Shown here in pieces: positions 1-64,000 of a stretch of DNA of 64,000 bases. The stretch lies in sequence record PP968062.1. One strand, written 5' to 3'. A model generated the notes under the pieces. That model did not search any database. It was not told the DNA's origin and saw only the letters and a list, made by a program, of their open reading frames with translations. The translations under genes were made by a program, and so were the position numbers. Positions within the stretch are counted from its first letter, which is position 1; every line of letters begins with the position of its first letter.

Positions 1-1128
1 GTATTTCAGGCCGAGTTCTTTCACGATGGAACGTGCTTCAGCCGGCAGTAGTTCACGATTGCCATCTTCGTAGACGTTGAACACGAAGTAATCGTAATCG
101 GCTACTTCTTCAAAGTTATCCTGAATGGACGGGCCAATCAGTTCACCCTGTACGGAGATGTAGCGACCAGTGGTGGCCTGGAAGTTGCGCAGACGTTCGA
201 TGATCTGCTGTTGATTGGTAACACGTACGAAGTTGTTGTCTTCGATAGCAGTACCTTTTGTCCACAGGGGCCAGATGATACCGTTACGAAGTTTACCTTC
301 CGGAGTAATCCAGGTCTTCTTGCGGAATACGTTACGGTTACGGATCAGGAAGTTGCCGACCCAGTAACGCAGTTGTTGCAGGAAGCCCCACTTCTCACCA
401 CCCATACCCAGCTCGTAGTTACGCGAGCAAACGCCAGTACGAACACCTTTATCTTCTACGCAGAACACGGTCATGGAGCTACCATCGAGTTTGTAGGTAA
501 CTTCCATGTCATCGCCGGCTTCTTTTAGGGTATTGAAAGCAACGGTTTTGTTCTGGATACGATCTTGGTCAGACTTGGTCAGCATTACAGGCCAGGGCTT
601 CAGCGCGCCACCCAGATCACCAATCAGCTTGACAGCTAGCTTGACGATCCACGGAGCGTTACGTGCAGCGTGAGCTTTCGGTACCATCGGAGGAGCAGAC
701 TCGTATTTCAGGATACCCAGCTTCAGAGTCAGGTTAGTATCAACCGGCTCGTCTTTGAACTCTTCCGGAATAGGAACCAACAGACCCTGGGACAGCTCTT
801 TGCGAAGCTTGATGGTTTTCAGACGATGATAGTTCTTACCATCTACACGACGGTTATCGGAACGACGAGCTTCCAGGAAACCGAACAGTGGGATGTTGTC
901 CAGCGGAAGCAGAGAGTCGATCTCGCAATAGATAGCACGATCGCCTTTCTTGTACTCACCGAGTTTTACGCACAGTTGCCAACCACCAACAATTGCCAGT
1001 TCCAACGCGTCTGCGTTCGGGTGCTTGACTACGTCGTCGATTTCAACGATACGTGCCAGCTTACGAGTTTCTTCTACAACGCCGAAGCCTTCGCGGATCG
1101 GTTTGAGTTCTTCCATTTCGAGAGTCAT
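1..1128 (-). CDS. ATP-dependent RNA ligase, DRB0094/Rnl2-like family (3' end runs off the window)
   Basis: Not in the ORF track; translated by hand. ATG at 1128 with an AAGGA SD. N-terminal KHPNADALELAIVGGWQLCVKLGEYKKGDRAIYCEIDSLLP, motif I EVTYKLDGSSMTV, and SVQGELIGPSIQDN...YFVFNVY. Confidence 0.9.
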   Translation of the reverse strand, partial: MTLEMEELKPIREGFGVVEETRKLARIVEIDDVVKHPNADALELAIVGGWQLCVKLGEYKKGDRAIYCEIDSLLPLDNIPLFGFLEARRSDNRRVDGKNYHRLKTIKLRKELSQGLLVPIPEEFKDEPVDTNLTLKLGILKYESAPPMVPKAHAARNAPWIVKLAVKLIGDLGGALKPWPVMLTKSDQDRIQNKTVAFNTLKEAGDDMEVTYKLDGSSMTVFCVEDKGVRTGVCSRNYELGMGGEKWGFLQQLRYWVGNFLIRNRNVFRKKTWITPEGKLRNGIIWPLWTKGTAIEDNNFVRVTNQQQIIERLRNFQATTGRYISVQGELIGPSIQDNFEEVADYDYFVFNVYEDGNRELLPAEARSIVKELGLKY

Positions 1129-1207
1129 TTCAGTTTCCTTATTAACAAGGTTTATGTTTTTCTTTCTTCTGTCTACATAACTGAACGAGTCCAGTCGAAT
1201 TTTCCTA

Positions 1208-1606
1208 TTAGGTATTTACACCCCAGTTGTAGTCGTAGTAGGTTTCACAGAAGGTCTTACCTGCGGTATACTTCATGGTGCAGTTGTTGGAATCAACCAG
1301 AGTCGCTAAGTCTTCGAACGGTACAGGGTGACCACTCATCGGAGAGATGATCGTGTAACCGTTGTAGCGCAGATGATCAACCAGAGCAACCATACCAGTT
1401 TCCAAACCGACATTGTAGATGCGGTTTTCTTTCGGAGTCTCAACGATGTACTGTTCACCAGCAGGAATGTCAGTGATCAGACTACGATCGTCATCGGTAC
1501 GAGCTACATCGGCCATGGTCCGACTGATTTCCCAGCAGAACTCATTGAGTACGGGGTTGGATTCTTGCCATTCTTTCTTTTCTTGCAGACGCTGTTCGCA
1601 GGACAT
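1208..1606 (-). CDS. hypothetical protein
   Basis: Track ORF 1208..1762 trimmed to the ATG at 1606 (GAGGT SD), downstream of the promoter motif at 1636-1660. Confidence 0.7.
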   Translation of the reverse strand: MSCEQRLQEKKEWQESNPVLNEFCWEISRTMADVARTDDDRSLITDIPAGEQYIVETPKENRIYNVGLETGMVALVDHLRYNGYTIISPMSGHPVPFEDLATLVDSNNCTMKYTAGKTFCETYYDYNWGVNT

Positions 1607-1635
1607 TGTAATTACCTCGTTGTGGATGCAAATAA

Positions 1636-1660
1636 GTAATATAGATCTGAAAAAAATTTT
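1636..1660 (-). promoter_or_regulatory. putative phage early promoter (A/T tract...AGATCTATATTAC)
   Basis: Minus strand reads AAAATTTTTTTCAGATCTATATTAC. TATTAC core as in phiKZ early promoters; the motif recurs in several intergenic regions. Confidence 0.7.
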
Positions 1661-1665
1661 ATTGA

Positions 1666-1690
1666 CATAAAGGGGAGCCGAAGCTCCCCC
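1666..1690 (-). terminator. intrinsic terminator (UUCG-loop hairpin)
   Basis: GGGGAGC-TTCG-GCTCCCC followed by TTTATG on the minus strand, directly after the Nampt-like stop. Confidence 0.85.
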
Positions 1691-1697
1691 ATGTCTA

Positions 1698-3464
1698 TTA
1701 CAGAGATGCAGCAATCCGTTCCCGGATCTTAGCCATCGTGTCGTGTTTGTAGAACTCACCATTCTTGAAGAACAGTTTCAGTTCACCCGATTCGGTTTCC
1801 AAAGCATCCCAACTAAGGTCAGCTTCTTGTTCCAGAACGAACTTACCATCTTCGGTCTTCACTACATGCAGGAAACCTTTAGCCGACTTCTTGGAAGAAG
1901 CAGCTTTAGGATCTTTGTACAGCTCAACGAACTCGTCTTCGATCTGAACAGCAGTAGCTTTGACAGCCATGCCGAAAGTATCGCGAGTGTTGTACTGATA
2001 GGTGAAGCTACCGATACCAAGAACTACGTTGCTAGAAGCGAAGCCTTTACGTTCCAGGCGAGACATGATCTGCTCGGTACGGTCTACAGTGATCGAGTCA
2101 CCATAGATCAGGCCAACGTATTCGTTCAGGCACTTGAAGCCTTTACTGTTCTCAGTACCACCGAAGGAGTCCCACAGGACTTCAATTGCACCGCGTACTT
2201 CCACCTCAGGGATTTCAGTCTCAGAGAGGAAGTTAGACAGACTGACAGCGAGGTCGTTGATCTCGTAGTACTTACCACCTACGCTAACAACTTCGTAACC
2301 AGCGTACTCAATGGAACCGTATTCGGCAATGTGTTTCTCGAAATCAACACGATCAGCGAATTTAATCGGATAAGCCATGTAGCCAGTGATGACTTTAACC
2401 GGATCACCAGAGTCAGGACGAACAACAACTTTCGCCAGACCCAGCTCGTTCTTCAGACGACTTTCGATTTCTGCACGGATGCTCGGGAGAACATCAGAGA
2501 TAACACCCCAGAAGTCGAAGGAATCACAGACCAGCGAAATAATGCCTTCCGGGACTTTCTGAAGAATGATCTCCAGGATGTAGTCACGTTCAGCTTCCAA
2601 CCGCAGTTGGTCATGTAGTTCCGGAGTGATCACAGTACCTTCCTCTTGGAGGAAGTTGATCTTCATTTGCAGACGGTACAGGATGTTGGTTGTGGCGACA
2701 GCGTGTTCAGTTGCAGTAACTGATGCACCCAACAATTCAGTATCACTGTTAGCACCGTAATACATCTCAGCGTAATCGAGAGCCGGGATGGTATCGGTAC
2801 CAGCGAAGCTAGTCAGGTGAGCTGTACCAGAACGCATTGCATCTTCAGGACCACTCATACCACGGAAGCTGAAGTCGTGTGCCTGGAACTTGACGTGCTC
2901 ACGGTTATCGCAGGTGCGGTCAGCGTAGTGGTTCAGTACACGCTGATACTCAGCTGCAATAGTTGCGTTACAGATCATCTTCCAGTTGTAGGCACTGACG
3001 ATGGTTTCCAGGTAGTTCACCAGCCAGTAGTGATCATCGTCATCCAGGCTGTTGTAAACCACAAAGGTAGGTACGCCAACATCTACACGTTCGCCTTCGT
3101 CAATAGCCAGCACCGTCAGAGGCAGGTAGCCCAGAGCATGCAGCTTGTACAGACACTCGTGTTTGATAACGCCTTTACCGCACATGTTGTCGAAACGACG
3201 AGCAGCGCGTTTAACAGCGATTTCACGAGGCAGATTGAAGAAGGTACGATCCCACAGTTCTACCAGTTCGTGCCAGGTACCTTGCAGACCGAAGTTAACG
3301 ACTTTGTTGTCGTAGAACGCAGAACAAGACTTCGACCGCAGGAACTGCTTAGCAGAACGCGGGGTGAAGTTTGCATACTTACGTTCAGTACCTTTCGGAT
3401 ACAGAGCGCCATGGCCAGGTTTATAGCAGTCAGTAGCAGTTGCTGCATAGAGAGCATTAGACAT
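1698..3464 (-). CDS. nicotinamide phosphoribosyltransferase-like protein (probable Namat of NARP1)
   Basis: Nampt motifs TDCYKPGH, HDFSFRGM, GTDTIPA, ATEHAV, DSFDFW, VRPDSGDP, GLIYGDSIT, GIGSFTYQ, TRDTFGMAVKAT, KKSAKG. Start moved to 3464 (GAGGA SD). Confidence 0.9.
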   Translation of the reverse strand: MSNALYAATATDCYKPGHGALYPKGTERKYANFTPRSAKQFLRSKSCSAFYDNKVVNFGLQGTWHELVELWDRTFFNLPREIAVKRAARRFDNMCGKGVIKHECLYKLHALGYLPLTVLAIDEGERVDVGVPTFVVYNSLDDDDHYWLVNYLETIVSAYNWKMICNATIAAEYQRVLNHYADRTCDNREHVKFQAHDFSFRGMSGPEDAMRSGTAHLTSFAGTDTIPALDYAEMYYGANSDTELLGASVTATEHAVATTNILYRLQMKINFLQEEGTVITPELHDQLRLEAERDYILEIILQKVPEGIISLVCDSFDFWGVISDVLPSIRAEIESRLKNELGLAKVVVRPDSGDPVKVITGYMAYPIKFADRVDFEKHIAEYGSIEYAGYEVVSVGGKYYEINDLAVSLSNFLSETEIPEVEVRGAIEVLWDSFGGTENSKGFKCLNEYVGLIYGDSITVDRTEQIMSRLERKGFASSNVVLGIGSFTYQYNTRDTFGMAVKATAVQIEDEFVELYKDPKAASSKKSAKGFLHVVKTEDGKFVLEQEADLSWDALETESGELKLFFKNGEFYKHDTMAKIRERIAASL

Positions 3465-3480
3465 ATTTTTGATCCTCGGA

Positions 3481-4368
3481 TTAGAAAACAGAATGGGAGA
3501 AGAATTTCGGGTCACGTACACCATCATGCCGATAATCATTTACAGCGTTAGGATGATAGGTGTTAGTGGTCTGGATATAATCGTAGTATTCGTTCAGTTC
3601 GTCGAAACCCTTGGAGAAAATACCATGGGTTACAAACAGACCCAGTTGATCTACGATGCACTGCTCGTGGATAACCTTAGCAAGTTCAATGAACGTGCGG
3701 CCACCATCACAGATGTCATCGATAACCATCAACTTAGCTAGTCGAGGAACTTCATGGGCATTCAACAGCGACGTGTGGGTGATCTTACCAGTCGACAGTT
3801 CACGGTTCTTACAAGCGTACAGTACGCCAGCAGCACCGATCTCTTTCGCAATGGCTTCGGTCTTTTTACGTGCACCTTCATCAGGGGCAACCAACCACCA
3901 GTCACTCGGATTTTCCAGAAGTTGCCCTTCGACACACACCCAGCTTTTGATGATATCTGCTTGGGTAATCTCGCGGCAATTGTTGATGAGTGGCAGCGAC
4001 ACATTACTGTGAGGATCGTACAGGCATACAGACGTAGCGTCCAATGCATTGATCAAACCAGTCATCACACTAATCGACAGAGGTTCACCTTCATCGCAAA
4101 CACGATCTTGTCGTGCGTACGGCAGATAACCAATAACCAAGTGTATTTCAGGACGAATACGCTGGCGACGAATAGCGTCGAATACCAGGAACAGTTCCAT
4201 GATATCGTCACTATTACGAAGCCAAGCATTGATTATGAATCGTTCGCCTTTCTTTCTGAGATCTTTCAGAGGGATCTTGATACCGATCTCACCGCCAGGG
4301 AATTTAAAGGGTTGACAATCGTAGTGATCTGCCAAGCCGTTACCGTGAAGCTGAGTAATTCGAATCAT
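3481..4368 (-). CDS. ribose-phosphate pyrophosphokinase-like protein (probable Adps of NARP1)
   Basis: FKFPGGE, YLPYARQDR, DPHS, APDEGA, K-R loop, VIDDICDGGRTF, VTHGIFS. Lies immediately upstream of the Nampt-like gene. Confidence 0.9.
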   Translation of the reverse strand: MIRITQLHGNGLADHYDCQPFKFPGGEIGIKIPLKDLRKKGERFIINAWLRNSDDIMELFLVFDAIRRQRIRPEIHLVIGYLPYARQDRVCDEGEPLSISVMTGLINALDATSVCLYDPHSNVSLPLINNCREITQADIIKSWVCVEGQLLENPSDWWLVAPDEGARKKTEAIAKEIGAAGVLYACKNRELSTGKITHTSLLNAHEVPRLAKLMVIDDICDGGRTFIELAKVIHEQCIVDQLGLFVTHGIFSKGFDELNEYYDYIQTTNTYHPNAVNDYRHDGVRDPKFFSHSVF

Positions 4369-4385
4369 TTATTTTTCCTTTAGGA

Positions 4386-4409
4386 AAGAAGTTGGGGACC
4401 GAAGTCCCC
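4386..4409 (-). terminator. intrinsic terminator
   Basis: GGGGAC-TTCG-GTCCCC followed by a T-rich run after the rtcB stop. Confidence 0.65.
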
Positions 4410-4416
4410 GTTCGGG

Positions 4417-5670
4417 TTAGCCCTTGACGCAAACAATCTGACGCAGGGTGTGGACGATCTCAATGAGGTCATCCTGAGCAGCCATTACGTCTTCAATGTT
4501 CTTATAAGCCTTTGGAGTCTCGTCGATCACGTCAATGTCTTTCCGGCATTCTACACCGGCAGTATCACGAGCATGATCTTCAAGAGTGAAAGTCTTAGCG
4601 GCTTGGGTTCGGGACATGACACGTCCTGCTCCGTGCGAACACGAACAGAAGGACTCGCGGTTCCCTTTACCTTTCACGATGAAGCTCTTAGCGCCCATCG
4701 ATCCAGGGATAATACCGTACATGCCTTCATCTGCACGCACAGCGCCTTTACGAGTTACGGATACTTTCGCACCGAAGTGGTTCTCGAACGACACGTAGTT
4801 GTGGTGACAGTTTACAGCAGTAAGGCTAGTGTTGATAGGCCGACCCATGTAGTCAGCCACAGCCTCGATTGTTGCACGCATCATGATCGTACGGTTGAGA
4901 GCAGCGTAACGCTGTGCCCAATGTACAGCCTCGATGTAGTCGCTGTAGTACTTGGTACCTTCCGGCAGATAAGCGAGGTCCTGATCAGGCAGATTGATGT
5001 GGTAAAGCCGCATCTCCTCTTTTGCTTTCTCGATAAAGTACCGACCAATTGCGTTACCGATTCCACGAGAACCCGAATGGAGCATGATCCAAACTCGATC
5101 TTGTTCATCCAGACAGATTTCTACGAAGTGGTTACCAGTACCGAGAGTACCTGCGTGGTTGAAAGCACGGTTAGCAGCCTTACCCAGTTTCGGGTGTTTA
5201 GCCACGATGAGCTTCAGTTCCTCTTCAAGCTTCTTAACCTGAGCTTGGAGCTCCGGTTCGAGTTTCTTGTAAACGAGGTTGAAGTCACTCCATGCGCCAC
5301 GATCATTCGGTCCGCCATTGTCAGTACGACCATGAGGGATCCGAGACTCAATACGGTAACGCAGATGTTGCAAGCCACGAGTCATGTCGTTAGCTGTCAG
5401 ATCAGTCAACTGTGCTGCCATTCCACAGCCAATGTCAACCCCTACCGCAGACGGAATGATTGCACCCCGCGTAGCGATTACGGAACCGATGGTTGCACCG
5501 GTACCAAGGTGGACATCAGGCATTACAGCCAGATGCTTATAAATGAACGGGAGTCCCGCAATGTTCTTCAGCTGACGTTTTGCATCAGCTTCAACAGGGA
5601 CGCCTTTAACCCAAGCTTTAATTGGGAATTCATTTTGTTCGTTCAGCATAACGTATTTTTGAGTAGTCAT
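4417..5670 (-). CDS. rtcB: RtcB family RNA 2',3'-cyclic-phosphate/3'-phosphate ligase
   Basis: MPDVH, VGVDIGCG, GTLGTGNHFVE, LHSGSRG, NCHHN, RKGA, IPGSMG, SHGAGR, DETPKAYK, CVKG. Confidence 0.96.
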   Translation of the reverse strand: MTTQKYVMLNEQNEFPIKAWVKGVPVEADAKRQLKNIAGLPFIYKHLAVMPDVHLGTGATIGSVIATRGAIIPSAVGVDIGCGMAAQLTDLTANDMTRGLQHLRYRIESRIPHGRTDNGGPNDRGAWSDFNLVYKKLEPELQAQVKKLEEELKLIVAKHPKLGKAANRAFNHAGTLGTGNHFVEICLDEQDRVWIMLHSGSRGIGNAIGRYFIEKAKEEMRLYHINLPDQDLAYLPEGTKYYSDYIEAVHWAQRYAALNRTIMMRATIEAVADYMGRPINTSLTAVNCHHNYVSFENHFGAKVSVTRKGAVRADEGMYGIIPGSMGAKSFIVKGKGNRESFCSCSHGAGRVMSRTQAAKTFTLEDHARDTAGVECRKDIDVIDETPKAYKNIEDVMAAQDDLIEIVHTLRQIVCVKG

Positions 5671-5806
5671 TGTAGACGCTCCGAGAGTTTTAAGGTTTAG
5701 GAATTCAACGAGTTAACGTTGTGCCAAGGTCGGGATCGCAGAATTCCATGGACAGGTAGAGTAATGTCATGCCTGTCCGTATTAGATAAGACTTTTGAGT
5801 AAATTG

Positions 5807-6391
5807 TCATCGGTCCGATTCAACGGACATAGATAACTCTTTATGTTTTCTTCGCCTTTCGACATCGGCGAACCAAGGTCTTACACTGAGCCACATTGCA
5901 GGCCAACTAAGAATAGCAGCTATAGCCATCCATACTGCGCTGAGTAATACCCATGCATCGTTACCATCATCAACATCGCGTGGAGCTATGTCTAGTTGAT
6001 AACCGGTTCCAACGGGGACATGGTGATATGTGTAATCACCGAGCTTGGTTTCGTATACGAAGGGAACACCTTTCATTTTCCCTTCCCAACGACCCTTTAG
6101 CTCGGTATAAACACCGTTCTTGTACTTGTGAGATTCTTCCCATTTCCAGGTCAGTACAACCTGGGTCTTACGTTTGGTAACGTAGTCAGAGAAGAATGAG
6201 TTGTAGACTGCACCACCCATAAATGCTAAGCAGATTAGGTAGAGTACCACACAACGCAGTTTAACCCACTTGGAGATTGGTACATACGGCTCTTGTTTCA
6301 TGGTTATCGTACAGCCGGTTGCGTTTGCATAACCCAAGGGATTCCTTGTGGCCATTGCATATATTGCAGCTGCCTCCGGAGTTATATTCAT
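5807..6391 (-). CDS. hypothetical membrane protein
   Basis: Two hydrophobic stretches (CVVLYLICLAFMGGAVY; AWVLLSAVWMAIAAILSW). Confidence 0.7.
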   Translation of the reverse strand: MNITPEAAAIYAMATRNPLGYANATGCTITMKQEPYVPISKWVKLRCVVLYLICLAFMGGAVYNSFFSDYVTKRKTQVVLTWKWEESHKYKNGVYTELKGRWEGKMKGVPFVYETKLGDYTYHHVPVGTGYQLDIAPRDVDDGNDAWVLLSAVWMAIAAILSWPAMWLSVRPWFADVERRRKHKELSMSVESDR

Positions 6392-7215
6392 TTAGGATTC
6401 CCATGGATAAGCTGGAACGTGTCGAACTTGTATTGATCAACGAAGTACCATGCGAGTTCACTCAGCTTAAAGATATCCGGACGTTCGTATTCACCGAAGT
6501 CGGGTTTCTCTTTAGCCAAATGGAAATCGATGAAACGGTCCAATACAGGACAACGATCGATCAAGTCTTGTTCAGTGGAACCTACCTTACAGTTGACCAG
6601 TTCCTGAATACGTTTGTACAGGGTAGGATCAGACAGAATCGGTAGGAGTTCATGGAATACCATCGGTGGATGTTCACGACTAGTCTCAACCCACAATGCT
6701 GCTAACAGTGGACGGAGAGCATAGAAGTATTTCTTCATGCGGACTTTCTCATCCGACAGCCAACGCATCTTGGTTTGCTTGGCCATGGAGATATAGTGCA
6801 TGAAGCTCGATTCGGGAATGAAGTGCTTGATAGCGTAATCACGAATCAGTTTGTAATCCCACTCGATCTTACGGTAAACGATCGGGGAGTTCAACCATTC
6901 CAACAGAGTCGGGTTAGACTTGTAAGCCAGTTGAAGTGTCTTGGTGATACTCCAACCAGCCAGATCGAGTTCCTTGGAAACCATCTCTTCGATGGTGTCA
7001 CGACCTTCGTTATCAACCCGGACATAATGGCTCGGATGGTTAACGTAGATGAAGCGAACATCGTAGTCGCTATTAGTAGAAGCGAAACCCCAACCACGAC
7101 TACCGGACTCACAGGCGTAAATGATCTTTACACCATACTTCTGTTCGATACGAGTTAACTCGGCGTCTATAACTGCACGCATCTCATCACTAACAGGGTG
7201 ACGTGGATCCATCAT
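6388..7215 (-). CDS. Pol-beta-like nucleotidyltransferase, RlaP family
   Basis: IIYACESGSRGWGFASTNSDYDVRFIY, DLAGWSITK, SNPTLLEWLNSPIVY, KKYFYALRPLLA. Confidence 0.88.
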   Translation of the reverse strand: MMDPRHPVSDEMRAVIDAELTRIEQKYGVKIIYACESGSRGWGFASTNSDYDVRFIYVNHPSHYVRVDNEGRDTIEEMVSKELDLAGWSITKTLQLAYKSNPTLLEWLNSPIVYRKIEWDYKLIRDYAIKHFIPESSFMHYISMAKQTKMRWLSDEKVRMKKYFYALRPLLAALWVETSREHPPMVFHELLPILSDPTLYKRIQELVNCKVGSTEQDLIDRCPVLDRFIDFHLAKEKPDFGEYERPDIFKLSELAWYFVDQYKFDTFQLIHGNPK

Positions 7216-7619
7216 TTACCTACCTTTTCAAGTTTGAGTTTCTCTTCATTGCCCGTGTCCAAATACATGAACATCGAATTTCCCAGTAGGTTGTAATACA
7301 TCCAACCTTCCTTAACCACTTGATCGCCATACGTCAGAGGAATGTTCAATTCGTAAATGGCGTCATAAGGGATGACTACAGGATCTTTGTCAGGCTTGTT
7401 GAGGATGAGTGCATCGTCAGTAAGCTCAAGCCATTGCTTACGACTGATGACCCCAAGACCGATACTGAATTCGCTACCTGGGTCTTTCCCATTGAAAATA
7501 CCACAACGGACAGCAGGGTCAACGCGGTCACCAGCGATACAGATTTTCAACGGTTCGGGATTCACACCCATGAGTTCAACAACCAGTTCCAGTTGACGCT
7601 TGAGTTCAATCTTGTTCAC
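7212..7619 (-). CDS. hypothetical protein
   Basis: 135-aa ORF translationally coupled to both neighbours by 4-nt overlaps. Confidence 0.7.
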   Translation of the reverse strand: MNKIELKRQLELVVELMGVNPEPLKICIAGDRVDPAVRCGIFNGKDPGSEFSIGLGVISRKQWLELTDDALILNKPDKDPVVIPYDAIYELNIPLTYGDQVVKEGWMYYNLLGNSMFMYLDTGNEEKLKLEKVGK

Positions 7620-8224
7620 AGTGTAAATTCCTTCGTGTTGTATTGACGTGCAGAGTCAGTCCACCATGTAGGTGTCTGTGCGTAGTAGTACTCACCAAAG
7701 ATACAAGTGGCTAAGGTTTTATCCAAAGCTTCCTGATAAGACAGCTCGCCATCTTTAGTAGCGAAGTGAACCATGTTGTTGAAGCAGGTGATAATGTCAG
7801 CGTTTTCTTTTGTGGAGAAAACAACAGTACCCTTGGCTCCCACTTCGGAATGGATCATCGAGCTCCACGGACGAACACCGCGATCAGTGACCAGATAGAT
7901 ATCTTGTACAGCTGATACGGAAAAGAACGTACGAAGAAGGTTGCTGTAATCGGGTAGGTCTTGCTCGAACAGAATATCGAGGATCTTACAGACCTTATCG
8001 ATCTTCTTCATTTTCTCGGTGTAACGTGCACCGCCATCATTCTCAGTGCAACCGATATTGAAGATGATACTGTAAATGGATTCCACAAGCTTACAGCATT
8101 TGTAGACGTACGGAGTTCCCTTTACTTTAGGAGTCCATACGAAAAGATTGCTCTTTCCTGGATTAGGTTGCTTGAACTGATGGATGCGGTACGGAATACC
8201 TTTTTCAAACAGCAAGAAGTCCAT
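7616..8224 (-). CDS. hypothetical protein (paralog of 20975..21535)
   Basis: Start moved to 8224 (GGAG SD). Shares an IY(L/I)(V/L)TDRGV block with 20975..21535. Confidence 0.7.
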   Translation of the reverse strand: MDFLLFEKGIPYRIHQFKQPNPGKSNLFVWTPKVKGTPYVYKCCKLVESIYSIIFNIGCTENDGGARYTEKMKKIDKVCKILDILFEQDLPDYSNLLRTFFSVSAVQDIYLVTDRGVRPWSSMIHSEVGAKGTVVFSTKENADIITCFNNMVHFATKDGELSYQEALDKTLATCIFGEYYYAQTPTWWTDSARQYNTKEFTL

Positions 8225-8249
8225 TATTTTCTCCAAAGGAAATAAGGAA

Positions 8250-8280
8250 ATAAAGCCTCCCCGAAGGGAGGCTTTTATGT
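8250..8280 (-). terminator. intrinsic terminator
   Basis: Plus strand ATAAAGCCTCCCCGAAGGGAGGCTTTTATG; T/A tracts on both sides. Confidence 0.85.
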
Positions 8281-8282
8281 TG

Positions 8283-8543
8283 CTAACGATGCCCTTCGTG
8301 AGTATCGAACTCCAGATCCAATACCACGTTGGTGAATTCCTCCAGCGTACCTTCATCGAAGATACGAGGTTCACTGTCGTCACGATGCATCATACCGACA
8401 GGAGTCTGGTCCCGAAACACCATTAACAAGTCGTGTTTTACCACGACATGGTGATCTTCCCCTACGGAAAGATCTTGGATACGCTGCCAGCGGCTGCGCA
8501 GTAAGCTGCAAGCGACCCATACGGATTTCAAACGTTCAGCCAT
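8283..8543 (-). CDS. small hypothetical protein
   Basis: 86-aa ORF between two terminators, GAGG SD. Confidence 0.55.
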   Translation of the reverse strand: MAERLKSVWVACSLLRSRWQRIQDLSVGEDHHVVVKHDLLMVFRDQTPVGMMHRDDSEPRIFDEGTLEEFTNVVLDLEFDTHEGHR

Positions 8544-8604
8544 TGTATTGCCCTCTTGGTTATTGAATTCATGTTGGTGATATAGGGCTAAGATACGTTA
8601 GAAT

Positions 8605-8634
8605 ATAAAGCCTCCCCGAAGGGAGGCGTTTATG
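8605..8634 (-). terminator. intrinsic terminator
   Basis: ATAAAGCCTCCCCGAAGGGAGGCGTTTATG directly after the thyA stop. Confidence 0.85.
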
Positions 8635-10068
8635 TTAAACAGCAACTTTACCAGCAATGTGCGGATGGAACTGGTAATCCAGGATCTCGTAATCTTCACG
8701 AGTAATATCCAGGAACGGCTTACCTTTGGCCTCAGGCTTGAAGCGGATGGTAGGAGTAGGATAAGTATTGCGGGAACGTTGCAGTGTAACTTGTTCTTCA
8801 TGGTTACTGTAGATATGGCAATCGCCACCAGTCCAGATGAACTCTTCTGCTACCATGTTAAACTGATTCGCCAACTGATGAGTCATCAACGAATAGAACG
8901 TGATGTTGAACGGATTCCCAAGGAAGTTATCGGAAGATCTTTGATAGAGCTGACAGCTGATCCCACGGGAAGGAGCTTTATGCTCATCCAACCAAGCTAC
9001 TACAGCCTCATCAGTAGCGGCCGCATCACCACGCCAAATCCTCAGATGGGCTTTGACTTGTTCTGCGTTACCGAACGGAGGTTGACCACGAGTAGTTCCA
9101 CCACTGTGTTGGTCGTGATAAGCATCCTCTTCGAATTGGCTTTGATCCAGAGCCTGCACTCTTTCGTCTACGGTCAGCTTACGAGTCCAGAACTGAATGA
9201 AGGCATGACACGGAGGCAATGCTTGATCTTCAACCAGACGAGGATCCCAGGCGCAGATGATAAGACGACGACTATCTGGGTTATGTTTAAGTTGCCACAG
9301 AAGTTCTTGAACCTGATCCACACGGCGACGGATAACACATTCATCTTTCGTGTAGTCTTCGCCAGGTACGTCAACTACGAACTTAAAGCCGCGCTTCTCG
9401 TAATTAGCCCAGTCTACTTTAGGAATGATACGAACATCATCGATATCACGCCAGGTTTTACCATAGACCGGACCAAGATCACCGCCAACTAAACGGAAGG
9501 CAGACAACAGACCATCGCTGTCTTTAATCACGATCTTTGCATCACCGATGACAATACGATATACACGTAGAGCCATTCCATAGTAGTCGAATGCATCGGG
9601 ACCAGGACCGAAACGACTTACATCGGCCCACGTCTTCAGATTAATTAGAAGTAGTGCCGGTTTGTCCTGTTCAGGATCAATCCACTTCCAATCGATATCA
9701 CCGATCTCATTGCTGAAATGCATCTCAAACGGAATGTTCTTGAACTTCTTCTGAACAGCTGTAGTCAGCCATTCGTCGGAAACGCGTTCGAATACTTCGG
9801 TACCCGGTTTAACCCATTCGTTCCAGATGGTGACGTTCTTGCTCAGGAGATATTCTAGGCGAGTGTCACCAGACTTCATCCAGTTGAGTTCTTCTTCAAC
9901 GGAAGGCAAGTGGATCTTCTTGGTGGTTACTACCGGAAGGTTTCCGTTACGGAGATCATAACGGAACTGCCTACCGAACAGAGAGGTCGTACCAGTGCCG
10001 GTACGATCCCCTTTGAATACACCGTACTTCTGTGTATCTTCCAGTAACTGTAGGTATTGATGCATCAA
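8635..10068 (-). CDS. thyA: thymidylate synthase with large insertions
   Basis: DRTGTGT, VVTTKK, IWNEW, LGPVYG, PDSRR, ALPPCH, YQRSSDNFLGNPFN, GGDCHIYSNH. Confidence 0.95.
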   Translation of the reverse strand: MMHQYLQLLEDTQKYGVFKGDRTGTGTTSLFGRQFRYDLRNGNLPVVTTKKIHLPSVEEELNWMKSGDTRLEYLLSKNVTIWNEWVKPGTEVFERVSDEWLTTAVQKKFKNIPFEMHFSNEIGDIDWKWIDPEQDKPALLLINLKTWADVSRFGPGPDAFDYYGMALRVYRIVIGDAKIVIKDSDGLLSAFRLVGGDLGPVYGKTWRDIDDVRIIPKVDWANYEKRGFKFVVDVPGEDYTKDECVIRRRVDQVQELLWQLKHNPDSRRLIICAWDPRLVEDQALPPCHAFIQFWTRKLTVDERVQALDQSQFEEDAYHDQHSGGTTRGQPPFGNAEQVKAHLRIWRGDAAATDEAVVAWLDEHKAPSRGISCQLYQRSSDNFLGNPFNITFYSLMTHQLANQFNMVAEEFIWTGGDCHIYSNHEEQVTLQRSRNTYPTPTIRFKPEAKGKPFLDITREDYEILDYQFHPHIAGKVAV

Positions 10069-10403
10069 ACACCCCCGTCGTTAGAGGCTACTACCAGATC
10101 ACCCGGAAGACCCAGAGCTTTATGAGTGGCTGCTTCAACAGCTTTCAAGAGAGTCTCCATGTTGTTGGTAGGATGTCCGAGGTGAGGGTCAGTGAGGAAA
10201 CCGATCTCGAACTTTTGGGGTACCTGATCGATAGCTCCGAAATCTACATCGGGACTATTAACCGGATAACCGAGATGGATACCTTTGATCACTTTACGGT
10301 CATGACCGATAGCAATGAAATCCATAGTGGCGCGGTTATGGACTACTGCCCAGGCACCAGTGGATTGCAGTAGGTTACGAGTTACGATTTCAGAAATTGC
10401 CAT
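10065..10403 (-). CDS. hypothetical protein
   Basis: Coupled ORF in a tightly packed operon. Confidence 0.65.
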   Translation of the reverse strand: MAISEIVTRNLLQSTGAWAVVHNRATMDFIAIGHDRKVIKGIHLGYPVNSPDVDFGAIDQVPQKFEIGFLTDPHLGHPTNNMETLLKAVEAATHKALGLPGDLVVASNDGGV

Positions 10404-10788
10404 CTTCTACCACCTTCATGAACTTTGCGGTTACTTGGAGAACGATACCAGATTCGGCTCGGTCAGTGTCGCCATCGGATACGTAATGGATCTTACCGGC
10501 GTCTACCCAAACACGGGCGCCGTTAAGAGGGAAACCATCGGTAGCCATGTAATGGACTTCAGTGAAATCACCAACACTGTTCTCAGTGCGGGCTACACCC
10601 ATCAGGTGATCAACACCCATACTGGGAAGACCCATACCAGCGTTGTCGAAAGCCTTCACTTCAGTGAGACCCGTGATGTAATAACCACGACCGAGTGCAA
10701 CGGACATCTCGTAGTTATTAAAGGGAGTCAGGATATACCTGACTTCGTTGTCTTGAGGAAGCTTGATTGCATTACCCATTTTAAGCAC
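10390..10788 (-). CDS. hypothetical protein
   Basis: Coupled ORF, 132 aa. Confidence 0.65.
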   Translation of the reverse strand: MLKMGNAIKLPQDNEVRYILTPFNNYEMSVALGRGYYITGLTEVKAFDNAGMGLPSMGVDHLMGVARTENSVGDFTEVHYMATDGFPLNGARVWVDAGKIHYVSDGDTDRAESGIVLQVTAKFMKVVEDGNF

Positions 10789-11086
10789 CTTTGAATTTTA
10801 CAGCTTGGCCACTGAAAATGAATTCGTAGTTATCGGCATGCTTCCGTTCAGTCAGAAGCCGCGCCGAGTTACTGAATTCATCGTATTTAACAACAGCGAT
10901 GATCATGTTGTTACGTTTGTCGTAATACTGGATGGTGTTGTCATCGGTCTCGATGGAACCGAGATCAATAACTTCCTCACCATGTTTGATGGAAGTCAAT
11001 GCACGACGAACAGGAGTAACGCCGAAGTCGACTTTGTATTTAGCCAACGCATCGTCTGCGGTGCTTTCAACTACGTAACTAATCAT
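10781..11086 (-). CDS. hypothetical protein
   Basis: Coupled ORF, 101 aa. Confidence 0.6.
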   Translation of the reverse strand: MISYVVESTADDALAKYKVDFGVTPVRRALTSIKHGEEVIDLGSIETDDNTIQYYDKRNNMIIAVVKYDEFSNSARLLTERKHADNYEFIFSGQAVKFKGA

Positions 11087-11349
11087 TTCTTTACCTCAGG
11101 GTCGTAGGACTTGGGAATACCAGCTGCCTCGTAGAAGTGATCCCAATAGGGACTTTCATCGCGACGATGCATATTGAAATTCTGGTAATCCGTACAGATG
11201 ACATTAAAGCCATTAGCTGTAACCTCAATCACCGGCATGTTACCAGTGTGAGTATTGTCGATGATGAAGTTGATGTTGTTGTTTTGCTTATACTTCAGAT
11301 CGAATTCCCGCTTACGTTCAGCAGGACTGTAACTAACCAAGGAAGCCAT
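11083..11349 (-). CDS. hypothetical protein
   Basis: Coupled ORF, 88 aa. Confidence 0.6.
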   Translation of the reverse strand: MASLVSYSPAERKREFDLKYKQNNNINFIIDNTHTGNMPVIEVTANGFNVICTDYQNFNMHRRDESPYWDHFYEAAGIPKSYDPEVKK

Positions 11350-11351
11350 GT

Positions 11352-12101
11352 TTATTCCTCAAGACGGAGTTTCCAGAACCCGCCTTCCTCTTTCCACGTT
11401 TCACGAATAGCGTTGTCAGTACGTTGGCCGTCCTTAAACAGCTTCTCTACATTGGACGGGTGAGTATAGTTGTACAACGCAATTGCGAATTGAGCTACGG
11501 CTACACGAGCTGGAATAACACCAGTACCCGTACCCATCAGACAGCCGAGTACACGGAAGGAGTTTTTCTTACCGTACCATTCACAGCCAGCAATGCCGTC
11601 CAGGGCTGCCTTAGAGGCCAGATAAGGAACATCTGAACCTTTGGGTAACCTACGAGGAACACGCATTGTAGGAGTGTACAAGAGCGTTGCAGTGATGCCA
11701 TTAAGCTTAGTGAACTGTACGCATGCACAAACACCTACGTTTAGTTCACCGTTGTGGAAACGATTGATATCGTGTACCACGTTCTTCTGCATGTTTACAA
11801 AACGAGCAGCCAGTGCTCCGTCATAACCACCGGTCATATGCCCGTACGAGTTACCCGCAGTCATGTAGTAGTCGAAGTCATCCGCGATGTCTTCAAGATC
11901 ATCAAGGGAACCATGGAATACTTTTAGATCATGTCCAAGGTCCTTGACGAAATCGGAAATGGCGATGAGCTCTTGGAACTCTTCATAGCTGGGGGTGCAA
12001 AATACGAACTCCAATGGTTTTCGTCCGACATCCGACAAACTAAGAGTAATGCCGTCGGCAATCTCTTTGTGGATACGGGACATTACGAGTGGAGATGTCA
12101 T
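11352..12101 (-). CDS. macrodomain (ADP-ribose binding/hydrolase) protein
   Basis: MTAGNSYGHMTGGYDGAL matches the macrodomain NAAN...GGGV signature; LYTPTMRVP and GTGTG loop also present. Confidence 0.8.
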   Translation of the reverse strand: MTSPLVMSRIHKEIADGITLSLSDVGRKPLEFVFCTPSYEEFQELIAISDFVKDLGHDLKVFHGSLDDLEDIADDFDYYMTAGNSYGHMTGGYDGALAARFVNMQKNVVHDINRFHNGELNVGVCACVQFTKLNGITATLLYTPTMRVPRRLPKGSDVPYLASKAALDGIAGCEWYGKKNSFRVLGCLMGTGTGVIPARVAVAQFAIALYNYTHPSNVEKLFKDGQRTDNAIRETWKEEGGFWKLRLEE

Positions 12102-12120
12102 TTTTATACCTCACGACAAA

Positions 12121-12150
12121 AAGAAAATAGATGGAGCTCCCGAAGGAGCC
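12121..12150 (-). terminator. intrinsic terminator
   Basis: GCTCC-TTCG-GGAGC hairpin followed by a T-rich tail on the minus strand. Confidence 0.55.
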
Positions 12151-12185
12151 CCGGTGCGCTGACCTTTACGATCAACTACATAATA

Positions 12186-12434
12186 TTACAGTGAAACACA
12201 CGACATTTCGCGACGAATGTTTTTACTACTGAACTTGTATTCTAGGACTACGCCAGATTGGGTGCGAGTAACTTTAACCTCGGTTCCGTTTGCCGCAGCC
12301 GTATCTTGGATAGCACCTACTGCTTTCCAGCAGGAATCGATGCTTTCCATTTTGGTAGCGGTTTCAGAAGCGCCTCCAGCGTAGACACCGGAGACGATAG
12401 TGCTGCTGAGTAGAAGTGCACCTGCAAGACTCAT
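12186..12434 (-). CDS. small exported/membrane hypothetical protein
   Basis: Hydrophobic signal-like N-terminus; start overlaps the sspB-like stop. Confidence 0.55.
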   Translation of the reverse strand: MSLAGALLLSSTIVSGVYAGGASETATKMESIDSCWKAVGAIQDTAAANGTEVKVTRTQSGVVLEYKFSSKNIRREMSCVSL

Positions 12435-13231
12435 TATTTCTTACCTCCTTTAATTACGGTGAGCTTCGGCTTACCTTTATAACGAGATGGGCCAACATTG
12501 ATCGGCGTACCCGGAAGATCGCCAAAGTCGAGAAGGGGTTTATCAACAACCTTCAACTCGGGAGCCTTCTTAGTCGGACTAACTTCCACGCCAGGTTGGT
12601 TAGCAATGAAATCTTCAGCTTCTTCCAGCTCTTTTAGTTTCCGAGTATTTGAACGTTCGGAAACATAAGACAAGAACTGCGAGAACATATCGTCGTCATT
12701 GCTAACCATGTGCTGTACATGTTCGAGCGCTTTCTCTACAGGAACGTCAGTAATTCCCTTCTCTGCCAACCAAGCCATTACATCAACGATATCGATACTT
12801 ACAGTGCCAGGGGCACCATTGGCAATATCACGGAAGGGATGGACATACGTCGGATTCTCCGCATCAAACAGAATCCGATCGACATTAGGGAACGGAGAGA
12901 ATACGCTTGCATTCTCAGAGATCTGTACATTAACACCAATGAAAGAATGCCACGGTAGATGCAGACGGGTAGGCATACCCGAGAAAGCAATCTCACCATA
13001 GAAGCAATCGCCCGAATAATCAATGTGACGGCAAGCATTTACCGACAGATTGAGAACGATGGTACCATTAGTGGCGTTGAAATCTTTCGAACGCATCATG
13101 ATTTTACGGAGCGGTTCAGCCAGATAGCCAACATCGATAACACAATCGAAACGATACATGTTGTTATCGGCGTTCCAGCTGTAATACGCTTCGATCAGTT
13201 TTTGGTTCAGAGCGGAAGTAAGCTTGAGCAT
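12434..13231 (-). CDS. sspB: SspB-like ClpXP adaptor protein
   Basis: LIEAYYSWNADN...NGTIVLNLSVNACRHI...EIAFSGMPTRLHLPW parallels the SspB core. C-terminus KPKLTVIKGGKK resembles the ClpX-binding tail (PALRVVK). Confidence 0.75.
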   Translation of the reverse strand: MLKLTSALNQKLIEAYYSWNADNNMYRFDCVIDVGYLAEPLRKIMMRSKDFNATNGTIVLNLSVNACRHIDYSGDCFYGEIAFSGMPTRLHLPWHSFIGVNVQISENASVFSPFPNVDRILFDAENPTYVHPFRDIANGAPGTVSIDIVDVMAWLAEKGITDVPVEKALEHVQHMVSNDDDMFSQFLSYVSERSNTRKLKELEEAEDFIANQPGVEVSPTKKAPELKVVDKPLLDFGDLPGTPINVGPSRYKGKPKLTVIKGGKK

Positions 13232-13245
13232 TTTGAGTCTCCAGA

Positions 13246-13680
13246 TTAAGGGAATCGTTCAGCGATAGTGGTGATCAGTTTCTTCTCTTTATTAAAGGAA
13301 GACATGTGATCCCGGTATTTCTTGAAGTAACCCACATCTTCAGGGCCAGTTGCCAATTTGGGATTGGCCGAGAGGATATGATGGATCTGGGTACCCGTAT
13401 AGACACTGATAGTCCAGGTCTTGGATTCCGAGATGATTTTCTTTACAGCAGTTTCTGATTCTTCGCTATCCTCAATGAGGTAAGCATCGATCGATTGTCC
13501 AACAGCTCGACTGAATTCATCGAGTGCACTCAGATCACCTTTAGGGAGACCAGCGTGCATTTCTTTGAGTTCTTTCAGAGTCTTTGGCACTACACCCGGA
13601 ACCCAACGATTGGTGATAACACCGTTATCATCGAGCTCATGTCGAGGATGCAGTTCACCGGGTTTTTGAAATGGGTACAT
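13246..13680 (-). CDS. hypothetical protein
   Basis: 144-aa ORF with GAGG SD. Confidence 0.65.
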   Translation of the reverse strand: MYPFQKPGELHPRHELDDNGVITNRWVPGVVPKTLKELKEMHAGLPKGDLSALDEFSRAVGQSIDAYLIEDSEESETAVKKIISESKTWTISVYTGTQIHHILSANPKLATGPEDVGYFKKYRDHMSSFNKEKKLITTIAERFP

Positions 13681-13687
13681 AGCAACC

Positions 13688-14221
13688 TCAGCTGAAGAAG
13701 GACTTTACACCACTCCACAGACGGGAGTACCACGGAACCTTATGTTTATCGACAACAATTTCGCTATGGTAACGATTCGTACCACCCGGTTCACGGAGAT
13801 CTTTCAACCATTGTTCTTCGGAACCGACGTAACCATTCTCAACGGCCAACTGATAAGCGGATTTATGGTCGACAGCCGCCGCTTGTTCTTGCAGTTGACC
13901 AGTTGGGTAGCTAACTGGGTAAAGGTCTTCGCGATCCAAGCGTTCGAACACGTCGTTAATTAACAAAGTGATATCGAGATCGAGCTTTTCCAGATCTTTG
14001 TCGAAATCAGATGCATCGCGATGAATGACTGGTGCCTCAGGAGTTACCCGTGGACGGCCATTGAAAGAGAAGCAATCGTAACGACAGCTTACTCGATTGA
14101 ATACTTCGCTGAACAGGAGTAGTCCCCGGCAACGCTGAGCTTGCAGAGCTACCAAGCGTTGTTTCTTCAGTTCCTTATAGAACTGCCAATTAGTAAAAGA
14201 CTCAGCCGATATAAAAGACAC
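13688..14221 (-). CDS. hypothetical protein with KSAYQLAVENGYVGSEEQWL motif
   Basis: GTG start with GAGG SD, downstream of the promoter motif at 14260. Confidence 0.65.
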   Translation of the reverse strand: MSFISAESFTNWQFYKELKKQRLVALQAQRCRGLLLFSEVFNRVSCRYDCFSFNGRPRVTPEAPVIHRDASDFDKDLEKLDLDITLLINDVFERLDREDLYPVSYPTGQLQEQAAAVDHKSAYQLAVENGYVGSEEQWLKDLREPGGTNRYHSEIVVDKHKVPWYSRLWSGVKSFFS

Positions 14222-14259
14222 TGTATTTTCCTCGTTGGTGTTGGTATGGCTTCAAACAC

Positions 14260-14285
14260 ATGATGTAGATCTGAGATATTTTTTA
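14260..14285 (-). promoter_or_regulatory. putative early promoter
   Basis: Minus strand AAAAAATATCTCAGATCTACATCAT, a variant of the recurring motif. Confidence 0.6.
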
Positions 14286-14309
14286 GCGTATGCTAAAAAA
14301 GAAAGACGA

Positions 14310-14336
14310 CATAAAGCCCTCCCCGAAGGGAGGGCC
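14310..14336 (-). terminator. intrinsic terminator
   Basis: GCCCTCCC-TTCG-GGGAGGGC followed by TTTATG. Confidence 0.85.
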
Positions 14337-14346
14337 AAATGTACCA

Positions 14347-14718
14347 TTACCTAATCACGACCATTTTGCCGTAATCTTCAGACATGCATGAATCAAACGA
14401 TGCCATGTATGCGTCTCGCGGACTATCTTTACTGACGTAGATATCACGAACGTCTTGGATAGCTTTGGGCAGGATTTTGTAAAGAACGTTATCTTTGTCC
14501 TTCACACCGTATCCCTTTAGGGCAGAGAGGTTCTGTTTCCATTTTGCGATGGGTTCAGAACGGCCGCGGGCTTCTGCGGTAGCATGGGCAGCTAGTGCCA
14601 GTGCTTCACAGTAAACCTCATCGACACGCACCTCTGTTGTAGCTTTAGCTTGCAGCGGAACCATTAAGGCTACCACTACAACCATCAGCCGCATTACGTG
14701 TGTTAAACATTGCATCAC
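14347..14718 (-). CDS. exported hypothetical protein
   Basis: Signal-peptide-like RLMVVVVALMVPLQAKA; two Cys. Confidence 0.65.
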   Translation of the reverse strand: MMQCLTHVMRLMVVVVALMVPLQAKATTEVRVDEVYCEALALAAHATAEARGRSEPIAKWKQNLSALKGYGVKDKDNVLYKILPKAIQDVRDIYVSKDSPRDAYMASFDSCMSEDYGKMVVIR

Positions 14719-14773
14719 GTTGGTACCTTTGGTTGTTAGGTCAGAATATAATACACTGTAGCGTATCTTATCC

Positions 14774-15268
14774 TTACTTAGGATGGGCTTCGTTCACATC
14801 GATAAGAACTATGGAATACACCTTAGTCCCTTCAGGAGTTCCATCGGTAGCGAACTCAATGAACGTATTTTCATCCCCGAATACAACCCCGGAGTTATTA
14901 CTCTCGAAATATTCTTTAACATGAGCAACCATCGAATGGATGGCATGATCAGTTAGAATACCTCGACCATTAGTCCCGTAGAGTTGACTCACCGTTTCAT
15001 AAACGATGTGGCCAGGATCACTGTAACCAGCTACATCGGCAGTAACCATGAACTTGATTTGTTCAGGACTTACCTTAGCTTCGGAATTGACCCACTCGCA
15101 ATTGCTGTTGAACCATTCAACGAACTGAGTATACAACTGAGTACCCTTCTCGATAGAGATGGTATTAGCCTCAGTGTGTTGTTGCATGAAAGCGATCAGT
15201 TTGTGATACTGAATGACAGCAGAACTGAACGTGTGACCATACGAAAAATGGCTCTTTGTCACGGTCAT
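14774..15268 (-). CDS. hypothetical protein
   Basis: 164-aa ORF with GGAG SD. Confidence 0.65.
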   Translation of the reverse strand: MTVTKSHFSYGHTFSSAVIQYHKLIAFMQQHTEANTISIEKGTQLYTQFVEWFNSNCEWVNSEAKVSPEQIKFMVTADVAGYSDPGHIVYETVSQLYGTNGRGILTDHAIHSMVAHVKEYFESNNSGVVFGDENTFIEFATDGTPEGTKVYSIVLIDVNEAHPK

Positions 15269-15440
15269 AGGCTCTCCTAGGGTTTGCGGTTAACTTTACG
15301 CTTCAAAGCATCGATTGTGCTTTGTTGGCGCTGGATTGTCTTTCGCGAGTCACCTAACAGCTTTACGATGTCTGCGAATTGAATTACCAGGTCGTCTAAA
15401 CGCTGCTCTAATTGAGCTATACGTTCGTTCTTATCACCCA

Positions 15441-15866
15441 TTAAAGTTTACCTTTGTATTGGGAATCACCATGATGGGTATTGTTCCGGAATAGCAAGGC
15501 CGGATCAGGTTCCCTGTTTGCGATAATCAAGTTGAACTCCATCGTGAAACGGTTTTTCATATACCGCTCGGCGACTTCGACAACATAAGTATCATCATCG
15601 GCGTTGATTTTTACAACGGCTACTTTCTTGGGAATGCTGTTACGTAGCTTATCCCAAACTTCGAATTCCAGATTACCCTCATACTTAGCCATAGTCGGGA
15701 TTGTCTTGAATTCAAATACGTTCAAGCCGTCCGGTGTGAATACAGCTACCGGTACAAGCCAGAATACTTCATCAGGTTTCAGGTTGCCATCACGGGAATA
15801 GAAGAACTGTTTAAGGTTCCCTCTTACTCCTTGGTACATCGGGATAATGACGCGTTGTGCCGACAT
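15441..15866 (-). CDS. hypothetical protein
   Basis: Start moved to 15866 (GGAG SD), overlapping the upstream stop. Confidence 0.6.
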   Translation of the reverse strand: MSAQRVIIPMYQGVRGNLKQFFYSRDGNLKPDEVFWLVPVAVFTPDGLNVFEFKTIPTMAKYEGNLEFEVWDKLRNSIPKKVAVVKINADDDTYVVEVAERYMKNRFTMEFNLIIANREPDPALLFRNNTHHGDSQYKGKL

Positions 15867-16261
15867 TATAATTGCTCCGATCCTTGCCATTTACGTTTGG
15901 TCGTATCCTGACTAATCTTCAGACGAAGTTTAAAGTTAGGTATGTTCCATCGCGTAATAGGCTTTTTCCAATAGATACGTTTCTTATCAAGTTCAACATG
16001 TAACTCTACTAAGACCCGGTTTCGTTTTTCTTCGAAGATGGTGAAACAGATATGTCTAGGTTTCTCTAGCCATGTCTCTTTGTAAAACTTAATTGTGTCT
16101 GCATCTTTTTGTTTATCACCACTAACAATCCACTCGATATCAGCGTCCGTAAACTCCAGTGCTTCGATGCCATGTTTCAACAATGACTTAAAGCGTTCTG
16201 AGTAAGTTCCACGGAAGTAATAATCGAGGTCTACAAACACGGTATTTAATCGAGTACTCAT
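15866..16261 (-). CDS. hypothetical protein
   Basis: 131-aa ORF with GAGG SD. Confidence 0.65.
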   Translation of the reverse strand: MSTRLNTVFVDLDYYFRGTYSERFKSLLKHGIEALEFTDADIEWIVSGDKQKDADTIKFYKETWLEKPRHICFTIFEEKRNRVLVELHVELDKKRIYWKKPITRWNIPNFKLRLKISQDTTKRKWQGSEQL

Positions 16262-16313
16262 ATATCCTCAGATTGTAATAATCTACAGGATTGGTTAGTA
16301 AAATAAAAAATGG

Positions 16314-16338
16314 CATAAAGCCTCCCGTTAGGGAAGCC
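16314..16338 (-). terminator. intrinsic terminator (imperfect)
   Basis: GC-rich hairpin followed by CTTTATGCCATTTTTT on the minus strand. Confidence 0.55.
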
Positions 16339-16660
16339 GTACGCCAGGGGGTGTTTGAATGTGGATAAACCGCTTTCTCAACCCAGGAAGGAAGAAAGGG
16401 TCACCTGCAAAACGGCCGGTTACAGAGTTGTAACGGAACCAGTAGCGTTTGAACTTGAAGCAACGTCTACATCCTGGTTCAGCTTGAATAGTCACTAACC
16501 ATTCATCATCGAAAAGGTCATCCATCTCGACGGTGATTGAGTAAGCATTATCTATACGCCCTTTACGGTCCCGGACTGTAATACAATCCGAGAGGTTTCC
16601 GTATTTGAAGATGACATGTTCGAAATTGTTATCTAGTCTAAGTGGGATCGTTAGTTCCAT
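16328..16660 (-). CDS. hypothetical protein
   Basis: Start moved to 16660 (GGAGG SD). Confidence 0.6.
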   Translation of the reverse strand: MELTIPLRLDNNFEHVIFKYGNLSDCITVRDRKGRIDNAYSITVEMDDLFDDEWLVTIQAEPGCRRCFKFKRYWFRYNSVTGRFAGDPFFLPGLRKRFIHIQTPPGVRLP

Positions 16661-16988
16661 CTTCAACCTCCAACTCGAATGTAACCGAGATATAGCGAGA
16701 ACGATAGTTAGGACTAACGAACGTTTCAAAATGGTTCGACCCATATTGAAGTTCAACGTAGGCTACAACAATACCTTGCTGATCACGAGGTGTAATGTAG
16801 ATGGTATCAACTAACCCATCCACATTCTTCGAACGATTAACAGACCAACGGAATTCGTCAGTCTGCTGATTCTTGGATAGGATCTCTATCCCAGTGATCA
16901 CTTGGGGTAATGTGAGATCCAGGTTTTCTACAAAGAGGGATTTGAGTTTCCCTCGATATACAGAGAAAAGATCGATATGCGTTTGCAT
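16638..16988 (-). CDS. hypothetical protein
   Basis: 116-aa ORF with GAGG SD. Confidence 0.6.
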   Translation of the reverse strand: MQTHIDLFSVYRGKLKSLFVENLDLTLPQVITGIEILSKNQQTDEFRWSVNRSKNVDGLVDTIYITPRDQQGIVVAYVELQYGSNHFETFVSPNYRSRYISVTFELEVEDGTNDPT

Positions 16989-17034
16989 GGCTGAGTCCTC
17001 AATAACTTATTATAGTGCCCAGCCGTAGCTGGGG

Positions 17035-17217
17035 TTATTCTTGTGCAGCAGCGATCCATTCGTGCATTCGGTTAGTGGTGAAGTACCCACAACGCGAATG
17101 ACGGATTTTTCGTTTAAACTCTTTTACTGCTTTTTGTTTCAGTTTTTCCGTGGGAGAATTCTTGTAAGCTGTAATGAAGCACGTGTAGGCATCCCACGCT
17201 TTGTCACGTTTGTTCAT
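17035..17217 (-). CDS. small basic hypothetical protein
   Basis: 60-aa ORF in an operon. Confidence 0.5.
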   Translation of the reverse strand: MNKRDKAWDAYTCFITAYKNSPTEKLKQKAVKEFKRKIRHSRCGYFTTNRMHEWIAAAQE

Positions 17218-17232
17218 TTTACGGCACTGGCG

Positions 17233-17427
17233 CTAGCTGTAACAGGTATAGCGATAAGGTCTATCTTTAACCTTAATCTCACACTCGTCGTCAGCAGACG
17301 TAATGTATTTCGGATAGGTCTCGTTGATTGGAATATCGACAGCATCTTTGAAAGCCATGCTGCCGATTAGAGCTTGTGCTGCTGCTCTGCCCAGATCACC
17401 GGTACCAACGATAAGTACGTCTCTCAT
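17233..17427 (-). CDS. small protein with an N-terminal GxGxxG motif
   Basis: MRDVLIVGTGDLGRAAAQAL; coupled to the upstream gene. Confidence 0.55.
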   Translation of the reverse strand: MRDVLIVGTGDLGRAAAQALIGSMAFKDAVDIPINETYPKYITSADDECEIKVKDRPYRYTCYS

Positions 17428-17813
17428 AGCGTGCCCCCCATGGCTACGCTAACGTAGTGATTCATGAGCGGTGCTTTGAAGTACATGTTGTTGCCCTTCA
17501 TTTTGTTTTTGAATTGCTCAATGATGAGACGCTCGTCTTCACCGTTGGATTCGACCAGATACATCCGAAGATCGTAAACCCACTTCAGGATAGCATCTTG
17601 GTCTTTTTCTTTCTTATGTCGCTTTTTACCGATACGCTTCTTCAGGAAGATTGCACTACGACGAACCTTGAATATCTGGATTGGTTGACCCGTGTAGACG
17701 TTACCGTCAGCATCGGTCACTTTCATCCCAGCTACAACCTCGCTCATGTAGTAGTCATTGTGCATGGCGATACGTTGATGCATATTAGCCATTGCTTCTT
17801 TGTGATCGTACAT
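17424..17813 (-). CDS. hypothetical protein
   Basis: 129 aa, AGGA SD. Confidence 0.65.
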   Translation of the reverse strand: MYDHKEAMANMHQRIAMHNDYYMSEVVAGMKVTDADGNVYTGQPIQIFKVRRSAIFLKKRIGKKRHKKEKDQDAILKWVYDLRMYLVESNGEDERLIIEQFKNKMKGNNMYFKAPLMNHYVSVAMGGTL

Positions 17814-17899
17814 TCCTATTTTCCTTTGATGCCATAAACAACATATTACCCCAACCGATCAGGAAGGAGTAATATGCCATTTCGGTTTGAGGGTGTTGC

Positions 17900-18388
17900 T
17901 TACAAATTTGCTTCCCAGGGCGACAGTTCTGGTCGACCCTTGCCAAGCTCATGCAGTTGTTTCCTAACTGCAAAACGCGCTCGACTATACCATAGGTACA
18001 CATTTTCAGGCATAAACGTCGACAATTCTTTCGCTAGAATAATCGCATGACGTTGTGCCATGAAGTTATCTTGCTCAAACAAACAGTCGATTACACGCTT
18101 GGTTACGTCAGTGTTACGATGCCAATGGCGAAGCTCACGAGAGATGATATCGTAGTTACGGTTGTCACCGATACTCTCTATCAAATACGTTACGAACTCT
18201 CTACCGAACCCAGACTGGATGTCAGTCAAGAAGTCAATCAGAGCGATAGACTCCTTCATCTTACTGGGATTAAACAGCTTACGTTTAGGATCACAGCGTT
18301 GCAGTCTAAACCACATTGCTTGTGTACCTTCACGATGAACTGGATGTACTTGACGAAATCCCCACCACGTCTTAATTAAACCGATCAT
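17900..18388 (-). CDS. hypothetical protein
   Basis: 162 aa, GAGG SD. Confidence 0.65.
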   Translation of the reverse strand: MIGLIKTWWGFRQVHPVHREGTQAMWFRLQRCDPKRKLFNPSKMKESIALIDFLTDIQSGFGREFVTYLIESIGDNRNYDIISRELRHWHRNTDVTKRVIDCLFEQDNFMAQRHAIILAKELSTFMPENVYLWYSRARFAVRKQLHELGKGRPELSPWEANL

Positions 18389-18402
18389 CAGGACCTCACG
18401 GA

Positions 18403-18428
18403 ATAAAGCCCTCCCTGAAGGGAGAGCT
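18403..18428 (-). terminator. intrinsic terminator
   Basis: GC hairpin followed by CTTTAT. Confidence 0.65.
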
Positions 18429-18432
18429 ATTC

Positions 18433-18642
18433 TTATTTGGAAGCACGGGCAAGGTTGTAGTCCGCATGGAAGTTAGCGTCAGCCAGCTTCCACTCAAACG
18501 TACGATCTACGGGTTTGCTATAGAAGCCAGCACGCCGAGCTTTTGCTTGCACGATAGGATCAACTACATGGACACGGGCAATGAAGAGTATCACCCAAAA
18601 TATCCGTTTAGCTATTACCTTAACCAATCGCAGCTTGTTCAT
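18433..18642 (-). CDS. small membrane hypothetical protein
   Basis: Hydrophobic IFWVILFIA segment; GAGG SD. Confidence 0.55.
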   Translation of the reverse strand: MNKLRLVKVIAKRIFWVILFIARVHVVDPIVQAKARRAGFYSKPVDRTFEWKLADANFHADYNLARASK

Positions 18643-18673
18643 TGTTAGGACCTCGATCGACGACGGAATAAGA

Positions 18674-18928
18674 TTACCGCAGCGCTTTCAACGCTTGCTG
18701 GTGTTCCCATACCATGGTCCGGTATTCGAGTTCCAGATCCAGGCGATCATCATTGGAAATAGATACGCCTTCAACGTAGCCCACGACTTTGTTCTTGCGA
18801 ACAGTCAGGCCCCACTGATCGATACGGTTCAGGAAGGCTTTAACATCTTTACGATGCTGTTCTTCCAGGTTGGCGATACGGATTGCATTGATGTGGTTAC
18901 GGAACCAGGTGACGAGTTTGGCAAACAT
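18674..18928 (-). CDS. hypothetical protein
   Basis: 84 aa, GGAG SD. Confidence 0.55.
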   Translation of the reverse strand: MFAKLVTWFRNHINAIRIANLEEQHRKDVKAFLNRIDQWGLTVRKNKVVGYVEGVSISNDDRLDLELEYRTMVWEHQQALKALR

Positions 18929-18945
18929 TGGAGTCTCCTCGGGAA

Positions 18946-21535
<2,590 letters not shown>

Positions 21536-21565
21536 AAAAGAAATCTCCAGAGATTATACATTTTG

Positions 21566-21590
21566 ATAATGTAGATCTAAGAAAAAATAA
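21566..21590 (-). promoter_or_regulatory. putative early promoter
   Basis: Minus strand TTATTTTTTCTTAGATCTACATTAT. Confidence 0.6.
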
Positions 21591-21602
21591 AAAGAAAGCG
21601 AA

Positions 21603-21627
21603 TGCTCCTACCCGAAGGTAGGAGCAA
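21603..21627 (-). terminator. intrinsic terminator
   Basis: TGCTCCTACC-TTCG-GGTAGGAGCA followed by a T-rich tail. Confidence 0.85.
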
Positions 21628-21633
21628 TATGCC

Positions 21634-22095
21634 TTAGCGCTTGACGCGGAACTTGGAGTCGTAGAGTGCTTGGAACTCTTTGATCTTTTCCCGTTGGGTC
21701 GGAGTCTCAGTCGCGTTGCTGAAGAACTCGTCAGCGAATTCTTTCTTCTTGCGAACTTCACAACCGAACAGTTCCAGACCGATCATGTCCAACTGGTTCT
21801 TGAAATGACCCAGTTCACTCATGCCGGTTTGATCCGGCTTGGAGACTTCCTTCACGCCAGCAGGCTTGATGCGGTAGTCTTGTACTTCAGCGTAACGGAT
21901 ATCCTTGGAAGGAACCGGACGAGGACCAGCTTTCTTTTTCTTCACTCGCTTGGGGATCACCGGCATGGGAAGATCCGTTTTCGGAGCCTTCGCCGGTTCG
22001 ACCTTTTGTTTTTCTTGCTTGGGTGCCGGTACAGTTGCGATCGGACCCTGAGCCGCGATGAGGTCTTTGAGCGAGTTGAATTTTACGCGTGCCAT
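21634..22095 (-). CDS. highly charged hypothetical protein
   Basis: 153 aa, Lys/Pro-rich, GGAG SD. Confidence 0.7.
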   Translation of the reverse strand: MARVKFNSLKDLIAAQGPIATVPAPKQEKQKVEPAKAPKTDLPMPVIPKRVKKKKAGPRPVPSKDIRYAEVQDYRIKPAGVKEVSKPDQTGMSELGHFKNQLDMIGLELFGCEVRKKKEFADEFFSNATETPTQREKIKEFQALYDSKFRVKR

Positions 22096-22133
22096 GCTTG
22101 TATTCTCCTATTGGTGGTTTGTAATTCACATTT

Positions 22134-22150
22134 GTAATATAGCCTTTAAA
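22134..22150 (-). promoter_or_regulatory. putative promoter (CTATATTAC)
   Basis: Minus strand AAGGCTATATTAC in the intergenic gap. Confidence 0.5.
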
Positions 22151-22184
22151 AGGCTTTAAATGTAAACCTAACCACCTCGACAAG

Positions 22185-22829
22185 TTATACCCGTGGCAGA
22201 ATAACCTTATCTGCCTGTTTCATGTACTTACCACCACGATCAGCATAGGACGTTTCACAGTCTTGGTCGAGATCATGGAATACCAACTGCAACACGCCTT
22301 CATGCGCATAGAACACGTTAGGACGGTTAGTTGTATTCTGGAACTCAAACGTGATGTGTCCTTCCCAACCCGGTTCGATCGGAGTGCACAGGCAATTCCA
22401 GCCGGCGCGAGCGATGGTTGATTTACCGATACACATTGCGATTACATTCCGAGGCATACGGACGTACTCTTTCGAGTGAGTCAGCAGGAATCCGCCCGGA
22501 GGAACCACAACCTTGTCACCGTAAACAGTGTCGAACAGATCTGGACTGATGTTCTTGTAATCCAGTACAGGATGTTCAAGTTCTTTACCTGTTACCCAAG
22601 CTTTAAAACGTTGCCAGAAAGTGAACTTAGGTAGAGGCTTGAATACTTTAAACTCAGTACCTGCACGAAGATCATAACCACCAGAAGACAGTCCATAGGA
22701 AGCGATACGCTTACCTTGACTATCTTCCTTTACGGACATACCGTGGAAAGGTTCGATCATGGGACCATGAGCACCAACCATTGCGCCTTCGCAATATTCA
22801 CGGATTGTTTTATCAGAAAGAACGGTCAT
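22185..22829 (-). CDS. dcd: dCTP deaminase
   Basis: VLSDKTI, SYGLSSGGYDLR, GKSTIARAG, TPIEPGWEGHITFE, YADRGGKY. Confidence 0.95.
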   Translation of the reverse strand: MTVLSDKTIREYCEGAMVGAHGPMIEPFHGMSVKEDSQGKRIASYGLSSGGYDLRAGTEFKVFKPLPKFTFWQRFKAWVTGKELEHPVLDYKNISPDLFDTVYGDKVVVPPGGFLLTHSKEYVRMPRNVIAMCIGKSTIARAGWNCLCTPIEPGWEGHITFEFQNTTNRPNVFYAHEGVLQLVFHDLDQDCETSYADRGGKYMKQADKVILPRV

Positions 22830-22875
22830 TTTAATTTACCTGTTGGAGACGTACACTATTAGCGTGGTCAGTAAA

Positions 22876-23454
22876 TCAACACTCGACCAGAGTCTCTTCG
22901 TCTGATTTATCGGTCAGACTTGCGACATATTGCTTCAGAGCAGCTGCACGATCTTGCTCTTGTTTACGCAGGTCATACGGACCATTTTCTTTTACCATGT
23001 ATTCACGGAATTGCATTACGCCTTGAACATAACCTTCCGGGAGAACAGTAGTCAGACTATCGGCAGTTACTTTACGGGTGCGAATAGCCTTACCAGTTTC
23101 AAGAACATGGTGGATACGAATTAGCTGACGGTTGGTGTCAATACGTTCCGATACACACGGGAAGTAAACGGGATCTTCACCCTGCTTACTATTACCCATG
23201 TCCACTTCAGCGTATAATGTCTTACCATGATTAGCTTCAAAGAAAGCACGGGCTTCCTTGATGCGAATGGTGCGGAGCTTTTCACCTTCGCGTACCAGCT
23301 TTTGATGAGCTGGTTGCAGATGAGGGTTCATCTTTCGAACATGACGACGAATCAAACGGGTATCGTAACGAGAAGAAGCGTTAGCCATAGCAACAAGATT
23401 GTTATATGCTTCGATGGACATGATAACTTGTTGCGGATCATTATTGCGCTGCAT
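22876..23454 (-). CDS. hypothetical protein (paralog of 24632..25108)
   Basis: Start moved to 23454 (GGAG SD). Confidence 0.65.
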   Translation of the reverse strand: MQRNNDPQQVIMSIEAYNNLVAMANASSRYDTRLIRRHVRKMNPHLQPAHQKLVREGEKLRTIRIKEARAFFEANHGKTLYAEVDMGNSKQGEDPVYFPCVSERIDTNRQLIRIHHVLETGKAIRTRKVTADSLTTVLPEGYVQGVMQFREYMVKENGPYDLRKQEQDRAAALKQYVASLTDKSDEETLVEC

Positions 23455-23755
23455 GGGAATCTCCGTTAGTGGTAAAGTAATGTTTCTTAAGGTGGTCCGG
23501 ATTAAACTCTGCTTTACGGAATTCATATTTCTCAGCGAGTTTAATGATTGGATTTTCATCTCCTTTCATTGACAGTTTGAGTTTCCGACGAACCCAATCC
23601 TCAGATGCTTTAATTGTCACGGCTTTTCTCCAATTGATAGGTGGGAGCTCTCTTTCCAAAGATACTTCTCCGGCAAACGAAGCATCCACAACGAGTGCCC
23701 GTCGGTTCCGACCCATCGCACGAAAGAGCTTGTTGCAGCAGACGTTCATAACCAC
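23441..23755 (-). CDS. hypothetical protein
   Basis: 104 aa, GGAGG-like SD. Confidence 0.55.
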   Translation of the reverse strand: MVMNVCCNKLFRAMGRNRRALVVDASFAGEVSLERELPPINWRKAVTIKASEDWVRRKLKLSMKGDENPIIKLAEKYEFRKAEFNPDHLKKHYFTTNGDSHAAQ

Positions 23756-24032
23756 CTTCTATGTCATTACCCATTAAGGCTTCTTCAGCCAGGACTAGTT
23801 CGATATTGGCAAGCATCATCTGGTCATCCATTGGACGACGATGGTTGTCATGCCACTGGACCGGAGCTTTAGCCGAGTCCAGGATCTCTTTGATCTTACC
23901 CAGTGAATAGGTTTCACCAGTGTTTCGATGAAGTTGCTTGTGGAACTCAAGCGGATCGATAGGGGAGTGTTTGAATATAACTCCTTTAATCGAAGTCAAG
24001 GAGTCGGGGATCTTTTGGGTGATGGATTGCAT
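23610..24032 (-). CDS. hypothetical protein
   Basis: 140-aa ORF; a long overlap with 23441..23755 makes its 3' part uncertain. Confidence 0.45.
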   Translation of the reverse strand: MQSITQKIPDSLTSIKGVIFKHSPIDPLEFHKQLHRNTGETYSLGKIKEILDSAKAPVQWHDNHRRPMDDQMMLANIELVLAEEALMGNDIEGGYERLLQQALSCDGSEPTGTRCGCFVCRRSIFGKRAPTYQLEKSRDN

Positions 24033-24624
24033 GCCAGTTAATCTCTTCGTAGGGATAGTCCAATTCGTAACGATCTAAGAATTGGATTACCCATTCCAGA
24101 ACGTCATCGTAGTAGAGGTTCTTACGAATAGGAACATTCGCATTAACACTCAAACGAACAGCTGTGTTGGTGCCACCATTTACAATCTCGTTCTCACGCT
24201 TACCTTTCGGTTCAGCGTAATAGAAGATACCAGAAACCAACTCAGCCAGGGTGTGTCCATGGATCTGGAAAACATTTCGAGTATGGAGCGCTTTACCGTA
24301 GTCATCTAACCCAGCAAAGCTACCACGAGCCAACGCGGCCATGCTAGCCGCTGTAGTCCACGTATCAGTGAACTGTGATGCATCTATAAAGAAGTCATTG
24401 TCACGGATACGATAGAAGCTACTACCTCTACCACTAGCAAGGTATATACGGGCCCCTACCTCGCTATAGGAGCGAGATTGCCTCGCCCCGTACCAACCAG
24501 CCCTGTCTGAATCGAACGCATCGCCAGAGCTTATAGCCCAGCCATAATCGGTTAGAGTACGGCCAAGCCTGATCATTACTTCCAGCACCCATTCAGGAAC
24601 CTTTCGTGACCCAACGATAGCCAT
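23986..24624 (-). CDS. SLOG/DprA-like nucleotide-binding protein
   Basis: AIVGSRK, ISSGDAFDSD, TRNVFQI and GGTNTA resemble the SLOG GSR / SGGAxGxD / RN / GGT motifs. Start at 24624 (GAGG SD). Confidence 0.7.
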   Translation of the reverse strand: MAIVGSRKVPEWVLEVMIRLGRTLTDYGWAISSGDAFDSDRAGWYGARQSRSYSEVGARIYLASGRGSSFYRIRDNDFFIDASQFTDTWTTAASMAALARGSFAGLDDYGKALHTRNVFQIHGHTLAELVSGIFYYAEPKGKRENEIVNGGTNTAVRLSVNANVPIRKNLYYDDVLEWVIQFLDRYELDYPYEEINWHAIHHPKDPRLLDFD

Positions 24625-24631
24625 GTATCCT

Positions 24632-25108
24632 CTAGCCTGCATAACGACTCCTAGAAGGATCCCAGTTGATGGCTGCCAGTTCTTGAGGAGTCCAGGTATC
24701 TTTAGGCTTGGTAATCGAGAGGAGATCTAGTGTAACGTTGCGTTCTCCAACACGTGTTCCCAATTCCTTAACACGGATCTTAGTACGATCATCCAGATAA
24801 ACCGAAAGGACCTTAACTGGGATAACCACGTATTCGTCATAACGAAGATAGGCTACCTGACCACCGTGCAACCCAACGAATTGTTTGACGGCTTGTTTCT
24901 CACGAGCATATTCACGACGAGCTTCCGCTACTTCACGCATGTGTTTATCACGCAACCAGGTATTACGCTTACGTGCATGTTTGTAGAGAGAATCAGCCTT
25001 ATCTGGACAACCAGCTTCCTCAGTGCCGATACGAGCATAAGCGAGGAGTTCCTCAAATGCGTTCGTACTCAGCACAACGATTGATTCGTCTTTGTTCTTG
25101 TCGGTCAT
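24632..25108 (-). CDS. hypothetical protein (paralog of 22876..23454)
   Basis: VVLSTNAFEELLAYA is similar to VIMSIEAYNNLVAMA. Confidence 0.65.
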   Translation of the reverse strand: MTDKNKDESIVVLSTNAFEELLAYARIGTEEAGCPDKADSLYKHARKRNTWLRDKHMREVAEARREYAREKQAVKQFVGLHGGQVAYLRYDEYVVIPVKVLSVYLDDRTKIRVKELGTRVGERNVTLDLLSITKPKDTWTPQELAAINWDPSRSRYAG

Positions 25109-25111
25109 TTT

Positions 25112-25849
25112 TTAATGCCTCGGGATTCTATAGTAGTCAGGACCTGCTTGGTTATAGACGTAGTGATTGTGGTCTTTATCGTTAGGACCAGGGAATCGTT
25201 CCTGTGGATTACGATACGGGATCAATGCACGTCTTGCTGTGGCAAATACAGTTTCCTTGTGACGAGCTTTGTATTCACTGAGAACACGGGTCATGGTAAT
25301 ACAGGGCTTACATAACCCGCAGTGTTTATCACCAACCGGTGTCTCACATATCCAGATGTCGTTCAGTACTCTCTTATCCAACTCACGAAGGATATCGACT
25401 TTGTTCATACCGAGAAGAGGGAACTCAACTGGGATAGGGTCGTTAACACAGGCCACCTTTTGCAGATTGTACCAGGCGTCTTCGATGTAGCGTAGGTGGG
25501 ATCCGAAGTATGCACCGTCGTCAGCCACATAGCCGATTACGAGCTTACTATGTCTCGCTGAATCAGCAATAGCTAACGCACCAAACAACCAGGGTGCAAC
25601 TTGACCCCACTTGGTGTTATCACCTGTAAGCTGCGTACTCTTCAAACGTTCATATTGAGCTTGAACTTTATGCGGATAGAACCCAGCAAACTTCTCAAGG
25701 ATCACTTGACGCTGCTTAAGTTCTTGTGTCATCTTTTCTTCTTGTTGACCAGCATTGATGTACATGACATCCACCGGACCTTCTTGAAGAAGCTGTTGGA
25801 GCATGTAGGTGGAATCCAAACCACCAGAAAAGAGAATCAATGGGTTCAT
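25112..25849 (-). CDS. QueC-like PP-loop ATPase
   Basis: LILFSGGLDSTY PP-loop and C-terminal WICE...HCGLCKPC Zn motif. Confidence 0.8.
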   Translation of the reverse strand: MNPLILFSGGLDSTYMLQQLLQEGPVDVMYINAGQQEEKMTQELKQRQVILEKFAGFYPHKVQAQYERLKSTQLTGDNTKWGQVAPWLFGALAIADSARHSKLVIGYVADDGAYFGSHLRYIEDAWYNLQKVACVNDPIPVEFPLLGMNKVDILRELDKRVLNDIWICETPVGDKHCGLCKPCITMTRVLSEYKARHKETVFATARRALIPYRNPQERFPGPNDKDHNHYVYNQAGPDYYRIPRH

Positions 25850-25860
25850 CGCTATTTCCA

Positions 25861-25893
25861 AAAAAGAAATAAAAAAGGGAGCCGAAGCTCCCC
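25861..25893 (-). terminator. intrinsic terminator
   Basis: GGGAGC-TTCG-GCTCCC followed by TTTTTTATTTCTTTTT. Confidence 0.8.
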
Positions 25894-25900
25894 GTTTTAG

Positions 25901-26062
25901 TTACAGCTTGTTTACTTCTTTTCGAACACCGGCTTTAGCCTGTGCACGTTCGATCCGATGGCACTTCACCTTTGCCCATTTGCAGGAAGTGAAGTAACGC
26001 ATTGGACGACGGCTCCAGAACTCTTTGGTCCATTGGTGTTTCGAATGATTGCTACGCGACAT
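25901..26062 (-). CDS. small very basic protein, 53 aa (not in the ORF track)
   Basis: MSRSNHSKHQWTKEFWSRRPMRYFTSCKWAKVKCHRIERAQAKAGVRKEVNKL; perfect AGGAGG SD; terminator right after the stop. Confidence 0.7.
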   Translation of the reverse strand: MSRSNHSKHQWTKEFWSRRPMRYFTSCKWAKVKCHRIERAQAKAGVRKEVNKL

Positions 26063-26133
26063 GAGAGTGCCTCCTTTGGCTCTACGTTAATAAAGCCAGG
26101 AAACACTTGGTTGTAAACAGGCATGTTAAGACC

Positions 26134-26559
26134 TCATTGCTTTTTAATTACGATCGATTGAATACAGTGAGATTCATCAAAGAAATTCCCACTCCAGTTC
26201 ATACGGTACTCGAATCCATCTGGCAGCTGATCGATATGCAAGAACTTGGATGCCTTAGCGGCCAGAATCTTAGCAGCCATGGTTATAGCAAAACCATAAC
26301 CTGCACCTTCATTGTTCACTGCTTCAAGGAACAGGAAGTCACCTGCACGTTTGAAGTCGATCTTGAGCTCATCGCCCATCTCATTCATGACCGGACTATC
26401 ATTGTGCATGATAGTCCACTGACCATTCCGTTCTTCGAGATGGACGAACATGTCACCTTTGCCACGACCGATGTTTTTGAGCACTACATCTTTAAGCTCA
26501 ATATCCAAGCCATTGAGGGTGACAGTAACGAGTTGCTTTTGTTGCTTCTTCTTTGCCAT
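26134..26559 (-). CDS. hypothetical protein
   Basis: 141 aa, GGAG SD. Confidence 0.7.
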   Translation of the reverse strand: MAKKKQQKQLVTVTLNGLDIELKDVVLKNIGRGKGDMFVHLEERNGQWTIMHNDSPVMNEMGDELKIDFKRAGDFLFLEAVNNEGAGYGFAITMAAKILAAKASKFLHIDQLPDGFEYRMNWSGNFFDESHCIQSIVIKKQ

Positions 26560-26873
26560 TAGTAATATCTCCGAGCGCGGATCGGAAGAGTCCCTTCAAG
26601 GTAGCGACGTTGGAATGAACCGCCTCTAACTGTGATGTCGTTCTTCCTTTGTACAGACAAATGGAAAGGTCGATGTCCGTGTGCAGAACACTTAGAGCTG
26701 TATCGACGAATCCAAGGAGCCTTTCTTTTTGACTGGCACTCAAGCCGATATCTAAGGCCACAGGTTTCATAGAGTAGATCATGGAGTACACCTACCAGAG
26801 CATCACGAAGTTCGAGGGTTTTGTGATTATACGATTTCACTACTTGCAAGAGATCAATCGTTTCAGTCAACAT
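26559..26873 (-). CDS. hypothetical protein
   Basis: Coupled by 1-nt overlaps on both sides. Confidence 0.5.
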   Translation of the reverse strand: MLTETIDLLQVVKSYNHKTLELRDALVGVLHDLLYETCGLRYRLECQSKRKAPWIRRYSSKCSAHGHRPFHLSVQRKNDITVRGGSFQRRYLEGTLPIRARRYY

Positions 26874-27337
26874 TAATACAGTCCTTCTGAGAACAATTCA
26901 TCACGAGTGCAGTGTTCAGGGAAACGAAGTTGACCAGTCTTCTTGACTTGCTCCAGTGCATCAGAGCGAGTCCAGAATACACCGTACTGATCGATGAAGC
27001 CTTGTTCGTAATCATCGCCTGCATACGCTCTGAGTGCGTCCATACCGATCAAATCGATTTGGGCATTCATGGATGCACAGTAATGACGAGAACCCGTTAC
27101 AATGTAATCTTTGTAACGGTTAGCTGCACAGACGATGTAACGAGTCTTGTTGTACTTATCCCAACGCCAACCCGTAAAACCATCTTCATCGTTCTCAATC
27201 CAGCAACGTTCGTTAATGGTTTCCTTATGTTTGCGTACAGCTGCTTCGATGATCTTGAGACGAATCTCAATTGGTACGATCGCCAGGGTGGCTTTTACCT
27301 CGCCCCATGCGCATTCGAATTCATCACTGTGTGCCAT
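26873..27337 (-). CDS. conserved phage hypothetical protein
   Basis: IVCAANR...GSRH...QGFIDQYGVFWTR.DA...LFSEGLY pattern typical of a widespread phage family. Confidence 0.7.
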   Translation of the reverse strand: MAHSDEFECAWGEVKATLAIVPIEIRLKIIEAAVRKHKETINERCWIENDEDGFTGWRWDKYNKTRYIVCAANRYKDYIVTGSRHYCASMNAQIDLIGMDALRAYAGDDYEQGFIDQYGVFWTRSDALEQVKKTGQLRFPEHCTRDELFSEGLY

Positions 27338-27630
27338 TAGGACTTAACCTTCAGAATGATTCGCCATTGATACTCATTGTGACCGATCTGTTGGTTAGAC
27401 AGTTCGACCATATCCCAGCCAGCTTTTTCAAGTTCAGCGGATAGCTTCCGACGCTCGTCCGCTCTTTCGGGAGCCTGACCAGCCATCATGAAAATATAGC
27501 GATCGCCGTTGAAAGCTTCTCTCACGGTTCTATCACAGCGAAGCTTCATGGAGAGTTCCATCGAAAACGATGTGTACGCGGCGGATTCTTTGCTGGTTAC
27601 TGCTTCTACTTCTTTTGCGCTACGAAACAT
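27337..27630 (-). CDS. hypothetical protein (paralog family with 28795 and 29597)
   Basis: KLSAELEKAGW motif. Confidence 0.65.
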   Translation of the reverse strand: MFRSAKEVEAVTSKESAAYTSFSMELSMKLRCDRTVREAFNGDRYIFMMAGQAPERADERRKLSAELEKAGWDMVELSNQQIGHNEYQWRIILKVKS

Positions 27631-27639
27631 ATTTGCTCC

Positions 27640-28740
27640 TTAGAAACCAATACGGTTTGCTTTACGGGGAGAACTAGCTGCATCAGTGTTCAATGCTTCA
27701 GCCAGAGTGAAGTTATTACCAACGAAATCCACAGGCTCAAGACCGTTAGCAATACGAGCATCGTTTGCTTGTTCAGCCGTAAGGGTCTTAAAGGTGAGGA
27801 TATCGAAAGCACGTCCAGGACGAACCAGAGCCTCGTCAACATCACGAAGAGTTGGGAGGTTAGTAGAGATGATGATCTTGGTTTTGGTAGACACAAGACC
27901 AGCAGTCGCATTCAACAGACCTGCCATATTACTGTTACCATCCTCGCGCTTGGCAACCATCTTATCAGAGTCTTCAGTAATAATCAGCGAGTTATCCTCG
28001 ACACCACGAATAAAGCTGGTGAGATCACCATGACTCAGTACGGAGTCTTGGTCAGCCAGATAGACGTTGCGATCTTCATAACCACGAGCACGGACCATCT
28101 CGTTGATGAAGTTCGACTTACCAGTACCAGGCGGACCAATCAACAGAAGTACGTTGGCCTCAGATGCTGCAAACTCAGCCCAGGTTTCAGCCGGAGAACG
28201 ATCCAGGAACGGATACATATCCATCAGCTTCTCGTTGTAATCACGAGTAGCGATTACTTCACTCCATGCATAGAGTTCGTCTTTCTGGCGATTCAACCGG
28301 ATACGCTTGATGCTTGGCGGTTTGGTCTGATCGAATACCGATTCGAACATCTCTTTAAACTTGGTAGAGAAGTCTTCAGTAGAGTAGATAGAGAAACCAT
28401 GGCAGGTCGCTTCCTCCATACCCTCGATAAGGAAACCGAGAATACCTTCGTCGTCCAACAACGCCCAACCACCACTGATACCAAATGCATGGAGATTGAA
28501 CTTGGCGATGACCTTGTCCTTAATCTCCCGTATGCGTTCTTTGATGTACACTTCACGATCTACACCGAACGTGTAATAGATGCGAAGTTTCTCACTGGCT
28601 GATTCCAGACCTTGTTCGTTAAGAGTGAAATGGTAAGCGCTGTAACGGTTACCTGCCTGGATTGCCTTCATGCACAGATGAGTATAACGCTCAATCCAAT
28701 ATTGCTGGTTAGGATTAAGTTTAGGGCCACGATAAGACAT
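27640..28740 (-). CDS. AAA+ ATPase
   Basis: Walker A GPPGTGKS, Walker B IITEDSD, sensor IISTN, Arg finger ALVRPGR. Confidence 0.88.
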   Translation of the reverse strand: MSYRGPKLNPNQQYWIERYTHLCMKAIQAGNRYSAYHFTLNEQGLESASEKLRIYYTFGVDREVYIKERIREIKDKVIAKFNLHAFGISGGWALLDDEGILGFLIEGMEEATCHGFSIYSTEDFSTKFKEMFESVFDQTKPPSIKRIRLNRQKDELYAWSEVIATRDYNEKLMDMYPFLDRSPAETWAEFAASEANVLLLIGPPGTGKSNFINEMVRARGYEDRNVYLADQDSVLSHGDLTSFIRGVEDNSLIITEDSDKMVAKREDGNSNMAGLLNATAGLVSTKTKIIISTNLPTLRDVDEALVRPGRAFDILTFKTLTAEQANDARIANGLEPVDFVGNNFTLAEALNTDAASSPRKANRIGF

Positions 28741-28766
28741 TTGATTTTCCTTTTAATGAGAGATGG

Positions 28767-28788
28767 CATAAAGCTCCCCGAAGGGAGC
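28767..28788 (-). terminator. intrinsic terminator
   Basis: GCTCCC-TTCG-GGGAGC followed by TTTATG. Confidence 0.8.
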
Positions 28789-28794
28789 AGTATG

Positions 28795-29154
28795 TTAGTC
28801 AGGTTTCTTAGCGACTACTAGACGAGACCACTTTGTAGAGGAGTTACCTTCACCTTCAACATTGAAGATTCGGTCCTGGCTATTAGGTGGCATGCGACCA
28901 GTAATACTACTGAGGTCTTTAATAATGAAACCAGCTTCGCCCAGATCTTTAATAAGTTTGGTGATTACGTCGGAATCAGTAATGTGACCCATTACGTGGA
29001 ACTGGAAAGTACTACGACCGTTAACCAGTCGATGACCAGCCTTTACCTTATTGGAATCGGCCATGTCTGCTTCAAGAGCAGCTATAACACCTGCGGAGTC
29101 GACATCATCGGCTTTGACGATATCAACCAGGTCCTCAAACTTAGGGAATGCCAT
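28795..29154 (-). CDS. hypothetical protein (paralog family)
   Basis: KLIKDLGEAGF...KWSRLVV. Confidence 0.65.
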   Translation of the reverse strand: MAFPKFEDLVDIVKADDVDSAGVIAALEADMADSNKVKAGHRLVNGRSTFQFHVMGHITDSDVITKLIKDLGEAGFIIKDLSSITGRMPPNSQDRIFNVEGEGNSSTKWSRLVVAKKPD

Positions 29155-29183
29155 AATGCACCTTCTTGTGTATAGACATATCG

Positions 29184-29600
29184 TTAAGCAGTTTTGGGGA
29201 TACGACCGATGCTGATGCTACGGAGCATGCCATAAACACGTCCATTAGCCAGATCCATTTTACCATTACAGAAACGATCGGTCTTGACTTCCCAACCGAT
29301 ACCTTGAAGGAACTTAGCAACAGCTGCACTACGAGAAATGCCTGCTTCACAATGAACGATTAGAGTTTCACCATCGGGAACCTTATCAATGAAGGTAAGG
29401 ATCTTATCGGCATGAACGTAATCGAACATCTGATAGCGATTGTCCACGTAGTCTTCGACATCATCAAAGATCAACACGAGGATGTCTTTATGTTCACGAA
29501 CGAACTTCACCTCTTGTCCAGGACAACGGATAGAGATGATGTAGCTTTCTTCGGTTAGAGCCTGAGCAGCTAAACGAGAATAGAACTTAACCTTCTTCAT
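29184..29600 (-). CDS. CX5R (PTP/dual-specificity) phosphatase-like protein
   Basis: LIVHCEAGISRSAAVA P-loop and upstream FDDV general-acid loop. ATG at 29600 overlaps the upstream TGA. Confidence 0.88.
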   Translation of the reverse strand: MKKVKFYSRLAAQALTEESYIISIRCPGQEVKFVREHKDILVLIFDDVEDYVDNRYQMFDYVHADKILTFIDKVPDGETLIVHCEAGISRSAAVAKFLQGIGWEVKTDRFCNGKMDLANGRVYGMLRSISIGRIPKTA

Positions 29601-30403
29601 ACGTCTACCTTTCGATGTAACATCAGACGAGTCCAGGAAGCCGAACCCTGACCAGTAACAGCTGTGGATACACCGCTCCAACCTTGCTCACTGAGCTCAG
29701 CGTGGAGCTCATGCATTACCTCGACGTGGATAACGCCATTAATACCGAACTCGTAAACCAGGTGTTGTTTCTTTTGACGGACAGCATGTTGACCAGCAGC
29801 TCGCACCTTCTCGGCGTTCTGCCATTCGTACGTACGAAGCATAGTCAGAACATCGTCTTTGGTGAGGATGGTGAATCCTTCAAAGAAGTCAGGTCTGATA
29901 CCTTTATTCAGCTGCTTGCTAACGGAGACATCGACTGCCTCGCTAGCCGGTATATCTAGGATAGGAGAACTGGGTTTAATGCCTTCTTCAGCGACTCGGA
30001 GAATAGAAGGATGTACATAACCATCAGTAATGGTTCCTTCTTTCTTGACTACAAAACCAGCTCGGCGTGAATCATCGTAACGTAGTTCACACGGTATGAG
30101 TTCCATCACCCATTCACCAACCCAAGCTGGGTAATCCATGTCACTGGATACAACCGCTGACTGACTTGTACGCATGATGATCTGATTGTAAGCAAGTTTG
30201 ACAAAGAAGCGAATATCGTCTTTGTCACTGTTGAACAGGAATGCCTTTCGATGGTTACGGGTAAGGTTTACACCACTCAGATCGTGAGTGACATAGAAAC
30301 GTTGTCGCTCACTGTCATCTAGAATTTGACTGAAGCAGATCACATAGAAAGCGTTGGGGTCTAGGCCTTTTAGAAGGTCAAGACCCTTTTCATTGAAACT
30401 CAT
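29597..30403 (-). CDS. hypothetical protein with a C-terminal paralog domain
   Basis: HELHAELSEQGW...WTRLMLHRK; first gene after the promoter motif at 30439. Confidence 0.7.
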   Translation of the reverse strand: MSFNEKGLDLLKGLDPNAFYVICFSQILDDSERQRFYVTHDLSGVNLTRNHRKAFLFNSDKDDIRFFVKLAYNQIIMRTSQSAVVSSDMDYPAWVGEWVMELIPCELRYDDSRRAGFVVKKEGTITDGYVHPSILRVAEEGIKPSSPILDIPASEAVDVSVSKQLNKGIRPDFFEGFTILTKDDVLTMLRTYEWQNAEKVRAAGQHAVRQKKQHLVYEFGINGVIHVEVMHELHAELSEQGWSGVSTAVTGQGSASWTRLMLHRKVDV

Positions 30404-30438
30404 TTTTATTCTCCTTTAGAAGAAAGATGTTCACTCAG

Positions 30439-30464
30439 GTAATATAGATGTAAGATATTTTTTA
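30439..30464 (-). promoter_or_regulatory. putative early promoter
   Basis: Minus strand AAAAAATATCTTACATCTATATTAC. Confidence 0.7.
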
Positions 30465-30508
30465 TTGGGCAATCTTATGAATTTCTTTTCAAACAGAGGA
30501 TTCCTAAT

Positions 30509-30655
30509 ATGTTTGAGATAATGCTAAACATCGGAACCGGTGGGAAGGACCTTAACTTTCCAGATTCAGGTCCAGGTCCCAAAAAAATTAATACAATGCG
30601 GGCAAGTAATAACGCTATTGTCTGGCGTCCTATTCTCGAAGTTGTTGGTAGTTAA
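30509..30655 (+). pseudogene. 48-aa remnant of a phiKZ-type virion structural paralog-family gene (N- and C-termini fused)
   Basis: MFEIMLNIGTGGKDLNFPDSGPGPKK...VWRPILEVVGS; GAGG SD; own terminator. Both ends resemble the PDSGPGP...WRPVLE family, with the middle missing. Confidence 0.55.
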
Positions 30656-30658
30656 CGA

Positions 30659-30688
30659 CATAAGCCCGGCTCAAGGCCGGGCGTTATG
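30659..30688. terminator. bidirectional intrinsic terminator
   Basis: CATAA-GCCCGGC-TCAAG-GCCGGGC-GTTATG. Confidence 0.8.
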
Positions 30689-30719
30689 CCTGCTTGGATT
30701 AGATAGTCCTAGCATCGTC

Positions 30720-30836
30720 GTCAAGGCACCGTAGTTAGATACTCGTCTTTGCTCCCGCAAATACTTTAACGTATCATGTTAAAGAATCGGCTGGATCACC
30801 CCCTTAAAGTGCAGCGCTATGCGCGACTGCCTTGAC
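30720..30836 (-). ncRNA. candidate structured non-coding RNA
   Basis: 9-bp closing stem GTCAAGGCA/TGCCTTGAC enclosing TTTGC-GGGA-GCAAA (GNRA loop on the minus strand), CTTTAAC-N7-GTTAAAG and GCGC-N3-GCGC hairpins; no credible ORF. Confidence 0.4.
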
Positions 30837-30920
30837 TATATCATTACAACAAGTGTATTCTTTTTCTAAATCTTACACGAAGGCCAATTCTATGAATTTA
30901 CCCCATAAGGATACAACTCC

Positions 30921-33035
30921 ATGTTAGACTCATTCCGCTCTCTGTTTGGTGGACTAACAGTTAAGGAAACTGAAACAGAGATCATCATCTCTGGAGTGAG
31001 AGGTTTTGATATTGTCCGTGATATCAGTAAGCACTGGAAGACATCCAAGATTACAACTAACCTTTTCAACTCGATCAACAGAAACTCTCTGAGCTTCTAT
31101 AAGTTCTTTGCTCCTGAAGTAATGTACATGTTGGAGAACATCGTCTACTATCGTTCTCGTTACACTTCGGTGAAAATGATTGCAGCGATCAAAGATGCTC
31201 TACTCCAAAACACTTGGTTAGCCTCTACTAAAGTAGTAGATAAGAACTCCGTACCAGGACGTTTGAACTTTGCTAATCTGACTCGACTCAAATTCGATCC
31301 GAAACCGTATCAATTAGAGTATTTCAAGAACTATACCTATCGACTAGATCAATACAATCTAAATGGCGATTTAATTGCCGCGGCGGCCGGTACGGGTAAG
31401 ACATATCTTACTTCAGCTATTGCTGAGATGCTTGATGCAGAACTCATTGTTGTAATGTGTCCTAAGAATGCTCTGGATCTTGTCTGGTTAGATTCTCTAA
31501 AAGAGATGTTTCATAAGCCGCAAACAGTTTGGCACACCTTCGAACCCAATATGTCTTATAAAGGGCAACGTTGGATTGTTTGCCATTATGATGCAATGGA
31601 TAAAGTTGTAGAGCTTCTGAGAAATCGTAATGTGGTTGGGACTAAACGTACTGTGACGATTCTTGATGAATCACACAACATGAACGACCCGAACTCAACA
31701 CGGACTAAACTTTATCAACTGATCGTTAAGATGGTTGGTTCTCGTAACAACTTGCTGGCTTCCGGTACTCCGGTTAAAGCTCTGGGCGTAGAACTGATCA
31801 ACCTGCTTCGTATTGTGGATCCTCTGTTCACTCCTCAAGTAGAAGAACGTTTCCGGAAGATGTATGGTAAAGAGGCTTCTAAAGGTCTCGACATTATCCG
31901 ACATCGTCTGGGTCTGGTTTCTTACAAAGTAGAGAAACAAGAACTCGATCTGCAACCTCCGATCATGCGTCCTTATCCCATCAAGATTCCGAATGGAGAT
32001 GACTTCACTCTTCCTACTATCCGCAAGGTGATGGAGGAATTCATTCGTGAACGCTGGGCTTATTATAAGAAGCGGAGACCTGAAGATGACAAGTTCTGGA
32101 ACGAACTCTGTAACCTCCACAGAAAGACCCTCCGAACCTCAGAGCAAGAACGTGCCTTCAAGTCCTACTTGGATTTGGTCAAGTATGTTCAACAGATCCC
32201 TGATCCGCGCTTTGCAGGAGAGGAAATCAAAGCAACGAACCAATACGAGAAATTAGTATTTGGTCCGTCGTTGCCGAAACATTTGATTCATCAATTCCGT
32301 GATGTCAAATCGATTATCAAGTATACCAACCTGAAGATCCAAGGTGAATGCCTAGGTCGTGTACTGGGTGGTAAACGAATCGAATGTCACGTTGCAATGG
32401 TTCCGTATGTCGACTGGGTAGGGATTACTGAATCCACTCACAAGAAGACAATCATGTTCACTAGCTTTGTAGAGGCGGTAGAGCTCGCTGACGCACATTG
32501 CGTTAAGTTGGGTATGAAGCCATTAGCTGTGTACGGAAAGACCACCAACGAGCTTGCAGGCATCGTTAAACGGTTTGATTCCAGTAAGGAACTGAATCCA
32601 CTCAACGCTACTTATGCTTCTCTGTCCACTGCTGTCCGTCTAACCATGGCTGACACACTAATCCTGCTGAATAGTCCATTCCGTGCTTACATTCTGGAGC
32701 AGGCTATTTCCCGTGCTTATCGCTTGGGTCAGGATTCTCAAGTTGTTGTTTACCAGTGCACACTCGATACTGGAGAGATCCCTAACATTTCTACTCGTTC
32801 GGCTGATATCCTTAAATGGAGTCAGGATCAGGTAGAGGCTATCATGGGTATCAAGTCTCCGTTTGAAATCGGTGAGGCAATGGAAGACTATGGTGATCAG
32901 ACAGAGTTTGACGAGAACAAAGTAATGCACCGCGTTCTTCAGAAAGCGTTTGAACAATTCGATATTGAGATTTCGTTGGCTGACTTCGAGATCCCACCTA
33001 AACCCAAATCTAATGTTCCCGCTTATCTGCGGTGA
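30921..33035 (+). CDS. SF2 (SNF2/DEAD-like) helicase, phiKZ gp203-like
   Basis: AAAGTGKT, ILDESHN, SGTP, QAISRAYRLGQ; syntenic position between tmk and dcd. Confidence 0.9.
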   Translation: MLDSFRSLFGGLTVKETETEIIISGVRGFDIVRDISKHWKTSKITTNLFNSINRNSLSFYKFFAPEVMYMLENIVYYRSRYTSVKMIAAIKDALLQNTWLASTKVVDKNSVPGRLNFANLTRLKFDPKPYQLEYFKNYTYRLDQYNLNGDLIAAAAGTGKTYLTSAIAEMLDAELIVVMCPKNALDLVWLDSLKEMFHKPQTVWHTFEPNMSYKGQRWIVCHYDAMDKVVELLRNRNVVGTKRTVTILDESHNMNDPNSTRTKLYQLIVKMVGSRNNLLASGTPVKALGVELINLLRIVDPLFTPQVEERFRKMYGKEASKGLDIIRHRLGLVSYKVEKQELDLQPPIMRPYPIKIPNGDDFTLPTIRKVMEEFIRERWAYYKKRRPEDDKFWNELCNLHRKTLRTSEQERAFKSYLDLVKYVQQIPDPRFAGEEIKATNQYEKLVFGPSLPKHLIHQFRDVKSIIKYTNLKIQGECLGRVLGGKRIECHVAMVPYVDWVGITESTHKKTIMFTSFVEAVELADAHCVKLGMKPLAVYGKTTNELAGIVKRFDSSKELNPLNATYASLSTAVRLTMADTLILLNSPFRAYILEQAISRAYRLGQDSQVVVYQCTLDTGEIPNISTRSADILKWSQDQVEAIMGIKSPFEIGEAMEDYGDQTEFDENKVMHRVLQKAFEQFDIEISLADFEIPPKPKSNVPAYLR

Positions 33036-33047
33036 TTGGAGTTAACA

Positions 33048-33437
33048 ATGAGTGATACAAACAAGGGCATGATTGCCGCTATCAACAAATACCTGCAAAA
33101 GGTTGAAGACCTGATTAAAGGTGGCGGTTCTGGTGGCAGTGGTGGTGCAGCGGCCATCATCTACGAGAGTACGACGGTACAGGCAGGCGGAACTATGACG
33201 TATGATCTTGTTCCTTTGATCCCAGCTGGTTCAGAGGTACCCCGCGCAGCGTCTGTCGAAGTAAAGATTAGAGATACTGTAACCGGTTCTCTCACCAAAG
33301 ATTGCTACATCGACGCATCTGCTGTATTAACCTGGGGTATTAAAGATGATGGTACGTTAGTTATTGCTAACCCGTCGTCTGCCACTGTTGAATACATTGT
33401 CATTGTCAGAGCACCCCATAAGAAAATCGTACCTTAA
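33048..33437 (+). CDS. putative virion/tail-associated protein
   Basis: ATG at 33048 (GGAG SD); Gly-rich linker; co-transcribed with the large tail-like gene. Confidence 0.55.
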   Translation: MSDTNKGMIAAINKYLQKVEDLIKGGGSGGSGGAAAIIYESTTVQAGGTMTYDLVPLIPAGSEVPRAASVEVKIRDTVTGSLTKDCYIDASAVLTWGIKDDGTLVIANPSSATVEYIVIVRAPHKKIVP

Positions 33438-33449
33438 TAGGAGCTTGAA

Positions 33450-36400
33450 ATGGCATATGCTAACCCTGACAAACAACCTGGGGCCTATCCTAGTACCCAG
33501 GTTGTAAAATGGACATTTGATTCTAATGTCGCTACTAATGGTGTCGCGTATTCTGTTAATGGTTTACCGCCAGTCGTTTCTGAGTATATCGCTTACGATT
33601 CTTTAAGCCCACCTACTCCATTCATTGCCGTTACCCAAGATGGTAACGGCAACGTTGTTTACGATGGTGGTTTTCCAAAATTCATGAATCCACAGGCAGC
33701 AAACATTTCCATGACTCAGGGAGTTCTAGATTTCTCAGCTAGACTACAACCTGATGCAAACGGTCTAAACCTTTTCTACTATGAAGTAATTAACAATAAG
33801 ACTTACATTGTTAAAAGTGGAGATGTTCTTGTCTATGATCACTATGTGTTCGATGACGCATATTTTGGTTTAGACTGTACCGTTTATGATGAAACTGGTA
33901 ATAATCCTGTTAGATTTAGGGACTACAGTCCCGTAATCAAAGACAATGGTAACCCCGCTACTGCAACACATCCAGTTATGTGTGGAGAAAGGTCAGAATG
34001 GAAAAACAAATGGGTAACACGTACAGTCCCATTGGAAGCCATTGTTGGTAAGCGGTTATCGACTTGGACTGTGGCATTTGAGAATGATGCCGACCCTACC
34101 CTTGCAAAAGAGTATCGTGGGCAACTGAGAAATGCACGGATCCTTAATGGAACAACTGTTGCTTTCGATGTCATGACAAACAGTCTTGTGGTTAACCCAA
34201 CAACACCGCAGGATTGGATAGGTAGTTGGACTGTTACCCGTAAACGTTATCTCGGTCCAGGTAAAAACCTAAACTCTAGTCAGACATATTTTAAGAACTG
34301 TCTTGACTTTATTGCTAACCCTGTAAAAGTTGCTAGTGGTAATAAAAACATTCTTGTCCTGGGTGATGCAACTACTGGTAGCTATGCACTGAAGACCGCG
34401 TTCAATGAATACATTACTAAGGTTGCAGGCGCTGGTGGCTTTACATGTACTCTGAAAGATCAAACCGATTATGGTGGAACCCATTTAAATCCAACCTTAA
34501 CGGAATTAAATAATTACGCAGGGATGGTATTTGTTGGTTCTTTAAGTGATCCGAATCAATCGGTTAACGGTAAGTTCACGCAAACTGCGATTCAGGATAT
34601 TCTTACATATCGGAAAGCTGGCAATGGTATTTTCATATTCACCGACCATGGTCCAGCTGTTAACAGTATTGAAGAAGCATATCCGGTTCCAACTGCAACT
34701 AACTGCTTCTTTGTTACTGCTAACCAGCTTTCTGTAAACTTCAACGCATATTTCAGTGGTTCTGTCAACAGATCAAATGTGAATGTTGGATTTATACGAT
34801 CGACTCATGGGGATCATGTTCTTTATAATGATCTAACCGATGGCGATTTTATCGTAGCTGGTGATAGTGAATCGAGTGTAGTCGTTAAAGAAGTTGTTTT
34901 CCAAAAGAAGGATCCAGTAACACTGACCCTCAACCCTGGAAAACATACTGTTAACTTCTTACTGAAGCTTACTAATGGCAATGTCGTTCCAATGACGTTT
35001 GTCTACTTGATCGGTGCCGGTAAGTACGTTATATTCCGGGATAACAAGGGAGTTGAAATTACACAACTACTCAATGACATTTCTGATATCGCTGATATCG
35101 TAGTTGAATTGGATGGAACAAGTGTTGGCTCCATGATGGCGGATATCTTCCGTGTAGACATAACTAAAGTAGATCCATTTAGAGATATTAAAGTAGGTAC
35201 TGTTATTTACGATCCGGCAACTGGAAGTCATCAAACAATCTATCCCGTTGATGGTATCTACGTTAACAACGCAGATCTCATTAAGGTACGTATCACTCAA
35301 CCGTTCACTTATGAAGCAACTCTTCCTGTGACTCGGTATCAACCTCCGATCGCTGGTAAATATAGTCGTGCCGAGAATACCCTTCCGTTAATGCCGCGAT
35401 ATAAGACGGGTGGTACCACTACAGAGCCAATCTACTCGGTTTCTCATATCCAAGTTCCACGGAAAATCATTGAAGAGATCCAAGTTGTTCGGCCTGTGTA
35501 CAACCTTACTTCAATCACACAGAGTGTAGCTGATCACTTCAAAAATATCATTGGTTACTTTGCTGGTGAGCTTCCTCGGAACGAAGGGCAAGCATTTGCC
35601 TATAAAACTGCTGCTGACACAAGTGCAGCGCTAGCTCGACTGTCTCCACCGACACCTAAGCAAATCTTCGATACATGGGATCGTTTCTATGCTGATGAAT
35701 ATTTCACTAAAGGTCAAGGTATCCCACCGTTCCTTCCCGATGGGACTACCCCTCATCCAGCGGGTCGTTGGTATTGGGACGATACGATCAAAGCTGCTGT
35801 AATGCCTGACAATACAAACTCCATTACTGGTTTCCTTTCAGATGAAGAACCAGAGCAATATACACTTGAAGTTACATGTCAATCTAACAATGGTGACGAC
35901 GACTTCTTGGGTGTGGTTCTGGCGTTTGTTAAAGAGGGCGATCAAAGCCATCATTTGACACTCGCATTGTCTCGTAGTAGCTCGAACGGAACTGGTCGAG
36001 GTAATGAAGCACAGAACATCATCTACGATTTGAGTATGGGTGCCAGGCAGAAGATCATTTCTGTTAACACTGGCGATTATTCTAATCAAGGTTGGAACGG
36101 TGCCTTCAAACGAGTTAAGATTATTAGGACTGGTGATATATTTAACATCAGTATCTCCAAATGGGGAATGACCGAATATGATCCAACTCTGTCCATGACA
36201 GTCGACCTGAACAGTGATCCACTATTGGCTAAGTTTAAAGGTCCTAAGAAATACGGTTACATGGCCTTCTCGCAACCGCAATCGTATTTCAAAGACATCG
36301 TTTATACTGGACTTCCACGTAACATTGTTTGCGATATGGGTTCCAATAAAGTGTATTCTTGGAATGGTACCGGTTGGGTACTAATGCAGAATACAACACC

Positions 36401-36500
36401 TAAAACGATTTACGGTGCCCCACGGGTAATCAGAAGTTTTGAGGACCCAACACAAGCTTGGAGAATTCCAGTTAATGGAATTCCAGTACCTGTGCCATAA
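33450..36500 (+). CDS. large virion structural protein, putative tail fibre/receptor-binding
   Basis: 1016 aa, beta-rich, Asn/Thr/Gly/aromatic-rich, VVYDGGFPKF motif; no enzyme motifs. Confidence 0.6.
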   Translation: MAYANPDKQPGAYPSTQVVKWTFDSNVATNGVAYSVNGLPPVVSEYIAYDSLSPPTPFIAVTQDGNGNVVYDGGFPKFMNPQAANISMTQGVLDFSARLQPDANGLNLFYYEVINNKTYIVKSGDVLVYDHYVFDDAYFGLDCTVYDETGNNPVRFRDYSPVIKDNGNPATATHPVMCGERSEWKNKWVTRTVPLEAIVGKRLSTWTVAFENDADPTLAKEYRGQLRNARILNGTTVAFDVMTNSLVVNPTTPQDWIGSWTVTRKRYLGPGKNLNSSQTYFKNCLDFIANPVKVASGNKNILVLGDATTGSYALKTAFNEYITKVAGAGGFTCTLKDQTDYGGTHLNPTLTELNNYAGMVFVGSLSDPNQSVNGKFTQTAIQDILTYRKAGNGIFIFTDHGPAVNSIEEAYPVPTATNCFFVTANQLSVNFNAYFSGSVNRSNVNVGFIRSTHGDHVLYNDLTDGDFIVAGDSESSVVVKEVVFQKKDPVTLTLNPGKHTVNFLLKLTNGNVVPMTFVYLIGAGKYVIFRDNKGVEITQLLNDISDIADIVVELDGTSVGSMMADIFRVDITKVDPFRDIKVGTVIYDPATGSHQTIYPVDGIYVNNADLIKVRITQPFTYEATLPVTRYQPPIAGKYSRAENTLPLMPRYKTGGTTTEPIYSVSHIQVPRKIIEEIQVVRPVYNLTSITQSVADHFKNIIGYFAGELPRNEGQAFAYKTAADTSAALARLSPPTPKQIFDTWDRFYADEYFTKGQGIPPFLPDGTTPHPAGRWYWDDTIKAAVMPDNTNSITGFLSDEEPEQYTLEVTCQSNNGDDDFLGVVLAFVKEGDQSHHLTLALSRSSSNGTGRGNEAQNIIYDLSMGARQKIISVNTGDYSNQGWNGAFKRVKIIRTGDIFNISISKWGMTEYDPTLSMTVDLNSDPLLAKFKGPKKYGYMAFSQPQSYFKDIVYTGLPRNIVCDMGSNKVYSWNGTGWVLMQNTTPKTIYGAPRVIRSFEDPTQAWRIPVNGIPVPVP

Positions 36501-36503
36501 CGG

Positions 36504-36534
36504 CATAAATGCCTCCCTTCGGGGAGGCTTTATG
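36504..36534. terminator. bidirectional terminator between convergent genes
   Basis: CATAAAT-GCCTCCC-TTCG-GGGAGGC-TTTATG. Confidence 0.88.
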
Positions 36535-36537
36535 TTG

Positions 36538-37233
36538 TCAACCCTTACTAACACCCCAGATGCGTTTACGCTGATCCAGAAGCAGGAATGCATTCTGTGT
36601 AAGGACCAGATGGAAACGACGCTTACGGAGAGAAGTAGCGATGGTTTCTACCACACCTTCAAAGTCAAGGTTGGTGTCAATAGCAGCTTGTTCGGTTTTA
36701 GCTTTACGGCGGTCAGATTCACGATAACGACACTTCCAAGAAGTAGTCGCAATCTCTGTACCACGTTTCACTTTAACCTGAGAACGATAGAACACTTCCA
36801 GTAGTTTAACCGCGAGTTGTTCAACGTCTTCAAGACGATCATCTGCATTGGATAGAGTCACACAAGAACTAGCCATGTGTTCATGTGTGTCTACGCTGTC
36901 GTTCAGGGCACGCATTGTAGGATCGAAGTCCAGTCGCTTAATGACGATGTTAATAGTGTCACCATCGCGACGGATCTCAATACAGCGAATGAAATCGAAC
37001 ATGTCGAATTCTTTTTCCAGGTTACGCATCAGTACAGCTAGTTGTTCAAGCGATTCTACGTCATCTGTCCCAGAGTGCTTAGTGAAAGCAAAAGTTAGAT
37101 CCGATAGAATTGTCTGTGGATAACTTGTGGAGATCAGAAGACGTAACAGAGATTCGCCTCGGCATTTACGACCGGGTTTACCCGTCATCTGTTCAAGTAC
37201 GGTTGTCATTTCTATTTGTCCAAATGGTTTCAT
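36538..37233 (-). CDS. hypothetical protein
   Basis: 231 aa, coupled to the upstream nuclease gene. Confidence 0.65.
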   Translation of the reverse strand: MKPFGQIEMTTVLEQMTGKPGRKCRGESLLRLLISTSYPQTILSDLTFAFTKHSGTDDVESLEQLAVLMRNLEKEFDMFDFIRCIEIRRDGDTINIVIKRLDFDPTMRALNDSVDTHEHMASSCVTLSNADDRLEDVEQLAVKLLEVFYRSQVKVKRGTEIATTSWKCRYRESDRRKAKTEQAAIDTNLDFEGVVETIATSLRKRRFHLVLTQNAFLLLDQRKRIWGVSKG

Positions 37234-37661
37234 GTATAGCCATTCTTCTTAAGCCAGTCCTCACGGGTCGCTCTGGCATCGAATAGCGCATTGTGCAAAA
37301 GTTTAGACCCTTTGCCACTGAGATTGTCATCAATATCGAAGGTCAGTGGTTGAATCATAATCCATTTACCTTTCTCCCCAAGCAGGGCTTTATTAAAGTA
37401 AATGACATCGTTAGGATGGTTTACGATTATGTTCATGCCAGCGAACTGAGATACGAATTTCTCAAGGCGAGTCTGGAATTCTTCAAAGCTGATTGGATCC
37501 TTTTGAAGAATAGGAATGACGTTTGCCTTTACCCAGTCGTCTTGAATATGCTTATGTTCGAGTACCTCATAGAACTCACGGTTGCCATCCTCAGATACAA
37601 TGGCAAGTGAGATCAAACTGTCTGTAGGTACGTCAAATTCTGCATCACAGAAGAAGTTCAT
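37230..37661 (-). CDS. DEDDh 3'-5' exo(ribo)nuclease, Rv2179c-like
   Basis: FFCDAEF, LISLAIV, WVKANVIP, HNALFDAR. Confidence 0.8.
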   Translation of the reverse strand: MNFFCDAEFDVPTDSLISLAIVSEDGNREFYEVLEHKHIQDDWVKANVIPILQKDPISFEEFQTRLEKFVSQFAGMNIIVNHPNDVIYFNKALLGEKGKWIMIQPLTFDIDDNLSGKGSKLLHNALFDARATREDWLKKNGYT

Positions 37662-37711
37662 AGGGAGTGAGCCTTTACGATAAGGAAGTCATAAGAATAA
37701 GGGATTTCACG

Positions 37712-37735
37712 AAATAAAAGGAGCCCGAAGGCTCC
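37712..37735 (-). terminator. intrinsic terminator
   Basis: GGAGCC-TTCG-GGCTCC followed by TTTTATTT. Confidence 0.75.
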
Positions 37736-37737
37736 AG

Positions 37738-38226
37738 TTATTTTGATAAACCACGGATATTGCGAAGGATCTGACAACTAGCAATAATCTTACCACGAGA
37801 TACCTTAGAATGATATCCCTGAGATTCCAGATACTTCTTCGGATTCTCTTCTGCAAGGGCTTGCTCTAGAATGAATGTATCAATACCGTAATTAGCTAAT
37901 ACGAACTGTGCCACCTCATGATCCCACCGCTTAGCTACAGTGGAACTAGCCTTTAGATAAACCTGAGCCAGTTGCTCAGAATAACCTAAAGCTACTAACC
38001 ACGCAATTCGACCAGCAGCATAAATAAGTCTAGTGCGTGTATTCGATGGAACTGCTACGATATACCCTGTACCAGGGGATCTTTGTTCTTCTATTGTCCT
38101 GATGTTCCAGTCATCGATCATACGAGGAATCTGCGAGAGATCATCCCCTTTACCGAAGTAACCAATAGAGAATCCCTTGGCAACTTGAACGTCAATTTCA
38201 GCAGCAGTATTTTGACTAATAACCAT
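37738..38226 (-). CDS. hypothetical protein
   Basis: 162 aa, GAGGGG SD. Confidence 0.6.
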   Translation of the reverse strand: MVISQNTAAEIDVQVAKGFSIGYFGKGDDLSQIPRMIDDWNIRTIEEQRSPGTGYIVAVPSNTRTRLIYAAGRIAWLVALGYSEQLAQVYLKASSTVAKRWDHEVAQFVLANYGIDTFILEQALAEENPKKYLESQGYHSKVSRGKIIASCQILRNIRGLSK

Positions 38227-38300
38227 CTTCCCCTCCTATAGGGGCTACGGTCTCTTCCACAACTCGAAAGCATATATCCTTATACTTTCATGAGATAAGG

Positions 38301-38325
38301 CATAAAGCCCGCCCTAAGGCGAGCT
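38301..38325 (-). terminator. intrinsic terminator
   Basis: GC hairpin followed by CTTTATG. Confidence 0.6.
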
Positions 38326-38331
38326 CTGTGC

Positions 38332-38694
38332 TTATTCAACGATCTGTTGCAGGAAGTCAAATTGGTAAGCCAAGAGGATTACCCAAAGTACCTTACACCC
38401 GATATGAATCCATTGGTCAGTATGGAATCCAATCTTACCCGCGCATTTCAGATAATCTGTAATACTGTGGGCAATTGTTTCAGCCGCACCTAGAACAAAA
38501 CTACCCGTGACTACGTATACCCAGCCACCATGGATTAAACCATGTGCAGGCAGAACGTAGGGCCAGTAGGTCTTACCTAGTTCAGTAGTGTGGTTCTTTG
38601 CAGCAGCCATGAAATCATTCTGTAATGCGTAATCGCAAACAGCATGACCGACGAGCAAAATGAAGAGCAGTTCTATAAGGGAGAGTATTTCCAT
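38332..38694 (-). CDS. DUF3307-like membrane protein
   Basis: GHAVCDYALQ, HGLIH, HSITDYLK and DQWIH His/Asp motifs within TM helices. Confidence 0.8.
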   Translation of the reverse strand: MEILSLIELLFILLVGHAVCDYALQNDFMAAAKNHTTELGKTYWPYVLPAHGLIHGGWVYVVTGSFVLGAAETIAHSITDYLKCAGKIGFHTDQWIHIGCKVLWVILLAYQFDFLQQIVE

Positions 38695-38760
38695 GGCGTT
38701 GTTCCGGGCGGTGGGTATGGGGCTTGTAGACTTCGCTACATATTGTTACAACTTAAGTAT

Positions 38761-39243
38761 TTAACTACGACGAACGTTGAAACCAGAGATATTTTGGCGA
38801 CGACCTTGACGACGTTTTTCAAAAGTTCGCATGGTTTGAATACCAGAGATAGTGGGTTCTGGTGATAACAGATCATGTACCAAACGACCTAGTAATTCTT
38901 TCTGCTCAGGAATGAATTCGAAGTGTTCATCTGGCGGTAACCCTTGCCGGGAACCTTCTAGCCAAGCACGATCGATTGGATGGGTAATGCCATTCAAACT
39001 ACCAAACTCTAGGAAAGGAATATCGGATGCATTAGCATTAAACTCAGCCGCCAACTGACATGCTTTGCTATGTGCGACGTATAACTTTACATCAGCTTCC
39101 CATTCCGTCATTTCACTCATGTGCCGAACTACAACTTCAACACCGAGATCCTTCAGGAAAGAAGTAACCTCAGCGTAATACTTTTCAGATAGCTCGACTT
39201 TACCAAACTTAGGGCTACCTTTGATGATGACTACTTTAACCAT
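38761..39243 (-). CDS. hypothetical alpha/beta protein
   Basis: 160 aa with VVIIKG and YVAHSKA strands. Confidence 0.6.
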   Translation of the reverse strand: MVKVVIIKGSPKFGKVELSEKYYAEVTSFLKDLGVEVVVRHMSEMTEWEADVKLYVAHSKACQLAAEFNANASDIPFLEFGSLNGITHPIDRAWLEGSRQGLPPDEHFEFIPEQKELLGRLVHDLLSPEPTISGIQTMRTFEKRRQGRRQNISGFNVRRS

Positions 39244-39303
39244 GATAGTGTCTCGAATGCTGGATTATAGGATTGAGAGCAAAAAAAAAAGAAAGAAGAG
39301 CAC

Positions 39304-39323
39304 GGAGTCCCCAAAGGGACTCC
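39304..39323 (-). terminator. intrinsic terminator
   Basis: GGAGTCCC-TTTG-GGGACTCC followed by a long T run. Confidence 0.75.
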
Positions 39324-39332
39324 ATTATGTCG

Positions 39333-40052
39333 TCATTTGATCCCATCGTAAATATCACGACGAGCTGGATTAATACCGGCAACTTGAGACTTCCGGTTAT
39401 CGATGTAACACAGGTAGTCATCACAGGTGGCAGTCTTGACGAAAGGAATCAGCTGAGCGAGTTCCAGCAGGGTCCATTCTTTACCGAGATAACTGCAACG
39501 CTCCATCTCTACGTTGCAATACACATTGTAAAGGGTCTCAGTAAAACGCAGATCAAGAGTTTCACCATCCGCCTTCTTATCGTTGTATTGGGAAGGCATC
39601 AGATCACGGATAGGGAACTCATGTTTCAGAGAACCATTACCATACTTAATAGCAGTGAACGTATTCTCAATCATGGTTAGGTAATAACCACGAGGTAGAC
39701 CCCAGTAGGTAGTACCCACATGACCACGTACAATCCCAACGAGTTGACCATAGGTATCATGACAGTATTCGTTAATGCAGATGGCTTCTACATTACCGTT
39801 AGTTGGGTAGCTATAAACCTCGGTCGGTTTAGAGCGCTTGGCGACCACTACAGTGATTTCTTCAGGCCAAGTCTTCCAGCCGCACACTCCATGGCGAGAA
39901 TCGTTGTCAAAGAAGCACGGTGCAACTTGTGGGGTAAAAGTGGAATAGAACAACGGAGTCTGTGCATAGATCAGTGGTTCTTTTATATCTTGAGCCAGTG
40001 CAGGGAAAGCAATAGCCAGTAGAGCGAGTACAGCAACCTTGATAAAGCGCAT
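39333..40052 (-). CDS. exported Cys-rich hypothetical protein
   Basis: Signal peptide MRFIKVAVLALLAIAFPALA; eight Cys; start at 40052 (GAGG SD). Confidence 0.7.
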   Translation of the reverse strand: MRFIKVAVLALLAIAFPALAQDIKEPLIYAQTPLFYSTFTPQVAPCFFDNDSRHGVCGWKTWPEEITVVVAKRSKPTEVYSYPTNGNVEAICINEYCHDTYGQLVGIVRGHVGTTYWGLPRGYYLTMIENTFTAIKYGNGSLKHEFPIRDLMPSQYNDKKADGETLDLRFTETLYNVYCNVEMERCSYLGKEWTLLELAQLIPFVKTATCDDYLCYIDNRKSQVAGINPARRDIYDGIK

Positions 40053-40073
40053 TTGAAATATCCTCTTAGATGA

Positions 40074-40099
40074 CATAAAGGGTTCCCGAAGGAACCCCT
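40074..40099 (-). terminator. intrinsic terminator
   Basis: AAGGGTTCC-TTCG-GGAACCCTT followed by TATG. Confidence 0.8.
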
Positions 40100-40111
40100 T
40101 ACGTTTACGAC

Positions 40112-40333
40112 TTAAGGAGCGAGTTGATAGTACTTACCAAACTCAGCACGAGGTAGGGAGAAACCATCTTGACGGTCACCCATGCGTTTCAGATAGACTT
40201 TGTTGGTCTTGACCTTATCCAACGTAACAGCGGTAGTGATACCGTTGCGTTTCACAATAAACGTACGACCGATGTAGTCAGCCAGAGTATCGTCGATTTC
40301 CGATGCTTGGATGTAGCGTTTCTCAGACATCAT
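40112..40333 (-). CDS. small hypothetical protein (SH3/KOW-like beta fold possible)
   Basis: 73 aa, AAGGA SD. Confidence 0.65.
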   Translation of the reverse strand: MMSEKRYIQASEIDDTLADYIGRTFIVKRNGITTAVTLDKVKTNKVYLKRMGDRQDGFSLPRAEFGKYYQLAP

Positions 40334-40340
40334 GTTTCCT

Positions 40341-41411
40341 TTATTCGTCGACAGCCGGAGTTTCAGGTTCTACCGGTTCATCTTTGTTGATCAGATCTTT
40401 CCAATCTTGCAGCCGTTCATGGAAGTGGAACAGCGAATGGATTTCGCGGTTCAGCTCACCAACACGCGCCGGATGGAAGATAGTCTCGTCATTGGTCTTT
40501 TCGAAGATCTTACGTACAATCTTCTTGGCCAGGTCTTTGTAATACGGCAGGAGTTCTTCTCGACCCAAAATCACCTCTTTGATAATTTGGGTTTCAGCGT
40601 ATTGCTCCAGTGCCACTTCCAGATCAAAGGCAGCCGGTTCAACAGGTTCTTCGTCAACAGAAGATTGTTGTACAGCATCGCCGCTTTCATCGTGCTCTTC
40701 CCCAGGGATAGTTTCCGGAGGAAGATGGCCGCTGTCCTCGGCTTTCTCTTCAAGTACATCTTTAGCTCGCAGAGCTTCGTGGGCTTGAACAGTATCAATG
40801 ATGAATTGAACTTGTTCATCAATGGGAGCCGCGCCGTCAATTACCTTAGTCGAAGGACTAAACTTAATCTGAGCGTATGCGTTGTTAACACGAGTTTGGT
40901 AAACTTCGTCAGCTTCATAACGATCCAGAGAACGACCACTGTTAACCATACGTTCTTTCCGTACTTCCTCAGGAGTTTCCAGATAGAAGCACAGCGGTTC
41001 AGGAACACCATCACCGATAACATGCGGCATTATACCCATGAACAGATCTGCCAGATTCGGATTGGTGTCCAGATAAGGAGCTACGTTCAAGCACCAAGTA
41101 GAGAAAACAAAGCGATCAGATACAACCCATTTACCTTCATTCAGAGATGGCTTGACGATATTCTGGATATTCTGTCGGCGATATGCCATATGCAGGAAAA
41201 TATCTGAAACTGGGTCAATCTTTTCTTCACGATGTTTCAATAGAACAGTGCGAATCTCTTCAGCCATTTCCGTTCCACCCGGTTCACGAAGAGCCACGTG
41301 GTCGATACCATCAGCTTTGAGTCGTTCAATAAGAGCACGATGCAGAGTGGATTTACCAGAGAACTCGGGGCCTTCCAGTACGATGAAATTGCGGCTAGCG
41401 GTTTGGGACAT
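40341..41411 (-). CDS. tmk: thymidylate kinase with a C-terminal extension
   Basis: FIVLEGPEFSGKST, REPGGT, VVSDRF. Start at 41411. Confidence 0.92.
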   Translation of the reverse strand: MSQTASRNFIVLEGPEFSGKSTLHRALIERLKADGIDHVALREPGGTEMAEEIRTVLLKHREEKIDPVSDIFLHMAYRRQNIQNIVKPSLNEGKWVVSDRFVFSTWCLNVAPYLDTNPNLADLFMGIMPHVIGDGVPEPLCFYLETPEEVRKERMVNSGRSLDRYEADEVYQTRVNNAYAQIKFSPSTKVIDGAAPIDEQVQFIIDTVQAHEALRAKDVLEEKAEDSGHLPPETIPGEEHDESGDAVQQSSVDEEPVEPAAFDLEVALEQYAETQIIKEVILGREELLPYYKDLAKKIVRKIFEKTNDETIFHPARVGELNREIHSLFHFHERLQDWKDLINKDEPVEPETPAVDE

Positions 41412-41451
41412 TTTGTTTCCTGTATTTACACAAAAATGAATTGGAAAGAGT

Positions 41452-41469
41452 GGGGCTCCGTAGAGCCCC
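41452..41469 (-). terminator. possible terminator/hairpin
   Basis: GGGGCTC-N4-GAGCCCC with a weak T tail. Confidence 0.45.
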
Positions 41470-41475
41470 AATCGA

Positions 41476-41895
41476 TCAGGTATTTACTTCTTCGAACAGC
41501 TGGTTGATATGAGCGCACACACGCTTCATCTCAGCCGAGTTGGTCTTGGTTGCAACAGTAACGACAGTGTGGTCTTTACCTTCACGACTGAAGATGCCAG
41601 CCACCGTGGAATTGGTGGTACCCATGTTGTAGTTAAAGCCGATCTCAGAAAGATCCGGATTTTCCTTCATGCGAGTTGCAGCTTGTTCACCAGCAACCAG
41701 GGTAACGCCTGCCAGGAGTTCACCCTCCAGACGTTCTTTCTTCTTCAGCTGATCAAGGCTGATACCAGCGCCACCCAGGACAACCGACTCGTAGAGATCC
41801 GAGGGGATGTCGAAGGTATTGGCTTCACCGAGAATCACCTTCTCGCGGAGTTTGTGTTCTTCGATGAATGCAAAGCTCTTCAGATCTTTAGACAT
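41476..41895 (-). CDS. hypothetical protein
   Basis: 139 aa, AAGGA SD. Confidence 0.7.
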   Translation of the reverse strand: MSKDLKSFAFIEEHKLREKVILGEANTFDIPSDLYESVVLGGAGISLDQLKKKERLEGELLAGVTLVAGEQAATRMKENPDLSEIGFNYNMGTTNSTVAGIFSREGKDHTVVTVATKTNSAEMKRVCAHINQLFEEVNT

Positions 41896-41954
41896 GTGAG
41901 TATTTCCTTGTGAAAGTTTGATGTGTTGGTTTTGAGGGGTGGTTCAAATACAAC

Positions 41955-42155
41955 CTACTCTACTGTAAATTCCTTACGGTCATGAGAGGCTGTAAGAGAA
42001 GCCATTGTATTACGCTCATCGAAGATACGCCTGGACATCGCGACCAGTTCTCCAAGTCGAGGTAGAGGCATCATACGCATGTCCGATTCATCGAACTTCG
42101 CGCCGCCTCCAAGACAGGGAGTTTCCCAACAACAGGAGCAATCAGAGAGAGCCAT
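41955..42155 (-). CDS. small hypothetical protein
   Basis: 66 aa, Cys-rich N-terminus. Confidence 0.4.
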   Translation of the reverse strand: MALSDCSCCWETPCLGGGAKFDESDMRMMPLPRLGELVAMSRRIFDERNTMASLTASHDRKEFTVE

Positions 42156-42164
42156 AACGATTCC

Positions 42165-42659
42165 TTAGACCATACGTGCCGGAATACCGAAACGAGTAAT
42201 CAACCTGACCGGTTGATCGATGTCTTCCACTACATGTACATCCACGCTGACGTAACCGTCGTATTGCAGACGTTCATAAACGCTCTGGGTGATCAACGGC
42301 CAGAACTTCTTATCGGCTCCGAACAGAGTCTCGATATGGAAGGTCAGCCGGCCATTATTACCAGTTGCCCAGTTTTCGGGTTCGGCCATTGCACGACCGA
42401 TCTTACCCATGATGCCTTCAAGCATATTGTAGAAACATGGAACAGTTGCGCGGAGCAGACGAGTGGCGGTAGACGAATGGCATAAGCCGTGAATACCTTC
42501 TTCGATGTGTTCCACTTTGGCTTTGCCTCCTGTACCAACGGCATAGTCTATCTGTTCTTGCAGAGTGTCACCGAGAGTAGTATGTACATGCATGTTGCCT
42601 TCGGAATCACTGACCACGTAAGTATAAGGTTTATTGTGGTCGATATTCTGTTCTTTCAT
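42165..42659 (-). CDS. hypothetical protein
   Basis: 164 aa, downstream of the promoter motif at 42781. Confidence 0.65.
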   Translation of the reverse strand: MKEQNIDHNKPYTYVVSDSEGNMHVHTTLGDTLQEQIDYAVGTGGKAKVEHIEEGIHGLCHSSTATRLLRATVPCFYNMLEGIMGKIGRAMAEPENWATGNNGRLTFHIETLFGADKKFWPLITQSVYERLQYDGYVSVDVHVVEDIDQPVRLITRFGIPARMV

Positions 42660-42780
42660 TTTTTACTGCCTTCTATTAAAAGGAATTAACTTGTCATTTA
42701 CGATATCATTCTCGCGAATGGATAGATTGTTAGCTGTTACATGATGATACCCTCAAGATATTAATCTCTAATGCATAACT

Positions 42781-42806
42781 GTGATATAGATTTCAAATTA
42801 TTTTTA
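42781..42806 (-). promoter_or_regulatory. putative early promoter
   Basis: Minus strand TAAAAATAATTTGAAATCTATATCAC. Confidence 0.55.
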
Positions 42807-42812
42807 ATGGAA

Positions 42813-42843
42813 CATAAAGCCTCCCCGAAGGGAGGCATTTATA
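42813..42843 (-). terminator. intrinsic terminator
   Basis: GCCTCCC-TTCG-GGGAGGC followed by TTTATG. Confidence 0.85.
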
Positions 42844-43428
42844 TTAGTTACCTTCGTAGGTGCCTTCAGTGCCTTGTTCTTGGCGACGAGCCAGGCGAGC
42901 ACGAATCACTTCACGAGCAGCCTTCATGTGGAACAGAGCCTTCTCGTTTTCTTCACAGGCGAACTTACCTTCTTGGAAACCTTCGAACACGATGATCGAA
43001 GCAGTCAGCAGGTCTTCGACAGTTACGCCGTTAACGCCAACTTCCGGGATCACACCATTCTGAAGCAGGATTACCAGTTCCAGTTTATTATCACCCGGTT
43101 CAGCAGCTTTGTTGCTAGCTGCATCGAAACCAGAGATCACGATACGCTTAGGAGCACCAGACAGTTCATCAATGCCGTAAGCATCGATAGTCTTGCCACC
43201 GGAGCTACCCGATACCTGACCATCTTCCATTTGTTCAACGGAGATGTCGATAGTGGTGCTTACACCAACGCCATCGGGTTGCGATTCAGCATTAGCATTG
43301 TCTACATCCAGATTGCCTTGGTCGAGGTCTTTAACCTCGGTTTCAGATTCAACCTTAGTGACGTCTACCGGTTGGGCAACGCCGTCCTGGCTCTCTACAC
43401 CGAGAGCCCATTCCAGACCTTTCATCAA
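42844..43428 (-). CDS. tad1: Tad1-like nucleotide-signal sponge with an acidic N-terminal extension
   Basis: C-terminal ILLQNG..PEVGVNGVTVEDLL....FEGFQEGKFACEENEKALFH...R...RR..GTEGT parallels the Tad1 pattern (IKFQKG..E...HGV...DLL...FQAGPF..REN..AL.H...R...R..VLGT). Confidence 0.8.
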   Translation of the reverse strand: MMKGLEWALGVESQDGVAQPVDVTKVESETEVKDLDQGNLDVDNANAESQPDGVGVSTTIDISVEQMEDGQVSGSSGGKTIDAYGIDELSGAPKRIVISGFDAASNKAAEPGDNKLELVILLQNGVIPEVGVNGVTVEDLLTASIIVFEGFQEGKFACEENEKALFHMKAAREVIRARLARRQEQGTEGTYEGN

Positions 43429-43434
43429 TTCACC

Positions 43435-43905
43435 TTAGGAGTAGCGGACTTTAACGAGTTGCAGAAGCAGCTCTACAGCGTAGTTACCGTCGGCTTTGGC
43501 GATACCCGGCATTTGTGCACGGATGCCAGCCATGGCGGCAGCTTTGCGCTTCAGAATATTGCGTTCTTTGCCGTTCTCGATTTCAGCTACCTCGTAGATC
43601 AGTGTATTGACGGCGACGTTCTCAATGGAAGCATTGATACGAGCACCGGCGGTGTATTTGCGAACCAGTTTGCGCAGTTCAGCCTCCAGGTTCTGGCCAC
43701 GATATTGCTCGGCGTCCAGATAACCAGTTGCCAGTTCAGCGAAATTACGAACACCCGATTTACCAACCAGGAGATTGGTCAGGGTATCGACAGGCAGAGT
43801 GGCAGCCAATTGAGCCAGGTCGTTACCTTTTACTTCAGCGCGGGCCAGTTCCAGAACGGAGTCAACACCGAGGAGTTTCAGAGCGATTTTACGAACGATA
43901 GACAT
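43435..43905 (-). CDS. hypothetical protein
   Basis: Start at 43905 (AAGGA SD); helical. Confidence 0.65.
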   Translation of the reverse strand: MSIVRKIALKLLGVDSVLELARAEVKGNDLAQLAATLPVDTLTNLLVGKSGVRNFAELATGYLDAEQYRGQNLEAELRKLVRKYTAGARINASIENVAVNTLIYEVAEIENGKERNILKRKAAAMAGIRAQMPGIAKADGNYAVELLLQLVKVRYS

Positions 43906-43921
43906 TATTGCGTTTCCTTTG

Positions 43922-45898
43922 TTAGAAGCGATCAGAAGTTTGTGCGAAGGAAGAGACCGTACGAGCGACCTCACCATCGAGAACCCAAGACATCAGGTTC
44001 GAAGGACTACGCCAGGATTTGAAACTCTGCACTGCACGAGTCAGGTTCAAGTTCAAACGTTTACCAGCGTAATAGAAGTCAGCCCAGGATTGTGAAGTTA
44101 GAGTCGACACGTAATCTTGGAACAGACTTTGTTCATCCCACACCGCTCCATCAGTAAGAGCAAGCGCAGTAGCAATACCACCGTCACCACCTACAGCTTC
44201 ACCAGCCGTTGCTGCTACAGCACGACCAGCAGTACCCAACCAGCTCGGACTAGCAAAGCCAGCCTTAAGAGGGATGTGCATCAGCTTAGATAGATCTTTA
44301 ACGCTGAAGGTAACTTCACAGCCAAGCATCTCATGCTCGGCGTTCCAACCTACGTTACCAACACCACGACGGATTTGAATACTGTCTACGATCCCCAACT
44401 GTCTCTGCACTCGACCTTTATGGAAGATCTGACAGATGAACGGAGATGTGTAGGCACTTCGACCAGCTGACCTTGGTAATCCCATTGGGAGAATCATGGC
44501 AAGTGGTACGTATATGTTCATGAACCTGGATATTTTATTTCCATACGGGGAGATCAACTGTACCGTGTAGGAAGCAGATGGTAGAGATGCCATCGCGGAT
44601 TCCCAGTATTCAGGAGCATCTACGAATGCTGCGCCTGCAAGGGTTTCTAGACCAGACAAGTTAACTGAGTCTAACGCGCCAGAAACAAAACTTTTAACCA
44701 TTTCAGTAACTGCACCAACCCCTTCAGTAATGTTACCACCCATGAAGTCGAAGGATGCAGCGCGACCTTCACCTACTTTCGTGTTCAGTGTTTGTACAAC
44801 ACCTACGTCACGAGTAGTGTTAGTGAAGGATTCGGAAACTTCGCCATTATAGTCAACACGGAATGTAACGAACTGAGAGCCGTCACGTTGTGCACCTACA
44901 ACGAAGTCGTATACGTTTTTGAGTTCACCCCAACTGGAGAAAGACTCGGTATCAATCACACCATTCTTTTCAGAAGGCTTCTTATCAGCTTCAAGATACT
45001 TCAGGAAGTAATCACGAGAGTCAGCGCCAGGTCGTGGGTCGCTAACAGCTTTAGCCATTTCCGATTCAATGCCACTACGAAGCTCCGCTAGAGTACGAGC
45101 TTTCTCAGCCATTGCTCGCATGGACTTCTGCGCTTGGTCAGACATCCGCTGCGTACGGCCAGCCAAAGACATTACGTCTACACCGCCATCAGGACGGAAG
45201 AACCCAGGGAAGATCTCATGCATACGCCTAACGTCATCCAACCCTACACGATGACCAGGGTCTTCAAGAGGACGTTGGGTATCATCGAGGATACGGGGAA
45301 CCATACCCATGGCAATTGCAAATTCGTTAGCCAGTGTGTTTACGGCAGACCAATACGCGTGCATAGTTGGTTTGAAGTAGAACCACTTAGAAGGCTGTGA
45401 TTTAGTCAAGAAGCTAATAACTCGGGATACGCCAGTTACCCCAAGGATGAACGGTTGCAGCGGCAGAGTGATGAAATAACCAGTAACGTTACCTAGGTTA
45501 TACCAAAGGTCAGACGTAACGCCAGTGTTAGCTAAGCCAGCTGCGGAGCGATCGTAGAAGTTGGTGAAGAACGATAGCCAGCTCGAATAACGAGGGACAC
45601 CGAACGACATATGGACTTCTTGTTTGGTATCATCATGAGCTTCGGAATAATACCGACCCATACCCAAGAAACGATCTTCATAAGTGCGTCCCCGACCCGG
45701 TTGACGGATATCGGCGTAGCGAGTGTACTGTGGGAGCGGGTTAATAGCGTAGCTACCACCCAGCGACGTGTTTGTGAATTTGAAAGCAGCCGAGTTAGCA
45801 TAGCGCCGTTTGGTTTGAGAACCGTAAGAGTTCTTGTTATCGTTGATCGGTAACAAGAAGGCTTGGCGCAACCAAATAGGCTTAACATCTGTTGCCAT
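43922..45898 (-). CDS. virion structural (tail/baseplate) protein, phiKZ gp182-like
   Basis: 658 aa, immediately downstream of the gp181-like gene; [23 protein letters not shown]. Confidence 0.75.
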
Positions 45899-45921
45899 TT
45901 TGATTTCCTTTTTAAACGGAA

Positions 45922-45945
45922 AATAAAGCCTCCCCGAAGGGAGGC
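45922..45945 (-). terminator. intrinsic terminator
   Basis: GCCTCCC-TTCG-GGGAGGC followed by TTTATTTT. Confidence 0.85.
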
Positions 45946-45952
45946 TCCATGA

Positions 45953-48900
45953 TTAAGTTAACGAGAGTGGCGACGGACGATTACTCGCGGGCGCCGATCT
46001 CATCAACGTGGAGGTCATACTATTATTTCCCCCACTACCGGTTTTTGCAGTCTCTTGCGTACCACTGGACTTTTGTTCGTTCAATTGTACCAGACGCTTG
46101 AGATGATCACGCATCTCAAGCAACGTCTTCAGTTGTTCAGCTTGGATGTCATCTACCTGCTGAGCCTTCTCGTTATTACGACGTATTTCGGCTTGACGTG
46201 TAGAGTTCTGTTGCTGGGCAACTTGCATAGCTGCTTCTTGTTGAGCTTGGACTACTGTGTTACCCGAATCGGCAGATGGGTTAGCGCCACTTGTAGTAGC
46301 ACCACCAACTGGCGACATCGGTGTAATACCTGGCAATACCGGAGTCTGCGCAGCAGCGCCGGTAGCGCTGTACGCTTCCTCACGAGCAACAGCATCTTTA
46401 CCAGCCTGACCGTTGTCTTCACTATTCCAGAGTTCAGCAGCAGATGCCTTAGCGTTAGCTTTGGCTTGTTCCTCTGTTGCCTCCTCAGTAGTCATGTTCT
46501 TACCAGCTTCTTGCGTGGCTACAGAGCTACCTTCTGCACCACCACGATGCTTCGCAATCTTCTCTTCGAACATCTGGTAGATTTCCCCGAGGGTACGAGG
46601 TTGGCCACCTTTCTTGTAGAAGATAGGACGGTTAGCGGATGCAGCTTCAGGGAATACCGATGCACCAATAGTGTCTTGATTACGAGTCAAGAACTTACGA
46701 GCGCCGCCAGGACCCATGAAGTGAGCAATGTACAGGTCTACGTCTGTCGGATCACGACCCAGTGCATCTTTCAGGAAGGTGTAGTTATCCTTAATGAAGC
46801 ACGCACCCATCAGGGCGTTGATACGTGGATCAAGACGTAGGCTACGAGCACCGTCGTCTGGCGGAATACCGAACTTGGAGCCATGTTTCTTCAACATTGC
46901 GTCCCAGGTATCATTGATAAACTGGAACCAGCCGGTAGCAGACGATGTCTTAGCTTTGACGGTGTAGTCGAAGTTAGACTCAAGAGATGCGAAGATGAAC
47001 AGGAGTTCTACAGGGATACCAACCATAGCTGCAACAGCTTGGAAGGTTTCGGCAGCAGCCTGACGAGACTTATTAGCTTTCGGATACGGAATCTGTTCCC
47101 ATGCACCACCGTTACCCTTCGTCAGGGTTCCGTAGGTTTTACCTGTAGCAGATACTTCACCGGCCAGACCAAGTTTGTACTTAGCACTTGCAGCAGAATC
47201 AGACACGTAGTCTATCGCTTCAGATGCTTTCGCCTTGGTGCTACCCCATGCATTACTTACGGTCTCTTTAGCAGAATCCCAAGTATTCGAAATGGATGCC
47301 ATTGCCCTCTCGGCAAAGCTACCACCTGCTGCGGCACTTTGAGTACCAGCTGCTTGGTCACCCGCAGATTGAGTTGGCGTAGACATGATGTCTTTGCTTG
47401 CATCTTTCTTGAGTTGTTCCAAGTCGGCTTCAGCCATTTTCTTGAGATCGTCTTTACTTCCTTTAACGGGGAAGAGGGAATCAACCTGCCATACACTGGC
47501 ACCATCTGTGTTAGTGGTACCCAGTACAGCATTACCTACAACAACTGCATCACTAGGCTTGAGTTTAGATTCCATGTTCGCAATGGTAGTACCTTGAGTA
47601 GTCCCGCGCATAGCACCGTAATAGGCACGTGCAACAGGCATGAAGCGACCAACGAACCAGTTGTAGTACGTTGCACGATCTTCATCATTACCCACGATAT
47701 CTTTACCAAACAGCGGAGCCGTTTCTTGCAGGATCGATTCTAGGTCACCACGGAACTCAGGAACACCTCCCTGCATGGATAGACCATTGAACACCATCGA
47801 TTCAGCATTCAACAGCGGATACACGTTGAAGAAGCTAAGTACTTCTAAACCGTAAGCACGCATCCGAATGGATTGTAATGCAGTCAGCTTAGTAGTAGCA
47901 GCTGCGGTAGCAACAATAGGAGCACCAGTAGAACCACCTAACCCAGGGAATGCTTTCTTAGCAGCAGCCAGAGGCATACTAGCTTTGGAAGGATCCATTG
48001 GACTAGGAGCGGTCTTACCAGTTGCAGTGTCAGCAGCTTTCTTAGCAGCGTCTTTAGCTTTATCAGCTACAGTCGTACCAGCGGCACCGCTTACATCCTT
48101 ACCTTCTTTCTTCTCGCCCGCTTTATAACGAACAAACAATGCTTTCCAAAGTTGATCAGCTGCCGGAATGGTATCTTCCAATTCACCTTCTTCAGAGAAC
48201 GGATCAACACGGTACTGCATCGGCGTATCACCCGACGTAGATACCTTAACAGCTTTAACCAAAGCACCTTTCAGTTCCTGAGGGAACTTATCATCGATCT
48301 CAACGAGTTTAATTTCATTCTTCTTGAGCTTAGCTAGAGCCTTAACCCAGGTCAAGAAGATCGGACGGAAACGAAGTTCCATCCAACGAGACATCCGCAT
48401 TACTTGGACGTCATTCTTAACATCGATGCCGAGGATATCTAGGATCGCTTTACCACCGACACCATTGATATTGAAATCAGGTTGTTCAGTGCGTTCGGTT
48501 ACCCGATCGAAAGCATCTTCCAGAGCTTGTACTTTTTGCTGTTGGTCGTGATCAGTGATACCGTATTGCAACATGCGAAGACGTCGGAACTCTGCCTTGT
48601 TATCGTTCATTTGACCGAAGATCGGTTTCAGAATGTAACGAGATGTCAGTTGGCCCAATGGGTTAAGACTCAGAGTAGTCAGGAGACCCGTCTGTTTAGC
48701 GTCCATCCCATCTTTGCTATAACCGTAAGCCATAGCGCCTGTACCAACCGCAGCAGCTGTACCACCAAGTAGCCAAGGAGCAGCACGTTTGGCCAGACCC
48801 ATAAGTCGACCTTTAGCACCACCCTTCATACCGCCGCCCATCAGTACGTCAAACGCACCCGAGCCTTCTTCGCCTTCAGTACCAGTAATCTTACTGAAGA

Positions 48901-51900
48901 TGCCTTTCAGTCCATCTGACAAACCTTTCAGAACTTTGTTTTGAGCTTTCTCAGATCCATCTTCTTTACCCTTCAGCTTATCCATCAAGCCACCAACGCC
49001 TTCTTTGGCTTTAGCAGCTTTATCCTGCCAGCTACCAACACGGAGCTTCTCAGGAACTTGGGTTTGCAGAGTTTCAAGGATACGTCCGAGCAACATCTGA
49101 TCAGTAGTTTCAAAGTCTTCGTAAGGAACCCGTTCGAATAGACGACCGAGAACCGAACCACCGGCATTTGCAAAACCACCGAGTACTTTCTTAGCAGCGC
49201 CGCCGTAGAACTTACCAGTCTTCTTCATTGCCCAACCCATGTACTTCATGGAAGCATCGATGTACTTGGAGCGAGCAGCTCGGAAGCCACGCCAGATCGT
49301 CCGACGGAAAATCCCTTTGTTCTTAGCGAGGATGTGTTTAGTACCATCGTAGTTACGGAGTTCTTTGTACTGAGACGGATCTAGTACAGGTTCACCCTGT
49401 TCGTTGTAGATGGGACCGTAAACGTCACCGAAGTTTTCGATAACCCTACCTTTCTCATCGAAGTACTTACCAGCGTTAACTAGTCGACGTTCGAGTACAG
49501 GTACGTTATCTCCGGGAAGGTAGGCATTTTGTGTTTCGATAGCGAAGTTGAACAGAGCCGAACCCATACCGATGGCAGTCTTAGCACCAAACTTCAGTGC
49601 AGACCAAGCCAGAGTGGAAGTGTTCGTAGCCATGAACTTAGCGCCCCAGCCCATCGCGTTAGCCAGACGACGACCAGTCTTAGTCAAACGCCAGCGTTTA
49701 CGAGTAGCACGGGACCAGAGTCCACTAGCCAGTTCTTTAGCCGTAGCTAGAATAGAACCGTTCTTATCCAACAGATCACCCTTGATGTCTTGCATCGAAG
49801 TAATCTGTTCACCGTCGGAGTTATAGTACTCACCATTCTTCAGGCCTTTAGCCGTAATAATGGGTTCTTGTTCTCCATCTAAGTGCCAGTCAAACTTATC
49901 GTCTTCAGTAGCTTGTTGTTGCTGAGGTGTAGTACCCTCAGAGAACTGCTGAGCAGGACTGTTCTGTTGGCCCATCAGAGCACTACGGATTTTAGCCGCG
50001 GCATCCATCATAAAGGCAGGAAGCTCTAGACGCATTCCTTTACTATCGAACAGACCTTGAGCAGCTTCAGAAGCAGTCAGAACTGTTACGCCGGTTGCTG
50101 TCACTACTTTACCGGTAATGTCTTGGACAGATTCAATAACCTTCTTGGTATTAACGTCTACCAGGTTACCCTGAATAAAATCGATACCTTTAATGATCGG
50201 TTCAGTTGGATTGAACTTCGTGAACACGTCCATGATCTTGGCTTTCTGTCCAAGCGCGAACTGGGTAGGATCCTGTTGGAACTGATCCATATGTTCCCCA
50301 AACTTAGCCTTAGACTTAGAATAGAGATCCTGGCCCATGATACTCGCATCATTCCAAGCACCTTGCATACCAGCTACATACGGACCGAATTGACCATTCT
50401 GCATGTTGCTTGCAAAGTTCTGGAAGCCTTCACCGTATTTACCCTGCATGTATTGGAACTTGCCTTGGGCGATACGACTATAGCGAGAGAGTTCTTCTTT
50501 GACACGAGCTTCTTGAGGAGCATGCTTATTACGGAAGCGGCGCATTGCATTCAGAGCGTTAGCTTTGGCTGCGCCAGGATAAGCCGGACCATAGAAGTTC
50601 TTGTCGTTCACGTCACCTGATGCTTCCGGCTGGTATCCACCTTCCGCCCATGGGTTAGTATCAGTTACGCCAGAGCGCATGATTTCCCAAATGCGGTTAT
50701 AGTTGATACGGTCCTGTCCCTGTTCAGTGACAATGATACCAAGCATCCGAAGAGGCTCAGTTTGACCAGCGTTGATCAGGCGATGTACTTCTTTAACAGG
50801 ATCACGGCTTACCGAACGAATGTCCAGGAAGGCACGAGAGTATTCATCCCGTAGACGATGGTTGTCAGCATTGTCTGCCATCTTACCTTTATCGTCGAAC
50901 TGGAACTTACCTTTAAAGAAACGTTGTAGTTCATCAGTGATGTTAATGTCAAGACCGTCCATATAACCACCAGAGCGGATGTAAGCTTCTGGATCGAAAC
51001 GACGGTTAGTGGACGCATCCCTCAACATACGTTCAGCAAGGGCCTTACGAGCATCAGGGGAGAGTTTTCCTTCCTCATCCATCTGATCGATAGCATCGTT
51101 AATAGCGCCGCTAGCACTGCGGATAGAGGCAGCAGGAATGATCTTCTTCTGGAGACGATCATCTGCTTGCGATTGTACTTCGAAACGACCTGTAGTGATG
51201 TCAAAGACTTCACGCTCAATATCGTCACGACCAGTACGGATCATACGCAGTTCTTGTAACTGACGAGACAGGTAACCAGGGATGACTTCAACGATACTAC
51301 GTTGGGTCAATTGGTTAAAGGCCGCACCTTGATCAATTGTTTGATAGTTTCCGTTTTCCAGACGATCATTCAGATGGAACTGAGGAACGAATGGCATAAT
51401 AGCATCGCGCAATACACCGCGGATACCGTAAGTGTTCTGGTAGTTGTTAACGTATTCTTGCAGGAATGCCGGAACGTTGTCCAGTGCATAACCTACCTGA
51501 TGATGACGTCCACCGAAACGGTTGGAAAGCTTTTCCATGGTAGGACGTACTTGACGACCAGCCCACGGTACAACGGACGACTTGAGGAAATCTGCACCCA
51601 GCTCGCCAGCGAACTGACCAGCAATGCTGTAACGATTATCCCAAGCAGAACCACCTGCCATATCACCCATTCGAAGACCGGCCACGATCTCAGAGAGACG
51701 ACTACCGATGTTCTTCGATACACGATCGTTAACTTGGTTACCATAACCACCTAGGAAACCATGAAGGCCTTGAGCAGCACCTAGACCCAACCGGCCTAGC
51801 ATATTGCCACCACGACCTTTCGCACCGAAGTTAGTCAGTTCACCAATATTACCTTTCTTATAGTCAGGTAGACCAGTGTTACGGACCAATGCTTCAAATG

Positions 51901-52720
51901 CCTTATTCTGCAATTCAAGGTTAGCTTCTTGAACTTTAACCAGATCACGGATACCCATGTAGGTACGGAACTGGAGCTCAAGACCTTTACGTTGAATTCC
52001 ATAGTTGACTTGTTCGTTATATCCTACAAGACGAGTTAGACTGTCTACAGCCATGCCCATCGAGCGGGACATAAAGTCGAAGCGCCCAGCGCTAACTTTA
52101 TCACGAATACCACGTTCTGCACGTTCAACCGCAGCTCGCGATATTGCACCCTGTTCACTACGCTGGAAGTTTTCTTTACTTACCAGTGTGTTTTGATCCA
52201 GAGCGGCTTTAATTACGTTTGCATCATCCTGTTCTTGACGACTGCGACGAATAGCGATTTGATCCCGTTGGGAATCAACCTCGTATTGGTACTGCTCAAC
52301 TTTCCGATTAAGACTATCGGAAATATTATCGTACAAGGCGTTTGGAATGCGATCTTTTAACTGAGGTAGATAATCCTGTGCTTTACGACCAAGATAGTCA
52401 AGGTCGGATGCATTAACTCGTTCAACCGTATCTTTGATATCGGTTACAGAAGCCATTACATCGTCATAGGCGCCAAACAAACGTGCAAAGCCATCCGGCG
52501 CAGCACTGCGCAAGAAGTTTCTTACGATGTCTTTGGTTTTCAATCCACCGAGGAAGCCCTCTTTCAGACCCGATTTGAATTCGGTAATTGGATCGCCAGG
52601 TTTGGCTCCAGGACCGAGATCATCAAACAGGTCATCCAGCTCATTCAGGTCAAGTACGCCAATTCGCCCCTGGGCATTTGTCCCAGCAGGTTTAGGCAAC
52701 CTGGTCTTTCTTGTAGCCAT
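45953..52720 (-). CDS. tail-associated lytic transglycosylase / tape-measure-like protein, phiKZ gp181-like
   Basis: 2256 aa. C-proximal SLT domain IFASLESNF...SSATGWFQFINDTW...LDPRINALMG...YIAHFMGPGGA; adjacent to the RNAP beta' gene. Start at 52720 (GGAG SD). Confidence 0.9.
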   Translation of the reverse strand: MATRKTRLPKPAGTNAQGRIGVLDLNELDDLFDDLGPGAKPGDPITEFKSGLKEGFLGGLKTKDIVRNFLRSAAPDGFARLFGAYDDVMASVTDIKDTVERVNASDLDYLGRKAQDYLPQLKDRIPNALYDNISDSLNRKVEQYQYEVDSQRDQIAIRRSRQEQDDANVIKAALDQNTLVSKENFQRSEQGAISRAAVERAERGIRDKVSAGRFDFMSRSMGMAVDSLTRLVGYNEQVNYGIQRKGLELQFRTYMGIRDLVKVQEANLELQNKAFEALVRNTGLPDYKKGNIGELTNFGAKGRGGNMLGRLGLGAAQGLHGFLGGYGNQVNDRVSKNIGSRLSEIVAGLRMGDMAGGSAWDNRYSIAGQFAGELGADFLKSSVVPWAGRQVRPTMEKLSNRFGGRHHQVGYALDNVPAFLQEYVNNYQNTYGIRGVLRDAIMPFVPQFHLNDRLENGNYQTIDQGAAFNQLTQRSIVEVIPGYLSRQLQELRMIRTGRDDIEREVFDITTGRFEVQSQADDRLQKKIIPAASIRSASGAINDAIDQMDEEGKLSPDARKALAERMLRDASTNRRFDPEAYIRSGGYMDGLDINITDELQRFFKGKFQFDDKGKMADNADNHRLRDEYSRAFLDIRSVSRDPVKEVHRLINAGQTEPLRMLGIIVTEQGQDRINYNRIWEIMRSGVTDTNPWAEGGYQPEASGDVNDKNFYGPAYPGAAKANALNAMRRFRNKHAPQEARVKEELSRYSRIAQGKFQYMQGKYGEGFQNFASNMQNGQFGPYVAGMQGAWNDASIMGQDLYSKSKAKFGEHMDQFQQDPTQFALGQKAKIMDVFTKFNPTEPIIKGIDFIQGNLVDVNTKKVIESVQDITGKVVTATGVTVLTASEAAQGLFDSKGMRLELPAFMMDAAAKIRSALMGQQNSPAQQFSEGTTPQQQQATEDDKFDWHLDGEQEPIITAKGLKNGEYYNSDGEQITSMQDIKGDLLDKNGSILATAKELASGLWSRATRKRWRLTKTGRRLANAMGWGAKFMATNTSTLAWSALKFGAKTAIGMGSALFNFAIETQNAYLPGDNVPVLERRLVNAGKYFDEKGRVIENFGDVYGPIYNEQGEPVLDPSQYKELRNYDGTKHILAKNKGIFRRTIWRGFRAARSKYIDASMKYMGWAMKKTGKFYGGAAKKVLGGFANAGGSVLGRLFERVPYEDFETTDQMLLGRILETLQTQVPEKLRVGSWQDKAAKAKEGVGGLMDKLKGKEDGSEKAQNKVLKGLSDGLKGIFSKITGTEGEEGSGAFDVLMGGGMKGGAKGRLMGLAKRAAPWLLGGTAAAVGTGAMAYGYSKDGMDAKQTGLLTTLSLNPLGQLTSRYILKPIFGQMNDNKAEFRRLRMLQYGITDHDQQQKVQALEDAFDRVTERTEQPDFNINGVGGKAILDILGIDVKNDVQVMRMSRWMELRFRPIFLTWVKALAKLKKNEIKLVEIDDKFPQELKGALVKAVKVSTSGDTPMQYRVDPFSEEGELEDTIPAADQLWKALFVRYKAGEKKEGKDVSGAAGTTVADKAKDAAKKAADTATGKTAPSPMDPSKASMPLAAAKKAFPGLGGSTGAPIVATAAATTKLTALQSIRMRAYGLEVLSFFNVYPLLNAESMVFNGLSMQGGVPEFRGDLESILQETAPLFGKDIVGNDEDRATYYNWFVGRFMPVARAYYGAMRGTTQGTTIANMESKLKPSDAVVVGNAVLGTTNTDGASVWQVDSLFPVKGSKDDLKKMAEADLEQLKKDASKDIMSTPTQSAGDQAAGTQSAAAGGSFAERAMASISNTWDSAKETVSNAWGSTKAKASEAIDYVSDSAASAKYKLGLAGEVSATGKTYGTLTKGNGGAWEQIPYPKANKSRQAAAETFQAVAAMVGIPVELLFIFASLESNFDYTVKAKTSSATGWFQFINDTWDAMLKKHGSKFGIPPDDGARSLRLDPRINALMGACFIKDNYTFLKDALGRDPTDVDLYIAHFMGPGGARKFLTRNQDTIGASVFPEAASANRPIFYKKGGQPRTLGEIYQMFEEKIAKHRGGAEGSSVATQEAGKNMTTEEATEEQAKANAKASAAELWNSEDNGQAGKDAVAREEAYSATGAAAQTPVLPGITPMSPVGGATTSGANPSADSGNTVVQAQQEAAMQVAQQQNSTRQAEIRRNNEKAQQVDDIQAEQLKTLLEMRDHLKRLVQLNEQKSSGTQETAKTGSGGNNSMTSTLMRSAPASNRPSPLSLT

Positions 52721-52787
52721 GGTCAACTCCATCGATATAAACAATCATATCGTTTAGCTTTTTGTAACCCCTAAGAGGAAATTTGAA

Positions 52788-54440
52788 ATGAAGAAGGCTC
52801 TAGTCCCTTTCAACATTGACCTACTGATCCCCACAAAGGCTCAGCTTACAATGTTGGGGCAAGTAACTAGCCATGAGATCTTCGAAGGTACCGGTGGTAA
52901 CTTTCACGAGAAAGGTCTGTTCTCCGTAGAAATCTTCGGACGAATTGGATCCTCTGAACGTGAAGGTCGCTTCGGTTATATCAACATGGGTCTTGAAATT
53001 ATTCACCCGGTCATCTATCGTAACCTCATTAAGTTGAAGGCATTCTACGAAGATATCATCCTGGGTAAAGCTTTTGCTGTATTTGATCCGTCGATTAAAG
53101 ATTTCGTTCGTTCTAACGAGCTCGAAGGTAGAACTGGCTATGCCTTCTTCTTTGATAATTGGAAGAAGATCGACTTCGGTGAAACTAAGTCCTCTATTCG
53201 TCGTGTACGGGTTGAGCTGATGAAGAAGTACATGAGTAACTGTACCTTCAAGAACCTGCTCGTTATTCCCGCTGCATATCGTGAGGCCGAGATCGATGTT
53301 GATGGTCGTGTATCCATGGACGAGGTTAACGAACACTATCGTTACATGTTGAACCAGTCTTACGGTGTACCTGAATACTTCGGTCCCAATGATGACCTGA
53401 GCATTTATGACCGTAAACGGACTTCAATGCAGTTGACTGCTCTGGCGATCTATAACCACTACGAAAACCTGTTGTCTGGTAAAGGTGGATATATTCAACA
53501 GAAGTGGGCATCTCGACGTGTATTCAACGGTACTCGTAACGTTATCAGTTCGTTGGATACTAACGCAGCTGATCTCGACCAACCCAACCGTCCCAAGTTT
53601 AAAGATGCTGTAGTCGGTATTTATCAAGCAGCCGTATCGGTTAAGCCTAAAACTATTTATCATCTCCGGAATGGTGTTGTAGGTCAGGTATTCGACAGTC
53701 TGTCTAACCGTGTAGAACTGATAAACAAAAAGACCCTGAAACTTGAATGGGTTAACATCAGTAACGAAGAGATGGACCTTTGGGGTACACCAGAAGGTCT
53801 GGAACGTGTTATCGGTGAACTGAAGGTAATTGAGAAGCGGTCTCGTGCTATTGAGATCGGTGGTTATTACCTGGCTCTCGTGTACCTCGATGACAAACAG
53901 AACTTCAAGGTCTTCCGTGACATCACTGAAATGCCTAAGAATTTGGATCACAAATTCGTTCGTCCTATCTCTTATGCAGAGTTGATTTACCTGAGCGGAT
54001 TACCTATGTGGAAAAGAAACTCCGCATTCGTAACTCGTTATCCCGTTGAGAACTATAACAGTTCTATCCCTGTCAAGATGTACGTTAAGACCACCGTTAA
54101 AGGTGAGATGCGTTATCCACTGGGTTGGGATTGGGAACGTGATACCAATGCCGAAATCGCTCTTGAGTATCCGATCATCACTATCAACGAGCCTGCACAA
54201 TGGCACGACTCGACATCTATCTCTCCGTCCATTCTTGCTCCTCTTGACGCAGACTTCGACGGTGACACTGTGTCGTTCAACGCCGTGTATTCCAAAGAGG
54301 CAATTGAAGAATCTGATAAGTTCTTCAAATCTCGTCTAGCCTATATAAAGGCTGGTGGTGGTCTCGCATTCAGTGTCAACATCCACACGCTTAACCTAAC
54401 TCTCCGGTACATGACTGGGGAACCGAAAAGTAGGGATTAA
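52788..54440 (+). CDS. virion RNA polymerase beta' subunit (catalytic part), phiKZ gp180-like
   Basis: Catalytic DADFDGD motif; FSVEIFG; RRVFNGTRNVI. Confidence 0.95.
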   Translation: MKKALVPFNIDLLIPTKAQLTMLGQVTSHEIFEGTGGNFHEKGLFSVEIFGRIGSSEREGRFGYINMGLEIIHPVIYRNLIKLKAFYEDIILGKAFAVFDPSIKDFVRSNELEGRTGYAFFFDNWKKIDFGETKSSIRRVRVELMKKYMSNCTFKNLLVIPAAYREAEIDVDGRVSMDEVNEHYRYMLNQSYGVPEYFGPNDDLSIYDRKRTSMQLTALAIYNHYENLLSGKGGYIQQKWASRRVFNGTRNVISSLDTNAADLDQPNRPKFKDAVVGIYQAAVSVKPKTIYHLRNGVVGQVFDSLSNRVELINKKTLKLEWVNISNEEMDLWGTPEGLERVIGELKVIEKRSRAIEIGGYYLALVYLDDKQNFKVFRDITEMPKNLDHKFVRPISYAELIYLSGLPMWKRNSAFVTRYPVENYNSSIPVKMYVKTTVKGEMRYPLGWDWERDTNAEIALEYPIITINEPAQWHDSTSISPSILAPLDADFDGDTVSFNAVYSKEAIEESDKFFKSRLAYIKAGGGLAFSVNIHTLNLTLRYMTGEPKSRD

Positions 54441-54442
54441 CC

Positions 54443-57400
54443 ATGCGTTTGAAAATTCATCAGTTTCTGAAGAACTACAGCCTTCGAAACTCCGGCGAAC
54501 TATTGCGTCCGCGTTTGTTCCCGTTAGCGAAGCTGGAACTGCCTCTTGAGGTAGTATATCAGTTCCTTGATGACAACGCTGCTGTAAAGGGTCCGAGTCA
54601 ATCGGACCCCCTCTTTGCCAAGCTGCAAGGAAAGGTGTTCATTGAGCACGTTACACAGCTGGAGACTCTTGATGGTAACGCTCGGCGTACTTCGCTTATT
54701 CCGACTACCCTTGAAGCAGACTTCCGTCGTCAGCACCGTTTCTTCAAACCACTGCGTAAAGATGCGGCTGTAAAGCTTAACACACAGAACGTTGCTGTAG
54801 TCAACTACAGCATGCTGAACCCGCTTTGGAAATACCAAGCCAACTTCAAGTCGAACTGGTATCGCTGGAGCAACAATACTGCTACCTTCTGGAAAGGTGT
54901 AGCAGATATGCATAAACGTTTCGGCTGGAACCAATTCATCGAACTCCATATCCCGGAATCCATTCCGACGTTTAACGAGTTCAAGATGTTGGAGCGTGGT
55001 ACCACTCAGGCATTGCTTGAGAAGTTCCGTACCAATGCAGCACTGAACGTTTTTGATCTGTATCGTTTCCTCGGTGAAAACCGTGCTTCTTCTTATCTGT
55101 CTACTTTGCCGAAAGAAGCATACGAGAAGATTAACTTCCTGATTCGTGTACAGAACAACTTCTTCGTTATTAACCTGGGTCAACTGGAACAATGGCGCGA
55201 TGCTCCGGAAGTTATTGCCGAGCAAGAAACTGTAGCCACTGAAAGCTTCGTTGATGAACTGGGTCTTGAAGTCTTCTATAAACCTGACGTATTACAACGT
55301 CGCATGATCAGCCTGTTGACTACTCTCGTTGAGTACAACAATGGTAACGATACTCTCATGGAGGTCGAACCAGAGGCACCTAAGATCACCGATATGGTTG
55401 AACCCGAAGACAAGTCCACTGACGAAGAAGAAGAAGCTGAAGAAGTTACTGAGCGTGCAGAAGAAGCTGAGGAAGGTGTCGATACAGATGCTATCGATGA
55501 TACATCCGAATCTGGTTCTAATGTTAGCTCCCTGCTTGACCTGGGTATGCTCGAAGTTGTATTTGAGCCGCCACCCGAGTCCGAGCTTGAGAAGACTACT
55601 CTTGTCATCGAGAAAGATCCGCTTGAGACAGCAGAAATTGCTAAAGCACCTACTCTCAAAGTAGAAACTGCTCCGGTAACTAAATCGATTATCCCAGCTT
55701 TCAGTAGCGGTGATGCGTTGGTTGATCCGGTTGGTCAGAAAGCTTATGACCTGTACCAAGTCGGTATGATCTCTGCCCGTGCATTTGAACAGGCTGTAGA
55801 TGACTCGGCTATGTATAAGTCTATTCCGGATCCGTTTGGTTCGGGTAAGACTATTGCAGAAGCAATGACATATGAAAAATCTGACTTCGTAATTCCATCT
55901 GAACAATTCGCTGACAAAACCACCATCACTGACAAGTCGATGCTGGGTGCAGTTCACAAAGCGATGATGCGCAAGTACACGAAGACTCTTCTACCGAAAG
56001 ACATCATGCAATCTATCCTGTCCATTCAGGCTCAGGGTGTAGCTGTTACTGATGTGCGTATGGAAGAAGTCCGTGATGCGATGAACCACTACCAATCGTT
56101 CACTGTTACTGTGAAACCGATTCGTGGTCGTCCTTCTCAACTGCGTTTCCGTATTCCGGTTATTGACCGGGATGGTCGTTTCCGTTCCAATGGTGTTACT
56201 TATCGTCAACGTCTGCAACGCGCGGATATTCCGATTCGTAAAGTCAACCCACTTAAGGTTGCACTCACCAGCTATTACAACAAGACTTTCGTAAATCGTT
56301 CTGAGCGTGCTGAGAACAACTACGATACTTGGCTGATCCGTCAGATCGGTGTACGTGCTCGTGATAACAATGACGTGTCGGTAACTGATGTACGTTATGC
56401 TGAACTGGACCAAGCTCAATTCGTTCTGCCTCGGGTATACTCTGCTCTGGGTCGTGCTTACCGTTCGTTCAAGAATGGTGCGAATGAGTTCTACTTCAAG
56501 TTCGACGATCATGCCGAGTACTTCCACAAGACCTACGGGATTTCCGTAGAAGCGCTTGAGAAGGATGGAATGGTTGTTGTGGGTTCCCATAACCGTCTAC
56601 CGATTTTGGTTGACCAAGGTTCTCAGTTCTACGTTAAAGAAGGTAACGATCTCGAACCGATGGGGACGATGATTGATATCCTGGGTCTGAACCAAGTGAA
56701 AGCTCCTCTGGAAGCAATCCTTGTTTCTGTGGCCAACAAAGAACTACCCCTCGGTTTCATCTTGGGTTATCGTCAAGGTCTGTCTGGTCTACTGGATACG
56801 CTTGGCGTTCAATATCAAAGTCATCCTCGTGGTACTCGTATTAGCGTTAGCCCCGATGACTACACTCTGGCATTCTCTGACGAGATCCTGGTGTTCAGTC
56901 GTCAAGACTACCGTGCTACTCTGGTACTCGCTGGCTTGAAGCGTTATCATCAATCTCTGAAGAAGTTCTCTCGTTGGGATTTCGATCGACGTGACGTCTA
57001 CTTCCGTCTACTAGAGGAAGCTGGTCTCTCTGCACGTTATACTCGTGAGATCGATGGCCTGTTTACTTCCTTCGTTGACCCGATCACTAAAGGTCTGCTT
57101 GAAGAGATGGGAGAGCCGACTGATTTCCAAGGTCTGCTATACCGCTCTGTAGAGCTGCTGACTAATGACTGGTCTCCTGCCGAGGTAGACGGTGCATACA
57201 TGCGCTATCGCGGCTATGAACGTATGGCTGGGGCTATCTATGGCAGTCTGAACCGTGCTGTTCGTATATACAACAACCGTGAAGGTTCTGCCGATCAACA
57301 GATCGTCATGGATCAACACGAAGTATGGCGTAAGATTGCATCTGACCCGACCGTTGCTACTATTGAAGACTCGAACCCTATCGCTAACTTGCGCGAGCAA

Positions 57401-57664
57401 GAAGCCATGACCTACCGTGGTGATGGTGGCCGTGGGCCGGACTCGATGGTTGCCCGTACACGTATCTATCACGAGTCTGATGTGGGCGTTGTATCTGAAT
57501 CTACTGTTGACTCTGGTGACGTGGGTGTAATTGCCTATCTGTCTCCTGATGCCAACTTCAACAGCATGCGTGGTACTACCCGTATGTTCGAGAAAGGCAA
57601 AGACGGTACGGCTAAGATGTTGTCTACTGGTGCACTCACTGGTGTAGCTACAACCAACGATGAT
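54443..57664 (+). CDS. virion RNA polymerase beta subunit, exon 1 (phiKZ gp178-like)
   Basis: 1074 aa ending TTNDD; MTYRGDGGR...VSESTVDSGDVG. Continues in frame after the intron as PKRINF. Confidence 0.9.
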
Positions 57665-58012
57665 TGAGGTTATTGAATCGGAAAGTCTTTTCAGATTTGA
57701 GAAACCTTTGGTCCCAATGAATAGCGATATTCATTTGGAATCTCCCTTAATTGCTGGAACCTCCTTAGAGCTAATCTAACCACTGCGAGTCGAAAGACAA
57801 AGCCAAGGTTTGAAAATAGATTAGATTGGACAATCAGCAGCCAAGCTCCGTATAGGAGAAGGTTCAACGACTAACCGCTTATCACGGTGTACCTGCCAAG
57901 TGGTGGGGAAATAGGGAGCCTCTCAAGTAGAGGAAGATATAGTCTCCTCTTTAGGGAAACCTAAAGCAGTCGAAAGACGGAATTGATCTAACGAATCAAT
58001 TTGAAGACAAGG
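57665..58012 (+). mobile_element. group I self-splicing intron without homing endonuclease (348 nt)
   Basis: P AATTGCTGGAAC, Q AATCAGCAG, R GTTCAACGACTA, S AAGATATAGTC. P1: exon CGATGAT pairs with IGS GTTATTG (U-G at the splice site). P10: TCGG pairs with exon-2 CCGA. GAAA-capped P9 hairpins and terminal G. Removal restores DD/PKR. Confidence 0.93.
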
Positions 58013-59152
58013 CCGAAACGTATCAACTTCGTTTCTATTCAGCAACAGCAAGGTATCTATGCAGACGGTTACGAGGTTACTCCTCTCCGTACTGGCTACG
58101 AGCAGATCATCGCTCAACGCACTAGCTCTATCTTCGCATCCGCTGCTGAACAAGATGGTGAAGTTATTGCTGTAGATGCTCACGGTATTACCGTCAAGTA
58201 TGCCGATGGGGAAATCTTCAGTTCTCAACTGGGTACCGTTCATGGTACCGCTGCGGGTGTAAACTATCCGCACACTCTGACCACTGGCCTTAAGAAAGGT
58301 GATAAGTTCAAACGTGGTGATACTCTGGCTTTCAATAGCAAGTATTTCACTGAGGACCGCTATACTCCTGGACAGGTTCTGTGGAAAGCAGGTGTGATGG
58401 TTCGTGTTGCATTCTGCGATAACCTTGACACGCTTGAAGACGGATCGGTAATCAGCCGTGACGTAGCGATCAAGCTGAATACTCAGACTACTGACATTAA
58501 GAACATCACTGTTCGCTTTGATCAGGCAATCGAGAATTTGGTCAAGGTTGGGGATCACGTAGACTTGGATTCAATTCTATGTACTATTCAAGACCCCGAA
58601 ATGGCCAAGAACTCTCTGTTTGGTGCCGCGAGTATTGAAACCCTGAAGAAACTTTCCGCTAACGCTCCGCGAGCGAAAGTTGTAGGGACTATCTCTAAGA
58701 TCGAATGTTACTATCATGGTGACATCGAAGATATGTCTGACAATCTTCAGAAGGTAGCTCGTGCTTCTGATAAAGAGAGAGCCGATAGGGCCAAGTCGTT
58801 GAACGAACCGGAATTCACTGGTGAAGTCGACGCATCCTTCCGTGTTAAAGGTCAGATGCTTGAACCTGACAACATGGTTATCCGAATCTACATCGACCAT
58901 GATATCCCTTGTGGTACTGGTGACAAAGGTGTAGTTGCGAACCAGATGAAAACTGTGTTCTCTCGGGTAATGGATGGTCGGAACGAGTGTGAAGATGGTA
59001 CTCCGATTGGTCTGATCTTCGGTAACACATCGGTCGAAGAACGGATGGTCATGTCCCCTAAATTGATTGCGACTACCACAATCTTGCAGCAAGCACTTTC
59101 TCAGCATATAGCTGCGCTCTATCGAGGAACCACAAATGCAAAATCAAAGTAA
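58013..59152 (+). CDS. virion RNA polymerase beta subunit, exon 2
   Basis: PKRINFVSIQQQQ, LEDGSVIS, GTGDKGVVANQMK. The track TTG start at 58001 lies inside the intron. Confidence 0.9.
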   Translation, partial: PKRINFVSIQQQQGIYADGYEVTPLRTGYEQIIAQRTSSIFASAAEQDGEVIAVDAHGITVKYADGEIFSSQLGTVHGTAAGVNYPHTLTTGLKKGDKFKRGDTLAFNSKYFTEDRYTPGQVLWKAGVMVRVAFCDNLDTLEDGSVISRDVAIKLNTQTTDIKNITVRFDQAIENLVKVGDHVDLDSILCTIQDPEMAKNSLFGAASIETLKKLSANAPRAKVVGTISKIECYYHGDIEDMSDNLQKVARASDKERADRAKSLNEPEFTGEVDASFRVKGQMLEPDNMVIRIYIDHDIPCGTGDKGVVANQMKTVFSRVMDGRNECEDGTPIGLIFGNTSVEERMVMSPKLIATTTILQQALSQHIAALYRGTTNAKSK

Positions 59153-59330
59153 CAACGTAGTACTCAGTCAGAACATCGCCGTTCTGACTGCTGCTGCCGA
59201 ACTTGGAGCCGAAGCTTTGCTTCGCTCCATCGGCGGCGACACCTCGGCAGCTACTCTAGAAGGTGAGTATCTGACCAAAGAAGATATCCAGGCGGCTATC
59301 GTTGCCCGTATGTGCAAATACCTCGGTTAA
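59136..59330 (+). CDS. small hypothetical protein
   Basis: 64 aa, GAGG SD, in the structural operon. Confidence 0.6.
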   Translation: MQNQSNNVVLSQNIAVLTAAAELGAEALLRSIGGDTSAATLEGEYLTKEDIQAAIVARMCKYLG

Positions 59331-59342
59331 TTAGGAGTCAAC

Positions 59343-61043
59343 ATGTTTAATCCCGAAACTCTGGACGCTGTCCGTGATGCGGCCCAAGCGTTCACTGAAC
59401 AAGAACGTGTTCTGACTATTCCGAACCCCGAGTTCCCTCTGGCTGTCTATGCTGACGGTTTCAACTGTGAATCCGAAGGCAACAAAGTTGCAATGTCCGA
59501 TGAACTGGCTGCTTCCGTAGAGTCTCACTTCATCGAAAGCAACGTAGAAGCTCCCGAGAACGTGAACGAAGAGCGCGAAGCAATCATCAGCAATATGCAC
59601 ACCGCTATTGCTAAGATTCAGTTCAACACTCAGAACGTTATCATCCCGGCTATCAAAGCCATGGCTACCGATTACGCTAGCCGTCAAAACGTAAGTGGTC
59701 AAGCAGACTGCGACGTTAGCACTTTCAACTACGATCCGATCCACAACGATCCTCGTCTGGTGAACCACATTCAGACCCGCTATGCCAAAGTACGTCCTCT
59801 TCCGGAATATCGTACTTTCATGCTGCGTCCTATTGATGCCGCTGCTATCATCGAGATGGTATCGATCAATAACCCGCACCTGGATCAAGAGCAGGTTACT
59901 GAATGGGCTCTGAAGATCCCGGCTCAACGTGTAGAGAACGTATGGAGTGAACTGTTCGGTACCGCTCGTGGTCTGACTGTTTCTAACCTGAGCTTCATTA
60001 ACCCGAACGCCTTCCCGTTCAATCTGGATGAACTGACCCTTGGTTACTTCATCTGTGGTCACTACATCGACAATCCTCAGGAAGTTCCTGGTGAGTCTGT
60101 GACTTCTGATGAATGGGAGCAAACTGTACGTCTGCTTCACGAAATGCTCGGTTTCTACATCATCCGTGCCTATGAGAATCGTCTGGAGATGCGTGAGTCC
60201 AATACTCTCGTTCTGCGTTACGAAGCTCATCGTCCGGTTGAGAACCGTCGTGTACTCGTTACTCTGAACGGTGACGTAGCTGAAAGCTGGCTGGTTAAAG
60301 GTGGTAGCGTAGAAGCTCTGCTGGGTGCTGCTATTGATGGCGGTAACGTTGTTCATGCTCAAGGCATTGATGCCCGTGCTGAACATTACATCCGTCGTTG
60401 GACTGCTACCTACCCGCTGATCAAACAGGCTGCTCTGGACTACGCTGAAAGCCGTCGTCGTCAAGACGTAATCGATACCTTCCTGACCCATTGCGGTGAT
60501 GGTCCTCTTCGTGAGATGAACATCGGTAACGTACGCGAGATTCTGGCTGCTGCAATGCGTTTCGTTCGTAGTGAAGACCTCGATAATCCGTACTGTGTAT
60601 TCAGTAACCTGATCTGCCGTACCTATTACACTGAGCCGATGTACAAAATGTACCTCGACACTATCGATGAGTATGGTCAGAACTTCCCTGCCGCTGAACT
60701 GCGTGAGCTGAACACCCAGGCTCTGATCTCTCTGATCGCTATCTTCCAGGCTCAGCAGATCAAAGTAGAAATGTTCAATCCTGATGTTGATCCTAACGCT
60801 ACTCTTCCTCAACCGGAAGCTGTTCCGGAAGAACTCTCTGAACCGACTGGTGAAGAAGTATCCGAAGCAGTAGGTGATGCTATTGAAGGTGAAGGCCCTC
60901 TGGCTGAAACTCCGGAAGTAGAAGACGAAGAAGATCCTTACGCTGACACGCCTGCTGAAACCGAGACTGAAGTAGTCGAAGTAGAAGAGGAAAAAACCAG
61001 TGAAGAAGAAACTGAATCGGAAACTGAAGAAGAACAAGCTTAA
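59343..61043 (+). CDS. virion (head) structural protein, phiKZ gp177-like
   Basis: 566 aa, AGGAG SD, very acidic C-terminal tail; assigned by synteny. Confidence 0.7.
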   Translation: MFNPETLDAVRDAAQAFTEQERVLTIPNPEFPLAVYADGFNCESEGNKVAMSDELAASVESHFIESNVEAPENVNEEREAIISNMHTAIAKIQFNTQNVIIPAIKAMATDYASRQNVSGQADCDVSTFNYDPIHNDPRLVNHIQTRYAKVRPLPEYRTFMLRPIDAAAIIEMVSINNPHLDQEQVTEWALKIPAQRVENVWSELFGTARGLTVSNLSFINPNAFPFNLDELTLGYFICGHYIDNPQEVPGESVTSDEWEQTVRLLHEMLGFYIIRAYENRLEMRESNTLVLRYEAHRPVENRRVLVTLNGDVAESWLVKGGSVEALLGAAIDGGNVVHAQGIDARAEHYIRRWTATYPLIKQAALDYAESRRRQDVIDTFLTHCGDGPLREMNIGNVREILAAAMRFVRSEDLDNPYCVFSNLICRTYYTEPMYKMYLDTIDEYGQNFPAAELRELNTQALISLIAIFQAQQIKVEMFNPDVDPNATLPQPEAVPEELSEPTGEEVSEAVGDAIEGEGPLAETPEVEDEEDPYADTPAETETEVVEVEEEKTSEEETESETEEEQA

Positions 61044-61050
61044 TTGATAA

Positions 61051-61077
61051 CCTCCGGTATCCTTCGGGGTACCGGAG
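61051..61077 (+). terminator. intrinsic terminator/hairpin
   Basis: CTCCGGTATCC-TTCG-GGGTACCGGAG. Confidence 0.7.
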
Positions 61078-61112
61078 TGTGTCAACTTTCCTTTTTCTAA
61101 GAAGAGACTTAT

Positions 61113-61835
61113 ATGAACGTTAGGCAATTAACTCGTGATGCTCAACGTGTCAACGCGAATCTGATTGAACTGGAAGATGGTGGTATTGCTACTAACCTTC
61201 CATGCAAGATCCAGATCCCTGAACGTTTTGCTGCAAAGAACCTAGCTGTGCTGGGTAGTGAAGTCTTCATCTTCGGGTTCTTCCCGATTATCATGAATGA
61301 AGAGTTCTATGCGGTGAACAACACCATCGCCATGATGCGCATTCTCCCGAGCTCTACTGAACGAGTTGTTGTGGAGAATGAACCTTACTACGAATTCAGT
61401 TTCGAGAAAGGGGACAAAGTTTTCTATTCGACCCATCTGGTAGTTAACGATACGTTGACTTACTACATGTACGACGAGTTCGTATCTAAAGGAAACATTC
61501 CTTGGTACATGAACTACTACGACATGGCTAAGATGTTCGAGACTGCGAAGGAACACGCAGATACCTTCATTGGTGGTCGTTCTATCATCGAGTTGATTAT
61601 CTCTACTATCGCTCGTGATCCGGATGATATGACAAGATTGTATCGCCACATTCTGGCGCGACATGAAGACGTTAAAAATAAACCACCGGTAACCGTGCCT
61701 TTCCGTTCGGTTATCTGGAACACCTCTGATACCACCTCGAAACTTAACGGTGCTTACTTCAGTGACGCTATTAACTCCGCTCTGGTGAACCCCAGCGAGA
61801 AGGTAGAAGTAATTGAAGAACTGTTGAGGACGTAA
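61113..61835 (+). CDS. conserved virion protein, phiKZ gp176-like
   Basis: 240 aa between the gp177-like gene and the protease gene; assigned by synteny. Confidence 0.65.
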   Translation: MNVRQLTRDAQRVNANLIELEDGGIATNLPCKIQIPERFAAKNLAVLGSEVFIFGFFPIIMNEEFYAVNNTIAMMRILPSSTERVVVENEPYYEFSFEKGDKVFYSTHLVVNDTLTYYMYDEFVSKGNIPWYMNYYDMAKMFETAKEHADTFIGGRSIIELIISTIARDPDDMTRLYRHILARHEDVKNKPPVTVPFRSVIWNTSDTTSKLNGAYFSDAINSALVNPSEKVEVIEELLRT

Positions 61836-61850
61836 CACGGAGTTGCAGCA

Positions 61851-62684
61851 ATGCATCCTTTGGCACAATCTTCTTTTGGTGTCCAAAATTCTCCGCAGAA
61901 CCAAGTTCGTATCGGTTGCACCATGCTAGCCGGTACAGACAAAAAAGGAATTCTTGCGCCGAATGCGGACGGTTATTACACTGTAGTTCTGGGTGCCTAT
62001 GGTACACATAACTCCGCTGGTATGTTCTATGACGAAGCCAGTGGCGTTGCCATGTTCGATCCGAACTCTTCTTTGATGCGGCGCCTTAAGAAAGGTGTAC
62101 TCTTCATGGAGTTCAAACATCCGGAACCGTTTACAGATCTGATGATCGATGGTCGCGTTGTTCGTCAACCGATGGATGATCGTCAATACCTACAACGTAT
62201 TCGTATGATCGACGATAACCGGGTATGTGCACACATCCGTGCTCTGACTATTGTCCCCGGTAAGAATGAGAATGGTAAGACCGTTAAGATGGTCGTAGGC
62301 GAAGTTAAGCCTTACGGTCCCTTCGGTCACATTTTCAAAGAGTCGCTGGATAACCCGAGTATCAATACTTATTGCTCCGTACGTTCTATCACTCAAGATG
62401 ATGTAATGCGTGGCATCAAGTACACTCGTGAAATCGCCACATGGGACTTCGTAGGTGAAGGCGGTATCTACATCGCTAACAAGTATACCTCTCCTGCACT
62501 GGAAAGCTTCTCTGATACTGAAGTCATCATCACTCCCGCTACCCTGTGGAAGATGGAAGACGAAGCTAAGAAGCGTGCTAACATCGGTATGGAATCTGAT
62601 CCTAACCTTGATGTTACTGACCTGATCCAACAACTAGGTTGGTCTCGTCGTAAGCCTGTACGTGTACCTGCTTACATGCGATAA
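61851..62684 (+). CDS. prohead (head maturation) protease, phiKZ gp175-like
   Basis: GYYTVVLGA, EFKHP (His), VCAHI, GEVKPYGP, CSVRS (Ser), TWDFV; C-terminal ALES/GMES self-cleavage-type sites. Confidence 0.85.
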   Translation: MHPLAQSSFGVQNSPQNQVRIGCTMLAGTDKKGILAPNADGYYTVVLGAYGTHNSAGMFYDEASGVAMFDPNSSLMRRLKKGVLFMEFKHPEPFTDLMIDGRVVRQPMDDRQYLQRIRMIDDNRVCAHIRALTIVPGKNENGKTVKMVVGEVKPYGPFGHIFKESLDNPSINTYCSVRSITQDDVMRGIKYTREIATWDFVGEGGIYIANKYTSPALESFSDTEVIITPATLWKMEDEAKKRANIGMESDPNLDVTDLIQQLGWSRRKPVRVPAYMR

Positions 62685-62696
62685 AAAAAAACAAAG

Positions 62697-62730
62697 CATA
62701 AAGCCCTCTCCAAACGGAGAGGGCGATATG
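62697..62730. terminator. bidirectional terminator between convergent genes
   Basis: CATAAA-GCCCTCTCC-AAAC-GGAGAGGGC-GATATG. Confidence 0.8.
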
Positions 62731-62733
62731 TTG

Positions 62734-63045
62734 TCACGCTACGAAGCCATAAGCTTCTTCATTAACAGGTGGCCAACGTACAAGTGTATGTTTTCCGTTG
62801 ATCTGTTCTTCAGTTACATCTTGACCGTCCAGGTAGACTGATCTCCCGAACACACCTTGGGTTATAAGTTCACGAGCTTTGTTTAAAGCAAGTTTATACT
62901 TATCGACCGAATTATATGCGAGAGTATTACTCACATCATCCAGTGTTATACCTTCAGGTGTAAGGTAATATTCCCGCCCTTCATCAATTGAGAAGATCCT
63001 TATTAATCTCCGGAAGTTCTCGTTAATGAAAGGCCATTTTTTCAT
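62734..63045 (-). CDS. hypothetical protein
   Basis: 103 aa, downstream of the promoter motif at 63142. Confidence 0.55.
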   Translation of the reverse strand: MKKWPFINENFRRLIRIFSIDEGREYYLTPEGITLDDVSNTLAYNSVDKYKLALNKARELITQGVFGRSVYLDGQDVTEEQINGKHTLVRWPPVNEEAYGFVA

Positions 63046-63141
63046 AGGTTCTATCCCATGTGAAGAAAGTCTGAGTTTAACCGAATCAGACGTATCGCAA
63101 ACAGGGTCTGGATGCTGTCACATCCTTCCCAATTCACGTTT

Positions 63142-63160
63142 GTAATATAGTTCTCAATTA
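63142..63160 (-). promoter_or_regulatory. putative promoter (CTATATTAC)
   Basis: Minus strand TTGAGAACTATATTAC. Confidence 0.55.
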
Positions 63161-63176
63161 AGTTAGATTAAGACGG

Positions 63177-63209
63177 CATATTGCCCTCCCTTCTGGGGAG
63201 GGCTTTATG
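63177..63209. terminator. intrinsic terminator
   Basis: GCCCTCCC-TTCT-GGGGAGGGC flanked by CATATT and TTTATG. Confidence 0.75.
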
Positions 63210-63212
63210 TCG

Positions 63213-64000
63213 CTATTGAATAGCAGCATCCGGATAGAACGACTTGATCAGTTCTACAGGATTTTCCATCTTGTAGAAAGGAGCGGTCAGCATTGCTTCA
63301 CGATGAACCTCGCTACTAAGGATCAATGTGTTCGCATCTTCAGAAGCATAGCTTAAGAAGTACAGGTTCCATACCGGCAGACCTTGACGACGAGTAATAA
63401 ACCAATCGGGTTTAAGTTGATTCAAGATACGTACCAAGGTAGCCATCTGGTCAGCGTAATTAGGTCGCTCTTGAGCGCCAGTTGGATCAGGGATAGCTGG
63501 ACCAGTTGGGTTAGCCGGATCAGGAATCATTTTAGGGAATGGACCACCAGGAACACATTCCTCAGGGAAAACGTAGTTCTGTAGCAACTGGGCTGGGAAG
63601 TTAGGGTTCTCAGCAATCAATGCCGATACACCGCCGTGCAACATCAATCTTTCGATTGTGGCAAGGTCAGTACTAGGGCTAATGCCAGCAGAAGCTCGCT
63701 TAACAACAGAGAATCTGAAATCATCATCATAGTCATATTCATACTTGTTGTCCACCCATTTAGCGCCGAATGTTTCATCGACCAGGTCAGGAATACCCCA
63801 AGCCGTAACTTCTTCTACTATACCTTTCATCAGGGCAGCTTCTGCACCCAAATCGAATACACGTAGCAGGGAGTTATTAGTCAGGTCACCCATGAATCCG
63901 ATGATGCTATTCACACCACCGAAGTTACCATCGCGGAAGTAATAGTCCTTTTGATTAAGGACCATCTTCACGCCATCGAGCATGTCTGTAGCTTTGCGTA
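63213..64000 (-). CDS. virion structural protein (5' end outside the window), phiKZ gp174-like by position
   Basis: The frame stays open from the track start at 63983 to the window edge; adjacent to the protease gene. Confidence 0.6.
   Translation of the reverse strand, partial: RKATDMLDGVKMVLNQKDYYFRDGNFGGVNSIIGFMGDLTNNSLLRVFDLGAEAALMKGIVEEVTAWGIPDLVDETFGAKWVDNKYEYDYDDDFRFSVVKRASAGISPSTDLATIERLMLHGGVSALIAENPNFPAQLLQNYVFPEECVPGGPFPKMIPDPANPTGPAIPDPTGAQERPNYADQMATLVRILNQLKPDWFITRRQGLPVWNLYFLSYASEDANTLILSSEVHREAMLTAPFYKMENPVELIKSFYPDAAIQ

Follow-up and report, generated by a model that had tools for sequence, protein, structure and literature searches.

Judged by sequence, two adjacent genes of Pseudomonas phage HPP-Temi are very probably orthologues of the genes of NAD+ reconstitution pathway 1 (NARP1), in which an ADP-ribose pyrophosphokinase (Adps) is paired with a nicotinamide ADP-ribose transferase (Namat). 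NARP1 is defined operationally by an Adps-clade gene lying near a Namat-clade gene in a phage genome (Osterman et al.), and here the two are directly adjacent, with a spacer of 16 nt between them. A sequence-only reading of the region had favored NARP1 over a Prs plus Nampt combination or NARP2, and that assignment is borne out by the clade in which each protein falls, the selectivity-clamp helix (SCH) motif of Namat, the catalytic lysine and PP loop of Adps, the operon linkage and the lack of a detectable Nmnat gene. HPP-Temi, a jumbo phage that forms a nucleus, belongs to the genus Pawinskivirus, and its 302,719-bp (302.7 kb) genome encodes a nuclear shell protein, the tubulin PhuZ and split RNA polymerase subunits. 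The analysis centered on a stretch of 64,000 nucleotides from its record PP968062.1, referred to here as the window. The earlier description of the phage as phiKZ-like is apt in the broad sense of the shell protein, PhuZ and the split polymerase subunits, but the genus is Pawinskivirus and not Phikzvirus.

The pair had been described as adjacent, co-oriented PRPP-synthetase-like and Nampt-like genes, and two minus-strand ORFs do span positions 1698-4368 of the window exactly. The first, adps (3481-4368), encodes a Prs-like protein of 295 aa that is named ribose-phosphate pyrophosphokinase in GenBank and matches Pfam Pribosyltran_N (7e-11) and NCBIfam TIGR01251 (4.5e-30). The second, namat (1698-3464), encodes a Nampt-like protein of 588 aa that is named nicotinamide phosphoribosyl transferase in GenBank and matches Pfam NAPRTase (7e-36) and NCBIfam NF006629 (3.5e-132). 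GenBank places the start of namat at 3539, which gives the longest ORF (1698-3539, 613 aa) from an ATG that falls within adps. The start is most likely the ATG at 3464 (MSNALY...), giving 588 aa; this codon lies 16 nt past the adps stop, is preceded 9 nt upstream by a GAGGA Shine-Dalgarno sequence, and is also the start used in the records of phages PA1C, phiHQ and BRkr and in the tables of Osterman et al. The spacer that holds the ribosome-binding site (3465-3480, minus strand) is identical across PA1C, phiHQ and BRkr. Both reading frames are undisrupted and have dN/dS values of 0.05-0.08 relative to three sister phages; adps and namat are intact, are under strong purifying selection and are more than chance ORFs.

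Phylogeny had been proposed as a check on the assignment, and it placed the two proteins on the Adps and Namat sides, respectively, of branches with a support value of 100. For Adps, a quick tree method was applied to 28 rows, comprising the HPP-Temi protein, 24 relatives and the verified Adps of Bas63, SPbetaL1 and ICP1, which were split by such a branch from 40 diverse cellular Prs, all of the class I type. The protein reaches none of the curated Prs cut-offs in NCBIfam, scoring 104.6 against TIGR01251 (cut-off 113) and 40-90 against the equivalog Prs models (cut-offs 296-536). BLASTP gave 137 bits to ICP1 Adps and 136 bits to Bas63 Adps versus 61 bits to E. coli Prs. With 295 aa versus 315 aa for E. 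coli Prs, the protein falls within the range used to recognize a compact Adps (~270-295 aa, without the regulatory C-terminal helices of Prs), and in an alignment all four Adps are gapped where Prs has its N-terminal helix and end in a short C-terminus that cannot be aligned. The Adps of Vibrio phage ICP1 (35.8% identity), for which structures and kinetics have been reported, is likewise PRPS-like and without the C-terminal regulatory helices (Liu et al. 2026).

Lys187 of the HPP-Temi protein corresponds to the catalytic beta-hairpin lysine of Adps (K185 in ICP1 and K162 in SPbetaL1) and is invariant in 61 relatives; replacing that lysine with alanine in the ICP1 or SPbetaL1 enzyme abolished or strongly reduced activity. 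The acceptor residues R86, H120, D163, D217, D218 and D221 are all kept relative to ICP1 (R87, H121, D161, D212, D213 and D216), and Bas63 has the very same PP loop, DDICDGGRTF. Since the acceptor residues and PP loop are mostly common to Prs, they indicate an active enzyme and not its specificity. Of the two aromatic contacts to the ADPR adenine in ICP1, Phe18 is conserved as Phe23 here, but Prs has a phenylalanine there too; Phe92, replaced by Cys91 here, by methionine in Bas63 and by a gap in SPbetaL1, is a point against the assignment. HPP-Temi also differs from ICP1 in the PP loop, which reads GGRT rather than GAAS. A sequence search of one copy of the PDB gave no match to a solved Adps.

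In the Namat/Nampt tree, a branch with a support value of 100 separates the side that includes the HPP-Temi protein from 32 Nampt of the phage NARP2 type and of bacteria. All rows on the Namat side have the motif GS[FY]TYQxN[TS]RD, whereas all Nampt rows have GG[GAM][LM][LG]Q..[DNT]RD, mostly beginning GG[GA]LLQ. The HPP-Temi SCH motif, GSFTYQYNTRD (residues 485-495), is the same as that of the crystallized SPbetaL1 Namat, whose F392 and Y396 stack on the adenine, and it supplies the corresponding adenine-clamp residues F487 and Y491. The catalytic core is kept as well (F198, D224, H254 and R349, corresponding to F189, D215, the catalytic histidine and R306 of SPbetaL1). A sequence search of the PDB matched SPbetaL1 Namat (9w5w and 9w5x) with an E value of 3e-101 and human Nampt with 1e-46. 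An AlphaFold2 model of the protein (pLDDT 92.6) has 9w5x and 9w5w as its Foldseek ranks 1-7 (E 7e-50), and the predicted fold is closest to Namat by a small margin, with TM scores by target length of 0.92-0.93 versus 0.90-0.91 for Nampt. Homologues of ~900 aa were considered as possible Adps-Namat fusions and rejected, their additional length being an insert of ~307 aa after RPD, ahead of the following S, with no Adps domain.

If the two proteins act as their relatives do, a host NADase defense would cleave NAD+ to ADP-ribose and nicotinamide, and Adps would transfer the beta,gamma-pyrophosphate of ATP to the terminal ribose of ADP-ribose to form ADPR-PP, with Lys187 as the key catalytic residue. 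Namat would then replace the pyrophosphate of ADPR-PP with nicotinamide, yielding NAD+ directly, with neither an NMN intermediate nor an adenylyltransferase. Phe487 and Tyr491 would form part of an adenine clamp that favors ADPR-PP over PRPP. The two genes, with the 16-nt spacer between them and a hairpin at their end, would act as one unit. We infer both reactions and the counter-defense role in HPP-Temi by analogy, the NARP1 reactions having been demonstrated only for the homologues of SPbetaL1, ICP1, DyoEdafos and P. foliorum. We located no biochemical or genetic test of the pair in the literature for HPP-Temi or any nucleus-forming jumbo phage, and the genome paper of HPP-Temi is silent on adps and namat.

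The hairpin that follows namat (GGGGGAGC-UUCG-GCUCCCC at 1690-1673, minus strand) lies 9 nt past the stop codon, is GC-rich with a UUCG loop, and gives the pair a terminator-like 3' end. Its predicted stability is -21.7 kcal/mol (z = -5.3 versus shuffled sequences), and it is also present in PA1C, phiHQ and BRkr. The pair had been credited with its own terminator; a conserved, stable hairpin is indeed there, but its U-tract is imperfect, and the element is better regarded as a putative terminator for the phage's own RNA polymerases. A smaller hairpin (GGGGAC-UUCG-GUCCCC at 4394-4409, minus strand) lies in the 48 nt that separate rtcB from adps. This hairpin is kept in the same three phages, has a stability of -15.9 kcal/mol with a weak z of -1.8, and may partly terminate transcription or serve in RNA processing or stability. 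No recognizable promoter was found in the 48-nt gap, and a sigma-70 promoter scan gave fewer matches (8) than shuffled sequences (11.4), a result that says nothing about a phage with RNA polymerases of its own. The motif TATATTAC, a phiKZ early-promoter motif, occurs at 1636-1643 just downstream of the first hairpin; it was set aside as a candidate promoter, with four copies in 64 kb versus 1.55 expected and that count equaled in 6 of 100 shuffles. The public runs that contain this sequence are DNA runs or metagenomes only.

The absence of an Nmnat gene, which had been noted for the window, holds there and extends to the whole genome. Four queries of the NadD/NadR type, as distinct from the NadM type of KVP40 NatV, were run against the 302,719 bp by tblastn and phmmer and recovered no homologue of Nmnat, NadR or NadD; the HxGH motif did not turn up in a scan either, and the annotation agrees. 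An Nmnat partner elsewhere in the genome had been raised as something that could account for the genes by a NARP2-type route, and the genome-wide search found no such gene. NARP2, which combines a KVP40-type Nampt with Nmnat, likewise makes NAD+ from nicotinamide and uses a homologous phosphoribosyltransferase fold, but its Nampt belongs to the other clade, carries GG[GA]LLQ where Namat has the clamp aromatics, and requires the Nmnat that was not found in HPP-Temi. NARP3 consists of a NadR-like bifunctional enzyme and the transporter PnuC, and no NadR homologue was found in this genome, whereas ICP1 has a NadR-like gene.

Extended forms of NARP1 were considered as well. NARP1-AP, in which a Macro-domain phosphatase (Adpp) accompanies Adps and Namat, and the RyDEP-extended form have the core pair in common with HPP-Temi, but a Macro or RyR gene was undetected beside the HPP-Temi pair, the neighboring proteins of 132, 194, 135 and 255 aa giving no Pfam match at E <= 5. 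Judged by these searches, HPP-Temi carries NARP1 in its plain form of two genes. Atlas look-alikes of the flanking genes were uninformative. A faint macro-domain (ADP-ribose-binding) signal was seen in a conserved chimallivirus protein encoded at 11352-12101, 7 kb upstream of the pair. Its identification as a macro-domain protein was not supported by Pfam or PDB sequence searches; a pattern scan of viral contigs gave no relatives of this ORF, and its single-sequence AlphaFold model (pLDDT 32.7) was useless. The pair had also been conjectured to complement a Tad1-like gene as a second layer against Thoeris-type systems. Among the 38 hypothetical ORFs of the window, searches with Pfam and NCBIfam, libraries that possibly hold no Tad1 model, gave no Tad-type family, a result that does not count as evidence against such a gene.

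The closest known counterparts are the orthologues in PA1C and PS119XW, which are listed with an Adps homologue, "Namat within 10 genes: Yes" and an "Adps-associated" Namat (Osterman et al. 2024, Supplementary Tables 1 and 2). Across the 2,671 bp of the pair, HPP-Temi is 97.9% identical in DNA to PA1C and 89.0% to PS119XW; Adps of PA1C, an entry in Table S1, is 99% identical, and the gene order, spacer and both hairpins of PA1C are the same as in HPP-Temi. What sets HPP-Temi apart is a few substitutions, a later deposition that left it outside those tables, and GenBank names that still read Prs and Nampt. Since this lineage was already tabulated, the finding is nothing conceptually new for the field. 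The NARP1 of Escherichia phage JohannRWettstein (Bas63, genes 79-80), which counters SIR2-HerA in vivo, also has Adps first and Namat second; Bas63 is a Felixounavirus with a different host, and both of its proteins are ~37% identical to those of HPP-Temi.

One possibility is that the jumbo-phage NARP1 is no plain copy, and that it uses another or broader ADPR-derived substrate or works as a split three-component system with an unlinked Adpp-like partner, in adaptation to a phage that encloses its DNA in a protein nucleus. Namat of HPP-Temi has features compatible with such a variant. Its variable clamp loop (SCL), which departs from the published rule and in this counts against the NARP1 assignment, is longer than in all three references and exceeds that of SPbetaL1 by 9 residues; the third residue, Lys39, a lysine also in Bas63 and ICP1, fits the Arg/Lys/Tyr part of the rule, but the next is the non-aromatic Gln40, followed by F41, where an aromatic residue (Trp or Tyr) is said to stack on the adenine. 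Relative to SPbetaL1 Namat, which has 491 aa, demonstrated activity in vitro (as has its Adps) and an Arg40 that stacks, the HPP-Temi protein contains two additional elements predicted with good confidence, a helical hairpin at ~259-296 and an alpha/beta subdomain at ~362-419. Namat of Bas63 is also of this long type (593 aa), being extended by inserts at both of these sites and having lysine third in the SCL, but it has Trp after that lysine where HPP-Temi has Gln. The longer loop lacking the expected stacking aromatic and the two subdomains that the one solved Namat does not have, together with the conserved clustering with three RNA-repair genes and the faint macro signal at 11352-12101, are what prompt this reading, which we consider improbable.

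An alternative explanation is classical salvage, in which the Prs-like protein makes PRPP, the Nampt-like protein makes NMN and a host adenylyltransferase completes NAD+, much as in NARP2 with a host partner. The GenBank names and the top Pfam and NCBIfam matches agree with this scheme, and Namat enzymes keep the ability to form NMN from PRPP in vitro. Overall similarity alone is indecisive here, since NadV of Haemophilus ducreyi (9ke8 and 9keo), the nearest solved relative that is not a Namat (E 3e-93 to the window protein; TM 0.91-0.92), is a working, NMN-producing Nampt. The clamp aromatics of the HPP-Temi protein, however, occur in none of the 32 sampled Nampt and are missing from H. ducreyi NadV, whose motif is GAQTYQRNTRD, and the Prs-like partner lies in the Adps clade and under every curated Prs cut-off. 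The characterized homologues point the same way: SPbetaL1 Adps gave no measurable PRPP-synthetase product but formed ADPR-PP from ADP-ribose and ATP, SPbetaL1 Namat offered both substrates made NAD+ only, and the Bas63 NARP1 functions in E. coli mutated in both pncC and nadR. Salvage through NMN is quite unlikely.

We give a similarly small chance to a housekeeping function, in which the pair supplies NAD+ to NAD-consuming enzymes of the phage whether or not a defense is triggered. HPP-Temi does encode an NAD-dependent DNA ligase (window positions 18946-20994), and NARP2 increases NAD+ also when there is no defense system. NARP1, on the other hand, requires free ADP-ribose, and in Bas63 infection ADPR-PP appeared only with an NADase defense. 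LigA-type ligases release NMN and AMP. The substrates of NARP1 are ADP-ribose and nicotinamide, and NARP1 would thus not recycle the products of the ligase. Housekeeping and counter-defense roles are compatible and do not exclude each other. A role in RNA repair, with the pair recycling nicotinamide and ADP-ribose derivatives from a Tpt1-type 2'-phosphotransferase in concert with the flanking RNA ligases, is the least credible of these readings: RtcB (4417-5670), an RlaP nucleotidyltransferase (6388-7215) and an ATP-dependent RNA ligase (1-1128) flank the pair in an order that recurs in PA1C, phiHQ and BRkr, but no KptA/Tpt1 homologue was found in the genome, phage D6 retains Adps-Namat with RtcB not adjacent, and across phages the pair is found in numerous unrelated settings.

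NARP1 thus stays the preferred reading, and with it, on the strength of the protein sequences, the functional label of the two genes would be corrected from nucleotide salvage to a counter-defense module. The insert subdomains and atypical clamp loop are the distinctive points of the long type of Namat that HPP-Temi carries. The correction concerns a candidate therapeutic phage of Pseudomonas aeruginosa. The phage nucleus shields the DNA from nucleases and would leave the cytoplasmic NAD+ pool unprotected. If the pair is NARP1, then by analogy with the characterized systems HPP-Temi and its genus should resist abortive-infection systems that deplete NAD+, including type I Thoeris, DSR, SIR2-HerA and SEFIR.

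Two minus-strand genes of Pseudomonas phage HPP-Temi at 1698-4368 are, judging from sequence, very probably a copy of NARP1, the phage pathway in which Adps and Namat rebuild NAD+, and their enzymatic function is predicted from homologues at 30-37% identity. The 2,671-bp span corresponds to 63698-66368 of the HPP-Temi genome (PP968062.1; 302,719 bp; genus Pawinskivirus; 100% identity), and the window to 62001-126000. HPP-Temi is a nucleus-forming jumbo phage, with genes for PhuZ tubulin, a nuclear shell protein and several split beta subunits of RNA polymerase; the term phiKZ-like in the sequence-only reading is right in a broad sense. The adjacent, co-oriented genes described in that reading are indeed two minus-strand ORFs, assigned to families by Pfam and NCBIfam: adps (4368..3481, 295 aa; PRPP-synthetase-like) and namat (3539..1698, 613 aa as the longest ORF; Nampt-like). 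The true start of namat is almost certainly the ATG at 3464, giving a protein of 588 aa; this ATG lies 16 nt past the adps stop and 9 nt after a GAGGA site, and it is also used in sister-phage records and the Osterman tables.

Both genes are uninterrupted in all four phages compared (dN/dS 0.05-0.08). A hairpin (GGGGGAGC-UUCG-GCUCCCC; -21.7 kcal/mol, z -5.3) located 9 nt past the namat stop is kept in the sister phages PA1C, phiHQ (L101) and BRkr, and a weaker hairpin lies in the 48-nt gap from the upstream rtcB to adps. GenBank places a 184-aa CDS (1208-1762, minus strand) after namat that shares sequence with both the hairpin and the 3' end of namat; the records of sister phages, together with an ATG at 1606 that has a GAGG site, point instead to a 132-aa protein at 1208-1606, for which no family was found. 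Synonymous divergence between HPP-Temi and phiHQ is 0.13 for adps and 0.60 for namat, and this inequality points to a recombination breakpoint located either between adps and namat or inside one of them.

An unlikely alternative is that the genes encode an ordinary PRPP synthetase (Prs) and an NMN-forming Nampt. [quoted passage not shown] The Nampt-like protein of the pair is a Namat: it has the core residues F198, D224, H254 and R349, and its clamp helix, GSFTYQYNTRD (F487, Y491), equals the motif of the phage SPbetaL1 enzyme in every letter. Among PDB sequences it is closest to 9w5w and 9w5x, the crystals of SPbetaL1 Namat (E 3e-101, vs 1e-46 for human Nampt), which are also the best match of its AlphaFold2 model (pLDDT 92.6; TM 0.93 by target length). 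Similarity alone is insufficient, since the NMN-forming Nampt NadV of H. ducreyi matches at E 3e-93 yet lacks the clamp aromatics, and thus the clamp motif bears the weight of the assignment.

Phylogeny, proposed as a check in the sequence-only reading, supports that reading for both proteins. Among 57 Namat and Nampt sequences, a branch with 100% SH-aLRT places the window protein on the Namat side and separates 32 phage NARP2-type and bacterial Nampt, all with GG[GAM][LM][LG]Q (mostly GG[GA]LLQ) instead of the aromatic motif. In the second tree, a 100% branch divides 40 diverse cellular Prs from a group made up of the Prs-like protein, the three verified Adps (Bas63, SPbetaL1 and ICP1) and further relatives. 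Both trees were built by a quick method, with a class I Prs outgroup.

Sequence comparison likewise identifies the Prs-like protein as an Adps. It misses all curated Prs cut-offs (TIGR01251, 104.6 vs 113; equivalogs by far more), and its BLASTP scores are 137 bits to ICP1 Adps, 136 to Bas63 Adps, 75 to SPbetaL1 Adps and 61 to E. coli Prs. K185 on the catalytic hairpin of ICP1 Adps is essential (Liu et al., PMC13586617), and substitution of K162 in SPbetaL1 Adps blocks efficient NAD+ formation (Osterman et al.); the aligned K187 is invariant among 61 relatives. The acceptor residues and the PP loop are kept, the latter equal to that of Bas63, and all four Adps compared have lost the N-terminal Prs helix and have a short C-terminus. 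ICP1 F92 is replaced by Cys91 and is not kept in Bas63 either. In the 547-position PHROG profile phrog_12872, Adps matches the first half and Namat the second, which points to Adps-Namat fusions in some phages.

NARP2 (Nampt and Nmnat) and NARP3 (a NadR-like enzyme and PnuC) do not fit, since no Nmnat or NadR was found in the genome with NadD- and NadR-type queries. The earlier statement that the window lacks an NMN adenylyltransferase extends to all 302,719 bp, reassembled from overlapping pieces that agreed at every overlap: four queries (NadD and NadR of E. coli, and the NadR-like proteins from ICP1 and from a KVP40-like phage) gave a best tblastn E of 0.22 and nothing with phmmer, no ORF contains the HxGH nucleotidyltransferase motif, and nothing Nmnat-like is annotated. 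Clade placement, the clamp motif, K187 and the missing Nmnat all favor NARP1 over Prs plus Nampt or NARP2, as the sequence-only reading had proposed. ICP1, another NARP1 phage, additionally has a gene for a NadR-like protein (locus L097 1492-2532), and HPP-Temi is itself an NAD+ consumer through an annotated NAD-dependent DNA ligase (18946-20994, minus strand).

The window Namat belongs to the long type, as does Bas63 Namat (593 aa). Compared with the solved SPbetaL1 enzyme, it is predicted to have two inserts, a helical hairpin spanning roughly residues 259-296 and an alpha/beta subdomain spanning roughly 362-419, each modelled with good confidence, and its SCL has 9 more residues. The third SCL position is Lys (Lys39), which Bas63 and ICP1 share; Gln40 follows, where an adenine-stacking Trp or Tyr has been reported. 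Many close relatives (P0412-P0508) have His or Cys at SCH position 7 (GSYTYQHNTRD, GSYTYQCNTRD), and the published rule of an aromatic there is therefore not universal in the Adps-associated clade. Among metagenomic Namat homologues (P0399, P0450, P0481), those of about 900 aa have a ~307-aa insert, typical of an intein, right after the catalytic RPD|SG (residue 351 of the window Namat), and homologues of about 650 aa carry a longer insert where the window Namat has its second one.

RNA-repair genes surround the pair in an order shared within the genus (PA1C, phiHQ, BRkr) but not by phage D6: an RtcB ligase (4417-5670; Pfam 3e-130), an RlaP Pol-beta-type nucleotidyltransferase (6388-7215; 4e-88) and an ATP-dependent RNA ligase (1-1128) that is truncated at the window start and carries a PHA02142 OB-fold, all on the minus strand. 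Since phage D6 retains the pair with no adjoining RtcB and the HPP-Temi genome has no Tpt1, the neighbourhood is read as an assortment of genes for counter-defence and repair rather than a single pathway. Neither known NARP1 accessory, the Macro-domain phosphatase Adpp or the RyR-domain glycosidase RyDEP, was detected among the flanking genes. A 249-aa hypothetical protein 7 kb upstream (11352-12101, minus strand) has a faint full-length match to the NCBIfam macro-domain 'ADP-ribose-binding protein' NF001666 (E 0.0015, 18 bits), with no Pfam or PDB sequence support and a single-sequence model of pLDDT 33; it is kept in chimalliviruses (PhiPA3 gp271, Noxifer, RTH11, Klebsiella jumbo phages), often labelled 'tail protein'. 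A 265-aa hypothetical protein (12434-13231, minus strand) resembles the ClpXP specificity-enhancing factor SspB at its N-terminus (NCBIfam 4e-5; Pfam SspB 0.006). The 38 hypothetical ORFs of the window include one match each to a DSPc dual-specificity phosphatase (9e-6), the PhiKZ_gp244 capsid decoration protein (1e-44) and an AAA ATPase.

NARP1 was discovered in Bas63 and SPbetaL1 (Osterman et al. 2024). Supplementary Table 1 of that study lists a PA1C protein, to which the window Adps is 99% identical, as a Prs/Adps homologue with 'Namat within 10 genes: Yes', and its Table 2 gives PA1C and PS119XW proteins as 'Adps-associated'. A later count found 859 NARP1 loci in 20,185 phage genomes; the current phage collection contains 1,562 records that match the Adps and 2,037 that match the Namat or Nampt. 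The HPP-Temi genome paper makes no mention of adps or namat, and the GenBank names of the pair are unchanged and misleading. This is a known system, correctly called, in a lineage already catalogued for NARP1, and its assignment in HPP-Temi, while unsurprising, is of use for annotation.

Follow-up and report, generated by a model that had tools for sequence, protein, structure and literature searches.

The window, a stretch of 64,000 nucleotides, showed 100% identity to Pseudomonas phage HPP-Temi (PP968062.1, genus Pawinskivirus, 302.7 kb); subtracting 62000 from a record position gives the window position used here. On the minus strand, an open reading frame (ORF) runs from a TTG at 43428 to a stop codon at 42844-42846. 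The codon directly after the TTG is an ATG (43425), and translation from this ATG gives a protein of 193 amino acids (42847-43425). A sequence-only reading of the window had proposed this ORF (42844-43428, minus strand) with the TTG as its start. The ORF is real, but we consider the ATG one codon inside to be the likelier start, because the spacing to an upstream AAGGTG hexamer is 5 nt from the ATG versus only 2 nt from the TTG and because close homologs begin at the Met encoded by this ATG. The upstream gene ends in the same frame, with its stop codon three codons ahead of the ATG. The features of the locus are collected in Table 1.

Table 1. Coordinates of the Tad1-like gene, its parts and the neighboring features in the window
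Feature	Position	Strand	Basis
Tad1-like gene, ortholog of phiKZ gp184, 193 aa plus stop codon	42844..43425	-	ORF/translation, BLASTP, phmmer
AAGGTG ribosome-binding site (Shine-Dalgarno-like hexamer)	43431..43436	-	Read from sequence; overlaps the end of the upstream gene
Acidic, predicted-disordered leader, residues 1-64; candidate propeptide/capsid-delivery segment	43234..43425	-	pI, pLDDT, homologs
Site A, G9-V10-E11, prohead-protease-type (S/A/G)-x-E in an L-x-W-A-x-x-L-E block	43393..43401	-	44/44 long homologs
Site B, S62-V63-E64, prohead-protease-type motif directly ahead of the folded domain	43234..43242	-	43/44 long homologs
Tad1 sponge domain, residues 65-193	42847..43233	-	AlphaFold2, Foldseek, profile versus PDB, tblastn
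Codons for F150, N160, R177 and R181, plus E158 and F165	42883..42978	-	HMMER alignments onto CbTad1 residues
GC-rich hairpin with T-rich tail, terminator-like	42819..42836	-	7 nt after the Tad1-like stop codon
Second copy of the hairpin, between the gp181 and gp182 homologs	45928..45945	-	Scan
gp183 homolog, 180-aa ORF 43435-43977 with likely start at Met25	43435..43905	-	BLASTP to phiKZ gp183 from residue 25, synteny
gp182 homolog, 658 aa	43922..45898	-	PHROG 3181 (E = 2e-244), synteny with phiKZ and metagenomic relatives
gp181 homolog, large tail protein with transglycosylase region	45953..52744	-	PHROG 3201 and 4067
Head maturation protease (gp175-like), presumed processing enzyme	61851..62684	+	PHROG 3014 (E = 4.4e-91)

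The deposited HPP-Temi record has no minus-strand genes in this region. It annotates a 364-amino-acid coding sequence (CDS), HSP1_CDS0206, on the plus strand at window positions 42928-44022, overlying the Tad1 gene as well as the gp183 homolog. If this long ORF, the one called in GenBank, were the real gene, the minus-strand ORF would be its shadow. A PHROG search with HSP1_CDS0206 returned no match, whereas the two minus-strand ORFs beneath it have strong homologs, a match to a solved structure, conserved synteny and a ribosome-binding site. On these grounds the plus-strand ORF was rejected as the true gene, a possibility that we regard as extremely unlikely; HSP1_CDS0206 is probably an antisense shadow ORF, which leaves the deposited record without its Tad1 gene. 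Automated annotation can overlook a Tad1 gene entirely, as in this record, and since the record calls the antisense ORF, CDS-based surveys of anti-defense genes would undercount.

The gene order around the Tad1-like gene is that of phiKZ: gp180 (a virion RNA polymerase subunit), gp181, gp182, gp183 and gp184, with the thymidylate kinase gp188 further along. This order is also kept on metagenomic jumbo-phage contigs. Phage phiKZ gp181 is annotated as a tail-associated endolysin. For the gp183 homolog, Met25 (43905) is the probable start, and with this start an apparent 56-nt overlap with the gp182 homolog is gone. By contrast, a stand-alone Tad1 homolog of 135 amino acids is flanked on a ~40-kb contig by a DUF927 primase/helicase-like gene on one side and an exonuclease-like gene on the other, in a replication rather than a virion gene setting. 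The protease homolog that the sequence-only reading had pointed out at 61851 was confirmed as a "head maturation protease" by its PHROG match.

The hairpin behind the Tad1-like gene is an 18-nt GC-rich element that occurs in the window in five exact copies and one copy with two mismatches, where 0 would be expected (8255-8272, 8610-8627, 14317-14334, 36511-36528, 42819-42836 and 45928-45945). All but one of the six follow a stop codon by a few nucleotides, on the strand of the gene concerned; for 8255-8272, no such gene end was identified. The element looks like a recurrent terminator-like sequence. Behind the Tad1-like stop codon, it gives a terminator-like end to the gene unit, which the sequence-only reading had described as a gp182-like structural unit. 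The gap between the hairpin that follows the gp181 homolog and the start codon of the gp182 homolog is only ~25 nt (within 45899-45952), so that transcription of the gp182, gp183 and Tad1 homologs may come from gp181 by read-through and not from a promoter of their own. No sigma-70-like site was found within 45899-45952, which fits a phage transcribed by RNA polymerases of its own. Between positions 42000 and 46000, megablast-level similarity to genomes of the phiKZ type is confined to 42778-42881 (84% over 104 nt); this segment, which takes in the Tad1 3′ end, the hairpin and ~40 nt downstream, may mark a conserved regulatory junction.

By sequence and by predicted fold, residues ~65-193 are a Tad1 domain. 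With the single protein sequence as the query, the best phmmer match in the PDB was gp184 in 8Y6V chain I (E = 1.6e-36, query residues 75-193 against chain residues 112-230); the same search reached CmTad1 (8KBB, E = 4e-7) and CbTad1 (7UAV/8KBE, E ~0.05). A profile of 54 homologs aligned with nearly the whole chains of CmTad1 (E = 1.9e-21) and CbTad1 (E ~2e-17 to 3e-17). BLASTP against phiKZ gp184 gave 56% identity over 117 amino acids of the Tad1 domain (E = 5e-45), and tblastn against isolate phages reached an SBSphiJ7 CDS annotated as Tad1 (E = 3e-6). In an AlphaFold2 model built from the 54-sequence alignment, residues ~70-184 had a pLDDT of ~90, with block means of 89 to 97 except in one loop. 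The modeled strands (70-72, 78-85, 92-98 and 116-121) and long helices (136-152 and 158-184) match the expected Tad1 fold, in which an N-terminal antiparallel sheet is followed by two long C-terminal helices. A Foldseek search of the PDB, which had been proposed as a check on Tad1 structures, returned Tad1 crystal structures at all of ranks 1 to 20 (E = 7e-7 to 2e-5, probability 1.0, TM-score to target 0.60 to 0.76, 22 to 27% identity in the structural alignment), and the next match had an E value of 0.19. The original assignment of residues ~78-194 to Tad1 agrees with the profile, the Foldseek matches and the kept pocket residues. Neither the window protein nor its close homologs had a match in a local Pfam scan, though PF24729 is precomputed on the homologs; we put this down to differing sensitivity or model versions and did not count it against homology. 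An NCBIfam match to nitrosocyanin was far below the cutoff and was discarded.

In CbTad1, F82, N92, R109 and R113 form the pocket for gcADPR and 2′,3′-cGAMP, and double mutants lose binding, while a cyclic-trinucleotide site at the trimer interface involves R90/T97 in CbTad1 and R88/T95 in CmTad1 (10.1101/2023.11.15.567273). The numbering offsets of the PDB chains were fixed by matching all named residues (-1 for CbTad1 and +10 for CmTad1). HMMER alignments placed F82, N92, R109 and R113 on F150, N160, R177 and R181 of the window protein, so that all four are kept, and N160, R177 and R181 are invariant in 54 of 54 homologs, including stand-alone sponges. The FQ, EN and R-x3-R positions picked out in the sequence-only reading are found as F150-Q151, E159-N160 and R177/R181. 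The trinucleotide-pocket residues are not kept, E158 being aligned with R90 and F165 with T97; phiKZ gp184 likewise has Glu at the Arg position, and the cyclic-trinucleotide pocket is a property of the crystallized Tad1 members, not necessarily of the whole family. None of the eight CmTad1 hexamer-interface residues is identical in the window protein (0/8, phmmer alignment). From these alignments we infer that the gcADPR/dinucleotide pocket is conserved and that the crystallized trinucleotide site, perhaps also the hexamer (a trimer of dimers), is not. Because of E158/F165 and the interface residues, the oligomeric state and ligand range may differ from those of crystallized Tad1.

The leader (residues 1-64) contains 15 acidic residues (D+E) versus 3 basic ones (K+R), with a pI of 4.05, and is predicted to be disordered (AlphaFold2 pLDDT of <50). 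Forty-four of the 54 homologs are at least 185 amino acids long and carry a leader, and the other ten (121 to 144 amino acids) start at the domain. The best-conserved leader positions are L4, W6, A7, E11, D14, G15, A17, D21, D33, D35, V53 and D60. An acidic leader with GLE, GVE and SVE sites had been described from the sequence, and all three sites are present (P1 Glu at 5, 11 and 64), but their number is at chance level: residues 1-74 contain three (S/A/G)-x-E motifs versus 2.05 expected from composition shuffles (P = 0.33), and the GLE at E5 is conserved in only 14 of the 44 long homologs. The nonrandom feature of the protease-type sites is the conservation of their positions at E11 and E63/64, not the motif count in a single sequence. 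At the P1 Glu column of site A, every long homolog has the motif, with G at P3 in 23 and S in 21; at site B, an (S/G)-x-E motif is found at E63/64, in the same or the adjacent column, in all but one. A cut at site B would leave 125 to 130 amino acids in every long homolog, and the stand-alone homologs fall within 121 to 144 amino acids. For the N-terminal block, no other copy was found by a regular-expression search for it in other head proteins over the 64-kb window, by an HMM scan of the window and record bases 1-50000, or with a degenerate DNA pattern in two 50-kb stretches that hold the internal head protein and capsid genes.

Tad1 homologs in jumbo phages were thought possibly to have been reported already, and phiKZ gp184 has indeed been published as Tad1. 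The protein was described as a minor component of the capsid, located at the vertex on its inner face, and was modeled in the inner vertex-binding complex, where it fills a gap between gp86 and a hexamer; much of it was not resolved, and the modeled part consists mainly of strands (Yang et al., PMC11297242). The same paper, citing Thomas et al. 2012, states that gp184 is cleaved by the gp175 protease. Injection of C-terminally FLAG-tagged gp184 was detected by western blotting in translation-blocked cells (Fossati et al. 2023, PMC10449902). Chan et al. 2025 identified orf184 as tad1, found it nonessential, and described a gp184 whose N terminus stays wedged into the capsid, the head protease releasing the C-terminal part for injection at the next infection (bioRxiv 10.1101/2025.11.23.690004). 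The Tad1 identity and injection of gp184 also appear in a review (PMC13282480) by way of its citation of Li et al. Nature 2024, and where gcADPR binding and relief of Thoeris are attributed to the phiKZ ortholog, this is only by citing Li et al. 2024 (10.1101/2025.11.23.690004, PMC13282480). Mention of phiKZ is absent from the 2023 preprint by Li et al. (10.1101/2023.11.15.567273). AntiDefenseFinder reports Tad1 in phiKZ. The propeptide and packaging aspect, put forward in the sequence-only reading as the new part, had therefore already been published for phiKZ gp184.

The window protein and phiKZ gp184 have much in common. The genes are syntenic, the domains show the identity given above, the N-terminal block is the same, and both genomes encode a gp175-type protease. 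Phage phiKZ gp184 has S-L-E at the site aligned with E11 and G-H-E at residues 106-108, just ahead of the domain, and a C-terminal G-T-E-G-T-Y-x-G-N tail is common to both proteins. However, phiKZ gp184 has 230 amino acids versus 193 here, the leaders can be aligned only over the first ~11 residues, and the window phage belongs to a different genus, Pawinskivirus. The capsid and injection experiments are those on phiKZ, whereas the window protein is known from its sequence.

A module of ~50 amino acids lies between leader and domain in phiKZ-type proteins (P0055-P0058 and P0045; 214 to 230 amino acids). AlphaFold2 modeled it as a helix (51-62) and three or four short strands (65-100) with a pLDDT of ~70 to 77, followed by a low-confidence linker with the G-x-E site. 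Alignments indicated that the window protein and the PA1C/BRkr, phiPA3 and 201phi2-1-type homologs are without this module. Foldseek searches with models of the window protein and of a gp184 relative 96% identical to gp184 both returned lists without 8y6v_I and were uninformative on which part of gp184 had been modeled. If the ~50-amino-acid module is the capsid-bound piece of gp184, attachment in the window protein could differ; and if the modeled strands of gp184 are this module, one may speculate that the module-less lineage carries the sponge as a free internal protein.

Taken together, these observations make it probable that the window gene encodes a two-part protein, a Tad1 sponge behind a protease-type leader, that is packaged in the virion, cleaved and injected with the DNA. 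The proposal of a packaged, matured and injected sponge draws support from orthology, each of its elements having been published for phiKZ gp184, and it is from this orthology that we infer, for the window protein, that it is packaged and injected, where exactly it is cut and which ligands it takes. The Tad1-like protein would be made together with the gp181 to gp183 virion genes and would enter the prohead. There, the gp175-like protease encoded at 61851-62684 would cut after E64 and possibly after E11, and a Tad1-sized product of ~129 amino acids would be ejected with the DNA. Once injected, the sponge would bind immune second messengers ahead of any phage gene expression; its pocket, lined by F150, N160, R177 and R181, would sequester gcADPR of Thoeris and probably also some cyclic dinucleotides of CBASS.

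Two other readings of the protein were weighed against this one. Since phiKZ gp184 was modeled as part of the inner vertex-binding complex, the window protein might be mainly a structural minor capsid protein that stabilizes the vertex, its Tad1 fold co-opted and its sponge activity vestigial. Against this, the full set of four pocket residues is retained, three of the four without variation in the 54 homologs, stand-alone sponges among them; phiKZ gp184 is nonessential and is reported as an active injected Tad1, and phage Goslar possesses the vertex complex but no homolog of gp184. We regard a mainly structural role as quite unlikely. The other reading is that Tad1 in this lineage is an unpackaged cytoplasmic protein whose leader serves solubility, regulation or localization. 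It draws on the absence of the folded phiKZ-type module, on the predicted disorder of the leader and on the absence of the N-terminal motif from the other head genes of HPP-Temi that were scanned, but the N-terminal block and both protease-type sites occupy the same positions in module-less and module-bearing proteins, the gene ends a virion gene unit in all relatives examined, and the predicted cleavage product has the size of a stand-alone Tad1. A cytoplasmic protein thus seems unlikely, and the packaged, cleaved and injected sponge is the reading that we prefer.

Within the packaged-sponge reading, a more specific version is conceivable, although we hold it to be doubtful. Pawinskivirus, phiPA3 and 201phi2-1-type phages would have lost the ~50-amino-acid module or never had it, keeping the disordered acidic leader alone; the conserved Glu-ended block of ~11 residues would be a minimal, self-sufficient head-delivery signal of phiKZ-like phages, the sponge would be ejected as a free and not a capsid-bound protein, and, with the trinucleotide pocket missing, its targets would be narrowed to Thoeris signals and the dinucleotide signals of CBASS.

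A similar way of working is found in T4 internal protein I*, an anti-defense protein with a short N-terminal leader that is packed into the prohead, trimmed after Glu by the prohead protease and injected with the DNA. The likeness is one of working only; the sequence and fold of I* are unrelated, and its target is a restriction enzyme, not a signaling molecule. With the stand-alone Tad1 proteins (SBSphiJ7; CbTad1, 7UAV/8SMD; CmTad1, 8KBB), the window protein shares the fold and the F/N/R/R pocket; unlike them, it has a 64-amino-acid leader and sits in a virion gene unit, and it keeps neither the trinucleotide Arg/Thr of CbTad1 and CmTad1 nor the hexamer-interface residues of CmTad1. The anti-CBASS protein Acb2 is likewise a nucleotide sponge, and the Pfam family precomputed on homologs of the window protein, PF24729, is named "Acb2/Tad1 hairpin." No Acb2 structure was among the significant Foldseek or sequence matches, however, and the window protein is Tad1-like.

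The principle of packaging, processing and injecting a sponge is already established by phiKZ gp184/Tad1, and the HPP-Temi gene adds another member. Such a preloaded, injected counterdefense explains how signaling immunity can be blunted ahead of phage gene expression. What the locus adds is that the arrangement is conserved over several phiKZ-like genera and many metagenomic relatives, in at least two leader architectures. The module-less leader and the annotation error in the deposited record are new but minor details, and the residue-level prediction of ligand range is a further useful by-product.

A scan of 1.84 billion representative proteins with residues 65-193 retrieved 2016 proteins at an E value of ≤1e-3 and 136 at ≤1e-10. 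Among the best 150, 45 ended in the domain and had an N-terminal extension of 50 residues or more, so that extensions of this kind are common. Examined for acidity and for a protease-type site at the junction, 23 of these 45 extensions were acidic and 22 contained a motif, numbers not clearly above chance. In one retrieved protein of 2848 amino acids (P0066), 16 stretches match residues ~31-74 of the 129-amino-acid Tad1 piece used as the query, and it looks like a repeat protein of the Q-N-G...G-V-N-G-V-T hairpin region. Short Tad1-like proteins annotated as "structural protein" were seen in several phages not of the phiKZ type, among them the Bacillus phages Bc431v3 (orf166), BCP8-2 and McCartney, Lactococcus phage 1706 and Klebsiella phage Eowyn. 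Judging by these record annotations, virion association of Tad1 may extend beyond jumbo phages.

Follow-up and report, generated by a model that had tools for sequence, protein, structure and literature searches.

A 348-nt, endonuclease-free group I intron in the virion RNA polymerase gene of Pseudomonas phage HPP-Temi, a probable endonuclease-deleted member of the PhiPA3 gp210 intron lineage

Interference between co-infecting phages by an intron-encoded homing endonuclease was described for the jumbo phage PhiPA3, whose gp210 nicks the gp178 gene of phiKZ (Birkholz et al., 2024; PMC11620839). PhiPA3, which carries the interrupted allele, is unharmed by gp210 over-expression; phiKZ escape mutations map within the codon of the second Asp, two to three bases before the insertion site. 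To reach a rival genome, gp210 must be imported into the nucleus of that phage, and such import does not occur for every phage nucleus (PMC11620839). The gene of this 330-aa HNH nickase sits in the P2 loop of a 1,352-nt intron: its ORF lies between the P2 strands, and its last codons run through the P2.1 hairpin, where the stop codon is found. To our knowledge, gp210 is the sole intron endonuclease so far shown to act as an inter-phage weapon. The psbA intron of cyanophage S-PM2 has no ORF and occupies the target of the free-standing endonuclease F-CphI, a case of collaborative homing, mentioned in PMC3428280, in which the occupied allele is spared. The DNA polymerase introns of SPO1 and SP82 are likewise group I introns of phages; their HNH nickases, of the I-HmuI type, take part in competition among related phages during co-infection, and gp210 and its relatives possess the HNH_3 and NUMOD/I-HmuI-like domains common to this type. 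I-HmuI and I-HmuII cut alleles both with and without the intron, and I-PfoP3I spares intron-plus DNA (PMC3428280), so that an occupied site cannot always be assumed to be protected.

The PhiPA3 lineage also includes an ORF-less intron, in the gp273/274 gene of phage 201phi2-1. The annotation gives this gene as one joined CDS, described as 'interrupted by a mobile …', with AHDD / MKRIGF at the junction; the intron scores 87 bits against Rfam, and its splicing was indicated by proteomics and by two long reads spliced exactly at the borders (PMC11512511). Among available experiments, these give the strongest evidence that introns of this type are spliced. Here, we analyzed a 64-kb stretch of DNA (the window) in which an original prediction, made from the sequence alone, had placed an intron of this kind, read either as a shield against rival homing endonucleases or as a degenerate remnant. 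That prediction recounted the content of the gp210 study as published, and missed the ORF-less homologue already known at the same site in 201phi2-1.

The window is 100% identical to Pseudomonas phage HPP-Temi (PP968062.1), a jumbo phage of the genus Pawinskivirus with a 302.7-kb genome and P. aeruginosa as host. HPP-Temi positions below are window positions on the + strand, obtained by subtracting 62,000 from the record position. The published description of the phage mentions neither an intron, nor the polymerase, nor an endonuclease. The interrupted gene encodes the virion RNA polymerase beta subunit, as had been proposed, and is the orthologue of phiKZ gp178 and PhiPA3 gp211/209; profile matches and the record annotation identify its neighbors as orthologues of gp180 and gp177.1. 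Exon 1 (54443-57664) comprises 1074 codons ending in ACC AAC GAT GAT (TNDD), covers positions 2-1050 of the PHROG 3148 profile, and is collinear with residues 1-1074 of the PA1C protein. Exon 2 (58013-59152, coding 58013-59149) comprises 379 codons plus a stop codon, starts with CCG AAA CGT (PKR), and covers positions 1051-1423 of the same profile. On this 1,424-position profile the two halves abut with zero overlap or gap, and the alignment to PA1C-type relatives begins exactly at 58013. In PA1C the gene is uninterrupted over 4,362 nt and encodes 1,453 aa, reading GVATTNDD PKRINFVS over the junction. The predicted spliced HPP-Temi product matches it both in length (1,453 aa) and in its junction residues, reproducing the proposed fusion of TTNDD to PKRINF in a subunit of about 1,453 aa. 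Homology to the profile halves and to the contiguous PA1C gene thus fixes the intron at 57665-58012 (348 nt), with U57664 as the final base of exon 1 and G58012 as the final base of the intron, the terminal G that had been called.

A cmscan search of the window against all Rfam families returned a sole hit, to the group I intron model RF00028 (Intron_gpI), at 57681-57966 on the + strand. The match spans the full model (1-253) with 70.5 bits and an E value of 7e-16, above the gathering score of 50, and this covariance search bears out the group I call, as does homology to the gp210 intron. The segment is a genuine, previously unannotated group I intron, for which self-splicing is predicted. GenBank lists the gene as two separate 'RNA polymerase beta subunit' CDS, the first of which, CDS0210, corresponds to exon 1. 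Between them, CDS0211 (57660-57779, 39 codons, 'hypothetical protein') runs from exon 1 into the intron, and CDS0212 is given a TTG start that lies within the intron, at 58001 (58001-58012). CDS0211 and the start of CDS0212 are annotation errors, and the polymerase gene should be a single joined CDS.

The P (57749-57757), Q (57832-57841), R (57862-57873) and S (57934-57944) elements could be read directly from the sequence and agree with the Rfam alignment, so that the core was indeed complete as claimed. The predicted P1, also part of the original prediction, can form 7 bp between the end of exon 1 (57658-57664, CGAUGAU) and the guide (57669-57675, GUUAUUG), closed by a 4-nt loop, with the U57664-G57669 wobble at the 5' splice site. 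The P2 hairpin (57674-57700) ends in a short capped terminal loop, the slot that holds the endonuclease gene in relatives, and is followed by the P2.1 hairpin (57714-57738), whose PhiPA3 homologue holds the last gp210 codons and the stop; compensatory differences separate the P2.1 of HPP-Temi from that of PhiPA3 in their alignment. The catalytic core (57742-57944, P3-P8) was delimited with the cmscan alignment. P3 (57742-57747/57913-57918) and P4 (57752-57757/57834-57839) were assigned by hand, and P5, P5a and P5b occupy 57760-57830, with a GAAA loop at 57792-57795. P6 (57841-57849/57855-57862), P7 (57869-57873/57940-57944), P7.1 (57874-57877/57885-57888), P7.2 (57892-57897/57902-57907) and P8 (57919-57923/57929-57933) complete the core. 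The peripheral 3' domain (57950-58012) consists of P9 (57950-57955/57960-57965) and P9.1 (57969-57971/57976-57978), each with a GAAA loop, P9.2 (57981-57987/57995-58001) and a 3' tail up to G58012. Extensions P7.1/P7.2 and P9.1/P9.2 are typical of phage IA introns, and the predicted fold of the HPP-Temi intron is of this type. P10 is the element of the original prediction that did not hold up: at most one or two pairs between the guide and the 3' exon are possible, and only C58013-G57668 can pair adjoining P1. P10 is dispensable in many group I introns.

We further investigated the conservation of this fold by running RNAalifold on the last 310 nt of 16 introns occupying the same site (site A, see below). 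P5b, P6, P7, P7.1, P7.2, P8, P9, P9.1 and P9.2 were predicted from the alignment, and P3-P5 were not. Compensatory double changes were found in 38 of the 52 consensus pairs, among them pairs of P5b, P6, P7.1, P7.2 and P8, and covariation extends through the 3' domain including P9.2; P7 is nearly invariant. Even between HPP-Temi and its close relative from run X1 (described below), P7.2 differs compensatorily and P9 shows two double compensatory changes, at 57951/57964 and 57954/57961. The splice sites are also conserved. Exon 1 ends in GAT, giving a U at -1, in 16/16 site-A alleles; the 53 distinct intron-less alleles divide into 30 with GAT and 23 with GAC (Fisher p = 6e-4, uncorrected for relatedness). 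The terminal G was present in all 13 additional same-site introns checked. As judged from these alignments, the structure is under selection and the family is one of working ribozymes. A conserved fold is expected of a shield and of a remnant alike, since no intron that interrupts an essential gene can afford to lose splicing.

The original prediction placed the intron at or near the PhiPA3 insertion point, and the alignment shows that the two positions coincide: in the same gene, both introns directly follow the second Asp codon of the NDD motif. In both phages exon 1 ends in AACGATGAT, the flanking NDD and (P/M)KR residues align, and the introns fold into the same predicted helices. With 74.8% identity over 290 aligned columns, the PhiPA3 core is the closest to that of HPP-Temi among all introns compared. 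The two differ in that the 1,352 nt of PhiPA3 include the gp210 gene and the 348 nt of HPP-Temi hold no ORF, and in the first codon of exon 2, Met in PhiPA3 (MNDD, intron, (M)KRVGF) and Pro in HPP-Temi. The 336-nt intron of 201phi2-1 belongs to the same lineage, is inserted at the identical site, is ORF-less like that of HPP-Temi, and shares 67% identity over the core. It differs in its lack of a P5 extension, in its phage genus and host (P. chlororaphis), and in retaining 13 codons 92% identical to the gp210 C terminus, none of which are detected in HPP-Temi.

More distant phages carry related introns that encode an endonuclease. In Serratia phage 2050HW the exon-1 match stops at the same DD codon, and a gp210-like gene (43% identical) is followed by a core segment 83% identical to HPP-Temi over ~130 nt. 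Serratia phage Haymo and Pectobacterium phage ParM-25 also have a gp210-like gene with a core segment just 3' of it, and are grouped with it on these two elements. All three introns differ from that of HPP-Temi in possessing the endonuclease and in belonging to distant phages, with ~45% protein identity in the flanking exon. Beyond this gene, the P4-P6 part of the HPP-Temi intron (57741-57852) matches the cores of introns elsewhere at 80-88% identity. Among these are the phiKZ gp56 intron (L004 2949-3270, at 50.2 kb of phiKZ) and introns of the N4-like Pseudomonas phages PAP02, LP14 and YH6 and of E. coli phage nepoznato, so that members of a single intron family are found at many sites.

The HPP-Temi intron holds no endonuclease ORF, as the original prediction had noted: the longest stop-free stretch is 59 codons, counting both strands, and tblastn with eight HNH endonucleases from homologous introns gave no match within it, not even a nuclease stub. 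Eleven HNH queries against the whole window found nothing significant, and a free-standing endonuclease gene beside the polymerase gene is absent, the neighbors being the gp180 and gp177.1 orthologues. In contrast to S-PM2, where the nuclease gene adjoins the intron-bearing gene, a collaborative-homing arrangement is thus absent here, since neither the flanks of the gene nor the rest of the window contain a free-standing nuclease gene. HPP-Temi has a second group I intron (record positions 234163-236066; L104 3683-5586), ~115 kb from the polymerase beta intron, which splits the DNA polymerase gene into two annotated pieces. It reaches 59 bits with Rfam at L104 4966-5301. The HNH endonuclease that it encodes (444 aa) has 26% identity to gp210, and no other gp210-like gene was found in the HPP-Temi genome.

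We then examined the history of the missing ORF with public contigs aligned to 57300-58400. A 46-kb contig from DNA run X1 is ~94-96% identical to HPP-Temi and carries the same intron, but the tip of P2 (57684-57689) is replaced by 1,014 other letters. This adds a net 1,008 nt, close to the length difference between the PhiPA3 and HPP-Temi introns (1,004 nt), and by size and position the insert is a putative endonuclease gene. When the X1 type was sought elsewhere, the best match to the exon 2 protein was at 73%, an exact 29-mer search in IMG/VR gave no match, and an identical-protein look-up returned only L106, a Logan contig that is the nearest intron-less relative (88.5% identical to HPP-Temi). 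One landfill and one wastewater sample yielded short contigs that match HPP-Temi perfectly over the exon 1-intron border and P2, so that the ORF-less form exists beyond the isolate.

Introns of site A without a full nuclease gene form a graded deletion series of 3' nuclease stubs. The last 94 codons of a gp210-like gene (L066 1059-1340, E 7e-27) remain in a 659-nt intron, the last 40 (L056 1055-1175) in one of 429 nt, the last 28 (L050 3054-3138) in one of 479 nt and 13 in the 336 nt of 201phi2-1; no stub is detected in the 348-374 nt of HPP-Temi, L034, L072 and L087. Because of this series and of the P2 insert in X1, endonuclease loss is the likelier history for HPP-Temi, and on these sequence comparisons the remnant reading has better support than the shield reading. 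The similarity of HPP-Temi and 201phi2-1 to the 3' end of gp210 was considered as proof of a remnant and set aside, as the gp210 ORF ends in P2.1, a hairpin needed by the whole lineage. We also looked for a co-conversion tract, comparing the spliced HPP-Temi gene with PA1C, L106 and PhiPA3 in 100-nt windows and site by site, and found no excess of PhiPA3-like sites beside the intron. Identity between HPP-Temi and L106 shifts from ~85% to ~96% at ~58210, 198 nt into exon 2. This shift may be an old recombination edge not attributable to the intron; no donor was identified for it.

To place these alleles among relatives, we surveyed the junction by tblastn with a 240-aa PA1C segment spanning it. 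The gene was found in 292 phage records, with an uninterrupted junction in 269; in the remaining records it is split at or next to residue 120/121, as in Vibrio phage BONAISHI, Serratia phage BUCT660 (inserts of ~515 and ~435 nt, respectively) and Serratia phages 2050HW and Totoro. Seventeen IMG/VR loci and 80 metagenome loci were further recovered with the exon 2 protein. Queried on its own, exon 2 gave 124 metagenome proteins of exon 2 size, which also points to many split genes. Both flanks were available in ~85 viral or metagenomic loci, ~26 of them interrupted, about half of these with gp210-like HNH genes. The site of HPP-Temi, site A, accounts for 15 of these ~26, including the PhiPA3 and 201phi2-1 records. 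Nine other loci (L030, L048, L053, L060, L062, L065, L075, L088 and L099) are interrupted 11 nt downstream of site A, where the intron follows CGNGT and splits the Val/Ile codon of PKR(V/I)NF (site B); some of these introns have gp210-like HNH genes and others do not. Sites A and B are never occupied together in one locus, and two inserts, in L036 and L044, were left out of both classes for want of clear borders.

All 24 interrupted metagenome loci except L030, L060 and L099 reach the Rfam gathering score. Insert sizes are bimodal (~340-480 nt and ~1,300-1,800 nt), and every long insert tested encodes an HNH_3 plus NUMOD/I-HmuI-like protein; those of site A and of most site B members are 37-49% identical to gp210. 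Counting HPP-Temi, site A is evenly divided between introns with a full-length nuclease frame (eight) and without one (eight). L051 and L074, which appeared as decayed nuclease genes when ORFs were restricted to ATG starts (78 and 208 codons), have full-length frames without internal stops and were rejected as such; judging by their sequences, these two genes probably use non-ATG starts. In some metagenomic relatives, further group I introns were seen elsewhere in the same polymerase gene (L036 4393-4719, L048 1281-1678 and L028 1651-2072). Between gp180 and gp178, phiKZ carries a group I core on the minus strand (92 bits, L105 4897-5218) after the HNH gene gp179, and its gp180 has 490 aa against 550 aa in HPP-Temi. 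As this core follows gp179 just upstream of gp178, the short phiKZ gp180 is probably completed by a small second exon; gp179/gp180 are already listed among the phiKZ introns (PMC11512511).

We next considered what the occupied site may mean for infection alongside a gp210 producer. The predicted spliced junction of HPP-Temi matches the native intron-minus site of gp210 at 37 of 60 positions, including AACGATGAT and GAAACG, whereas the phiKZ gp178 site matches it at 31 of 60. An intron-less HPP-Temi allele would thus resemble a gp210 substrate. By analogy with PhiPA3, whose interrupted allele is unharmed by gp210, HPP-Temi should be spared, and the occupied site probably gives it passive immunity, as a by-product rather than a demonstrated selected function. 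Such a shield is the standard consequence of an occupied homing site and involves no new principle. The immunity is not guaranteed either, as at least two HNH enzymes of the I-HmuI family cut intron-plus alleles.

Taken together, the HPP-Temi intron is likely a self-splicing descendant of a mobile intron of the PhiPA3 gp210 lineage that has lost its endonuclease gene and resides in an essential gene. We infer that it splices in HPP-Temi, with indirect support from 201phi2-1 and from the viability of the phage despite the interruption of an essential gene. A public run labelled as RNA-seq was examined as evidence for splicing and rejected, since it is DNA-like and holds fragments only, with no intron-skipping joint; its depth at 57820-57890 comes mostly from unrelated group I introns with a conserved core. 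One could instead take the gene to be truly split, with two ORFs (the first ending at the TGA at 57665, the second starting at the TTG at 58001) producing separate subunits. This is how GenBank lists it, as two CDS, and natural splits at other positions occur in the RNA polymerase subunits of chimalliviruses (PMC7598289). We nevertheless consider it highly improbable: what separates the pieces is exactly a ribozyme that matches the full-length model with a high score and shows covariation, the break falls within a conserved motif that is contiguous in most relatives, the U at -1 and the terminal G are kept in all same-site alleles, and the 201phi2-1 homologue is reported to be spliced (PMC11512511). 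The history of the ORF leaves more room for doubt. The HPP-Temi form could be ancestral, and PhiPA3, the X1 relative and others could have acquired the endonuclease gene in their P2 loops at a later time. That endonuclease genes can invade introns independently is accepted (PMC3428280), the P2 loop is short and neatly capped, and HPP-Temi, L034, L072 and L087 hold no nuclease remnant. We nonetheless consider a primitively ORF-less origin unlikely: PhiPA3 and, as judged by position, X1 have the ORF in one and the same loop, homologous introns at the same site carry graded 3' stubs, and the same-site endonucleases form one family (37-49% identical), which fits an old association over repeated invasion. 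The direction of change that we infer from these comparisons is therefore one of loss.

A different question is whether the nuclease-free intron is kept for the protection that it would give against gp210-family nucleases of co-infecting chimalliviruses, sparing the phage the cost and self-risk of a nuclease of its own. The insertion site is identical to that of the gp210 intron, an intron-less junction would resemble known gp210 substrates, and many introns at this site, in cultured as well as metagenomic chimalliviruses, carry gp210-family genes; by size and position, that of the near relative X1 is one of them. ORF-less introns are also about as frequent at the site as ORF-bearing ones, and the identical ORF-less form recurs in two other environmental samples. 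All of these observations are, however, equally expected from the ordinary homing cycle: invasion followed by ORF decay and by persistence of the intron in an essential gene explains the data no less well than selection for a shield would. The host gene itself compels the ribozyme to be conserved, which makes this conservation uninformative here, some HNH relatives cut occupied alleles (PMC3428280), and gp210 is not imported into every phage nucleus. A selected shield thus appears doubtful.

Under the favored reading, an endonuclease-deleted mobile intron, transcription would proceed through the intron and the RNA would fold into P1-P9.2. Free guanosine would attack after U57664, the released exon 1 would then attack after G58012, and the ligated mRNA would encode a single 1,453-aa subunit with the TTNDD-PKRINF junction. 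The intron would once have been mobile, its HNH gene later being lost from the P2 terminal loop. It would survive because only exact excision restores the essential gene, so that selection keeps the ribozyme working. It would not home by itself, and could be copied into empty alleles if a co-infecting relative supplied the nuclease. With 348 bp separating the halves of a gp210-type target, the allele is probably a poor nuclease substrate.

The HPP-Temi intron is a new member of a known, apparently common intron lineage, and its ORF-less state is an ordinary stage in the life of such introns. HPP-Temi was characterized with therapy in mind, and its record needs correction to one essential 1,453-aa subunit, currently annotated as two genes and a spurious small ORF. 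The site is occupied in roughly a third of the sampled chimallivirus relatives, so that the PhiPA3 phenomenon is likely common. More speculatively, the DD/PKR region may be an arms-race hot spot, in which gp210-family nickases would be the weapons and nuclease-free introns, at two positions 11 nt apart, cheap immunity alleles kept by selection; we regard this idea as improbable. If true, HPP-Temi would be a disarmed but still armored P. aeruginosa phage with a sibling lineage that keeps the weapon. Three allele states are covered by these phages, an intron without nuclease (HPP-Temi), an intron with gp210 (PhiPA3) or an ORF-sized insert (the X1 sibling), and an empty site (PA1C), and at least HPP-Temi, PA1C and PhiPA3 infect P. 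aeruginosa. This natural set of alleles bears on two questions, the protection afforded by an occupied site and the fitness value of protection without a nuclease.
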